Shown here: positions 1-27,202 of the stretch, one piece after another | Layout of the letters: each line of letters opens with the position of its first letter | Position numbering within the stretch: position 1 is the first letter of the stretch | Origin: a virus | Taxonomy: Duplodnaviria > Heunggongvirae > Uroviricota > Caudoviricetes | Reading direction: 5' to 3' (one strand) | IMG/VR virus record: IMGVR_UViG_2541047882_000005 | DNA: 27,202 bases | Position numbers and translations under genes: made by a program | The notes under the pieces: model-generated | Told to the model about the DNA's origin: nothing | The model's database searches: none | Seen by the model: the letters and a program-made list of their open reading frames with translations, nothing else

Positions 1-19
1 CTATTTGATAAATATTAAA

Positions 20-1315
20 TTAATTTTTCATTGCTTCGTTATGGGGCATGGTTGGGGCAAACTCGCTTAACTGTGTATTTAACAAAGCTACCTGTGCATT
101 ATTGTTTTCAGACATCCATTTTCCGTATACCTGAAATACCATTTGCGCATCTGCATGGCCCATCTGGTTTGCTATAAATGCCGGGTTAGCACCAGCTGTC
201 AGCGACCAGCAGGCATAAGTATGTCTCGACTGATATGATTTTCGATGGCGGAGTCCGGCACGTTTTATCGCTGCGTCCCACATCTGCCTTATTGAGTCAA
301 CGGTAAAATGGTCACCATAATTTTTTACTCTCGCTGACACTTCAGGTTGAAAAACAAAGGTGCATTTTTGTTTTTCTGTTCTGCCATACTCTCTGAGGTG
401 AACATCAATGATATGCTCTTTGCTCAGTCTCGTTAATGTCATCTGACTCCGGAGAGCGTCGATTGCTGGCTTAATAAGATGAATGACCCGATTGGTTCCC
501 GCCTGTGTTTTTGGTACCGTGAAACGGTCTTTTGCTAAATTTCTCCTGATCATCATTGTTCCATTTTTCAGATCTATGTCCTCCCATCCAAGTGCACACA
601 GCTCACCAGGGCGAACTCCAGTATAAACAGAAACACACCATAAATTTTTTGCTTGCTGATTTCTGCACGCATCGATAAGACGGATAAATTCTTCCCGCGA
701 AAGAGGATCCGGAATGGTTCTTGATTCCTTTAATGGCGAGATCCCCTTAAACGGATTATCTGCCAGGTAACCGTTATCAACACCAAACTGGAACACGGCG
801 TTAAGATTTGTCATGTAATTATTTACAGTTACAGCCGATCTCCCTGGTTGTGTAACAATATAGTTACTTTTGGGGATCTGGTATCCAGTCAGTAACTCTT
901 TACGAACCTCCAGTAATTTTTCTTTATTAATCGATGAGGCAAGATTTTTTTCACCGATTATGCTCAGGATATTTTTGATGACGGCACGGTATGTGTTGAG
1001 TGATGTTTTGGCGACTTCAGTTTCTTTCAGTGCCAGAAATTTTTCAGCCAGTTCTTTTATGGTTAAATCTTGTCGGGCCTCACCAAATTTTTCCAGATTG
1101 CGTGAGGAGGGAAACTGTTTTGCATAGTCGAAAACACCAGTTTTTATTGCGTAACAAACAGAGGAGCGTAGTTCACCTGCAACGCGCCTGTTTTTTGCTG
1201 TGTCAGGAACCCCCAGATTTTCCCTGACTCTTACGTCTTTATAAACAAACCAGATACGTAATTTCCCTCCATGGTTTTCCACGCCTGTCGGATATTTCAT
1301 TTCAACTTCTCTCAT
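20..1315 (-). CDS. int: Phage tyrosine integrase (lambda/Rac-type site-specific recombinase)
   Basis: 431-aa ORF; C-terminal region carries integrase-like motifs (..SRHTYACW.., ..MGHADAQMVFQVYGKW.. with candidate catalytic Tyr); sits at the prophage end followed by an excisionase-like ORF. True start may be the internal Met at 1300. Confidence 0.85.
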   Translation of the reverse strand: MREVEMKYPTGVENHGGKLRIWFVYKDVRVRENLGVPDTAKNRRVAGELRSSVCYAIKTGVFDYAKQFPSSRNLEKFGEARQDLTIKELAEKFLALKETEVAKTSLNTYRAVIKNILSIIGEKNLASSINKEKLLEVRKELLTGYQIPKSNYIVTQPGRSAVTVNNYMTNLNAVFQFGVDNGYLADNPFKGISPLKESRTIPDPLSREEFIRLIDACRNQQAKNLWCVSVYTGVRPGELCALGWEDIDLKNGTMMIRRNLAKDRFTVPKTQAGTNRVIHLIKPAIDALRSQMTLTRLSKEHIIDVHLREYGRTEKQKCTFVFQPEVSARVKNYGDHFTVDSIRQMWDAAIKRAGLRHRKSYQSRHTYACWSLTAGANPAFIANQMGHADAQMVFQVYGKWMSENNNAQVALLNTQLSEFAPTMPHNEAMKN

Positions 1316-1334
1316 TAGTTAGTGTGGCTTTTAG

Positions 1335-1586
1335 TCAAGTAAGATGACGTCTTGGTCTCGCTGATGCCTGGCGCTCAATCCAGCGATCAATTTCTTCCAG
1401 GTTGTAAAAGCATGGACTGTTATCCCATGGCATACCGTCATGAGCGACATGCTTATATTCCCTTCCTTCCATAAACGATTTTTCCCGGGCCTTTTTTAAC
1501 GTACCTTTTTTTATTCCTTTCAGCGCAATTAACTGCTCTTCGGATACCCATTTGCCGGGAGAGACAATCATGATTACTTCGCTCAT
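1335..1586 (-). CDS. Excisionase-like small DNA-binding protein
   Basis: 83-aa ORF immediately upstream of int on the same strand, the classical xis position; basic C-terminus. Assignment is positional, not by motif. Confidence 0.5.
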   Translation of the reverse strand: MSEVIMIVSPGKWVSEEQLIALKGIKKGTLKKAREKSFMEGREYKHVAHDGMPWDNSPCFYNLEEIDRWIERQASARPRRHLT

Positions 1587-1658
1587 CGATTTCTTTATCT
1601 CTTACATCAGACGAGCGCCGGTTGCAGAATACCAGTCACAACCGGCGACAGTTGAACA

Positions 1659-3557
1659 TTAAGAATCAGCCTGACTCGGGATCAGTTTTTGCCAGATAAC
1701 TGAAACGTATTTTGCCTGGTAACGGGCGTCATCAAGTGCATTATGGCGCTCACCTTCGAATGGAATAGCCGTTCTGGCATCGAAGTCTATGGCTTTCCCC
1801 AGCTCAACGATTGTGCGTACATCGCGATCGTTGTAGTAACGCCACGGGCAGGGGATCCCCTGCCGTTCGTATGAACGGCGCAAAATCGTGTTGTCGAAGT
1901 TGGCTCCATTTCCCCAAACCTGAACAAAAAATTCACCGGAGTTTTCGTCGATAAATTCTCGCAATTGTAACAGTGCATCATCTAACGGGATTTCATCGGT
2001 CATAATGGCAGATTGCGCTTCGCGTGATTGCTTAAGCCACCATTTAATGGTGTCCCGATCAATGACTCCGCCAGCAGTTTCCAGATCGATAGTCTTACTA
2101 AATTCCGGTCCCATATCTCCGGTTTGCGGATCGAAAAATATTGCACCTATTGAGATGATCGGGGCATCAGGATTTTTTCCCATGGTTTCAAGGTCGATCA
2201 TTAGATGGTCACACGTCCTGCTGGTGGATGTGATTTCGTGATGACCGTTCACCTTAATTGGGTGATCTGCCGTCTCGCCAGTTTCATTATCGCTATTGTG
2301 ATGCTGATTGCCGCCAGTGTTCTCCTTGTGTGGATGTTCAGCGCCTTCCATTTCCTCCGGATCATCTTCCTGAACTTCAACCTGATACTCTTCATCGAAT
2401 GTTTCTTGGTATGTTGCGTCGCCCATCACCGCGCCACAATCAGGGCAGTTGCCGCCGCCGGTCTGACCGCAGGCGGTGCAGACTTTTTCCACTTCCTGTT
2501 GCGCTACTGGTTCAGGCTGTTTCGTTTCTGGCTCGTTTTGTAACGCATTTGGACTGTTTTGTTCCGCTTTTTGGTAGTTCCGTTCCGATTCATGCTGGTT
2601 CTGGTTCACAGAATCGCGGGTCTGGAGCCCCTTAACCCATTTCGGATCATTCGGGTCACTAATCCCTTCAACAAATTCACCACGTGATGCAGCAAGCAAC
2701 TTATCGGCGTCAGGCTGGCTGATATTGGCTGCCTGCATAATTTTGTTTACTTCGTCAGCGGTAACTTTTATCGGCTCTGGTTGTTCTGAATCTTCAGCGG
2801 TATCTACATTTTGCGGTAAGCCCGTGTATGTGCCATTTTTTCGGGCAAAATATTCTTCTTTTGTGATTTCAGTGGCGCCAGCAGCCAGTGCCTTATCCAG
2901 ACCAGAGAGTTTGTTTGCGCGACCGTATTTTTCTCCGTCCTTATCTGCGAAGAGGAAATAGAACGGCCCCTCACGCTCTACAGATGGTTCAGCTTCCGGC
3001 GCGGTTTCATTTTTTGGGATATCAGATACCTCAGTTTCCACTGCATCAGTTTGTGTTTCTGATGACTGGAGAACATCAACAGTGCCCAGGTCTGTTTCTT
3101 CATTCTCAAACACGCCCTTTGTCGTCAGGTATTCGCAGATATATTTGTTCAGTGCTACGGGATCTTTGTGAATGTCGATCGGACGCTCACGGACAAGGCC
3201 AAAAATAGTTTGGCGGTCGTAGCGAAGGGCATCAGGCTGTTTGCGCATTGGTGCCGAGATACGCTTCCAGTCTTCGCGGTCGTTGTCGATAACTTCTTTT
3301 TTTGCCCAGCGATGGATGCTGCCGTCAATGTTTCCGGCATCCACATCACTAGGCCAGAGAGCGTAGGCCAGTTCGTCATCCAGTGTTTTCCATGTCTGCT
3401 TGTATTCGCGATGAATGGCAGCAATGACCGGGCTGATTTTTCCTGTTGAATTTTCAGTGTACTGTTGATTGGCTCTGGCGCGGGCGAGATCAACAACAGA
3501 CGTGTATTTTCCGGTTTCCTTGCGTTCACCTTCGCGACGTTTTTTCCAGATGCGCAT
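1659..3557 (-). CDS. RecE-like exonuclease with C-terminal DnaQ-type DEDDh 3'-5' exonuclease domain
   Basis: Central region matches the RecE (exonuclease VIII) acidic/zinc-finger segment as I recall it (..LLAASRGEFVEGISDPNDPKWVKG.., ..CTACGQTGGGNCPDCGAVMGDATYQETFDEE..); C-terminus shows DEDDh motifs (MIDLETMG, GNGANFD, HNALDDARYQ). The listed ORF extends to 3692 but that start is TTG; first in-frame ATG is 3557. Confidence 0.8.
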   Translation of the reverse strand: MRIWKKRREGERKETGKYTSVVDLARARANQQYTENSTGKISPVIAAIHREYKQTWKTLDDELAYALWPSDVDAGNIDGSIHRWAKKEVIDNDREDWKRISAPMRKQPDALRYDRQTIFGLVRERPIDIHKDPVALNKYICEYLTTKGVFENEETDLGTVDVLQSSETQTDAVETEVSDIPKNETAPEAEPSVEREGPFYFLFADKDGEKYGRANKLSGLDKALAAGATEITKEEYFARKNGTYTGLPQNVDTAEDSEQPEPIKVTADEVNKIMQAANISQPDADKLLAASRGEFVEGISDPNDPKWVKGLQTRDSVNQNQHESERNYQKAEQNSPNALQNEPETKQPEPVAQQEVEKVCTACGQTGGGNCPDCGAVMGDATYQETFDEEYQVEVQEDDPEEMEGAEHPHKENTGGNQHHNSDNETGETADHPIKVNGHHEITSTSRTCDHLMIDLETMGKNPDAPIISIGAIFFDPQTGDMGPEFSKTIDLETAGGVIDRDTIKWWLKQSREAQSAIMTDEIPLDDALLQLREFIDENSGEFFVQVWGNGANFDNTILRRSYERQGIPCPWRYYNDRDVRTIVELGKAIDFDARTAIPFEGERHNALDDARYQAKYVSVIWQKLIPSQADS

Positions 3558-3615
3558 CTCTGCCTGAATTTCGGGCCATTTAGCACCAGGAATACATTTA
3601 TGCTTAACCCACCCA

Positions 3616-3882
3616 ATGGCGTGCAACTTAAGCTCCGGATACGGGTTATTCCCCTCTGAACAGGCGCGTAAGGACTGGCAAAACGCCCGCAAAAAACTCT
3701 CGAGGGCAAAGGTGAAGAAACCTGCTGTGGTTGATCCGGACCTTATCTGGTCATCACCTGACGGAGAAATACGTCGCTACGACAGTCGCCTAAACATAAT
3801 CTGTCGCGAGTGCCGGAAGAGTGAAGTTATGCAGCGCATACTGGCTTTCTATCAGGGTAATTTTCAGGACGTGGCGCAGTGA
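3616..3882 (+). CDS. Hypothetical small protein (alternative GTG start at 3715 with GAGGG SD-like sequence)
   Basis: 88-aa ORF divergent from the exonuclease; ends 4 bp into the next ORF (GTGA overlap). No recognisable motifs beyond CxxC..CxxC-like spacing (CRECRK). Confidence 0.3.
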   Translation: MACNLSSGYGLFPSEQARKDWQNARKKLSRAKVKKPAVVDPDLIWSSPDGEIRRYDSRLNIICRECRKSEVMQRILAFYQGNFQDVAQ

Positions 3883-4235
3883 GTGCACCGGCAACCATTC
3901 TTGATATGTGCTGTGGCAGCCGCATGTTCTGGTTCGATAAGTCTGACGAACGGGCGATATTCAGCGATATCAGAAAAGAAGGATACACATTACGCAATGG
4001 GAGACGCTTGATTATCAGCCCTGACATTATCGCAGATTTTCGTGCATTATCATTTGCAGACGCATCTTTTTCGATGGTTGTATTAGACCCTCCGCATCTT
4101 GAGAGTGTTGGTGATAACGCCTGGATGGGAAAGAAATATGGACGGCTGAATAAAGATGCCTGGCGTGATGATTCGCGACAGAGATTTAAAGAAGCCTTTC
4201 GGGTGTTGAGGCCGCACGGCGTTCTGATTTTTTAA
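3879..4235 (+). pseudogene. SAM-dependent methyltransferase, probably C-terminally truncated
   Basis: Motif I-like LDMCCGS and motif IV-like VVLDPPH in gamma-class order; ORF stops after ..LRPHGVLIF, shorter than any complete class I methyltransferase fold. Confidence 0.45.
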
Positions 4236-4497
4236 TGGAATGAAACGCAAATACCGGTAAGCCAGATTCTGGCACTGACAGACAGAAAACCTGTTATCTG
4301 TCAACGAACAGGGAAAAAACGATAAAACCCACTGGATTATTTTTATGAAAGAGGCATCCAGTGAGTAGATTCGTAAGGCTACAGATACGTATATCTGAAT
4401 AATTAAATTCAGTTCTGTAAATAAGATTTAATCCTTAACCGGATGGATTTCTGCACCCTCAGAACATCAGGAGGCCGCCCGAAAGGGCGGTAGTGAA

Positions 4498-5133
4498 ATG
4501 CGAAAGTTCAAAATTATTATTGAAACGGGAATAGCTGGTGGAGATTTTGAGGATGTATTCGAAGTGGACGATGACGCAACACCTGAGGAAATTCATGACG
4601 GAGCATAAGAAATTTTCTTTAACTACTGCAATTACTCATACCACGAAATAAAAGACGATGAGGAAGAACAAAGTGGCTGATTTTTGTTCAGCTAAATATA
4701 ACATCAGTTTTGAAGAGCGGGATGAACTATTAATGGACTATGGTGAGTTACGCGGTGGAAGTGCTGCTGATGTCGAATCCTAGCGTGATGACTATGAAGC
4801 GGGAAAAACTCCGGTCGAAGCATATTGTGATGAGTGGGGCGATGAATGAGCGAGATTAATTATCAGGAAGGGCATGAAACGGCGGGGCAAGCAAAACCAG
4901 TGGCATGGCGATATCGCTACGTGAAAAAAGGCGTTACGGACTTTCAGGGGAAGTAGTGGTCTGGTGACTGGAAATATGTACCGAAAAAAGAGGATTGTAA
5001 CGACAGGCCGAACTATCAAATTCAGGCCTTATTCACTGCCTCACCAGTCCCAGTTACATCAGAAGAACTGGTTAAAGCTGTGCACTTTTATGAACAACTA
5101 AAACGCGAAAATCCACCAACATCCGGCAACTAG
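4498..5133 (+). pseudogene. Run of short, frame-interrupted ORFs (34, 39+21, 35, about 60 codons), probable decayed prophage genes
   Basis: Consecutive short reading frames separated by single stops or frame changes (e.g. ..AADVES-TAG-RDDYEAGKTPVEAYCDEWGDE; ..PVAWRYRYVKKGVTDFQGK-stop-VVWSGDWKYVPKKEDC..). Not in the supplied ORF track because each piece is under 60 aa. Confidence 0.25.
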
Positions 5134-5387
5134 ATTAATGGATTAACTATGTCGGTTAAACGACCAGCCAACTGAAAAAGCGGAAACCTGATTACAGGTT
5201 GCCAGATAAGGCAATGAGCTACCTGGCGCGGAACGGACTGATAAGTATGGGGAATGTTTTACGATGAACCTTTAGACTAAAGAGTTTGTAACGCTATGTA
5301 AGTGATTTTTTCTGGTTTAGATATTTATATGTCCGGCCAAATTGAGGTGTGTTTAAATGTAATTGCACATTGATTGTAGGAGGAATA

Positions 5388-5567
5388 ATGAAAAACGCAT
5401 TGCAGTTTTTGTTTGTTGCGTTCTGGTTGTTCGCATCATGTATGCCCATCATCTTCACAGCAAGGTATATGGAAAAAGTTGATGTTTTGATATTAATATT
5501 TGGATATATAAATGCCCTTTTTTTAGGGGTGTTCATGGCGGTCATGTGCATTGAATACTGGCGGTAA
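5388..5567 (+). CDS. Small two-helix membrane protein (59 aa), function unknown
   Basis: ATG at 5388 preceded by AGGAGG 5 nt upstream; two hydrophobic segments (ALQFLFVAFWLFASCMPIIF and VLILIFGYINALFLGVFMAVMCI). Confidence 0.4.
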   Translation: MKNALQFLFVAFWLFASCMPIIFTARYMEKVDVLILIFGYINALFLGVFMAVMCIEYWR

Positions 5568-5901
5568 ATACAGCGAACTCCATTGGTTTAGTTGGATATT
5601 TACTGTGCTGGACAAAAACGGTTTGCGGGGAAATCTTAGTTAAGTAGAATGACTGCGGGTGCTTGAGGCTATCTGCCTCGGGCATGGACACCAACGGCAG
5701 ATAGAGAAAAGCCCCAGTTAACATTACGCGTCCTGCAAGACGCTTAACATTAATCTGAGGCCAATTTCATGCTAGACACATGTAGGTTAGCCTCTTACGT
5801 GCCGAAAGGCACGGAGAAGCAGGCTATTGTTAACACCAAGCTGTAATGTCCCCTTTGAACCATTCTAAAATGTCCCCAGACAATTCTCTGGGGGATTTTT
5901 C

Positions 5902-7215
5902 ATGATCAAAGAGACTGTTACGATGAGTCATAAGGAACTCCACCGACTTCAGACTATTCAGGAACAAGCTGCGGCACGCATTGGCATTTCTATTCGGCAG
6001 GTTAAACGTCTGGTGCAACGGTATAGAAATGAAGGGCCTTCTGGTCTGGTTTCCCACCGACGTGGAAAGCGTCCTAATAATTCCTTTTCTACTGAATTCA
6101 GAGCAACAGTAATTTCACTCCTCAAAGGCCGTTACGCTGATTTTGGACCTACGTTTGCGTGCGAAAAATTGCGCGAGATACACGGTTTATCTTTATCCGT
6201 TGAAACTCTCAGAAAGTGGATGATAGAAGAGGGGTTATGGCGTGAACGCCGTCGTAAAATTGCCCGTATATATCAACGCCGCATGCGACGACCATCTTAC
6301 GGTGAACTGATCCAGATTGATGGCTCACCTCATGACTGGTTTGAAAATCGAGGCCCCAGATGTACACTGATCGTTTTCATTGATGATGCCACCAGTGCGT
6401 TGATGGCGTTGCGTTTTGTGCCTGCTGAAACAACCCGGGCTTACATGGAAACCCTCCGGGGTTACCTTAATGATCATGGCGTACCGCTCGCTCTCTACTC
6501 TGATAGACACAGTATATTCAGGGTAAATAACCCAGAGCGGGAAGGTGAGCTGACCCAGTTCACTCGTGCGATAAAGACACTGGGCATCGAGCCAATCCAT
6601 GCCAACAGCCCGCAGGCAAAAGGGCGGGTAGAGCGCGCCAATCAGACACTACAGGACAGGCTGGTCAAAGAAATGCGGCTTCAGAATATCAGTGATATTG
6701 AAACAGCAAATGCATGGTTGCCGACCTTTATTGAAGCCTATAACAACCGGTTCGCTACGTCGCCTCGTACTACTGATAATGCTCATCTTGATGTGCACCA
6801 TTCTGAAGAGGAACTGGGTTATATCTTCAGCCTACAGGCGAAGCGCGTTCTGTCTAAAAATCTCACTTTCCAGTACAAAAGCAGTGCGTTTCAGGTACGC
6901 AGTGAGGGCCGGGGATATCGACTTAGGCATTCGGTTGTTACTGTATGCGAGAACTTTGACGGTGAAATTAACGTTCTGTATGACGGGAAAGCGCTGGGCT
7001 GGGAAAAGTATGTTGATGGCCCGGAGCCTATACCACTGGATGATGAAAAGAGTGTCCATGAACGAGTGGATAATGCCCGTATTGATTTACGCTCAAAATA
7101 CTATGTTAAACCTAAAGCTGACCATCCCTGGCTTACGCGCCGAACGCAAAGTCATCAGCAAGTTAAGCCCCCGAAGTTACCTAAAAAGAAGCCTGATCCC
7201 GATAAAAAAGATTGA
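5902..7215 (+). CDS. DDE transposase with N-terminal HTH and integrase-core (rve) domain, IS481/ISNCY-like
   Basis: 437 aa; HTH-like GISIRQVKRLVQRY; catalytic-core motifs IQIDGSPHDW, FIDDATS, and SPQAKGRVERANQTLQ (the D,D-35-E region); GGGGA SD upstream of ATG. Confidence 0.85.
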   Translation: MIKETVTMSHKELHRLQTIQEQAAARIGISIRQVKRLVQRYRNEGPSGLVSHRRGKRPNNSFSTEFRATVISLLKGRYADFGPTFACEKLREIHGLSLSVETLRKWMIEEGLWRERRRKIARIYQRRMRRPSYGELIQIDGSPHDWFENRGPRCTLIVFIDDATSALMALRFVPAETTRAYMETLRGYLNDHGVPLALYSDRHSIFRVNNPEREGELTQFTRAIKTLGIEPIHANSPQAKGRVERANQTLQDRLVKEMRLQNISDIETANAWLPTFIEAYNNRFATSPRTTDNAHLDVHHSEEELGYIFSLQAKRVLSKNLTFQYKSSAFQVRSEGRGYRLRHSVVTVCENFDGEINVLYDGKALGWEKYVDGPEPIPLDDEKSVHERVDNARIDLRSKYYVKPKADHPWLTRRTQSHQQVKPPKLPKKKPDPDKKD

Positions 7216-7269
7216 AACCAAGATCGATTCGGTTGAGTGCATATCCATTCATAGGGTAGATTCTTAAGT

Positions 7270-7335
7270 CGCGTTTCTGGTGTTCATTTTCGGGTGGTTT
7301 GTTACTTGTTTTACCGGGGATATGCCAGAAACGCG
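7270..7335. repeat. 11-bp perfect inverted repeat CGCGTTTCTGG / CCAGAAACGCG with 44-nt spacer
   Basis: Read directly from sequence just downstream of the transposase stop. Confidence 0.5.
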
Positions 7336-7612
7336 CTGAGTCAGTCTGGGCGGTGCGCGTAATGAGGCGTTATGGTAAATAGCCTATGCTAATGTCCGCT
7401 AAGAGCAAGAAGCGGAAGTTGGCAGTTTTGTGGACTGTCCCCACAAAAGTGACTACAGAAATAGTTGCAATTCATAATTGATCATGGGTTGTCAGTTAAA
7501 CTCGTGGCGATTTAAATAGACTAATTGGGAGTGCGTCCATTACTTATATCTTGTAATGTTAACTATCAGAAATGATACAAAGATAATATGTCTTTAAAGA
7601 AAAGGCTGATGG

Positions 7613-7637
7613 CGAAAAGTGGCCCGATGAGGGCCAC
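7613..7637 (-). terminator. Rho-independent terminator downstream of flxA
   Basis: On the minus strand GTGGCCC-TCATC-GGGCCAC hairpin followed by TTTTCG. Confidence 0.4.
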
Positions 7638-7651
7638 AATACGGCTGTCAC

Positions 7652-7984
7652 TTAGACGTAAATATCAATGGTGCCAGCGGTATTTGTATCGTCTTTTTTC
7701 TCTTCTTTTTTATCAGGCTGAACTGTCGCGTCTTCATTCTTTTTCTCTGCCTGCTGCCTTAACAACTGCTCCAGTTGAGCCCAGAGGCTTTCAATTTGCT
7801 TCTGTACCAATGCAGCCATTTCTTTTTTCTGCTGTGTCGTCATCCCCTCTTCCGATGAGATTTTCCCAAGCTTTTCAGTCAGCACCTGAATTTGTCTTGT
7901 GATTTTGGCTATTTCTGATGTTCCTTCCGGGGCGGAGTTGTTTGAAATAACGGTTGAGGTATTTCCCTGAATTGTGACAGACAT
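7652..7984 (-). CDS. flxA: FlxA (FliA-regulated prophage protein)
   Basis: 110-aa ORF matching FlxA as I recall it (MSVTIQGNTSTVISNN..TIDIYV); AAGGAG SD upstream. Confidence 0.85.
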   Translation of the reverse strand: MSVTIQGNTSTVISNNSAPEGTSEIAKITRQIQVLTEKLGKISSEEGMTTQQKKEMAALVQKQIESLWAQLEQLLRQQAEKKNEDATVQPDKKEEKKDDTNTAGTIDIYV

Positions 7985-8006
7985 AGATTTCTCCTTTTAA
8001 AAAAGC

Positions 8007-8033
8007 ACTATCGGCATGCACAAAAAAATCTTT
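8007..8033 (-). promoter_or_regulatory. Sigma-28 (FliA) type promoter for flxA
   Basis: Minus strand reads TAAAGATT-N11-GCCGATAG versus consensus TAAAGTTT-N11-GCCGATAA, about 20 bp upstream of the flxA start. Confidence 0.5.
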
Positions 8034-8186
8034 AATCGTATTTCTTGTGTCATTAATTGTTTGATGTTCAGATTGTTTTCCTCGCGGGCTGGCGCGCCTC
8101 AGAAAGTAAAGCTTGTTGACAGGGGTAAACGTTCGGCAATAATTTTCTGCCGCATGCGGGTGTTGCATAAAACGTGTTACGTTCCT

Positions 8187-8492
8187 TTATCGACAGGTCA
8201 GGTCACCGCTCACCCGCCGACGAGAAAGCAACACTGACATGCTAAAGCAAAAAATAGATGAATAAGTTGAGTTGTGCATATGTAGCCTGACCGTCACAAA
8301 GTATATGGTGTCTGTACCAGTAAGATGATGGCCGGACTCTTTAAAAACGAGCTGACCTGCACAATACAGGATGGACTTAGCAATGGCTGCTCCTGGCACA
8401 AAGCGGACAGTGATCACCGTTCTTACGACTACTTTCTGACTTCCTTCGTGACTTGCCCTAAGCATGTTGTAGTGCGATACTTGTAATGACAT
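8187..8492 (-). CDS. Hypothetical protein (YdfV-like position between flxA and relB)
   Basis: 101-aa ORF divergent from relB; no motif support, positional only. Confidence 0.3.
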   Translation of the reverse strand: MSLQVSHYNMLRASHEGSQKVVVRTVITVRFVPGAAIAKSILYCAGQLVFKESGHHLTGTDTIYFVTVRLHMHNSTYSSIFCFSMSVLLSRRRVSGDLTCR

Positions 8493-8506
8493 TTGTAATT
8501 ACAAGA
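8481..8506 (+). promoter_or_regulatory. relBE operator/promoter region (palindromic RelB-RelE binding site)
   Basis: TTGTAATGACATTTGTAATTACAA contains the palindrome TTGTAATTACAA about 10 bp upstream of relB. Confidence 0.55.
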
Positions 8507-8516
8507 GGTGTAAGAC

Positions 8517-8756
8517 ATGGGTAGCATTAACCTGCGTATTGACGATGAACTTAAAGCGCGTTCTTACGCCGCGCTTGAAAAAATGGGTGTAACTCCTTCT
8601 GAAGCGCTTCGTCTCATGCTCGAGTATATCGCTGACAATGAACGCTTGCCGTTCAAACAGACACTCCTGAGTGATGAAGATGCTGAACTTGTGGAGATAG
8701 TGAAAGAACGGCTTCGTAATCCTAAGCCAGTACGTGTGACGCTGGATGAACTCTGA
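8517..8756 (+). CDS. relB: RelB antitoxin (ribbon-helix-helix)
   Basis: 79 aa, MGSINLRIDDELKARSYAALEKMGVTPSEALRLMLEYIADNERLPF..; overlaps relE start. Confidence 0.9.
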   Translation: MGSINLRIDDELKARSYAALEKMGVTPSEALRLMLEYIADNERLPFKQTLLSDEDAELVEIVKERLRNPKPVRVTLDEL

Positions 8757-9043
8757 TGGCGTATTTTCTGGATTTTGACGAGCGGGCACTAAAGGAATGG
8801 CGAAAGCTGGGCTCGACGGTACGTGAACAGTTGAAAAAGAAGCTGGTTGAAGTACTTGAGTCACCCCGGATTGAAGCAAACAAGCTCCGTGGTATGCCTG
8901 ATTGTTACAAGATTAAGCTCCGGTCTTCAGGCTATCGCCTTGTATACCAGGTTATAGACGAGAAAGTTGTCGTTTTCGTGATTTCTGTTGGGAAAAGAGA
9001 ACGCTCGGAAGTATATAGCGAGGCGGTCAAACGCATTCTCTGA
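8756..9043 (+). CDS. relE: RelE mRNA-interferase toxin
   Basis: 95 aa, MAYFLDFDERALKEWRKLGSTVREQLKKKL..; start overlaps relB stop. Confidence 0.9.
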   Translation: MAYFLDFDERALKEWRKLGSTVREQLKKKLVEVLESPRIEANKLRGMPDCYKIKLRSSGYRLVYQVIDEKVVVFVISVGKRERSEVYSEAVKRIL

Positions 9044-9114
9044 ACCAAAGCATGACATCTCTGTTTCGCACCGAAGGTGACACTTCTGCTTTGCGTTGAC
9101 AGGAGAAGCAGGCT

Positions 9115-9270
9115 ATGAAGCAGCAAAAGGCGATGTTAATCGCCCTGATCGTCATCTGTTTAACCGTCATAGTGACGGCACTGGTAACGAGGAAAGACCT
9201 CTGCGAGGTACGAATCCGAACCGGCCAGACGGAGGTCGCTGTCTTCACAGCTTACGAACCTGAGGAGTAA
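9115..9270 (+). CDS. hokD: Hok-family small membrane toxin HokD (RelF)
   Basis: 51-aa ORF found by hand (below ORF-track cutoff): MKQQKAMLIALIVICLTVIVTALVTRKDLCEVRIRTGQTEVAVFTAYEPEE; AGGAGAAG SD. Confidence 0.85.
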   Translation: MKQQKAMLIALIVICLTVIVTALVTRKDLCEVRIRTGQTEVAVFTAYEPEE

Positions 9271-9338
9271 GAGACCCGGCGGGGGAGAAATCCCTCGCCA
9301 CCTCTGATGTGGCAGGCATCCTCAACGCACCCGCACTT

Positions 9339-9366
9339 AACCCGCTTCGGCGGGTTTTTGTTTTTA
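9339..9366 (+). terminator. Rho-independent terminator after hokD
   Basis: CCCGC-TTCG-GCGGG hairpin followed by TTTTTGTTTTT. Confidence 0.5.
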
Positions 9367-9486
9367 TTTTCAACGCGTTTGAAGTTCTGGACGGTGCCGG
9401 AATAGAATCAAAAATACTTAAGTAGCGCGCAGGGATAAGAGGGATGGTCCCTTAAAGGGGAGAGCTAATTATCCGGAAGGATTCTG

Positions 9487-9738
9487 ATGATGAACATCGA
9501 AGAACTGCGTAAAATTTTTTGTGAAGATGGCCTCTATGCTGTGTGCGTTGAAAATGGAAATCTTGTTAGTCATTACCGCATTATGTGTTTGCGAAAGAAT
9601 GGGGCTGCGTTAATTAATTTTGTGGATGCTCGGGTCACGGACGGATTTATCTTGCGCGAAGGTGAGTTTGTCACTTCATTACAGGCATTGAAAGAGATCG
9701 GAATAAAAGCTGGCTTTTCTGCTTTTTCAGGAGAATAA
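9487..9738 (+). CDS. rem: Rem-like prophage protein
   Basis: 83-aa ORF, same length and position as Qin rem; GGAAGG SD. Confidence 0.7.
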   Translation: MMNIEELRKIFCEDGLYAVCVENGNLVSHYRIMCLRKNGAALINFVDARVTDGFILREGEFVTSLQALKEIGIKAGFSAFSGE

Positions 9739-9804
9739 ACTCATCTACAATCTTGCGCGGGGCTGAACTCCCGCTGAGTAACACCGTGCCACCGGAGAAA
9801 ACCG

Positions 9805-10083
9805 ATGGCACGCAACGCAAAATATTACAATTCTGATAATTCGCCCGTTCTTGCCTGCACGCACGGGCGGTATTCTCACGCATTCAAGTCTGAATGGTTC
9901 CAGCACCCTCCATGCACTGCAGAACAGGCCGAATGGCTGATTCATTCTTACCGCAGGCGCGGGTTCGAGGTTAAGAAAGCTCTCAGTCTCGACTATCGGC
10001 ACTGGATAATCTCTGTCAGGCTGCCTTATTCCGAACGCCCACCACGTCCGTCCCGCACTTTCCAGCAACGGATCTGGAGGTAA
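9805..10083 (+). CDS. Hypothetical protein, translationally coupled to ydfU
   Basis: 92-aa ORF with GGAG SD 7 nt upstream of ATG; stop TAA is 1 nt before the GTG start of the next ORF. Confidence 0.45.
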   Translation: MARNAKYYNSDNSPVLACTHGRYSHAFKSEWFQHPPCTAEQAEWLIHSYRRRGFEVKKALSLDYRHWIISVRLPYSERPPRPSRTFQQRIWR

Positions 10084-10084
10084 C

Positions 10085-11134
10085 GTGCGGGTATTACTTA
10101 GACCTGTTCTGGTGCCTGAGCTTGGGCTGGTGGTCCTTAAGCCGGGCCGTGAATCCATACAGATATTTCATAATCCTCGAGTGCTGGTGGAACCGGAACC
10201 AAAAAGCATGCGTAATCTGCCATCCGGAGTCGTTCCTGCCGTTCGCCAGCCGCTGGCGGAAGACAAAACATTGCTGCCGTTTTTTAGTAACGAACGGGTG
10301 ATTCGTGCTGCTGGCGGCGTTGGCGCATTGTCCGACTGGCTATTACGTCATGTTACATCCTGCCAGTGGCCTAATGGCGATTACCATCACACTGAAACAG
10401 TCATTCACCGTTATGGTACCGGCGCAATGGTGTTGTGCTGGCACTGCGACAACCAACTGCGTGACCAGACATCGGAATCACTGGAGCTGCTTGCTCAACA
10501 AAATCTGACAGCATGGGTGATTGACGTCATCCGTCACGCAATAAGCGGTACGCAGGAGCGGGAATTATCTTTGGCTGAATTATCCTGGTGGGCGGTCTGC
10601 AATCAGGTGGTGGATGCACTACCTGAGGCTGTATCGCGTCGTTCGCTGGGATTACCAGCGGAAAAAATCTGCTCGGTGTACCGCGAAAGCGACATCGTAC
10701 CGGGAGAGCAGACCGCCACCAGCATATTGAAACAACGCACAAAAAATCTTGCACCGTTGCCTTACGCCCACCAGCAACAAAAATCACCACAGGAAAAGAC
10801 GGTGGTAAGCATCACCGTTGATCCAGAGTCTCCGGAATCTTTCATGAAGCTGCCTAAACGTCGCCGCTGGGTTAAGGAGAAATACACACGTTGGGTTAAG
10901 ACACAGCCGTGTGCTTGCTGCGGTATGCCAGCCGACGATCCGCATCATCTGATTGGTCACGGGCAGGGCGGAATGGGAACAAAAGCACATGATCTCTTTG
11001 TGTTGCCTTTGTGCAGAAAGCATCACAACGAGCTGCATACGGATACAGTGGCATTTGAAGATAAGTATGGCTCCCAACTGGAGCTGATATTTCGTTTTAT
11101 CGATCGCGCGCTGGCAATTGGCGTACTGGCGTAA
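10085..11134 (+). CDS. ydfU: DUF968-like prophage protein with C-terminal Cys/His (HNH-like) motif
   Basis: 349 aa; C-terminus ..CACCGMPADDPHHLIGHGQGGMGTKAHDLFVLPLCRKHHNELH..; sits directly upstream of Q as in lambdoid nin regions. Confidence 0.7.
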   Translation: MRVLLRPVLVPELGLVVLKPGRESIQIFHNPRVLVEPEPKSMRNLPSGVVPAVRQPLAEDKTLLPFFSNERVIRAAGGVGALSDWLLRHVTSCQWPNGDYHHTETVIHRYGTGAMVLCWHCDNQLRDQTSESLELLAQQNLTAWVIDVIRHAISGTQERELSLAELSWWAVCNQVVDALPEAVSRRSLGLPAEKICSVYRESDIVPGEQTATSILKQRTKNLAPLPYAHQQQKSPQEKTVVSITVDPESPESFMKLPKRRRWVKEKYTRWVKTQPCACCGMPADDPHHLIGHGQGGMGTKAHDLFVLPLCRKHHNELHTDTVAFEDKYGSQLELIFRFIDRALAIGVLA

Positions 11135-11147
11135 GTGGAGAACGAGC

Positions 11148-11900
11148 ATGAACCTTGAAGCCTTACCAAAATATTACTCCCCAAAATCTCCAAAATTGAG
11201 CGATGACGCTCCAGCGACAGGCACCGGTTGTTTAACAATTACGGATGTAATGGCAGCGCAGGGGATGGTGCAGTCGAAAGCACCACTTGGGTTGGCCTTA
11301 TTTCTGGCAAAAGTTGGTGTTCAGGACCCTCAGTTTGCGATTGAAGGCCTGCTAAATTACGCGATGGCACTGGATAACCCGACATTGAACAAATTGAGTG
11401 AAGAAATCCGGTTACAGATTATTCCTTACCTCGTGAGTTTTGCCTTTGCTGATTACTCCAGGTCTGCGGCAAGTAAGGCTCGCTGTGAGCATTGTTCAGG
11501 TACGGGATTTTATAATGTATTGCGCGAAGTGGTGAAACACTACAGACGCGGGGAATCTGTAATCAAGGAAGAATGGGTGAAGGAACTATGTCAGCATTGC
11601 CATGGTAAGGGCGAAGCCAGCACAGCGTGCAGAGGGTGTAAGGGTAAAGGGATTGTTCTGGATGAAAAAAGAACCCGGTTTCATGGCGTACCGGTATATA
11701 AGATTTGTGGGCGTTGTAATGGAAACCGGTTTAGTCGTTTACCGACCACGCTGGCACGACGTCATGTCCAGAAGCTGGTACCAGACCTGACCGATTATCA
11801 GTGGTATAAGGGGTATGCGGACGTCATTGGTAAACTGGTAACAAAGTGCTGGCAGGAAGAAGCATACGCGGAAGCGCAATTGAGGAAGGTGACGAGATAA
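11148..11900 (+). CDS. quuQ: Late-gene antiterminator Q
   Basis: 250 aa from ATG 11148 (GGAG SD); Cys-rich zinc-binding region (CEHCSGTG..CQHCHGKG..CRGCKGKG), position immediately upstream of the lysis cassette. Confidence 0.8.
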   Translation: MNLEALPKYYSPKSPKLSDDAPATGTGCLTITDVMAAQGMVQSKAPLGLALFLAKVGVQDPQFAIEGLLNYAMALDNPTLNKLSEEIRLQIIPYLVSFAFADYSRSAASKARCEHCSGTGFYNVLREVVKHYRRGESVIKEEWVKELCQHCHGKGEASTACRGCKGKGIVLDEKRTRFHGVPVYKICGRCNGNRFSRLPTTLARRHVQKLVPDLTDYQWYKGYADVIGKLVTKCWQEEAYAEAQLRKVTR

Positions 11901-11931
11901 ATGATTTTTGCTGAAGATGGCGACATGATGT

Positions 11932-11960
11932 TTGCATTTTTCAAAAAATATGGATAAAAT
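11932..11960 (+). promoter_or_regulatory. Candidate late promoter pR' (sigma-70)
   Basis: TTGCAT -35, 17-bp spacer, TAAAAT -10, located 30-60 bp after the Q stop. Confidence 0.45.
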
Positions 11961-12006
11961 TTTTTCAACGATGGGCTTTGTATACCCGACGTTAAGAAAA
12001 AGTAGA

Positions 12007-12035
12007 AAACCCGCTGATGAGCGGGTTTTGTGCTT
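12007..12035 (+). terminator. tR'-like rho-independent terminator
   Basis: ACCCGC-TGATGA-GCGGGT hairpin followed by TTTTG. Confidence 0.55.
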
Positions 12036-12321
12036 TAAATGGGGCAATGGTAATGTTGAATCTCATCCCGGGACTCATGTCTGTTAACTTATTATTTAGC
12101 TGGTGACTTGGTTATTTGCCTGATGTTTAAAATGTTTTCTTCCAGTACAATGTCCCTAAACACAATGAGTCTGCTTATTATATTATTAGCAGAGCTATTA
12201 CGGCCAAAGTACAGCATAAGCTTTTAAAGCCAATCAACCAGTCATCAAGACAGACGGGGTTATTCATAAAAACTCTCCATGTGTGATCCGATGGGGCCTG
12301 AAATTAAAGCTTTAATATAGC

Positions 12322-12534
12322 TCATGAAAGGTAAACATTGGCAGCTGAAGGGCCACGCAGACCATTTATCCGGCAAAATTCCACGCGTAATCCGGTGGTA
12401 ATTTCTTCTGCATCGCGGAGATTGAGCGCTGAAACATGAAGCTGGACATCGATACGACCATCGGATGGGGTGATAAGACCCTTGCCGCTTTTGCCGTCAA
12501 AGGTTTTGACAATTCCTGTCATTTTACGGGACAA
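12322..12534 (-). CDS. cspF: Cold-shock-domain protein CspF
   Basis: 70 aa, [38 protein letters not shown].. Confidence 0.85.
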
Positions 12535-12834
12535 AAAAATTCCTTAATACTGATAACTTGGCGCACTATACACACGTTCCTGAAGAAAGCTATAGTTTTT
12601 TGATGGGGTTGAAGATGGCTGGATGTCTAAAATAAACATTGCTTCATATGTTCAACTATGCGTTAATGATTGCGTCGGTTTGAAGAACAGACGATATACG
12701 AAGTAGTTTACTAAAGCAGTTCTCATTTCAGGTGTTATTCACTTATTCCTTCTTTGAGTCTCTCCAATTAAGTACGAAGTCGTTTCTGTTATGCAAACCA
12801 TTTATGCCGAAAGGCTCAAGTTAAGGAATGTAGA

Positions 12835-13050
12835 ATGTCAAATAAAATGACTGGTTTAGTAAAATGGTTTAACGCTGATAAAGGTTTCGGCTTTATTTCT
12901 CCTGTTGATGGTAGTAAAGATGTGTTTGTGCATTTTTCTGCGATTCAGAATGATAATTATCGAACCTTATTTGAAGGTCAAAAGGTTACCTTCTCTATAG
13001 AGAGTGGTGCTAAAGGTCCTGCAGCAGCAAATGTCATCATTACTGATTAA
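12835..13050 (+). CDS. cspB: Cold-shock protein CspB
   Basis: 71 aa, [38 protein letters not shown]..; long 5' UTR typical of cold-shock genes. Confidence 0.9.
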
Positions 13051-13331
13051 AATTCATCGCTCGTCTGTATACGATAACGAAGAAGGCTGATGCCTGAGTA
13101 GAGATACGGACAGAGTAGTGAATATTGGATCTCTTTAATAAAAAGTAAGGAGGTCCAATACATGAAACAATGGCTAGCATATTTGGCAAAATCTTAATCA
13201 GGAAAAGTATGCTAACCATTGTGGTGAAGTGCAGGTTTGCTGCATGAATAGTTTTACAGCAGAAGCTAACTGCTGGCATGGCAAAACAAAGTGCGTAAGT
13301 GGATGACTCCCACAAAAAGCACCACAATCTC

Positions 13332-13356
13332 AAACCCGCTCAGGCGGGTTTTTTAT
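13332..13356 (+). terminator. Rho-independent terminator downstream of cspB region
   Basis: CCCGC-TCAG-GCGGG hairpin followed by TTTTTTATT. Confidence 0.5.
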
Positions 13357-13413
13357 TATCTGCTTTAAATATATTATTAAAATATAAAAAATACTTGTTA
13401 CTAATAAAATCAA

Positions 13414-13584
13414 TCAGGCTACAGCTTTAAGATTTGTCTGGAATACTTTGTTGCAATGAGGGCAGATCAAAAGGGCACCTTTTTGTACTCTTGAAAAACT
13501 GTGTTCTGACTCTTGGGTGCAGTTTGGGCAGGAACATTTAACGAGATAATTACGGCGTGATTTTGAGTTTTTACGTTCTGACAT
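13414..13584 (-). CDS. ynfU: Small zinc-ribbon protein (YnfU-like), 56 aa
   Basis: From internal Met of the 73-aa ORF: MSERKNSKSRRNYLVKCSCPNCTQ..ICPHCNKVF, i.e. CxCxxC..CxxC spacing. Confidence 0.5.
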   Translation of the reverse strand: MSERKNSKSRRNYLVKCSCPNCTQESEHSFSRVQKGALLICPHCNKVFQTNLKAVA

Positions 13585-13803
13585 AGGCTTTTCCTGTATA
13601 AATGGCCGTATACAGTACACTAAATATGAAAACATTTCTCGTATTATTATTTTATATATGACTTTCTTTCAAAATAATTACCCACATTTTTAATGTGTAT
13701 GTTTTTTTAGCGCCGTTGAGAACAACGTGTGCTGTCAAAACTACCCCGTAGACTCCGATCTTTTCAAACATATTGCACCATCCGTGTACATCGGGGTGAG
13801 GAT

Positions 13804-14019
13804 ATGAAATCAATGGATAAGTTAACAACAGGTGTTGCCTATGGCACATCGGCGGGTAATGCTGGTTTCTGGGCATTGCAGTTACTCGATAAAGTAACTC
13901 CGTCACAGTGGGCTGCAATCGGTGTGCTGGGTAGCCTGGTTTTTGGCCTGCTGACGTATCTGACAAATCTTTATTTCAAGATTAAAGAAGACAGGCGTAA
14001 GGCTGCGAGAGGAGAGTAA
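13804..14019 (+). CDS. essQ: Class II holin (phage 21 S-type pinholin-like) with dual-start motif
   Basis: 71 aa from ATG 13804 (GGGGTGAGG SD); begins MKSMDK (two Met codons), two hydrophobic helices. Confidence 0.85.
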
Positions 14020-14023
14020 TCCA

Positions 14024-14331
14024 ATGACTCAAGACTATGAACTGGTTGTGAAAGGAGTCCGTAATTTTGAGAATAAAGTTACGGTAACTGTAGCCTTACA
14101 GGACAAAGAACGCTTTGACGGTGAAATTTTTGACCTGGATGTCGCCATGGACCGTGTTGAAGGAGCTGCGCTGGAGTTTTATGAGGCAGCAGCCAGAAGG
14201 AGCGTCCGGCAAGTCTTCCTGGAAGTAGCAGAAAAATTGTCAGAAAAAGTTGAGTCTTATCTGCAGCATCAGTACTCCTTTAAGATTGAAAATCCTGCCA
14301 ATAAGCACGAGCGTCCTCATCATAAATATCT

Positions 14332-14335
<4 letters not shown>
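14024..14335 (+). CDS. ydfR: Hypothetical protein between holin and endolysin
   Basis: 103-aa ORF; its stop overlaps the endolysin start (ATGA). Confidence 0.6.
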
Positions 14336-15359
<1,024 letters not shown>

Positions 15360-15721
15360 GGTAATATTAAATCGGAACATTTACATCGCGGAATGTAAAA
15401 TTTAAATAAAAAGGACTCTTCCATGAGCCAAAATTCCTGAAATCTTAAGGGTAAGATAAAAGGTCTTAATCAGAATGACACGTTTTATTAATAAATAAAG
15501 CTATTCTTTCATTGCTGTGTTTTTCTTTACAAAAGTAATCCTTGCTATGGGTGGTTAATCATGCGTTAATGGTGTTCTGGTTTGTTACAAATTTATCTGA
15601 AGCAGTCATTGTTATAATTTTATTATTTGTACCTCTTGAGATTTCCTTGTTGGTTTTTCTCTCTGATATTTTTTTTCGGACCATTCTGCCCAAGGGCTAA
15701 TTTCTTCAAAAGGTAATAATT

Positions 15722-15934
15722 ATGTCTAACAAAATGACTGGTTTAGTGAAATGGTTTAACCCTGAAAAAGGTTTTGGTTTCATCACGCCGAAAGATGGCA
15801 GCAAAGATGTGTTTGTCCATTTCTCAGCAATTCAGAGCAACGATTTCAAAACATTAACTGAGAATCAGGAAGTTGAATTTGGTATTGAGAACGGACCTAA
15901 AGGTCCTGCCGCTGTTCATGTAGTGGCGCTTTGA
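15722..15934 (+). CDS. cspI: Cold-shock protein CspI
   Basis: 70 aa, [45 protein letters not shown].. Confidence 0.9.
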
Positions 15935-16022
15935 GGTAGACAATATTACAAACCATATTCACTTTAGATGCCCGTGTTGTCATGGTTCCCAGTATAGAAC
16001 ATCATCTTTTGATGTTTCTGAC

Positions 16023-16133
16023 ATGAATCCTTTCGGGGCAAAATGTATCTTTTGTAAATCAATGATGATTACATTTGATAATATTTCACAATACTTAAAT
16101 GCCAGCCGTCTGTCGTTGGATTTAAAAAAGTGA
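16023..16133 (+). CDS. Short ORF (36 aa) that is the only ATG-initiated part of a longer zinc-ribbon-like frame
   Basis: Frame reads ..CPCCHGSQYRTSSFDVSDMNPFGAKCIFCKS..LDLKK-stop with no canonical start upstream of the first CxxC. Confidence 0.25.
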   Translation: MNPFGAKCIFCKSMMITFDNISQYLNASRLSLDLKK

Positions 16134-16138
16134 AAATG

Positions 16139-16162
16139 AAGGCTCCTTCGGGAGCTTTTTTG
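16139..16162 (+). terminator. Rho-independent terminator (UUCG tetraloop)
   Basis: GCTCC-TTCG-GGAGC followed by TTTTTT. Confidence 0.45.
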
Positions 16163-16205
16163 CTTGGTGTCTATTCGATGGATACTCACATACTACGGTA
16201 ACATC

Positions 16206-16436
16206 ATGAAAAAAATCATAGTTTTTTTTAACTCTGAACCAGCAGTGGTAGTGCCAGCGATGACTGGAGTTAACACCATCATGCGTGAATATCCAAATGG
16301 CGAAAAAACACACCTTACTGTAATGGCCGCAGGGTTTCCATCTCTGACCGGAGATCATAAAGTCATTTATGTAGCCGCGGATCGACATGTTACTTCAGAA
16401 GAAATTCTGGAAGCAGCAATAAGGCTCTTGAGTTGA
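16206..16436 (+). CDS. Hypothetical protein (76 aa)
   Basis: ATG-initiated part of the 90-aa track ORF (which starts at TTG); weak RBS; MKKIIVFFNSEPAVVVPAMTGVNTIMREYPNGEK.. Confidence 0.3.
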   Translation: MKKIIVFFNSEPAVVVPAMTGVNTIMREYPNGEKTHLTVMAAGFPSLTGDHKVIYVAADRHVTSEEILEAAIRLLS

Positions 16437-16605
16437 TTTGATGCTATTGCATTGATAATTCAGGAAAATTCTCTTTGTCTGTTTGTGTAAAATTTAGACT
16501 ATCGTATGTTGATTATTGCGATGTTTCATCTTATCTTTTACACGTTTGCACCATATAATCGACTTACTGTGTAACTGGAAAGTCATAACAGACTAAAAGA
16601 GGAAA

Positions 16606-16782
16606 TGATGAATATTGAAAACTTAAAAACAAAAGCAGAAGCAGATATTTCTGAATATATAACAAAAAAAATTATTGAACTTAAGAAAAAGACCGGGAAA
16701 GAAGTTACCAGTATTCAGTTTACCGCACGGGAAAAAATGACGGGTCTTGAAAGCTATGATGTCAAGATTAATTTAATCTGAT
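16606..16782 (+). pseudogene. gnsB: gnsB/gnsA-like gene with apparent 1-nt frameshift at codon 5-6
   Basis: ATG ATG AAT ATT GAA ACT TAA in frame; shifting +1 after codon 5 gives ..NLKTKAEADISEYITKKIIELKKKTGKEVTSIQFTAREKMTGLESYDVKINLI, a GnsB-like sequence. Confidence 0.5.
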
Positions 16783-16932
16783 GTATTCAATAATAAAATT
16801 TATCCATAAACCTCGTTTTTACGGGGTTTTGTTATATTTGAATGGTTCCGAATATCTAAATCACAATTGTTGATGGTTTTTATTAAACCAATGCAGTCCG
16901 GCTCAGGAGTGAGAGAAGCCGGACGTTATGGT

Positions 16933-17343
16933 TTAGCGTGGTAAGATCTGTGTAGTTTTCTGGATGCTTTCAGTAAATAGTAATGAATTATCAAAGGTAT
17001 AGTAATATCTTTTTTGTTCGTGGATATTTGTAACCCACCGAAAAACTCCTGCTTTAGCAAGGTTTCTTCTGTATTCCTGAAATGTGATCTCTCTGGATTT
17101 CAGCTTATTAGAGGTCGTTTCTATAAGATGCCTATCCTTTGAAAATTTGACAGACACAATGTTTTTTAGGCCCTTTAATAACACTGTATTATCATTTTTT
17201 AATACAATATGAACATTCTCTGTGGCTAAATAGTAAATGTAATGTGAGACATTGTGACGTTTTAGCTCAGAATAAAACCATTGATAGTTTAAATCGTTTC
17301 GAACTTTATCAAATATTTGTTTAAAAATGACTACCTGATCCAT
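16933..17343 (-). CDS. ydfO: DUF1398-family prophage protein YdfO
   Basis: 136 aa from the Met with GGAAGG SD (track ORF extends 5 codons further). Confidence 0.7.
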
Positions 17344-17400
17344 AGATAAACCTTCCATGTGATATGAGGGGGCGTAGTCTGCACGATTATCTAAATTGCT

Positions 17401-17634
17401 TCAATCTGGTCTGACCTGTTTTCTGAGCAATTCAGTAATGTCACTCTTTTCTTTGTTTGCTTCAGAAGAAACTCTTTTTTCTGAGCACAGTCTCCGGCGG
17501 CAGGCTTCAATGACCCAGGCTGAGAAATTCCCGGACCCTTTTTGCTCAAGAGCGATGTTAATTTGTTCAATCATTTGGTTAGGAAAGCGGATGTTGCGGG
17601 TTGTTGTTCTGCGGGTTCTGTTCTTCGTTGACAT
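17401..17634 (-). CDS. ynfO: Small ribbon-helix-helix-like prophage protein (YnfO-like)
   Basis: 77-aa basic ORF (MSTKNRTRRTTTRNIRFPNQMIEQINIALEQKGSGNFSAWVIEA..). Confidence 0.5.
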   Translation of the reverse strand: MSTKNRTRRTTTRNIRFPNQMIEQINIALEQKGSGNFSAWVIEACRRRLCSEKRVSSEANKEKSDITELLRKQVRPD

Positions 17635-17710
17635 GAGGTTGCCCCGTATTCAGTGTCGCTGATTTGTATTGTCTGAAGTTGTTTTTACGTTAAGTTGATG
17701 CAGATCAATT

Positions 17711-18022
17711 AATACGATACCTGCGTCATAATTGATTATTTGACGTGGTTTGATGGCCTCCACGCACGTTGTGATATGTAGATGATAATCATTATCACTT
17801 TACGGGTCCTTTCCGGTGATCCGACAGGTTACGGGGCGGCGACCTCGCGGGTTTTCGCTATTTATGAAAATTTTCCGGTTTAAGGTGTTTCCGTTCTTCT
17901 TCGTCGTAACTTAATGTTTTTATTTAAAATACCCCCTGAAAAGAAAGGAAACGACAGGTGCTGAAAGCGGGCTTTTTGGCCTTTGTCGTTTCCTTTCTCT
18001 GTTTTTGTCCGTGGAATGAACA
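17711..18022. other. Lambda-type cos site (cosQ side, cosN with 12-nt cohesive end GGGCGGCGACCT at 17834-17845, cosB side up to Nu1 start)
   Basis: Sequence matches my recollection of the lambda genome termini nearly base for base (..CCGACAGGTTACG GGGCGGCGACCT CGCGGGTTTTCGCTATTTATGAAAATTTTCCGG..) and directly precedes Nu1. Confidence 0.8.
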
Positions 18023-18555
18023 ATGGAAGTCAACAAAAAGCAGCTGGCTGACATTTTCGGTGCGAGTATCCGTACCATTCAGAACTGGCAGGAACAGGGA
18101 ATGCCCGTTCTGCGAGGCGGTGGCAAGGGTAATGAGGTGCTTTATGATTCTGCCGCCGTCATAAAATGGTATGCCGAAAGGGATGCTGAAATTGAGAACG
18201 AAAAGCTGCGCCGGGAAGTTGAAGAACTGCGGCAGGCCAGCGAGACAGATCTCCAGCCAGGGACTATTGAGTACGAACGCCATCGACTTACGCGTGCGCA
18301 GGCCGACGCACAGGAGCTGAAAAATGCCAGAGACTCCGCTGAAGTGGTGGAAACCGCATTCTGTACTTTCGTGCTGTCGCGGATCGCAGGTGAAATTGCC
18401 AGTATTCTCGACGGGATCCCCCTGTCGGTGCAGCGGCGTTTTCCGGAACTGGAAAACCGACATGTTGATTTCCTGAAACGGGATATCATCAAAGCCATGA
18501 ACAAAGCAGCCGCGCTGGATGAACTGATAAAGGGGCATCCGTCTACGGAAAGCCG

Positions 18556-19903
<1,348 letters not shown>

Positions 19904-20516
19904 CCAAAGAGACTCAATCAACAACTGTTTCAGCCACTGCTTCGCAGGCTGACGTTACTGGCGTGGTGCAAGCGACGGAGGGCGAGAACGCCAGCGCGGC
20001 GCAGCCGGACGTGAACGCGCAGATCACCGCAGCGGTTGCGGCAGAAAACAGTCGCATTATGGGGATCCTCAACTGTGAGGAGGCTCACGGACGCGAAGAA
20101 CAGGCTCGCGTGCTGGCCGAAACCCCCGGTATGACCGTGGAAACGGCCCGCCGCATTCTGGCCGCAGCACCACAGAGTGCACAGCGTATTGAGCATCTCG
20201 CCCTGATGAAACGGCAGGCAGAACAGGCGGAGTCAGACAGCAACCGGAAGTTTACTGTGGAAGACGCCATCAGAACCGGTGCTTTTGTGGTGGCGATGTC
20301 CCTGTGGCATAACCATCCACAGAAGACAACGCAGCCGTCCATGAATGAAGCCGTTAAACAGATTGAGCAGGAAGTGCTTACCACCTGGCCCACAGAGGCA
20401 ATTTCTCATGCTGAAAACGTGGTGTACCGGTTGTCCGGTATGTCTGAGTTTGTGGTGAATGATGCACCTGAACAGGCAGAGGACGCCGGGCCTGCAGAGC
20501 CTGTTTCTGCGGGAAA

Positions 20517-20951
20517 GTGTTCGACGGTGAGCTGAGTTTTGCCCTGAAACTGGCGCGCGAGATGGGGCGACCCGACTGGCGCGCCATGCTTGCCGGGATG
20601 TCATCCACGGAGTATGCCGACTGGCACCGCTTTTACAGTACCCATTATTTTCATGATGTTCTGCTGGATATGCACTTTTCCGGGCTGACGTACACCGTAC
20701 TCAGCCTGTTTTTCAGCGATCCGGATATGCATCCGCTGGATTTCAGTCTGCTGAACCGGCGCGAGGCTGACGAAGAGCCTGAAGATGATGTGCTGATGCA
20801 GAAAGCGGCAGGGCTTGCCGGAGGCGTCCGCTTTGGCCCGGATGTGAATGAAGTTATCCCCGTTTCCCCGGATGTGGCGGACATGACGGAGGATGACGTA
20901 ATGCTGATGACAGTATCAGAAGGGATCGCAGGAGGAGTCCGGTATGGCTGA
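20517..20951 (+). CDS. Tail assembly chaperone T reading frame (reached from G by -1 frameshift)
   Basis: Slippery heptamer GGGAAAG at 20511-20517 near the end of G; downstream -1 frame is open for 144 codons ending next to the H start. Confidence 0.6.
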   Translation: MFDGELSFALKLAREMGRPDWRAMLAGMSSTEYADWHRFYSTHYFHDVLLDMHFSGLTYTVLSLFFSDPDMHPLDFSLLNRREADEEPEDDVLMQKAAGLAGGVRFGPDVNEVIPVSPDVADMTEDDVMLMTVSEGIAGGVRYG

Positions 20952-21204
20952 ACCGGTAGGCGATCTGGTCGTTGATTTAAGTCTGGATGCGGCCAGATTT
21001 GACGAGCAGATGGCCAGAGTCAGGCGTCATTTTTCCGGTACGGAAAGTGATGCGAAAAAAACAGCGGCAGTCGTTGAACAGTCGCTGAGGGGAATACCAA
21101 CATCTCCGGTGTCACGGTGGTGTTCCGTGCCGGTGAGCAGGAGCAGACACCGCCGGAGGGGTTTGAATCCTCCGGCTCCGAGACGGTGCTGGGTACGGAA
21201 GTGA
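20944..21204 (+). pseudogene. Tape-measure protein H, N-terminal about 48 codons only
   Basis: MAEPVGDLVVDLSLDAARFDEQMARVRRHFSGTESDAKKTAAVVEQSL matches lambda gpH start; after about 21089 the DNA is J sequence in another frame. Confidence 0.75.
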
Positions 21205-23045
21205 AATATGACACGCCGATCACCCGCACCATTACGTCTGCAAACATCGACCGTCTGCGCTTTACCTTCGGTGTGCAGGCACTGGTGGAAACCACCTCAA
21301 AGGGGGACAGGAATCCGTCGGAAGTTCGCCTGCTGGTTCAGATACAACGTAACGGTGGCTGGGTGACGGAAAAAGACATCACCATTAAGGGCAAAACCAC
21401 CTCGCAGTATCTGGCCTCGGTAGTGGTGGATAATCTGCCGCCGCGCCCGTTCAACATCCGGATGCGCAGGATGACGCCGGACAGCACCACAGACCAGCTG
21501 CAGAACAAAACGCTCTGGTCGTCATACACCGAAATCATCGATGTGAAACAGTGCTACCCGAACACGGCACTGGTCGGCGTACAGGTGGATTCGGAGCAGT
21601 TCGGCAGCCAGCAGGTGAGCCGTAATTATCATCTTCGCGGGCGTATTCTGCAGGTGCCGTCGAACTATAACCCGCAGACGCGGCAATACAGCGGTATCTG
21701 GGACGGAACGTTTAAGCCAGCATACAGCAACAACATGGCCTGGTGTCTGTGGGATATGCTGACCCACCCGCGCTACGGCATGGGTAAACGTCTTGGTGCG
21801 GCAGATGTGGATAAATGGGCGCTGTATGTCATCGGCCAGTGTTGCGACCAGTCGGTGCCGGACGGTTTTGGCGGCACGGAGCCGCGCATCACCTGTAATG
21901 CCTGGCTGACCACACAGCGTAAGGCGTGGGATGTTCTCAGTGATTTCTGCTCGGCGATGCGCTGTATGCCGGTATGGAACGGGCAGACGCTGACGTTCGT
22001 GCAGGACCGACCATCAGATAAGGTGTGGACCTATAACCGCAGTAATGTGGTGATGCCGGATGATGGCGCGCCGTTCCGCTACAGCTTCAGCGCCCTGAAG
22101 GACCGCCATAATGCCGTTGAGGTGAACTGGATTGACCCGGATAACGGCTGGGAGACGGCGACAGAGCTTGTGGAGGACACGCAGGCCATTGCCCGTTACG
22201 GTCGTAACGTCACGAAGATGGATGCCTTTGGCTGTACCAGGCGGGGGCAGGCGCACCGAGCCGGGCTGTGGCTGATTAAAACGGAACTGCTGGAAACGCA
22301 GACCGTGGACTTCAGCGTGGGTGCCGAAGGGCTTCGCCATGTACCAGGTGATGTCATTGAAATCTGTGATGATGACTATGCGGGGATCAGCATCGGCGGG
22401 CGCGTGCTGGCGGTGAACAGCCAGACGCGGACACTGACGCTCGACCGTGAAATCACGCTGCCATCCTCCGGCACCACGCTGATAAGCCTGGTTGACGGGC
22501 AGGGTAATCCGGTGAGCGTGGAGGTCCAGTCCGTCACCGACGGCGTGAAGGTGAAAGTGAGCCGGGTTCCTGACGGCGTTGCCGAGTACAGCGTGTGGGG
22601 GCTGAAGCTGCCGACGCTGCGTCAGCGCCTGTTCCGCTGTGTGAGTATCCGTGAGAACGATGACGGTACGTATGCCATCACTGCCGTGCAGCATGTACCG
22701 GAGAAAGAAGCCATCGTGGATAACGGGGCGCACTTTGACGGTGACCAGAGCGGCACGGTGAATGGTGTCACGCCGCCAGCAGTTCAGCACCTGACCGCAG
22801 AAGTCACCGCAGACAGCGGGGAATACCAGGTGCTGGCGCGCTGGGACACGCCGAAGGTGGTGAAGGGGGTGAGCTTTATGCTTCGCCTGACCGTGGCAGC
22901 GGACGACGGCAGTGAGCGGTTGGTCAGCACGGCCCGGACGACGGAAACCACATATCGCTTCACGCAGCTGGCGCTGGGAAATTACAGGCTGACAGTCCGG
23001 GCGGTAAATGCATGGGGACAGCCGGTGCACATACCCATTCGATGA
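21117..23045 (+). pseudogene. Internal fragment of tail-tip / host-specificity protein J (about residues 60-755 of lambda J)
   Basis: ..VFRAGEQEQTPPEGFESSGSETVLGTEVKYDTPITRTITSANIDRLRFTFGVQ.. through ..[11 protein letters not shown]; lacks the J N-terminus and receptor-binding C-terminus; reading frame starts at GTG and is out of frame with H'. Confidence 0.85.
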
Positions 23046-23320
23046 CATTTGTTTCAGGTGGTTCCAGTGGTGCTCCGGGAAGTGGATCACCTGATTATTC
23101 TAAATACAGTGTTAACACTTCTTCTGCAGGCGCTCATACGCACTCTGTATCGGGTACTGCTGCAAGCGCAGGTGCACACGCACATACTGTCGGTATTGGT
23201 GCTCATACGCACTCCGTTGCGATTGGTTCACATGGACATACCATCACCGTTAACGCTGCTGGTAACGCGGAAAACACCGTCAAAAACATCGCATTTAACT
23301 ATATTGTGAGGCTTGCGTAA
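23012..23320 (+). pseudogene. C-terminal fragment of side tail fibre (Stf)
   Basis: His-rich repeats ([27 protein letters not shown]) and terminal ..[15 protein letters not shown], the conserved tail-fibre C-terminus; fused to J' at about 23019. Confidence 0.75.
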
Positions 23321-23895
23321 TGGCATTCAGAATGAGTGAACAACCACGGACCATAAAAATTTATAATCTGCTGGCCGGAACTAATGAATTTATTGGTGAA
23401 GGTGACGCATATATTCCGCCTCATACAGGTCTGCCAGCAAACAGTACCGATATTGCACCGCCAGATATTCCGGCAGGCTTCGTGGCTGTTTTCAACAGTG
23501 ATGAGGCATCGTGGCATCTCGTTGAAGATCATCGGGGTAAAACGGTTTATGACGTGGCTTCCGGCGACGCGTTATTTATTTCTGAACTCGGTCCGTTACC
23601 GGAAAATGTTACCTGGTTATCGCCGGGAGGGGAATATCAGAAGTGGAACGGCACAGCCTGGGTGAAGGATACGGAAGCAGAAAAACTGTTCCGGATCCGG
23701 GAGGCGGAAGAAACAAAAAACAGCCTGATGCAGATAGCCAGTGAGCATATAGCGCCGCTTCAGGATGCTGTGGATCTGGAGATCGCAACGGAGGAAGAAA
23801 CCTTGTTGCTGGAAGCCTGGAAAAAGTATCGGGTGTTGCTGAACCGTGTTGATACATCAACTGCACCGGATATTGAATGGCCAGCACTGCCGTAG
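23320..23895 (+). CDS. tfa: Tail fibre assembly protein Tfa
   Basis: 191 aa, [54 protein letters not shown].., matches lambda Tfa; start overlaps stf stop. Confidence 0.85.
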
Positions 23896-23992
23896 GGTAA
23901 AACATATAAATTCTATAATTAGATGTATCTCTCCATTTACGGCAAGGAAGGGGGCTTGGAAGACGTAAAGCATCTCACACCGAGATTATTTT

Positions 23993-24583
23993 TTATATGT
24001 CAGGTGTCTGAAGTTTTGCTTTGGCTCTTAAAATGGTTTGCCGCGAGGTTTTGAATTCCCGGGCAATGGCACTTATACTTACACCTGACTTAATTCGTTC
24101 GAATACCACCTGTTTCTGTTCTTCATTTAACACAGGTGGTCGACCAAAACGTTTCCCTGCGCCGCGGGCTCTTACTATCCCGGAATGAGTGCGTTCAAGT
24201 AAAAGGTCTCGTTCAAATTCAGCGACTGCTGAAATTACGTGCATCATCATTTTTCCTGTTGGACTGGTCAGGTCAATGCCCCCCAATGCTAAGCAATGCA
24301 CTCTGATACCTGTTTCGGTCAGTTGTTCCACTGTTTTCCTGATATCCATTGCATTACAACCAAGGCGATCCAGTTTTGTCACAATCAATTGATCACCACA
24401 TTTCAGGCGAGCAAGCAACCGGTTAAAACCAGGACGCTCACTGGTTGCTGCTGAGCCGCTAATGTGTTCTTCGATTATTTGCTGAGGTTTGATTTTAAAA
24501 CCTGCACTTTCGATTTCCCGGCGTTGATTTTCGGTGGTCTGATCCAGCGTTGATATCCGACAGTAAGCAAAAATTCGAGACAT
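23993..24583 (-). CDS. pin: Serine recombinase DNA invertase (Pin/Gin/Hin family)
   Basis: 196 aa, [20 protein letters not shown].. with catalytic Ser in the conserved N-terminal motif and C-terminal HTH; adjacent to tfa as in invertible tail-fibre cassettes. Confidence 0.9.
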
Positions 24584-24899
24584 AGTGAGACTCTATACGA
24601 AATTGGTGTTCATATCATAATGCATCTCAGAAAATAATTTTGATTATTTTTGTGCATATTTGTATGTACACGTTCGAAAATAAACGAATGCGTATGCAAC
24701 CCCGTAACTTTGGTGAGACCCAAAATCGATTTTGTGAAAAATGGCTTTAACTCGGTTTGTTTTTCGAGTTCCGGGCGGACTCAAGGAAGAAGAATAGTGT
24801 TGCGTGTTATTTTAACCAGATTTCAAGTTGTTTGGTCGTGGAAAAGTGGAGCAAAATGTTGTTAAAGTGGAAAAATGATAAAAAAGTAAGTTTATTATA

Positions 24900-25133
24900 T
24901 TACATTTTACCATTTAAATTTTGGTTGTCTTTAAGAACTGATATCGCTGTTTGTAATAATTCTTTGTTATCCAGCCATGATTTTTTCTTTATGTTTCCTT
25001 CAATGTAATCAAGCAATGTTCTGGTATTGATAGGTCTTCCCTGTTTTGCTACTTCCACTACAGCATCCCCTAGGATAATTCTGACTTCAGGAAGCTGCGC
25101 AGGGAACCACTTTAGGGTGTCTTTTGATTTCAT
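24900..25133 (-). CDS. ydfK: YdfK/YnaE-family prophage protein
   Basis: 77 aa from internal Met: MKSKDTLKWFPAQLPEVRIILGDAVVEVAKQGRPINTRTLLDYIEGNIKKK.. Confidence 0.65.
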   Translation of the reverse strand: MKSKDTLKWFPAQLPEVRIILGDAVVEVAKQGRPINTRTLLDYIEGNIKKKSWLDNKELLQTAISVLKDNQNLNGKM

Positions 25134-25918
25134 GAATATATTCCTTAAAATATTATTGATTTTCATTGCGATATTGTATGTCTGATTCAGGATATGTTGA
25201 CTTATACATCGGTTTTGTCTGGGTTATTGGATATGCCAATCCCTAATTTTATTAGAGCATGACTAAAAATGCTGAATATGATAAGGAGCGAAGTGATTAT
25301 CAGTATGCTGTTCATATAGCCTCGAATTAGTAATGTGTTATATATGATATAGTTGACAATTTTTATCCTGGGTGTTCTTAAAGTTCGTAGATAAACATTG
25401 TCGTTTCAGGTATACAGGAATGCTAACAGATGGCGGCAAAAATCAGGCGGTTTATGGCGCAAGCTGAAGTGGCAACTGCAAACTATCTTATGCAGAGACT
25501 CTACACGGATTGGGTTTAAAAGTATACATAGATAACAGTTTTTATCTGAAGAAGAAAAATATCAAGGTGATATAGCCTATATGCCTTTGATGTGGAGGAA
25601 TGAATGTGATGGGAGTGATGTATCTGAATAGTTGAAAAACCGCAGACACGCCTTATGCAAGAACGTGCTGCGGTTGGCTGGTAAATTTTTCGATAGTGCG
25701 AGTATTGAATGATTTCCAGCCGTTATTGATTTTACGCGTAACTCCATGAAAAAACTACTTATCTGTTGAGGAGTTTTTTTGGGGCATATATGGGACAGAA
25801 ATGGGCCCCAGATAGACACTGAGATCGAACTTAGGATGCTTTTTAAAAAATGCAACTATCTGAAAAAACCTAGAAAACGCCAAGGAAACCACAGGATGGG
25901 AAAAAACACCTGTGAATT

Positions 25919-27202
25919 ATGGATTTCCAGTTATATTCGCTCGGCGCAGCGTTAGTGTTTCATGAAATATTTTTTCCTGAATCATCAACGGCAATGGCGT
26001 TAATTCTGGCAATGGGAACCTACGGTGCAGGTTATGTGGCGCGTATTGTCGGAGCATTTATTTTCGGCAAAATGGGCGACAGAATAGGGCGTAAAAAAGT
26101 GCTCTTTATTACCATCACCATGATGGGGATCTGTACCACCTTAATTGGTGTGTTACCGACCTATGCACAGATTGGTGTTTTTGCACCCATCTTGCTGGTG
26201 ACGTTGCGTATTATTCAGGGGTTGGGTGCAGGTGCGGAAATTTCCGGTGCCGGTACGATGCTGGCGGAATATGCGCCAAAAGGTAAGCGCGGAATTATCT
26301 CCTCATTTGTGGCTATGGGAACTAACTGCGGAACCTTGAGCGCAACGGCAATCTGGGCCTTTATGTTCTTCATTCTCAGTAAAGAGGAACTGCTGGCGTG
26401 GGGATGGCGTATACCGTTCCTGGCGAGTGTTGTCGTGATGGTCTTTGCTATCTGGTTGCGTATGAATCTGAAAGAAAGCCCGGTCTTTGAGAAGGTTAAC
26501 GACAGTAACCAACCGACAGCAAAACCTGCACCTGCTGGTAGCATGTTCCAGAGCAAATCCTTCTGGCTGGCAACAGGGCTGCGTTTTGGTCAGGCGGGTA
26601 ACTCCGGGTTAATTCAGACTTTCCTTGCAGGCTATTTAGTGCAGACGTTATTGTTTAACAAAGCAATTCCAACAGATGCATTGATGATCAGTTCGATTCT
26701 CGGCTTTATGACCATTCCGTTCCTTGGTTGGTTATCCGATAAAATTGGTCGCCGGATCCCGTATATTATTATGAATACCTCCGCGATTGTGCTGGCATGG
26801 CCAATGCTTTCTATCATTGTAGATAAAAGCTATGCCCCGAGCACCATTATGGTTGCACTGATTGTGATTCATAACTGTGCGGTGCTGGGATTATTTGCTC
26901 TGGAAAACATTACCATGGCAGAAATGTTCGGCTGTAAAAACCGCTTTACCCGGATGGCTATTTCTAAAGAAATTGGTGGTCTTATCGCTTCCGGTTTTGG
27001 TCCTATCCTGGCGGGTATTTTCTGCACCATGACGGAATCCTGGTATCCGATCGCCATTATGATCATGGCATATTCAGTGATTGGTTTAATCTCTGCGCTG
27101 AAAATGCCAGAGGTGAAAGACCGTGATTTAAGTGCGCTGGAAGACGCTGCGGAAGATCAACCGCGTGTTGTAAGAGCTGCGCAACCTTCCAGAAGTCTGT
27201 AA
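25919..27202 (+). CDS. ydfJ: MFS (metabolite:H+ symporter family) transporter, 5'-truncated by the prophage
   Basis: 427-aa ORF with 10-12 TM helices and MFS signature GKMGDRIGRKK; by comparison with MHS family members the ORF begins inside TM1 (starts at ..DFQLYSLGAALVF), with an in-frame stop 9 nt upstream. Confidence 0.85.
   Translation: MDFQLYSLGAALVFHEIFFPESSTAMALILAMGTYGAGYVARIVGAFIFGKMGDRIGRKKVLFITITMMGICTTLIGVLPTYAQIGVFAPILLVTLRIIQGLGAGAEISGAGTMLAEYAPKGKRGIISSFVAMGTNCGTLSATAIWAFMFFILSKEELLAWGWRIPFLASVVVMVFAIWLRMNLKESPVFEKVNDSNQPTAKPAPAGSMFQSKSFWLATGLRFGQAGNSGLIQTFLAGYLVQTLLFNKAIPTDALMISSILGFMTIPFLGWLSDKIGRRIPYIIMNTSAIVLAWPMLSIIVDKSYAPSTIMVALIVIHNCAVLGLFALENITMAEMFGCKNRFTRMAISKEIGGLIASGFGPILAGIFCTMTESWYPIAIMIMAYSVIGLISALKMPEVKDRDLSALEDAAEDQPRVVRAAQPSRSL

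Follow-up and report, generated by a model that had tools for sequence, protein, structure and literature searches.

A 5'-truncated YdfE-type exonuclease gene with a RecE-like middle and a DEDDh head in a decayed Qin-type prophage

Described relatives and the make-up of the parent protein

RecE (exonuclease VIII) of the Rac prophage carries an Exonuc_VIII N-terminus (PF06630) and a C-terminal PD-(D/E)XK nuclease of 5'-3' polarity (PF12684), with recT as the next gene. We analysed a window of 27,202 nucleotides (the whole stretch of IMG/VR record IMGVR_UViG_2541047882_000005 considered here), in which an open reading frame (ORF) shares with RecE a homologous centre including a Cys4 motif, an operon position before xis-int and a similar size, but has none of those three features. 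The intact parent gene of this ORF is found in the live phages PhiR42_1, HannyBb, Tritos, mEp460_ev081 and Evi (84-100% identity), and the window copy lies, as in PhiR42_1, Tritos, HannyBb and mEp460_ev081, directly upstream of xis-int with no annealing protein. The parent is an 823-aa modular protein built from YdfE_N at the N-terminus, an acidic middle that is related to RecE and bears the Cys4 motif (YdfE_C) and, C-terminally, a DEDDh head of the DexA/Rv2179c type. This exonuclease family is ordinary and already catalogued: it has its own Pfam domains (YdfE_N and YdfE_C), a PHROG (2082) and NCBI names, and a survey of recombination modules in lambdoid phages published in 2025 (PMC12315714) includes in its Table 1 a functional type, 'Tritos', that is nuclease-only and Chi-rich, so that the novelty implied by the first-pass annotation does not stand. 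The largest protein cluster of the family holds 23,183 member sequences. Members are abundant in E. coli (thousands of sequences, EHEC prophages included) and are often mislabelled 'exodeoxyribonuclease VIII'. The literature searched yielded no biochemical or genetic study of a YdfE-type exonuclease and nothing specific on Rv2179c in phages, on PF16473, on ydfE in Qin or on RecE with DEDDh; a paper on Gifsy-1 RtcR, considered as a link of a prophage 'exonuclease VIII' to RNA signalling, proved irrelevant.

In E. coli K-12 the same gene is the Qin pseudogene ydfE (b1577), situated at the same chromosomal prophage locus by rspB; the left-end feature of the window (20-1300, minus strand) adjoins rspB in near-identical genomes. 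Residues 1-256 of K-12 ydfE are identical to the PhiR42_1 protein, and the gene is cut by IS2 (IS2E). This truncation has left K-12 with a 5' fragment, whereas a deletion has left the window with the complementary 3' fragment, and the two copies were inactivated independently. A stand-alone DnaQ-like exonuclease of mEpX2, also in an early-left operon, is 58% identical to the C-terminal domain of the window protein, but it is a 182-aa protein without the RecE/YdfE scaffold and belongs to a full module of Rad52-like annealing protein, SSB, exonuclease and Abc2. T4 DexA (8KEL/8KEN), the best structural match, shares its Pfam family and DEDDh catalytic residues with the window domain; it differs in being a stand-alone protein of 227 aa with ~22-28% identity, and the residues through which it reportedly tetramerises and recognises 5hmC are not conserved in the window protein.

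The RecE-like middle and the C-terminal DEDDh domain

The window ORF (1659-3692, minus strand) runs for 677 uninterrupted codons. Alignment to PhiR42_1 identified positions 1659-3641 (minus strand) as the native remnant, corresponding to codons 164-823 plus the stop of the 823-aa gene (YdfE family, PHROG 2082). Over these 1,983 nucleotides a single mismatch separates the window from the PhiR42_1 gene (99.95% nucleotide identity), a nonsynonymous Ser-to-Pro change private to the window copy. The PHROG 2082 profile was covered at positions 156-822 of 823, the match beginning only at 156. By identity and by the exo-xis-int order at the prophage left end the window copy is of the YdfE type; starting at parent codon 164, it does not have the full three-part architecture of ~823 aa and is a fragment of a member.

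The central acidic region (2250-3347, minus strand; ~21% Asp+Glu) overlaps Pfam YdfE_C and is homologous to RecE 278-592. In BLASTP, ORF residues 116-481 matched K-12 RecE 278-592 with 39% identity over 366 aa (E = 2e-61), and DNA identity was 78% over exonuclease residues 475-623 (RecE residues 455-589). The Cys4 motif CTACGQTGGGNCPDCG (CxxC-x7-CxxC; 2433-2480, minus strand), a putative zinc ribbon common to RecE, aligns with RecE CNACGQTGGDNCPDCG, and four of four cysteines are invariant in the family alignment. The resemblance to RecE that had been claimed for the acidic and Cys4 segment is thus borne out. The central region gave a partial match to NCBIfam PRK09709 (profile 271-600), and against the RecE model NF007259 the window protein scored 281.8 bits versus an equivalog cut-off of 1269, with only profile positions 271-600 of 877 matched. 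The scan that found PF12684/DUF3799, the PD-(D/E)XK domain, in K-12 RecE found it in neither the window ORF nor its full-length relative. PF06630 was not found in the 823-aa parent, where YdfE_N stands instead, and in the window the N-terminus is deleted. The chimeric layout proposed by the first-pass annotation, a RecE-like middle joined to a DEDDh exonuclease where RecE has its PD-(D/E)XK nuclease, is correct. An AlphaFold2 model of the full-length 823 aa, built on a shallow alignment of 12 sequences sharing at least 88% identity, had a small element at residues 386-437 as its sole confident part and was left out of fold searching because its mean pLDDT was 37.

The 3'-5' exonuclease domain of DEDDh type (Pfam Rv2179c-like, T4 DexA-like) lies at 1692-2207 on the minus strand (ORF residues 496-667, 172 residues). 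It matched PF16473, the Pfam family of Rv2179c-like 3'-5' exonucleases, along the full length of the domain: the alignment took in profile positions 2-177 of 177, and the score was 226.8 bits (E = 1.9e-67), the gathering cut-off being 27 bits. The Exo I (DxE), Exo II (D) and Exo III (Hx4D) residues are all present: D500 (2193-2195) and E502 (2187-2189) in MIDLETMG, D600 (1893-1895) in GNGANFD, and H650 (1743-1745) and D655 (1728-1730) in HNALDDA, all on the minus strand. Across 53 homologues (38-53% identical), the first four of these residues are invariant and D655 is nearly so. The AlphaFold2 model of the C-terminal domain (pLDDT 93.4, pTM 0.89) has an RNase H-like DEDD fold, for which Foldseek ranked T4 DexA (8KEL/8KEN) first, followed by RNase T and Orn (E = 5e-12 to 1e-6). 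Motifs, profile search and structure prediction therefore all uphold the earlier assignment of the C-terminus to the DEDDh exonucleases. The head would act by two-metal-ion hydrolysis via its D-E-D-H-D residues and, judging from family membership, would remove nucleotides from 3' ends (3'-5' polarity).

The substrate of the head could be RNA, because its best Pfam family takes its name from an RNase, Rv2179c of M. tuberculosis; the domain would then be a similar 3'-5' exoribonuclease acting on primers, sRNAs such as DicF, or tRNA. The PGAP product name agrees with such a role, RNase T and oligoribonucleases rank among the strong structural matches, and DEDDh enzymes often take both RNA and DNA. 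We nevertheless consider an RNA substrate unlikely, given that the closest solved structure and sequence match is a DNA exonuclease, T4 DexA, that the mEpX2 homologue sits inside a DNA recombination module (Rad52-like-SSB-exo-Abc2), and that the same scaffolds otherwise bear the DNA nuclease of RecE. The match to DexA, the closest solved structure and a member of the same Pfam family, is also what favours a reading of the family, and possibly of the remnant, as an exclusion nuclease of the HREX kind, that is, a bacterial or prophage DexA homologue degrading 5hmC-modified T-even DNA. There is a precedent in EcD, an E. coli DexA homologue reported to protect against T4 (PMC12153337), and prophage genes near int often have moron or exclusion functions. 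The chances of this reading appear slimmer still. Two DexA residues that are reportedly required to recognise 5hmC and cleave 5hmC-DNA (PMC12153337), W152 and D169, align to Tyr and Thr here in a weakly aligned stretch (the D169 part is of modest reliability), while the stand-alone mEpX2 homologue keeps W and D at these positions. The EcD termini, as given by the cloning primers (MIDTET... and ...TIPETYD), are unlike those of the window protein, which indicates that EcD belongs to another subfamily; the PADLOC match was weak and generic for DEDDh enzymes (E = 1.8e-5); and the fusion to a RecE scaffold, together with the swap with the RecE nuclease, points to the phage's own DNA-end metabolism.

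The deletion junction and the state of the window copy

We mapped a deletion junction to the base by three-way alignment, at an imperfect 10-bp microhomology, GTAnCCGGAG (3633-3642), where 4,620 bp (4.62 kb) are absent from the window relative to PhiR42_1. On the exonuclease side, the PhiR42_1 map records the loss of exo codons 1-163, ydfD, ydfC/ydfB-family genes and small hypothetical ORFs, in the place that dicB has in K-12 and other relatives; further on, cI/dicA, cro/dicC, cII and O are lost, and a DUF977 gene has lost its 5' end. The remnant is left without the 163 5' codons (most of YdfE_N), start codon, ribosome-binding site, promoter and upstream operon of its parent. An illegitimate deletion at the microhomology accounts for the loss of these codons and of the translation start, and the same event took the whole immunity/early-promoter region (early-left promoter) and the replication genes. 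The junction was found in 91 of 5,426 complete E. coli genomes.

The deletion fused codon 164 of the parent gene to sequence of the DUF977 gene in antisense orientation. The 3' remnant of this DUF977 (LygF) gene (3631-3882, plus strand; PGAP annotation), whose intact PhiR42_1 homologue matched Pfam DUF977, abuts the exonuclease remnant head to head. The first 17 codons of the ORF, including the TTG (3642-3692, minus strand), are thus a non-native extension, antisense to the DUF977 remnant and outside the exonuclease gene. The start had been described as ambiguous between TTG at 3692 and ATG at 3557, but since the TTG lies in antisense DUF977 and the ATG is the internal Met192 of the 823-aa parent, the native start codon is missing, not ambiguous; the apparent choice is an artefact produced by the deletion.

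Very probably, the window feature is a dead relic of the one gene in the 'recombination slot' of a Qin/Tritos-type lambdoid prophage, and what remains of the gene is most likely untranscribed and non-functional. PGAP treats the same sequence as a pseudogene ('missing N-terminus') in the near-identical genomes NCTC9040 and TB06053, and a promoter scan upstream of the ORF returned chance-level matches only, with nothing promoter-like above that. The host element is a heavily decayed Qin-type prophage with at least a dozen pseudogenes, the exonuclease remnant among them. PGAP lists truncated genes for portal, protease, gpG, J, tail fibre, transposase and others, and dicA, dicB and dicC (by annotation) and dicF (by Rfam) are absent from the window. 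Decay of the retained exonuclease codons seems barely to have begun, all 660 being free of frameshift or stop. Because they are intact and one nonsynonymous change from the live phage, translation from an internal or fortuitous start could still occur; that the truncated ORF is expressed from a fortuitous start with its nuclease activity retained is a much weaker variant of the family-level suggestion made below.

The first-pass annotation had taken the 677-aa ORF for a functional orphan exonuclease gene, and an intact, expressed enzyme of this kind would replace RecE/RecT as the recombination function of the element. Such a view draws on the long unbroken ORF with its complete catalytic domain, on the retention of the allele in 91 complete genomes and on the 642-663-aa 'partial exonuclease' proteins deposited by gene callers. 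We regard it as very improbable, however, because the ORF opens with 17 codons of antisense DUF977 and its junction falls inside the parent gene, at codon 164, the N-terminal domain having been deleted together with the immunity region and the promoter region native to the gene. The chance-level promoter scan, the PGAP pseudogene call and the broadly defective host prophage argue in the same direction, and the intactness of the ORF is no evidence of selection because only one nucleotide separates it from the live-phage gene. What had been read as a working gene is a 5'-truncated, promoter-less remnant in a decayed prophage, and annotation should record the ORF as a pseudogene belonging to a defective Qin prophage and should not present it as a new recombinase.

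Annealing partner and the role of the intact family

The excisionase gene (1335-1586, minus strand) follows the exonuclease remnant directly, with no recT between them. By tblastn, the 27-kb window held no homologue of RecT, Red-beta, Rad52-like proteins, SSB, Gam, Abc2, NinB or lambda Exo, and P22-type Erf, Sak4 and Gp2.5 were absent from it by PGAP and PHROG annotation; the check also drew on the PGAP annotation of a record differing by 8 nt and on a PHROG scan of unnamed ORFs. Nor did scans against Pfam, NCBIfam and PHROG support an annealing domain hidden in the scaffold. The absence of an annealing partner, noted in the first-pass annotation, thus holds for the window and extends to all intact relatives examined. 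Homologues of RecT, Bet, Rad52-like proteins, SSB, Gam and Abc2 were found in none of 80 IMG/VR loci. Four annotated phages have the order exo-xis-int, preceded by dicB-ydfD or by ydfD alone, and five more long DEDDh variants, drawn from other clusters at 50% identity, likewise run straight into xis/int. The PD-(D/E)XK variants of Rac, POCJ13 and P0169 are followed by recT, and in this small sample the head type corresponded without exception to whether recT was present.

In the intact phages, the exonuclease is the last early-left gene before xis-int and the only recombination-type gene, with annealing protein, SSB and anti-RecBCD gene all lacking. The intact enzyme is most likely a DNA-end-processing accessory in phages that would rely on the host RecBCD-Chi-RecA pathway, not on an annealing protein of their own, a role proposed from the place of the gene, the swapping of domains and a single correlative survey. 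Chi octamers occur 7 times in the window, versus 0.9 expected by chance; this density is about the E. coli chromosomal average and could reflect amelioration rather than phage strategy.

Three kinds of head were seen, namely PD-(D/E)XK with recT downstream, DEDDh without recT, and C-termini without a recognisable nuclease. At the family level, we tentatively suggest, as a possibility that is itself doubtful, that the 'function-unknown' N-terminal two-thirds of RecE and the YdfE scaffold may be a shared delivery platform with interchangeable heads, the DEDDh version of which would provide an annealing-protein-independent activity of reversed polarity. If this is true, candidate jobs of the DEDDh-headed version are the trimming of 3' tails for loading of host RecBCD on phage ends, or the exclusion of competing phages. 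The correlation between head type and recT may offer an experimental handle on the role of the large non-catalytic region of RecE and on how 'nuclease-only', Chi-rich lambdoid phages recombine.

Domain architecture of the reading frame

The 677-codon reading frame at 1659-3692(-) is present as the first-pass annotation described it. A Pfam search of its translation assigned residues 496-667 to PF16473 (Rv2179c-like 3'-5' exonuclease; E = 1.9e-67), covering the profile whole, and the three DEDDh motifs read there by eye proved real, corresponding to D500/E502, D600, and H650/D655, all invariant or nearly so among 53 homologues (38-53% identity). AlphaFold2 modeled the last 193 residues with a pLDDT of 93.4, and the best solved neighbors of this model were T4 DexA (8KEL/8KEN, E = 5e-12), itself matched by PF16473, followed by RNase T and oligoribonucleases. 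The claimed RecE-like center was also recovered, with 39% identity to K-12 RecE over 366 residues (BLASTP, E = 2e-61) and near-identical surroundings of the Cys4 motif (CxxC-x7-CxxC). However, RecE has an Exonuc_VIII N-terminal and a PD-(D/E)XK C-terminal domain, neither of which was matched in the frame, and the NCBIfam RecE equivalog model aligned residues 100-477 with profile positions 271-600 of 877 only, scoring 282 bits vs a cut-off of 1269. The domain matches, motif conservation, and structural neighbors bear out the observation at the level of domains; the nuclease would be expected to show 3'-5' polarity, with DNA as its likely substrate. In the otherwise poor full-length AlphaFold2 model, the sole confidently modeled part of the RecE/YdfE-like scaffold was residues 386-437 (window about 2380-2535, -; pLDDT 80-85), a small beta-hairpin/helix (GPFYFLFADKDGEKYGRANKLSGLDKALAAGATEITKEEYFARKNG) without counterpart in RecE.

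A truncated gene in a defective prophage

The frame had been taken for a complete gene, which was not borne out. Its residues 10-676 matched positions 156-822 of the 823-position PHROG 2082 profile, and about 155 N-terminal residues are therefore missing. The window is a piece of an E. coli chromosome. Among close E. coli genomes, TB06053 differs from the window by 8 nt and NCTC9040 is near-identical across the first 19.8 kb; PGAP annotation of these genomes calls an exonuclease pseudogene (1659-3650, -) adjoining a DUF977 pseudogene (3631-3882, +). When aligned three ways with live phage PhiR42_1, the window showed a deletion junction at 3633-3642, at an imperfect microhomology (GTAnCCGGAG). 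On the downstream side, the window matches codons 164-823 of the 823-aa phage gene, 1 nt in 1,983 being different; upstream, it is antisense of the DUF977 (LygF) gene. That sole difference, at window 3251 (CCA Pro vs TCA Ser; Ser294 to Pro), is private to the window, as PhiR42_1, NCTC9040, and TB06053 all carry TCA. The supposed ambiguity between two start codons dissolves because the junction puts TTG at 3692 in foreign antisense sequence and ATG at 3557 inside the parent gene, as Met192. No promoter-like site above chance was seen upstream of the frame, and the remnant is probably not expressed.

Relative to PhiR42_1, 4,620 bp are absent, comprising exonuclease codons 1-163, ydfD, ydfC/ydfB-family genes, small hypothetical ORFs (in the place of dicB in K-12 and other relatives), cI/dicA, cro/dicC, cII, O, and the start of the DUF977 gene (5' end). 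Among complete E. coli genomes, 91 of 5,426 carried the junction allele. In K-12 MG1655, the locus was inactivated independently: its ydfE pseudogene, interrupted by IS2E, retains residues 1-256 of the 823-aa protein.

The window spans an entire defective Qin-type prophage from int (20-1300) to a disrupted ydfJ (25919-27202), with truncated portal, protease, gpG, J, tail-fiber, and transposase genes and intact relBE, hokD, csp, and lysis genes. Ordinary Qin features include the IS009 sRNA inside tfaQ (23663-23861, +) and two cspA-type thermoregulator leaders upstream of cspB and cspI (12674-13066 and 15576-15961, +). A full-length sok antitoxin RNA (Rfam, 104 bits; 5657-5828, +), with no intact hok-type ORF beside it, abuts a 437-codon ISNCY-type transposase ORF (5902-7215, +; incomplete according to PGAP), and probably represents what remains of a hok/sok locus after disruption by the IS. 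At 3879-4235(+), a 118-aa "class I SAM-dependent methyltransferase" covered just positions 52-165 of the 229 in a PHROG DNA-methyltransferase profile; as PhiR42_1 has the same short form, the gene may be naturally short or degenerate.

Recombination partners and Chi sites

The reported lack of a neighboring single-strand annealing gene held: none is annotated in the window, a PHROG scan of its unnamed ORFs yielded none, and tblastn with RecT (two versions), Red-beta, a Rad52-like protein, SSB, Gam, Abc2, NinB, and lambda Exo found no match there. Homologues of the queried recombination proteins were likewise absent from 80 IMG/VR loci of at least 89% identity. In all intact annotated relatives, xis-int immediately follows the gene, ydfD (in most with dicB) precedes it, and there is no annealing protein. 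The window contains seven Chi octamers (GCTGGTGG) vs 0.9 expected from shuffles, a density roughly equal to the host chromosomal average. Five are on the late-gene strand (2220, 4534, 10126, 10183, and 14750, +) and two on the other (10716 and 10768, -); one falls inside the exonuclease remnant. This count is consistent with the Chi-rich lambdoid class without anti-RecBCD genes in a survey of 314 lambdoid phages (PMC12315714, Genome Res 2025), which reported DnaQ-like 3'-5' nucleases in Rec modules, "RecE-2" proteins lacking a nuclease domain, and a functional type, "Tritos", that has a nuclease and abundant Chi sites but lacks an annealing protein, SSB, and any anti-RecBCD gene. Its authors proposed that a phage lacking anti-RecBCD functions makes use of Chi and the RecBCD of its host. 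Phage Tritos carries the same protein at 99% identity.

The intact family and its nuclease heads

The intact 823-aa protein is encoded by phages PhiR42_1, HannyBb, Tritos, mEp460_ev081, Evi, and those of the PPompW series and is also represented in a cluster of 23,183 protein sequences; precomputed Pfam hits already name its parts (YdfE_N, PF27430; YdfE_C, PF27432; Rv2179c-like). Of 1.84 billion representative proteins searched, 11,756 proved to be relatives, mostly stand-alone domains of ~180 aa, with some long fusions. The latter are combinatorially shuffled, joining an Exonuc_VIII N-terminus to a DEDDh head (P0122, P0131, P0132, P0134, P0144, P0155), or YdfE_N/YdfE_C to a PD-(D/E)XK head (P0169) or to C-termini of about 250-340 aa without a recognized nuclease (P0140, P0203). 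The latter two may be "RecE-2" proteins (PMC12315714); P0203 is flanked by a Gam-like gene and by Sipho_Gp157 and DUF3268. RecE/YdfE scaffolds with such interchangeable C-terminal heads are seen at loci L095 (768-4354), L093, L096, L097, L101, L102, L098, and L099. In this small sample, head type tracked the partner gene perfectly: the five DEDDh variants with retrieved contigs (all but P0144) ran directly into xis/int, never followed by recT, and the PD-(D/E)XK forms (Rac, POCJ13, P0169) were followed by recT. The Exonuc_VIII-DEDDh variants (L093/L096/L101/L102) share a gene for a ~112-aa Rrf2-family protein as their immediate upstream neighbor, whereas the Qin/Tritos type has YdfD (DUF1482) in that place.

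In mEpX2, a stand-alone homologue (58% identical) lies inside a Rad52-like-SSB-exo-Abc2 module, which connects the domain with DNA recombination in phages. The family could serve instead as an anti-phage exclusion nuclease like EcD, an E. coli DexA homologue reported to exclude T4 by cutting 5hmC-DNA (PMC12153337), but this reading is unsupported: in the alignment, Tyr and Thr occupy the two positions implicated in recognizing 5hmC, the EcD termini (from cloning primers) differ from those of the present protein, and PADLOC returned a weak generic DEDDh match only. Any physiological role of the family is inferred. The domains were read correctly, but in a pseudogene whose family had been catalogued before.

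Follow-up and report, generated by a model that had tools for sequence, protein, structure and literature searches.

A probable dead three-gene operon behind a conserved intergenic hairpin module in a cryptic Qin prophage of Escherichia coli

The locus and its three genes

The window (the whole stretch of 27,202 nt that was analysed, IMG/VR record IMGVR_UViG_2541047882_000005) matches hundreds of E. coli chromosomes at 100% identity over its first 12 kb. In E. coli strain HH35, the counterpart region adjoins ynfA-rspAB and carries, in this order, integrase and excisionase genes, a truncated 3′-5′ exonuclease gene, a truncated DUF977 gene, a methyltransferase gene, a gene of a DUF7167 family protein (pseudo, internal stop), a gene of a hypothetical protein (pseudo, frameshifted; internal stop), a partial ISNCY transposase gene and then ydfW, flxA, ydfV, relBE, hokD, rem, ydfU, ydfT, cspF/B and the lysis genes. 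Judged by sequence, the element in which the locus resides is the cryptic Qin prophage of E. coli, in a decayed form. A full-length element of the Qin type is represented by the deposited phage PhiR42_1, which has immunity of the dicA/dicC type as well as cII, O and the genes for head and tail.

The features of the region are collected in Table 1. A leader with a Shine-Dalgarno-like (SD) AGGAGG and a GAAA-tetraloop hairpin is followed by three consecutive pseudogenes, referred to below as g1, g2 and g3. The AGGAGG, the hairpin and the ATG at 4498 had been picked out by an earlier sequence-only reading of this DNA, and all of them lie exactly where that reading had put them.

Table 1. Coordinates of features at the g1-g3 locus and its surroundings (positions in the window)
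Feature	Position	Strand	Remarks
Deletion junction (~4.6 kb)	3633-3642	.	blastn against full-length PhiR42_1
Intergenic linker module, ~97 nt	4395-4491	+	Homology to other phages starts and ends at its edges
SD-like AGGAGG	4469-4474	+	23 nt linear distance to ATG 4498
GC hairpin, GAAA tetraloop	4475-4490	+	CCGCCC 4475-4480, GAAA 4481-4484, GGGCGG 4485-4490
g1, DUF7167 pseudogene	4498-4680	+	AAA>TAA at codon 37 (4606-4608); original TGA stop 4678-4680
g2 pseudogene, phrog_519	4673-4849	+	Start ATG>GTG at 4673; TGG>TAG at codon 37 (4781-4783)
g3 pseudogene, phrog_660	4846-5267	+	TAGs 4954-4956 (codon 37) and 5131-5133; indels
sok match (Rfam)	5657-5828	+	104 bits against a gathering score of 59

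Intact counterparts of all three genes are present in related prophages at ca. 88-93% identity. In E. coli S12 (locus L003), they form overlapping open reading frames (ORFs) of 183, 177 and 516 bp, which encode proteins of 60, 58 and 171 amino acids and are the uninterrupted homologues that the sequence-only reading had proposed to look for. The g2 ATG overlaps the g1 stop codon (8-nt overlap, ATGGCTGA), and the g3 ATG overlaps the g2 stop codon (4-nt overlap, ATGA). Overlapping stop and start codons are the classic layout of translationally coupled genes. A per-gene census of loci retrieved 24 in which g1, g2 and g3 are all intact.

The intact g1 homologue, a very acidic protein of 60 amino acids, matches Pfam family DUF7167 (PF23768) with 52.1 bits (cut-off 24.4), and the g1 of the window is a 90%-identical allele of this homologue with an internal stop, named DUF7167 by PGAP. 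In the PHROG collection g1, g2 and g3 match families 1997, 519 and 660, respectively; the function of each of these families, as of PF23768, is unknown. Searches for sequence relatives of DUF7167 in the PDB and for literature on its function retrieved nothing, and the AF2 model of the domain (pLDDT 79, beta-beta-alpha-beta-alpha) gave no significant Foldseek match. A kinship with small acidic phage inhibitors of the p56 or T7 Gp2 type was considered and rejected, the Foldseek resemblance being at chance level only.

Lesions in g1-g3 and loss of the native promoter

Lesions were placed by alignment of the window to intact loci, by the per-gene census and by inspection of g3 translations. The ORF list of the window contains frames at 4498-4608 (36 aa, beginning with MRKFK), 4658-4783 (41 aa, beginning with MRKNK) and 4846-4956 (36 aa), and the g3 frame resumes after 4956 with open stretches up to its second TAG. 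Relative to intact alleles, g3 also has a 90-bp gap between 5109 and 5110 and a 4-bp deletion after 5164, and its C-terminal remnant (...LISMGNVLR*) is found at 5199-5267. Thus, the series of short frames that had been noted from the letters is present as described, but the cluster extends further downstream than had been assumed, to 5267, in line with the PGAP annotation. Single in-frame stop codons separate the frames, as do the shifts of frame that come naturally with overlapping genes. As to the two similar MRK(F/N)K beginnings, to which the sequence-only reading had drawn attention, the likeness is coincidental: an A>T change (GAAGAGG to GATGAGG) gave the g2 frame a new ATG (4658), five codons ahead of the original start, which makes the MRKNK start spurious.

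Identical copies of g1 ("internal stop") and g3 ("frameshifted; internal stop") are already listed as pseudogenes in PGAP/RefSeq annotations; g2 is left unannotated by PGAP in the RefSeq copies and is, therefore, a missed pseudogene. The premature stops differ in type (AAA>TAA, TGG>TAG and C(C/A)G>TAG). CAG alleles of g3 codon 37 exist, so that CAG>TAG provides a one-step route to its stop. The same TAG is present in many loci in which g1 and g2 are intact, and g3 is often broken elsewhere. Since the g3 stop is found alone at such loci, we conclude that the three stops are separate events.

All three premature stops at codon 37 lie 108 nt past the respective starts and leave 36 codons each. 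Calculated post hoc from the codons that are one step away from a stop, the chance of a shared codon 37 is ca. 1/16 x 1/85. We regard the shared position as a coincidence, since the stops arose by different types of mutation and that of g3 has independent occurrences elsewhere. A further observation concerns protein P0033, encoded by a metagenome contig: it represents the window-type g1 allele with a 21-bp deletion between two GAAATT direct repeats (window positions 4590-4616). This deletion removes the TAA and restores a continuous frame of 53 amino acids, making the allele an apparent pseudo-revertant. There are also window-like g1 proteins that are intact, P0001 among them.

The dN/dS ratios between the window and the intact allele are 0.105 for g1, 0.209 for g2 and 0.243 for g3, implying that nearly all of the divergence arose under protein-level constraint and that inactivation came late. 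By comparison with the intact loci, g1-g3 are once-real genes that went through ordinary decay and were inactivated late. With a premature stop in each gene and additional indels in g3, no full-length product is possible. We consider it very probable that the segment 4498-5267 is a dead, coupled three-gene operon, similar to those of nin regions, of a Qin/Rac-type lambdoid prophage, situated behind a conserved intergenic module. The decayed gene pair suggested by the sequence-only reading was thus right as to decay, for which intact homologues were found, but not as to number, there being three genes rather than two.

Comparison of the window with PhiR42_1 by blastn revealed a clean deletion of 4,610 bp with a ca. 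10-bp overlap at the junction, where a truncated exonuclease VIII-like gene on the minus strand is now joined to what is left of the DUF977 gene, its 3′ part. Gone with the deleted DNA are ydfD/C/B, dicA, dicC, cII and O, which belong to the region of immunity and replication, and therefore also the rightward promoter from which the g1-g3 operon was natively transcribed. Since PhiR42_1 already has the same broken g1-g3 frames and the same IS element, the premature stops are older than the deletion. Truncation of g1 would make ribosomes stop 66 nt before the g2 start, after which coupling-dependent translation of g2 and g3 would collapse and all three genes would drift. In a vertically inherited prophage, relaxed selection on dispensable nin-region genes would then let further lesions pile up, and the later 4.6-kb deletion, by taking the native rightward promoter, would end any leftover expression.

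The main alternative for the frames is that they encode genuine peptides of 36-41 amino acids, possibly extended by readthrough or made by termination-reinitiation; the sequence-only reading had likewise offered small proteins with readthrough or coupling as one explanation. The g1 leader and ATG are intact and, given transcription of the region, could yield a 36-aa peptide, all three truncated frames have exactly 36 codons, a regularity for which we have no explanation, and the allele is stably kept in more than 500 genomes. However, the stops are derived, and most relatives have continuous frames of 60, 58 and 171 amino acids; conservation of a stop among functional homologues, which would mark programmed readthrough, was thus not observed. 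The sequence past each stop still matches the intact proteins, the mixture of mutation types and the solitary g3 stop in other prophages point to separate events, and g3 has a second stop and indels besides. Also, the Shigella flexneri copy has gained a 1-bp deletion, the native promoter region is deleted and vertical inheritance of a cryptic prophage would account for the wide carriage. We therefore hold genuine small proteins of this kind to be very unlikely, although the 36-aa fragment of g1, whose leader is intact, may still be translated; the short ORFs should not be called small proteins, a point of value for annotation only. Errors of sequencing or assembly in an operon that is really intact can be dismissed as the source of the frame breaks, since the lesions are base substitutions rather than homopolymer-length errors and the identical allele is found at at least 99% identity in 512 independently assembled complete E. 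coli genomes, as well as in PhiR42_1 and Shigella flexneri.

In the census of loci, the triple-stop allele was found only in Qin-type copies and in Shigella flexneri, the copy of the latter having the same three stops in addition to its deletion. HH35 and ECOR13 are examples of strains with the Qin allele. The census of viral contigs was assembled by similarity to intact g1 and is biased towards intact g1, so frequencies were taken from the search of E. coli genomes and from a leader-anchored sample chosen independently of the state of g1. The leader-anchored sample contains 36 contexts with a 60-aa g1 and 7 with the truncated 36-aa g1. The g1-g3 region can serve as a marker of the decayed Qin prophage in about one-tenth of complete E. 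coli genomes. Two records in our sample drew attention for another reason. A contig of a metagenome-assembled genome labelled "Collinsella sp." (JAIHTM010000290.1, locus L006) has this E. coli lambdoid segment (97% protein identity by tblastn), and PP818812.1 ("Actinobacillus phage vB_Apl-pPE4") has it at 88-94% DNA identity, which suggests that the former is a mis-binned contig and that the host assignment of the latter is questionable.

The g1-g3 lesions are of the same kind as those of other pseudogenes of the Qin/Kim and Rac cryptic prophages, where nonsense mutations, indels, IS insertion and large deletions affect non-essential early genes; nothing essential differs, apart from g2 being unannotated and the three stops falling at the same codon number. 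Decay elsewhere in this prophage includes the truncated exonuclease and DUF977 genes, the 4.6-kb deletion and an IS within a hok gene. The leader of the latter is conserved up to ...GGAGAAGCAGGCTAT, where an ISNCY/ISEsa1-like element starts (junction at ca. 5829); therefore, the IS has interrupted this second hok gene right at the start codon. It is separate from hokD, which adjoins relBE. Between g3 and hok lies an ORF (5389-5567, plus strand) for a hydrophobic protein of 59 amino acids with two predicted membrane-like segments, preceded by AGGAGGAATAATG. The ORF is ca. 98% conserved in all loci compared and unannotated in the RefSeq copies; its coding status is doubtful, since all four differences among three loci are non-synonymous.

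The leader module at mosaic joints

A search with window positions 4440-4960 retrieved, besides loci with g1, short matches that covered only the first ca. 60 nt and were located before other genes. Four annotated examples, with the module in front of DUF7167, a DUF4014 gene (O157:H7), an ORF of 135 amino acids and an antiterminator Q gene, were aligned. The identical stretch common to all four is AATCCTTAACCGGAGGGATTTCTGCACCCTCAGAACATCAGGAGG-CCGCCCGAAAGGGCGG-T, and the sequences diverge completely right past the 3′ arm of the hairpin. At the other end, homology begins at query position 96 (window position 4395), and the unit so delimited, which ends right after GGGCGGT, is ca. 97 nt long. Its left edge, CTGAATAATTAA, provides a stop codon in each frame, and three different upstream genes, whose products end in ...SRTE, ...RAPE and ...IKTE, terminate at the same TAA there.

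We next scanned the viral collection with a 17-mer that precedes the hairpin and thus does not favour particular stem variants. The scan retrieved 193 instances, which represent 78 distinct contexts. In these contexts, 10 classes of upstream genes and 8 of downstream genes are joined in 24 different combinations, with reticulate assortment, and at least seven unrelated gene families are found downstream of the module. It follows that the module is a mosaic joint rather than a feature of DUF7167. Start regions of distant DUF7167 loci (Pseudomonas and a Bacilli metagenome-assembled genome), when examined for an equivalent hairpin, lacked it and were ordinary. On the evidence of these alignments, the AGGAGG-hairpin is the 3′ end of a conserved mobile intergenic module and not a part of g1. 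This cassette is the only part of our findings that has some novelty.

In every downstream gene class, the ATG is located 6-11 nt past the stem. No SD is present in the intervening A/T-rich spacers (TAGTTAA, TAAGAA, TAATGAAAA, AACAGATA and TAACAAATA, among others), the exception being the spacer of the Q-type gene, TGGAGATAATA, which has its own GGAG. In the window, the spacer between the stem and the ATG is TAGTGAA (4491-4497). Taken as one 22-nt string, the SD and the hairpin have a single match in the window, 100 shuffled sequences gave none, and no other copies of the cassette or repeats were found within the window.

The module was also inspected for signals of other kinds. A promoter scan detected no σ70-type promoter-like site in 4395-4491, and a terminator scan of both strands did not call the hairpin; none of the gene classes has a T-run after the stem (TAGTGAAATG here; TAAGAA, TAATGAAAA and similar sequences elsewhere). 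A scan of positions 3500-6000 against Rfam 15 (E-values up to 1) returned nothing at the leader (4395-4500), only the sok match downstream. The module was checked against the prophage Pas sRNAs and is unrelated to them. The core of the hairpin, GCCC-GAAA-GGGC, resembles lambda boxB; a boxB/nut-like reading was set aside, however, since the loop is of 4 nt, a partner similar to boxA was not recognised and the hairpin lies in the nin region directly before start codons.

Two peculiarities of the window-type module were observed in passing. Its first 18 nt, CTGAATAATTAAATTCAG (4395-4412), form a perfect palindrome with 6-bp arms; most other copies of the module have ATTTAG at the palindrome, a change that is G.U-compatible in the plus-strand RNA. 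A mini-ORF of 16 codons (4443-4493, plus strand) runs across the SD and the hairpin and ends with a TAG at 4491-4493, 4 nt before the g1 ATG. Its ATG resulted from a G>T change (GGAGGG to GGATGG) in the window-type allele and is missing in the common leader type.

The hairpin and translation initiation

The stem consists of six base pairs, all of them G+C, and a seventh G.U pair is possible. The predicted folding energy of the hairpin is -15.5 kcal/mol, and a z-score of -1.98, a modest value, was obtained for a 61-nt context. When the whole module is folded, the GC hairpin alone survives in the centroid (z = -1.68); weak alternative pairings of CCCUC with GGAGGG or with AGGAGG were also considered. 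For AGGAGG, a duplex of -10.3 kcal/mol with the 3′ end of 16S rRNA is predicted. We therefore considered a split ribosome-binding site (RBS): the GAAA hairpin would loop out 16 nt in the mRNA, and AGGAGG would effectively be 6-11 nt from the next start codon. We give this arrangement about an even chance.

The variation among the 193 instances bears on the folding of the module RNA. In 185 of them the hairpin of the plus-strand RNA is predicted at -10 kcal/mol or lower, whereas the stem of the complementary strand falls to between -2 and -9 kcal/mol. All stem variants of appreciable frequency are C>U changes in the 5′ arm that keep G.U pairs. With four sites hit by each type of change, wobble-preserving C>U changes have 54 carriers in the stem against 6 for pair-breaking G>A changes, with carriers not being independent events; in the flanking 32 nt the carriers of C>U and G>A changes are balanced (11 and 8). 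A covariation test on 13 hairpin haplotypes revealed no compensatory double changes, and the 91% of cells that are paired are no better than in column shuffles; for lack of such covariation, a function of the hairpin is something that we infer. All instances are very close relatives, and the conservation of the leader could reflect recent spread or recombination rather than RNA function. The ordinary, hairpin-free start regions of the distant DUF7167 loci and the lack of an Rfam match also count against a role of the hairpin. As to the earlier proposal that the hairpin brings the SD closer to the start, bridging is plausible and has comparative support, but compensatory covariation was not seen and the mobile module does not belong to g1.

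The alternative is that the hairpin has nothing to do with SD bridging and is a recombination linker only, a stabiliser of RNA 3′ ends, an attenuator of upstream transcription or an inhibitory cover of a weak SD (GGGCGGU). We rate this as possible and short of probable, and with the same reserve AGGAGG would be, at most, a standby site. The reticulate assortment on both sides, which marks the module as a mosaic joint, the three different upstream genes that end in its left edge and the result of the covariation test all agree with this alternative, as does the GGAG that the Q-type gene has for itself. The 3′ arm GGGCGGU can pair with the anti-SD (-8.1 kcal/mol) at ideal spacing, and the hairpin might therefore inhibit translation. 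There is also a precedent in T4-type phages, whose PeSL cassettes, conserved intergenic stem-loops, are terminators and recombination linkers (Arbiol et al. 2010, PMC2839356). Against it stand the missing T-run past the stem in all gene classes, the negative terminator scan and the lack of a promoter-like site in the module. Moreover, an SD of their own is missing from six of the seven downstream families, whose ATGs are nevertheless found 6-9 nt past the stem; such a placement has no easy explanation if the upstream AGGAGG does not serve those genes, and the variation pattern keeps the stem of the plus-strand RNA.

Bridging and recombination may be combined. Conservation of the module sequence would also let it serve as a homologous-recombination linker for swapping of neighbouring genes. 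We tentatively propose, as a possibility, that the module, with a stop codon for each frame, an A/T-rich stretch, AGGAGG and a GC hairpin capped by a GNRA loop, serves lambdoid nin regions as a portable cassette for plug-and-play translation. It would end any incoming gene, supply a hairpin-bridged RBS to the gene that recombination has put 6-11 nt downstream and, through the homology that its conservation provides, drive gene shuffling.

Two known systems can be compared with such a cassette. In summaries of the T4 work (PMC3014915; PMC7297116, which cover the primary sources Gold 1988, Nivinskas et al. 1999 and Malys & Nivinskas 2009), hairpins are described as cutting the SD-AUG spacing from 22 to 5 nt for gene 38 and from 27 to 11 nt for gene 25; destabilisation of the stem lowers translation, and the split RBS is described there as confined to close T-even phages. 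The lambdoid leader is similar to those of genes 38 and 25 in that a strong SD is too far from the start (23 nt here and 22 and 27 nt in T4), a predicted stem-loop lies wholly between the SD and the start, leaving 7 nt in the window and 6-11 nt over all gene classes, and the arrangement is limited to a close clade and missing in distant homologues. Unlike in T4, the cassette is tied to no single gene and is found before at least seven unrelated genes at mosaic joints; its predicted stem forms a GC clamp of 6 bp under a GNRA tetraloop, and no covariation was seen.

The second system is provided by the PeSL cassettes and by the linker sequences that Botstein's modular theory postulates for lambdoid phages, as discussed in the PeSL paper (PMC2839356). 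Here, too, a conserved intergenic unit leads from an upstream stop codon via a stem-loop and an SD to a downstream start, flanks small non-essential ORFs of unknown function and marks points of gene exchange; a conserved intergenic motif with variable genes on both sides, as defined for PeSL, is what the 24 combinations represent. The lambdoid module differs from PeSL in having no σ70 promoter, in its stem-loop being located after the SD rather than before it and in the absence of a T-run or any sign of terminator activity. Unlike for PeSL, no mini-circle formation is implied, since there is only one copy of the module in the window. By analogy with these systems, it is plausible that the leader works like a split RBS and a linker. 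If this is true, the portable cassette would be a lambdoid counterpart, at the level of translation, of the T4 PeSL cassettes. Its confirmation would make it the first split RBS described outside T-even phages and would provide a concrete, sequence-defined example of the "linker" long postulated for modular exchange in lambdoid phages.

The arrangement has a consequence for gene calling. Start codons 6-11 nt past the hairpin are easily mis-annotated because they have no local SD, and the leader is useful for their recognition. In this connection, the DUF7167 database entries P0002-P0007 are 78-93 amino acids long, which implies an upstream start codon, unlike the PGAP start for DUF7167, which is the ATG located 7 nt past the hairpin. 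The absence of an SD adjacent to this PGAP ATG may be what gave rise to the entries with upstream starts.

Follow-up and report, generated by a model that had tools for sequence, protein, structure and literature searches.

The open reading frame at positions 5388 to 5567 (plus strand) of a 27,202-nucleotide stretch of viral DNA (IMG/VR record IMGVR_UViG_2541047882_000005; hereafter, the window) is probably a real, conserved gene encoding a small membrane protein that is not a holin. This frame, here called ORF59 and belonging to an unnamed family, consists of 59 codons and a TAA stop (5565 to 5567). Comparison with a diverged second lineage provides good evidence, from one deep comparison only, that its protein has been under long-term purifying selection. 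Translation would start at ATG 5388 by means of an AGGAGG Shine-Dalgarno (SD) sequence, and the predicted product is a 59-residue helical hairpin in the inner membrane.

Reading of the sequence confirmed the start proposed by the first-pass annotation, namely, an ATG at 5388 to 5390 preceded by AGGAGG at 5378 to 5383 on the plus strand. The stretch TGTAGGAGGAATAATG (window letters 5375 to 5390) spans the SD motif, the four-base spacer AATA, and the start codon. The spacing had been described as optimal, a description that has to be dropped, since a 4-nt distance between SD and ATG lies at the short end of the functional range. The SD variant AGGGGG was found in 16 of 84 related copies. The region from 5330 to 5430 folds at -20.1 kcal/mol, compared with -20.2 kcal/mol for shuffled sequences (z = 0.03), and the centroid structure leaves the SD open. 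Some annotators extend the frame by 13 codons to an in-frame GTG (5349 to 5387, plus strand), yielding a 72-residue form. This extension is not conserved; in the diverged lineage, its frame is closed by a TAA five codons upstream of the ATG (positions 811 to 813 of locus L087). We therefore rejected the GTG start and consider ATG 5388 to be the conserved one. The opposite strand carries an 85-codon frame (5294 to 5551, minus strand) to which three phage records give the name "hypothetical protein" or "hornerin"; it was rejected as a true gene because it contains two stop codons in the diverged lineage, and it is probably a shadow of ORF59.

The deduced product (MKNALQFLFVAFWLFASCMPIIFTARYMEKVDVLILIFGYINALFLGVFMAVMCIEYWR) has a GRAVY score of 1.27 and two hydrophobic segments at approximately residues 3 to 25 and 33 to 55. 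AlphaFold2, supplied with the small family alignment, modeled helices at residues 2 to 24 and 31 to 58 with a mean pLDDT of 71, that is, with moderate confidence, and the earlier description of the protein as two hydrophobic helices is thus borne out by both methods. Predicted transmembrane (TM) helix 1 (codons 3 to 25; 5394 to 5462, plus strand) contains W13, S17, C18, P20, I21, I22, and T24, all invariant between the two lineages, and predicted TM helix 2 (codons 33 to 55; 5484 to 5552, plus strand) contains the invariant residues L36, F38, G39, N42, A43, L44, G47, and I55. The remaining invariant residues are M1, L5, L8, E56, W58, and R59, and I-E-x-W-R forms the conserved C-terminal end after the second helix. 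Many of the invariant residues are small or polar and lie inside the helices, and S17-C18, P20, T24, G39, N42, and G47, together with I-E-x-W-R, suggest that the helices pack against each other or that the protein oligomerizes in the membrane. The loop between the helices had been called short and basic (TARYMEK), which did not hold: in R26-Y-M-E-K-V-D32, two positive charges are balanced by two negative ones, and the net charge is zero. Because the corresponding loop of the diverged relative is acidic (SEYLTEAS), a basic loop is not a feature of the family. In both lineages the N terminus is basic (MK in ORF59 and MRK in its relative), the loop is neutral to acidic, and the last residue is an arginine, a charge pattern that suggests a cytoplasmic location for both ends and a periplasmic one for the short loop.

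The window by itself is only suggestive as to whether ORF59 is more than a chance opening. The motif AGGAGG occurs seven times on the plus strand of the window and, since this strand is T-rich, random open frames are already hydrophobic, with a mean GRAVY of 0.58 for composition-matched frames. Measured against these frames, ORF59 is unusual in its GRAVY (p ~0.013), its two hydrophobic segments (p ~0.035), and its codon periodicity (p ~0.04), and it is because of p values in this range and the seven AGGAGG motifs that the evidence from the window alone remains suggestive. What makes ORF59 more than chance is the comparison with a second lineage.

A phmmer scan covering 1.84 billion representative proteins returned one diverged relative (P0037), which is exactly 59 residues long and 41% identical to ORF59 in an end-to-end, gapless alignment (E = 1e-8). 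The DNA of the two frames is 59% identical with zero indels, in contrast to the flanks, where the alignment has 58 gap columns in the 220 nt upstream and 34 in the 110 nt downstream, against 0 within the ORF. Identity at the first, second, and third codon positions is 58, 70, and 48%, respectively, and between the lineages dN is 0.47 and dS approximately 2, giving a dN/dS of approximately 0.24. All other frames, whether antisense or shifted, contain stop codons in the diverged lineage. When 74 random substitutions were introduced into the ORF in simulation, the start, the stop, and the open frame were all kept in only 0.24% of the trials (P = 0.0024), and among the survivors, amino acid identity as high as that observed (p = 0.01) and a hydropathy correlation of 0.71 (p = 0.002) were both rare. 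Since the frame, the length, and the properties of the product are kept in a lineage of 41% identity, while the flanks are gapped and the antisense frame is broken, ORF59 is very probably a real coding gene. The first-pass annotation had counted a lack of conservation in related prophages among the signs that would speak against its reading; the ORF is in fact kept in two lineages of such prophages.

The second lineage resides in the remains of a prophage at the Rac attachment site, ttcA, and its common form (P0042) is present in 1,045 of 5,426 complete E. coli genomes, CFT073 and Nissle-type strains among them. The order in this remnant is an integrase fragment, a DUF977 fragment, the intact ORF, a 3' fragment of hok, sitD fragments, and uspF; its int, DUF977, and hok neighbors are thus fragmentary, yet the ORF is whole. 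As the ORF precedes hok in the remnant just as it does in the window, this synteny is old. Both lineages, the only two found in every collection searched, belong to E. coli/Shigella, and the comparative evidence therefore amounts to a single deep split. No third lineage was found by word-indexed protein searches with the single sequence, the paralog, or a two-lineage profile, by DNA scans of viral, genome, and metagenome collections, or by tblastn against phages and plasmids. One candidate distant homolog, a 53% match (L086), was rejected, as it proved to be a frameshift-ridden copy of the same DNA.

Among the 131 full-length copies fetched, the ORF was intact in all of them (108/108 in the window lineage and 23/23 in the second lineage); about ten truncated or fused variants of ORF59 occur in rare contigs. 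Variation inside the lineages is confined to 10 sites, six in one lineage (A16V, V31I, I37M, Y40H, L44I, and Y57C) and four in the other (V6M, S11N, A31V, and R33I), and several of these variants bring in the residue found in the other lineage (M37, H40, and C57). All 10 changes are nonsynonymous and none is synonymous, which fits neutrality (p ~0.1) or relaxed constraint in decaying prophages but is hard to square with continued action of the long-term dN/dS of 0.24 (p ~0.001). A dN/dS within each lineage is uninformative, given six and four variable sites that are, every one, nonsynonymous.

These observations also bear on the simplest alternative, namely, that ORF59 is a chance opening of 59 to 72 codons in a T-rich strand upstream of hok, in which a hydrophobic product simply follows from the T-rich codons and conservation of the DNA has another cause, such as recent spread of the module or a part in hok regulation. 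The hydrophobicity of matched frames, with ORF59 unusual only at p = 0.013 to 0.04, the sevenfold occurrence of AGGAGG on the plus strand, the lack of any PGAP annotation at the locus, the 0 synonymous versus 10 nonsynonymous polymorphisms, and the fact that copies of the window lineage are all at least 95% identical in DNA would all be in line with such an opening. It is difficult to reconcile, however, with a 41%-identical lineage that has the same start, stop, and length without a single indel between gap-rich flanks, with codon-position identity in the order second, first, third and a dN/dS of approximately 0.24, or with the low probability of retaining the ORF under random substitution (0.0024) and the preserved hydropathy (p = 0.002). 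Moreover, 2,930 genomes match a query spanning 5200 to 5700, but only 1,567 match the ORF; many hok loci thus exist without ORF59, indicating that hok regulation does not need it. We consider a chance origin improbable.

ORF59 and its leader (5341 to 5567) were found in 1,567 of the 5,426 complete E. coli genomes, in each case with at least 95% DNA identity. Strain ATCC 8739 is among the carriers of the locus. In RefSeq/PGAP, nothing is annotated under the ORF in either lineage among the genomes listed. GenBank, UniRef, and IMG contain many deposits of the same protein and of its paralog, but these are called only "hypothetical" or "(uncharacterized) membrane protein" (e.g., A0A1Q9L2W4_ECOLX and A0A2S5RMW9_ECOLX), they come without a name, family, function, or curated RefSeq model, and some include the unconserved 13-residue GTG extension. 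Strain K-12 MG1655 lacks ORF59, its DNA matching the window up to 3642 and again from 7031, and the K-12 reference genome cannot reveal the gene because the locus is deleted there. No match to ORF59 was obtained in Pfam, NCBIfam, PHROGs, or PADLOC at E values up to 10, and neither lineage matched a PADLOC defense family at that threshold. A Foldseek search of the AlphaFold2 hairpin against viral structures (BFVD) returned 56 generic hairpin neighbors, all with E > 1, and no paper containing the peptide sequences was found in the searchable literature.

The window corresponds to a cryptic, Qin-like lambdoid prophage from E. coli, and related prophages retain ORF59, in agreement with the cryptic-prophage location assumed at the outset. 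It begins with an integrase (20 to 1315), a truncated recE-type exonuclease (1659 to 3692), and a DUF977 remnant with a methyltransferase (3616 to 4235), followed by two decayed small genes (4498 to 5267), which PGAP annotates as two pseudogenes in identical DNA. The decayed nin-region gene immediately upstream of ORF59 (4846 to 5267, plus strand) is frameshifted and has an internal stop, and its 3' end is conserved beside ORF59 in both lineages. After ORF59 come flxA, ydfV, relBE, hokD, rem, ydfU, and then Q (11118 to 11900), and the lysis cassette, composed of a P21-type holin, DUF1327, a lysozyme, and Rz, lies at 13729 to 15359. This places ORF59 in the early-right "nin" region, after the replication genes, before Q, and about 8 kb upstream of the lysis cassette; it is oriented like the replication, nin, DUF977, methyltransferase, ydfU, and Q genes. 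Two deposited inducible phages, PhiR42_1 and vB_EcoS-640R1, have the order O, LygF/DUF977, small ORFs, ORF59, hok, ydfU, and Q, and the same order is seen in the window. ORF59 thus belongs to the accessory genes that Qin/Rac-type lambdoid prophages of E. coli and Shigella carry in their early-right (nin) region.

The immunity and pR region is deleted in the window, where the DUF977 remnant is joined to recE, an arrangement that 78 genomes share; expression of ORF59 in this particular prophage may for that reason be low or accidental. No promoter-like site was found on either strand between 5000 and 6000, and the same scan detected none for hok/sok in that interval. The one terminator-like hairpin (5200 to 5185) is on the minus strand and is not conserved in the paralog. 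Since neither a promoter nor a terminator specific to ORF59 was found, its expression would most likely be delayed-early and depend on activity of the rightward operon, with a transcript that would most likely continue past ORF59 into the adjacent hok/sok locus.

The stretch around ORF59 had been described as holding no other intact genes and as lying next to an insertion sequence (IS). The former is correct for protein genes, as 4498 to 5267 contains pseudogenes, but it overlooks the 5' half of a hok/sok locus at 5657 to 5827 (plus strand). This orphaned half, which breaks off within the start codon of hok, comprises the hok mRNA leader, the Sok region, and, at 5769, a mok-like ATG. It matches Rfam family RF01794 with 104 bits, compared with a gathering score of 59. 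As to the latter, an IS is indeed present nearby, but it sits inside the hok/sok locus, and it is this locus that adjoins ORF59. In relatives without the IS, such as phage vB_EcoS-640R1, an intact mok/hok follows the leader directly, and the homology of IS-free loci to the window ends exactly at 5827. The remainder of hok resumes at 9117 and onward in hokD (relF; 9115 to 9270, plus strand), which is the hokD of K-12 and represents the detached 3' half of the same locus, downstream of relBE. The immediate neighbor of ORF59 is thus a hok/sok locus split by a transposon-like element.

This element, an IS1202-family (ISEsa1-like) transposon-like insertion of 3,274 bp (5828 to 9101, plus strand), carries ydfW, flxA, ydfV, and relBE in addition to a transposase ORF (5902 to 7215), whose near-identical counterparts in other genomes are annotated in RefSeq as truncated at the C terminus. 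PGAP names such transposases ISNCY or "IS1202-like ISEsa1 family." The ends of the element read TGT...ACA, with terminal inverted repeats that agree in 22 of 30 positions, and it is flanked by a perfect 15-bp direct repeat, GGAGAAGCAGGCTAT, a target-site duplication of which the left copy lies at 5813 to 5827 and the right copy at 9102 to 9116, overlapping the first two bases of the hokD ATG. Empty sites for the 3,274-bp insertion were found in many genomes. TGT/ACA ends, imperfect terminal repeats, and, in one subgroup, long duplications are described for the IS1202 family, in which ISEsa1 itself is listed without a detectable duplication (PMC10132070). Truncation of the ancestral hok/mok frame by integration of relBE has been noted earlier (PMC6379469); no description of the boundaries of the transposon was found in searchable papers. 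ORF59 itself was rejected as cargo of the IS, since the boundary at 5828 lies 260 nt past its stop codon and IS-free copies keep the ORF.

Three functional readings were weighed for the product. As a small membrane toxin, ORF59 would be a type I-like or GhoT-like hairpin that is silent in the lysogen and causes growth arrest or depolarization, possibly forming a double-toxin module with hok. Its size and two-helix hydrophobic build (59 residues, GRAVY 1.27), its strong SD, its adjacency to hok in both lineages, and a prophage region rich in toxins (hok and relBE, with dicB and ydfD in relatives) are all consistent with this. Like the Hok/Gef proteins, it would be a short hydrophobic membrane peptide of lambdoid prophages, but Hok consists of one helix with a periplasmic, cysteine-containing tail under mok/Sok control, whereas ORF59 has two predicted helices and an unoccluded start. 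The type V toxin GhoT, with 57 residues and two helices, is of nearly equal size and shares the hydrophobic two-helix architecture; ORF59 differs from GhoT/OrtT in having no family match (Pfam and NCBIfam) and no adjacent ghoS-like gene, its neighbors being a pseudogene and hok/sok. Against a toxin, neither Hok/Gef (PF01848), nor GhoT, nor any other toxin family was matched in Pfam, NCBIfam, or PADLOC at E values up to 10, there is no partner gene, and Rfam showed no known antisense RNA family over the ORF (5341 to 5567), the sok match that starts at 5657 belonging to hok. No promoter-like site was detected on either strand, in a scan that detected none for hok/sok either; a novel antisense sRNA may nevertheless be encoded there. 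Translation starts of type I toxin mRNAs are described as occluded, but the start region of ORF59 folds no better than shuffled sequences (z = 0.03). The gene is, in addition, stably intact (108/108 and 23/23 copies). We regard a toxin as possible but unlikely.

The first-pass annotation had also likened the product to holins or lysis-modulating proteins, and a holin, antiholin, or lysis-timing modulator of the prophage would agree with two TM helices whose ends are probably both cytoplasmic, as in the class II (P21-type) holins, which have two TM helices and both ends in the cytoplasm. One of the 56 structural neighbors was named holin, with a nonsignificant E value of 8.6. However, the prophage has its own P21-type holin, EssQ (13729 to 14019; PF04971 class), in the cassette with lysozyme and Rz (13729 to 15359), while ORF59 precedes Q in the early region, 8 kb before that cassette. 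ORF59 resembles the P21 S-type holins (PF04971, e.g., EssQ) in being a small phage inner-membrane protein with two TM helices, and differs from them in having no sequence match, no place in the lysis cassette, no charged tail, and no dual start. Only four residues (E-Y-W-R) follow TM helix 2 instead of a charged C-terminal domain, and no Pfam or PHROG holin family was matched at E values up to 10. The suggestion of a role in lysis thus found no backing, and we regard it as extremely unlikely. A superinfection-exclusion or phage defense protein that blocks incoming phage DNA, by analogy with T4 Imm or HK97 gp15, which are small phage membrane proteins excluding superinfecting phage, appears distinctly unlikely rather than implausible. 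ORF59 would likewise be a small inner-membrane protein from the accessory region of a prophage; it adjoins hok/sok, and it is kept intact in heavily decayed remnants, in which only genes of benefit to the host are expected to persist. Conversely, ORF59 showed no resemblance to T4 Imm or HK97 gp15 in sequence and no significant one in structure, PADLOC gave no match, and the immunity and pR region is deleted in the window's prophage; as no promoter of its own was detected, expression of ORF59 in a lysogen is doubtful.

While a conserved membrane-protein gene that does not encode a holin is the reading that we favor, the role of its product is far less certain. Our guess is that it would be a membrane-acting accessory protein that modulates the host or the infection and operates outside the lysis machinery, and we rank this possible role above both the toxin and the exclusion readings. 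By analogy, such a protein may be akin to small phage exclusion or membrane-perturbing proteins and may inhibit growth if overproduced. A more speculative proposal, which we hold to be very improbable, is that ORF59 and hok/sok constitute one functional module, kept together in two lineages at 41% protein identity. The hairpin would then work with or against Hok in the membrane, for instance, as a modulator of or immunity factor for Hok pores, or ORF59 would alternatively be a second effector cotranscribed into the hok leader. If true, a toxin system regarded as controlled by RNA only would gain a protein component.

The practical significance of ORF59 is modest unless a phenotype is found, and the split hok/sok locus with its transposon is a useful by-product of the analysis. 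The conserved place of the gene directly upstream of hok/sok raises the question of coexpression. Annotation systematically misses small membrane proteins, and ORF59 makes this gap plain, with two lineages in 1,567 and 1,045 of 5,426 complete E. coli genomes, a strong ribosome binding site, clear evidence of selection over the long term, and no RefSeq annotation in the genomes listed; naming ORF59 would supply a defined candidate for the membrane effectors encoded by prophages.

Strains of the B2 type (the group of CFT073 and Nissle) carry a paralog of the 59-codon ORF (window 5388-5567, plus strand) within a very small prophage remnant at the Rac attachment site, ttcA. In E. coli CP042246.1 (stretch L088, 6990-8300), and with the same layout in seven further stretches (L089-L095), fragments of an integrase and of DUF977 are followed by the ORF59 paralog, then by a 3' piece of hok and by sitD fragments; only the paralog is still complete. 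Within the two lineages (5388-5567 and, for the paralog, 829-1008 of stretch L087; 131 copies), all 10 polymorphic sites were nonsynonymous and none was synonymous. The ORF nonetheless had fewer variable sites for its length (6 in 180) than the flanking DNA (19 in 150 and 8 in 90).

Opposite ORF59, an antisense 85-amino-acid ORF (window 5294-5551, minus strand) is annotated in deposited phage genomes (PV340562.1, 10959-11210; ON470612.1, 23105-23356), under the name "hornerin" in two records. This frame is broken in the diverged ORF59 lineage, and it is probably a mis-call shadowing ORF59 rather than a gene. We also considered CP178302.1 ("E. coli ECMA0423"; stretch L086, 2900-3300) as a diverged homolog, but small indels and substitutions are dense across its module, Shine-Dalgarno sequence included, and it looks like an error-rich assembly instead.

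A 13-nt palindrome, CTTTAGaCTAAAG (window 5272-5284), lies upstream of ORF59, directly after the stop codon of the decayed nin-region gene. The aligned site in the diverged lineage (L087, 705-717) reads CTTCAGtCTGAAG, a paired T>C and A>G change that therefore keeps the symmetry. From this single sequence comparison, the palindrome could be a protein-binding site or a small hairpin.

Qin-like prophages carry an immunity and replication segment, dicB-dicF-dicA-dicC-ydaT-O, that is wholly deleted here: a truncated recE-type exonuclease gene overlaps and directly adjoins a DUF977 remnant (window 3616-3692). This junction is common to 78 complete genomes. A deletion in MG1655, with its junction between ydfX and ydfW (NC_000913.3, 1647174-1647636; 4175-4637 of stretch L141), took everything between window positions 3642 and 7031, and with it ORF59 and the sok/mok fragment. 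The ydfW gene lies in the stretch that immediately follows the transposase ORF in the transposon-like element described below. Rfam matches at window 12674-13066, 15576-15961 and 23663-23861 correspond to two cspA-type thermoregulator leaders, those of Qin's cspB/cspF-type cold-shock genes, and an IS009 RNA element.

Downstream of ORF59, the prophage hok gene is interrupted at its start codon by a 3,274-bp transposon-like element of the IS1202 family (ISEsa1-like; window 5813-9116 including target duplications). A perfectly matching 15-bp target duplication, GGAGAAGCAGGCTAT, flanks the element, and its inverted repeats, with ends TGT...ACA, match at 22 of 30 positions. It encodes a transposase, marked as truncated where near-identical copies are annotated in other genomes, together with ydfW, flxA, ydfV and relBE. 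The element may have moved as a whole unit, or its cargo may have entered a resident IS. Truncation of hok by relBE integration is already on record (PMC6379469), and we found no description of the boundaries of the relBE-carrying transposon in the searchable literature. Insertion in hok provides a structural explanation for the position of K-12 hokD (relF) downstream of relBE, without sok or mok.

The same insertion orphaned the 5' half of hok/sok at window 5657-5827, comprising the promoter and leader, the Sok region and a mok-like ATG at 5769. Sok RNA could still be produced from this half and, if made, could pair with the cell's other hok mRNAs.

Follow-up and report, generated by a model that had tools for sequence, protein, structure and literature searches.

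In Escherichia coli K-12, the relBEF operon of the Qin prophage combines the antitoxin gene relB and the toxin gene relE with a third gene, relF, also known as hokD. PMC5120126, in citing Gotfredsen and Gerdes 1998, credits that work with the co-transcription of relBEF; probes for relB, relE and relF detect the same full-length transcript on Northern blots, and deletion of the relBEF promoter abolishes induction (Kasari et al. 2013, PMC3598666). HokD has been reported to be toxic on overexpression (bioRxiv 10.1101/2025.08.07.668861). Two further kinds of described systems bear on this operon. A hok/sok locus comprises an ORF for a toxin of the Hok/Gef family, a gene for the Sok antisense RNA that is driven by a promoter of its own and overlaps the hok leader in cis, a mok frame that begins upstream and on which hok translation depends, and 5' tac and 3' fbi elements, through which the full-length mRNA is closed. 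Members of the IS1202 family encode a single DDE transposase of 400-500 aa, end in imperfect repeats of about 22-29 bp, and produce target duplications of subgroup-typical length (5-6, 15-17 or 27-28 bp), of which the 15-17-bp class is a property of one subgroup (bioRxiv 10.1101/2022.12.17.520857). For ISEsa1, the ISfinder entry as quoted in Harmer and Hall 2023 (PMC10132070) gives a length of 1,609 bp, 15/22 inverted repeats, and no target duplication.

The relB-relE-hokD operon and its K-12 counterpart

The stretch of viral DNA analyzed here in its entirety (27,202 nt, hereafter the window) encodes RelB (8517-8756, plus strand; Pfam RelB, E 1e-32; NCBIfam NF008412, 133 bits), RelE (8756-9043, plus strand; Pfam ParE_toxin, E 2e-13; TIGR02385 RelE/StbE), and HokD (RelF), a 51-aa membrane toxin of the Hok family (9115-9270, plus strand; Pfam HOK_GEF, E 1e-23). 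These products are identical to K-12 RelB (WP_000534858.1), RelE (WP_000323025.1) and HokD (WP_000813254.1), respectively, and match the NCBIfam models for RelB/DinJ, RelE/StbE and the Hok family. By direct reading, the stop codon of relB shares one base with the start codon of relE (8754-8758); as in other relBE modules, a RelB/DinJ antitoxin gene lies directly 5' of a RelE/ParE-superfamily toxin gene and is translationally linked to it. The hokD ORF begins 58 nt past the relE stop. A preliminary description, made from the sequence alone, had presented relB, relE and hokD as a head-to-tail array preceded by a palindromic operator and followed by a terminator, and every one of these features was found where it had been positioned.

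The probable relBE promoter, TTGCCC-17 nt-GATACT, was placed by direct reading at about 8453-8481 (plus strand); it agrees with 8 of 12 consensus positions, one fewer than the threshold of 9 applied in our promoter scan, which accordingly did not call it. A putative relO-type operator occupies 8480-8505, where the arms 8480-8491 and 8494-8505 are complementary at 11 of 12 positions and end 12 nt 5' of the relB ATG, providing the palindrome expected for autorepression by RelB/RelE. On the opposite strand, the ydfV ORF (8187-8492, minus strand) overlaps the relBE promoter; given this overlap and the lack of any Pfam or NCBIfam match, its coding status is doubtful. What recurs of ydfV in other elements is limited to its first 20-39 codons, those lying within the conserved relBE module (8390-9101). 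At the distal end of the operon, an intrinsic terminator of the hok transcript, now that of the relB-relE-hokD transcript, lies at 9339-9366 (plus strand) and consists of a 7-bp G+C-rich stem (9339-9356) followed by a T run. The terminator scan returned a single site in the real sequence, the same count as in shuffled sequence; the assignment is credible because the site coincides with the end of the hok transcript and is conserved, with identical sequence, in the uninterrupted hokD locus L009 described below, not because of the scan statistic.

Across positions 8300-9500, identity to E. coli K-12 MG1655 and to many other strains is 100%, and RefSeq annotates relB, relE and hokD there. To judge from this identity, the trio is the relBEF operon of E. 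coli, long known, annotated and published, and so does not represent a new operon. The similarity to MG1655 extends over 7031-12500 (99.96% identity), with the same three proteins, operator, spacer and terminator; MG1655 matches the window only from 7031. K-12 differs in having lost the left 1.2 kb of the element described in the next section, that is, the left terminal repeat and most of the transposase gene, of which only 'ydfW', equivalent to the last 49 codons in frame, remains. The 7.2 kb of K-12 sequence inspected showed no counterpart of the hok/sok regulatory half found in the window, and how the arrangement arose therefore cannot be read from them, whereas the window retains both the left end of the element and the regulatory half.

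A candidate transposon between two halves of a hok/sok locus

The 5' regulatory half of a hok/sok locus was identified at 5657-5827 (plus strand) by homology and by a full-model match to the Rfam family RF01794 'sok' (5657-5828; 104.1 bits against a gathering threshold of 59; E 1.2e-24). This half contains the 5' end of the hok mRNA with its tac element, GGGTGCTTGAGG, the mok start (ATG at 5779, which shares the frame of hok when the locus is intact), the Sok target and, on the opposite strand, the sok gene region. The severed leader shares 85% identity with L003, a complete hok locus from a plasmid, and 98% with L009, in which the locus is uninterrupted; the hok and sok promoters were not called by the consensus scan and are placed by homology only. 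The half ends exactly at the insertion point. The uninterrupted form, with 5400-5827 joined to 9117-9500, exists: it is contiguous at about 99.3% identity in 1,063 of 5,426 complete E. coli genomes, including the one that carries L009. The left junction was found in 677 genomes and the relBE-hokD configuration in 1,162, and a second pair of filled and empty sites is provided by L016 and L006, respectively.

The intervening segment, 5828-9101, is very probably a 3,274-bp transposon of the ISNCY/IS1202 family (ISEsa1 type) that inserted at the hok start and severed the regulators from hokD. It consists, in order, of a left terminal inverted repeat (IRL), the transposase gene, variable cargo (flxA and ydfV), relB, relE, and a right terminal inverted repeat (IRR). 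The IRL, TGTTAACACCAAGCTGTAATGTCCCC (5828-5853, plus strand), matches the reverse complement of the IRR (9076-9101, minus strand) at 19 of 26 positions, and this is the sole position among 27,176 in the window that reaches at least 19/26. A right end near 7436, as would suit the 1,609-bp ISEsa1, was considered and rejected, the best match there being 12-14/26. Flush with the two terminal repeats are the copies of an exact 15-bp direct repeat, GGAGAAGCAGGCTAT, at 5813-5827 and 9102-9116, one of only three repeated stretches of at least 15 nt in the 27-kb window; the right copy holds the hokD Shine-Dalgarno sequence GGAG and the AT of the ATG. The IRL also abuts the target duplication in L010, L016, L102, L123, L051 and other loci. 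The right end, GGGGACACTTCTGCTTTGCGTTGACA, recurs 3' of a transposase homolog in two Pseudomonadales assemblies (L030 and L036). A scan of a genome collection with one genome per species yielded 38 loci, in 19 of which this end lies 3' of relE. The IRR (9076-9101) and the right copy of the duplication (9102-9116) fall within the region that the preliminary description had covered; the identity with the known relBEF operon, the severed half at 5657-5827 and the relBE transposon between that half and hokD had escaped it.

The transposase (5902-7215, plus strand; 437 aa) was assigned to the ISNCY/IS1202 family, ISEsa1 type, by NCBIfam NF033594 (455 bits, cut-off 250); among Pfam models, HTH_29, HTH_32 and HTH_28 score above their cut-offs and rve_3 slightly below. 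Plasmid copies named 'IS1202-like element ISEsa1 family transposase' by PGAP are about 98% identical to it at the DNA level. The passenger gene flxA (7652-7984, minus strand; Pfam FlxA, E 2e-14) lies in a variable cargo segment (approximately 7421-8389) in which other copies differ; L010, for example, carries nickel and chromate resistance genes there. The element has the properties of the IS1202 family: a single DDE transposase of 437 aa, imperfect terminal repeats (19/26) in the range listed in PMC10132070, a duplication that is 15 bp and exact here and 13-16 bp in other copies, and the occurrence of the same element at different sites along with empty sites (L009 and L006).

Comparison with described elements shows both likeness and divergence. 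With ISEsa1, the element shares its transposase and its left end, but it forms a 3,274-bp unit with 19/26 repeats, passenger genes and a 15-bp duplication; the boundaries in the ISfinder entry, as quoted, conflict with those proposed here. The ISAjo2/ISAba32 group, also of the IS1202 family, likewise inserts in one orientation at a short conserved site typical of plasmids. However, that group targets pdif/dif (XerC/D) sites with a 5-6-bp duplication, whereas the target here is the hok initiation region, with 13-16 bp duplicated, and, unlike that group, the element carries a toxin-antitoxin pair and variable cargo. Type II toxin-antitoxin pairs reportedly also travel within Tn3-family transposons, where the module is again a component of the mobile DNA; these carriers differ in transposase family, and in the present element the module is placed at the very end, reading outward into the toxin gene of the target.

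These features suggest the following course of events. A conventional hok/sok locus, situated in the nin region of a Qin-like lambdoid prophage, would have received the element in its translation-initiation region, with duplication of the 15 bp that comprise the hok Shine-Dalgarno sequence and the AT of the ATG. The hok promoter, tac, the mok start, the Sok target and the sok gene would have been left behind at 5657-5827 with no hok ORF downstream any more, and the hok ORF on the right side would have retained a copy of its own ribosome-binding site, the 3' fold-back element and the terminator. The relBE promoter, autorepressed by RelB/RelE, would then read through the IRR into hokD, because there is no terminator between relE and the end of the element, yielding the classical relB-relE-hokD (relBEF) mRNA. 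Thus, hokD would lack sok and mok because the relBE transposon cut the locus at the hok start codon.

Recurrence at hok start regions

On plasmids and in prophages, about 20 distinct Hok genes are directly adjoined by elements that are related to this one but differ in cargo, the position being the same to within 2 nt. Among 59 unique IRR right flanks, 29 start a Hok ORF, and these encode about 20 different Hok peptides. The ATG is mostly 12-15 nt from the element end, with distances of 3 nt in a hokE-type flank and 10-13 nt in a hokA-like one. Mean identity is 97.5% in the last 150 nt of the element versus 75.5% in the first 170 nt of the flank. Several insertions, each with a local duplication, are independent: one of 6,093 bp with the duplication GGAGAAGAAGGCCAT; one of 4,600 bp, with 15 bp duplicated in one locus and 16 bp in another; one of 12,843 bp that carries nickel and chromate resistance genes and has a 13-bp duplication; one of 7,694 bp with a 16-bp duplication; and a further one in a hokA-like target.

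This pattern indicates recurrent, site-specific insertion into hok start regions, and we infer that the target is recognized by the transposase. Some copies occupy non-hok sites (L012/L134, L024, L014, L021 and L042), and hok targeting is therefore a strong preference, not an absolute one. Both junctions were verified for some of the hok alleles found beside an IRR, and part of the allele diversity could stem from later recombination instead of separate insertions. Searches of openly available full-text articles brought up none that connects ISEsa1 or IS1202 elements with hok.

Control of hokD, competing explanations and implications

Like the toxin genes of hok/sok loci, hokD is a Hok-family ORF with a Shine-Dalgarno sequence, an fbi-like 3' fold-back element and a terminator, and from 9101 onward identity reaches 82% with K-12 hokC and 91% with a complete plasmid locus of the hokD type. 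It differs from those loci in that the promoter, tac, the mok start, the Sok target and sok are 3.27 kb upstream, across the insertion. Antisense-RNA control and mok coupling are therefore impossible for this hokD. The leader homology (5657-5827) is non-contiguous with hokD; the mok frame opened at ATG 5779 runs into the IRL and stops at 5845-5847; and the fbi-like element and tac (5657-5669) are on different transcripts. The fbi-like element, CCTCAACGCACCC (9320-9332, plus strand), is conserved with L003; only when the uninterrupted mRNA is reconstructed does the minimum-energy fold pair it with 5657-5669, and by analogy with the R1 hok paradigm, it is presumably the partner of the severed 5' tac. 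An IRR-derived octamer, UGCGUUGA (9092-9099), complementary to the fbi element over 8 nt, was considered as a tac substitute and set aside as a probable coincidence: the pairing appears in the fold of the isolated 3' segment 9044-9362 and is absent from that of the full-length transcript, and R1-type fbi sequences are unmatched. Sub-threshold Rfam matches to isrK and rsmX at 9255-9360 stem from hairpins of the 3' UTR and the terminator region.

The preliminary description had noted neither a sok-like antisense promoter nor a mok-like frame adjoining hokD and had presumed that hokD depends on the relBE promoter. Both points hold: no sok match was found near hokD in an Rfam E-value scan of 7500-10500, the search for a minus-strand promoter that it had proposed yielded no sigma-70-like site in a consensus scan of 8300-9500, and relB, relE and hokD form one transcription unit in which deletion of the relBEF promoter abolishes induction (PMC3598666). 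It had also named the combination of an antisense RNA and a mok frame as the mark of a conventional hok/sok locus. These parts occur only 3.27 kb away, beyond the insertion, so the locus does not qualify as a hok/sok unit of the conventional kind. As read from the arrangement of the region, hokD transcription is under RelB/RelE control with no antisense RNA, and translation must begin at its own Shine-Dalgarno sequence and AUG without mok coupling. Translation of hokD is probably inefficient, because its AUG is paired with a downstream segment of the ORF in every predicted fold; the start-codon region is paired across all of these folds, which are themselves not robust.

Could a sok RNA and a mok frame beside hokD nevertheless have been overlooked? 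A 55-codon ORF at 9096-9263 (TTG start) overlaps hokD in another frame, the same relative frame as that of mok in R1-type and L003-type loci, and the IRR tip contains a perfect TTGACA. In the hok type at hand, however, mok is in frame with hok and starts 57 nt upstream, and direct reading shows this frame to be closed by the TGA at 9097-9099, which is supplied by the TTGACA of the outer IRR tip itself. The 9096-9263 ORF has neither a ribosome-binding site nor a family match and was rejected as a mok remnant, and the TTGACA lies on the plus strand with no -10 box after it. With the Rfam hok/sok regulatory region at 5657-5828 and none near hokD, homology to complete hok loci beginning only at 9101, and no promoter-like site on the minus strand in the scan, a conventional locus is extremely improbable. 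Nor is it at all likely that transposition played no part, the 15-bp repeats having arisen through Campbell-type integration of a relBE circle at a microhomology, or the uninterrupted loci being secondary deletions between chance repeats. Recombination within a 15-mer common to both partners would likewise produce flanking direct repeats, and deletion between these would recreate a seemingly uninterrupted locus. Yet a family-typical DDE transposase is present, terminal inverted repeats lie exactly at the repeat borders, the duplicated sequence changes with each target, and duplications of 15-17 bp are known in one IS1202 subgroup (bioRxiv 10.1101/2022.12.17.520857). Furthermore, the uninterrupted form is homologous over its full length to other hok/sok loci and is therefore the ancestral state.

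A single ancestral relBE-hok fusion, diversified through later homologous recombination of hok and involving an element with no hok preference, is very unlikely too. The conserved motif AAGGAGAAG..ATG of hok starts could serve as the crossover point, and in most of the sampled loci the right junction alone is visible. Where both junctions are visible, however, each insertion has its own local hok duplication flush with both inverted repeats, and the R1-type leader alone shows three events, with duplications of 13, 16 and 16 bp and elements of 12.8, 4.6 and 7.7 kb. Tandem IRR-15 bp-IRL junctions (L117 and L125) and a junction in the opposite orientation (L027) also argue against one fusion, as do elements without relBE near the end that abut hok all the same (L017, L031 and L093).

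Insertion of an ISEsa1-type transposon into a hok/sok locus can tentatively be taken a step further. ISEsa1-type elements might be cargo transposons for which the hok initiation region is a dedicated attachment site, a harmless landing place enriched on conjugative plasmids and in prophages. Insertion would disarm the type I addiction module of the host replicon and substitute the relBE of the element, with Hok kept as a working third gene under RelB/RelE, such that relBE-hok would be a selected three-part module and not an accident. Within this proposal, the site-specific recurrence is well supported; the functional co-option of Hok is hypothetical, as is any selective benefit. Among 95 hokD-type copies, 93 have an intact HokD ORF, but these copies are near-identical, which makes the count uninformative on selection.

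The insertion would account for the 'orphan' hokD in the best-studied toxin-antitoxin operon and, hence, for the origin of relBEF. It suggests a revision of ISEsa1, with a mobile unit that ends beyond relBE, a duplication of about 15 bp, and variable cargo that includes nickel and chromate resistance. A toxin gene characteristic of plasmids and prophages would, moreover, be a new target for site-specific transposition, which bears on the joint spread of addiction modules and resistance cargo. The relBE genes of this window, of K-12 and of the plasmid copies inspected all belong to a mobile element or to what is left of one, and a strain of this kind that is deleted for relBE also loses the sole known promoter of a gene for a membrane toxin.

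A known operon and a severed hok leader

The preliminary description placed relB, relE and hokD in a row behind a palindrome and before a terminator, and this arrangement was recovered by ORF and domain analysis. All three genes lie on the plus strand: relB (8517-8756; 79 aa; Pfam RelB, E 1e-32; NCBIfam RelB/DinJ model), relE (8756-9043; 95 aa; Pfam ParE_toxin, E 2e-13; NCBIfam RelE/StbE model) and hokD (9115-9270; 51 aa; Pfam HOK_GEF, E 1e-23; NCBIfam Hok model). The palindrome (8480-8491/8494-8505; 11/12 complementary) is located just upstream of relB, and the terminator hairpin, a G+C-rich stem followed by a T run, at 9339-9356; the terminator scan yielded no more sites than shuffled sequence, and what makes the hairpin credible is its position and conservation, not the scan result. 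Region 8300-9500 is 100% identical to Escherichia coli K-12 MG1655, among many other strains, and the RefSeq names at the MG1655 match are relB, relE and hokD: this is the already known relBEF operon of K-12. Northern blots with relB, relE and relF probes detected a single full-length transcript, the induction of which was lost upon deletion of the relBEF promoter (PMC3598666), supporting the earlier presumption that hokD is controlled through the relBE promoter. Co-transcription is also credited to Gotfredsen and Gerdes 1998 in PMC5120126. Codon 47 of hokD is TAC, in the context TACG (9253-9255). The hokD 3' UTR and terminator (9279-9360) give a sub-threshold Rfam isrK match (25 bits, gathering threshold 59), for which two hairpins are the sole basis.

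Neither a sok-like antisense promoter nor a mok-like frame had been noticed beside hokD, and the searches agree: the Rfam sok model has no match within 7500-10500, no promoter-like site was found on the minus strand of 8300-9500, and hokD has no upstream frame, its own being closed by the TGA at 9097-9099. In alignments with a complete plasmid hokD-type locus (L003) and with K-12 hokC-mokC-sokC (L002), similarity starts only at 9101, at CAGGAGAAGCAGGCTATG, and extends to ~9332, including the fbi-like 3' element. hokD belongs to the Hok family, but its locus departs from what defines hok/sok systems, lacking a sok in cis, a mok and a tac/fbi pair within a single RNA.

An entire hok leader is present at 5654-5827 (85% identical to L003 in BLAST comparison). 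Position 5657 is the sole occurrence in the window of the hok 5' motif GGGTGCTTGAGGCT, and the Rfam sok model spans 5657-5828 (104 bits, gathering threshold 59). The last 15 bases of the leader, GGAGAAGCAGGCTAT (5813-5827), are repeated exactly, in direct orientation, at 9102-9116, with the G of the hokD ATG as the next base; the window contains only two other repeated stretches of 15 nt or longer.

The inserted element and its empty sites

The two copies of this repeat flank a 3,274-bp element (5828-9101) with left (IRL, 5828-5853) and right (IRR, 9076-9101) inverted repeats. Compared with the reverse complement of the last 26 bases, the first 26 agree at 19 positions; a match of 19 or more is attained nowhere else in the window. 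The element encodes a 437-aa transposase of the ISNCY family (5902-7215; NF033594, 455 bits, cut-off 250) containing Pfam HTH domains, with rve_3 slightly below the cut-off; plasmid copies 98% identical to it carry the name 'IS1202-like element ISEsa1 family transposase'. The remainder consists of flxA, the doubtful ORF ydfV, relB and relE. Two modules of the element are conserved, the transposase module (5828-7420) and the relBE module (8390-9101), whereas the cargo segment between them (7421-8389) is exchangeable, consisting of flxA-ydfV in the window but of ncrABCY, chrBA and further genes in the copy on an Enterobacter plasmid (L010, 2583-13093). The truncated mok frame enters IRL and stops at 5845-5847. 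Just inside IRL, 8 nt upstream of the transposase ATG, a hairpin followed by a T run (5873-5894) resembles a terminator and may shield the transposase gene from transcription initiated at the severed hok promoter.

The outer tip of IRR (9096-9101) is a perfect, outward-facing -35 hexamer, TTGACA. Two metagenome contigs, L117 and L125, carry tandem arrangements of IRR, 15 bp and IRL, where TTGACA would sit 18 nt from the TGTTAACAC of the next left end, the geometry of a putative circle-junction or tandem-copy promoter.

The BLAST match between the window and MG1655 begins only at 7031 and continues onward, and K-12 'ydfW' corresponds, in frame, to the 49 C-terminal transposase codons (7031-7215, aligned to 1732-1916 of the K-12 stretch L001); the K-12 copy is therefore left-truncated, cut at 7031 beside the partial ydfX gene. 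An empty-site query, made by joining 5400-5827 to 9117-9500 in silico, was matched contiguously, at ~99.3% identity, in 1,063 members of a set of 5,426 complete E. coli genomes; 677 genomes have the left junction, from hok leader through IRL to the transposase start, and 1,162 have relBE-hokD. In strain 2 HS-C (L009), a Qin-like lambdoid prophage carries the uninterrupted hokD locus within its nin region, between small nin genes and rem-ydfU-Q; to either side of the insert, the window and this locus are collinear. The mok ATG of the uninterrupted locus precedes that of hokD by 57 nt and shares its reading frame, as in mokC. A second empty site, L006, corresponds to the insertion type represented by L016.

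L054 and other copies represent hokD-type insertions of another size class (3,301 rather than 3,274 bp), with AAGGAG, not ACGGAG, before the duplication. In the left flank of L054, a nin-region ORF (equivalent to 3616-3882) runs directly into the hok-leader hairpin, suggesting a deletion of ~1.9 kb. Upstream in the prophage of the window, the C-terminal part of a 677-aa ORF (1659-3692, minus strand) appears, by reading only, to resemble a DnaQ-like exonuclease domain.

Recurrent insertion at hok start regions

In an IncHI2 plasmid (L004), relB, relE and the 58-nt spacer are ~99% identical to those of the window as far as the hok ATG, and the hok that follows differs from hokD. In the IncFII/IncR plasmid L010, an R1-type hok leader ending in GGAGAAGAAGGCC abuts the same IRL, followed by the transposase, ~10 kb of nickel/chromate resistance genes, relBE and the same IRR, beyond which come GGAGAAGAAGGCC, ATG and the R1-type hok. 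A scan of three collections for the outermost 19 nt of IRR identified 202 copies; 192 of them have the enteric-type end, and these 192 have 59 distinct right flanks. Nearly half of these (29/59) open a Hok ORF, with ~20 different Hok peptides and the ATG mostly 12-15 nt from the element end (3 nt in a hokE-type flank, 10-13 nt in a hokA-like one). The remaining flanks include the tandem IRR-15 bp-IRL junctions, an opposite-orientation junction, hokD deletions, a few non-hok sites and another IS inserted after GGAG. The deletions (L087, L089, L165 and L173; flank CTGCGAGGTACGAATCC) join IRR straight to mid-hokD, at the equivalent of 9202, and took out the first 87 nt of the gene. In L051, L049, L099, L119 and related loci, with the flank GGAG(A/T)TGTATGGGTCC, another IS, encoding a DDE transposase on the opposite strand, lies directly after the GGAG(A/T) of the hok Shine-Dalgarno (SD) sequence, and in L051 the 16-bp duplication of the relBE element covers GGAGA and the end of this IS; it therefore seems that insertions at the hok start region are not confined to one element.

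Wherever both junctions are visible, a duplication of the local target surrounds the insertion, whether the element is 3,274 or 3,301 bp long (15 bp), 4,600 bp (15 or 16 bp, depending on the locus), 6,093 bp (15 bp), 7,694 bp (16 bp) or 12,843 bp (13 bp). The halves of a hokA-like target are on two contigs of one genome, and one R1-type leader was hit in three separate events. The hairpin of the hok leader, TGCCG(N)AAGGCA, is common to the left flanks and precedes the duplication by 0-2 nt. Mean pairwise identity is 97.5% for the last 150 nt of the element, compared with 75.5% for the first 170 nt of the flank. A single relBE-hok fusion, subsequently spread by recombination, does not fit this pattern of different flanks with local duplications, which instead, by sequence comparison, indicates repeated transposition into a single preferred site. 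Combining a transposase, inverted repeats, a long duplication, and multiple occupied as well as empty sites, the insert has the sequence-level features of the IS1202 family.

Consequences for hokD and relation to described elements

The relBE promoter and operator are located within the element, and the scan found no terminator between the relE stop and the element tip; the relBE transcript runs on into hokD and stops at the hok terminator (PMC3598666). Translation of hokD would have to initiate at its own SD (GGAG, 9102-9105, within the duplication), without mok coupling. The AUG region is paired with a downstream segment of the ORF in every computed fold, so that weak hokD translation would be expected; the predicted mean unpaired probability of the SD-AUG region is 0.36 in the relBEF RNA vs 0.22 in the reconstructed intact hok mRNA. 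The 5' tac element is paired to the 3' fbi in the R1 hok model, and the reconstructed intact RNA folds in the same way; this pairing is impossible once the locus is split. The left half would keep the hok promoter, mok start and sok region, with no toxin ORF to control. The IRR segment UGCGUUGA (9092-9099) and the central part of the hok 3' fbi (9322-9329) are complementary at every position, probably by coincidence: their pairing appears in the fold of 9044-9362 and is absent from that of full-length relBEF RNA.

The element differs from ISfinder's ISEsa1, described in PMC10132070 as 1,609 bp long, with 15/22 repeats and no duplication, and the two descriptions conflict. Such a unit would end at the module break (~7420-7436), and no credible match to a right end was found near 7436. 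Within the IS1202 family, one subgroup generates 15-17 bp duplications and another targets plasmid Xer sites (PMC10132070; bioRxiv 10.1101/2022.12.17.520857); neither paper mentions targeting of hok start regions. Such targeting is likewise absent from a 2026 survey of Hok loci and, in a search that ISfinder, TnCentral and subscription journals lay outside, from the literature naming ISEsa1; within the same scope, and as far as checked, a transposon origin of relBE-hokD is undescribed so far. Pedersen and Gerdes reportedly ascribed the state of hokD, in 1999, to a 'major genetic rearrangement'. The preliminary description was correct in observation and interpretation, and the operon is known; that the arrangement originated from a relBE-carrying, apparently hok-targeting transposon of the IS1202 family is well supported by the junctions, duplications and empty sites compared here.
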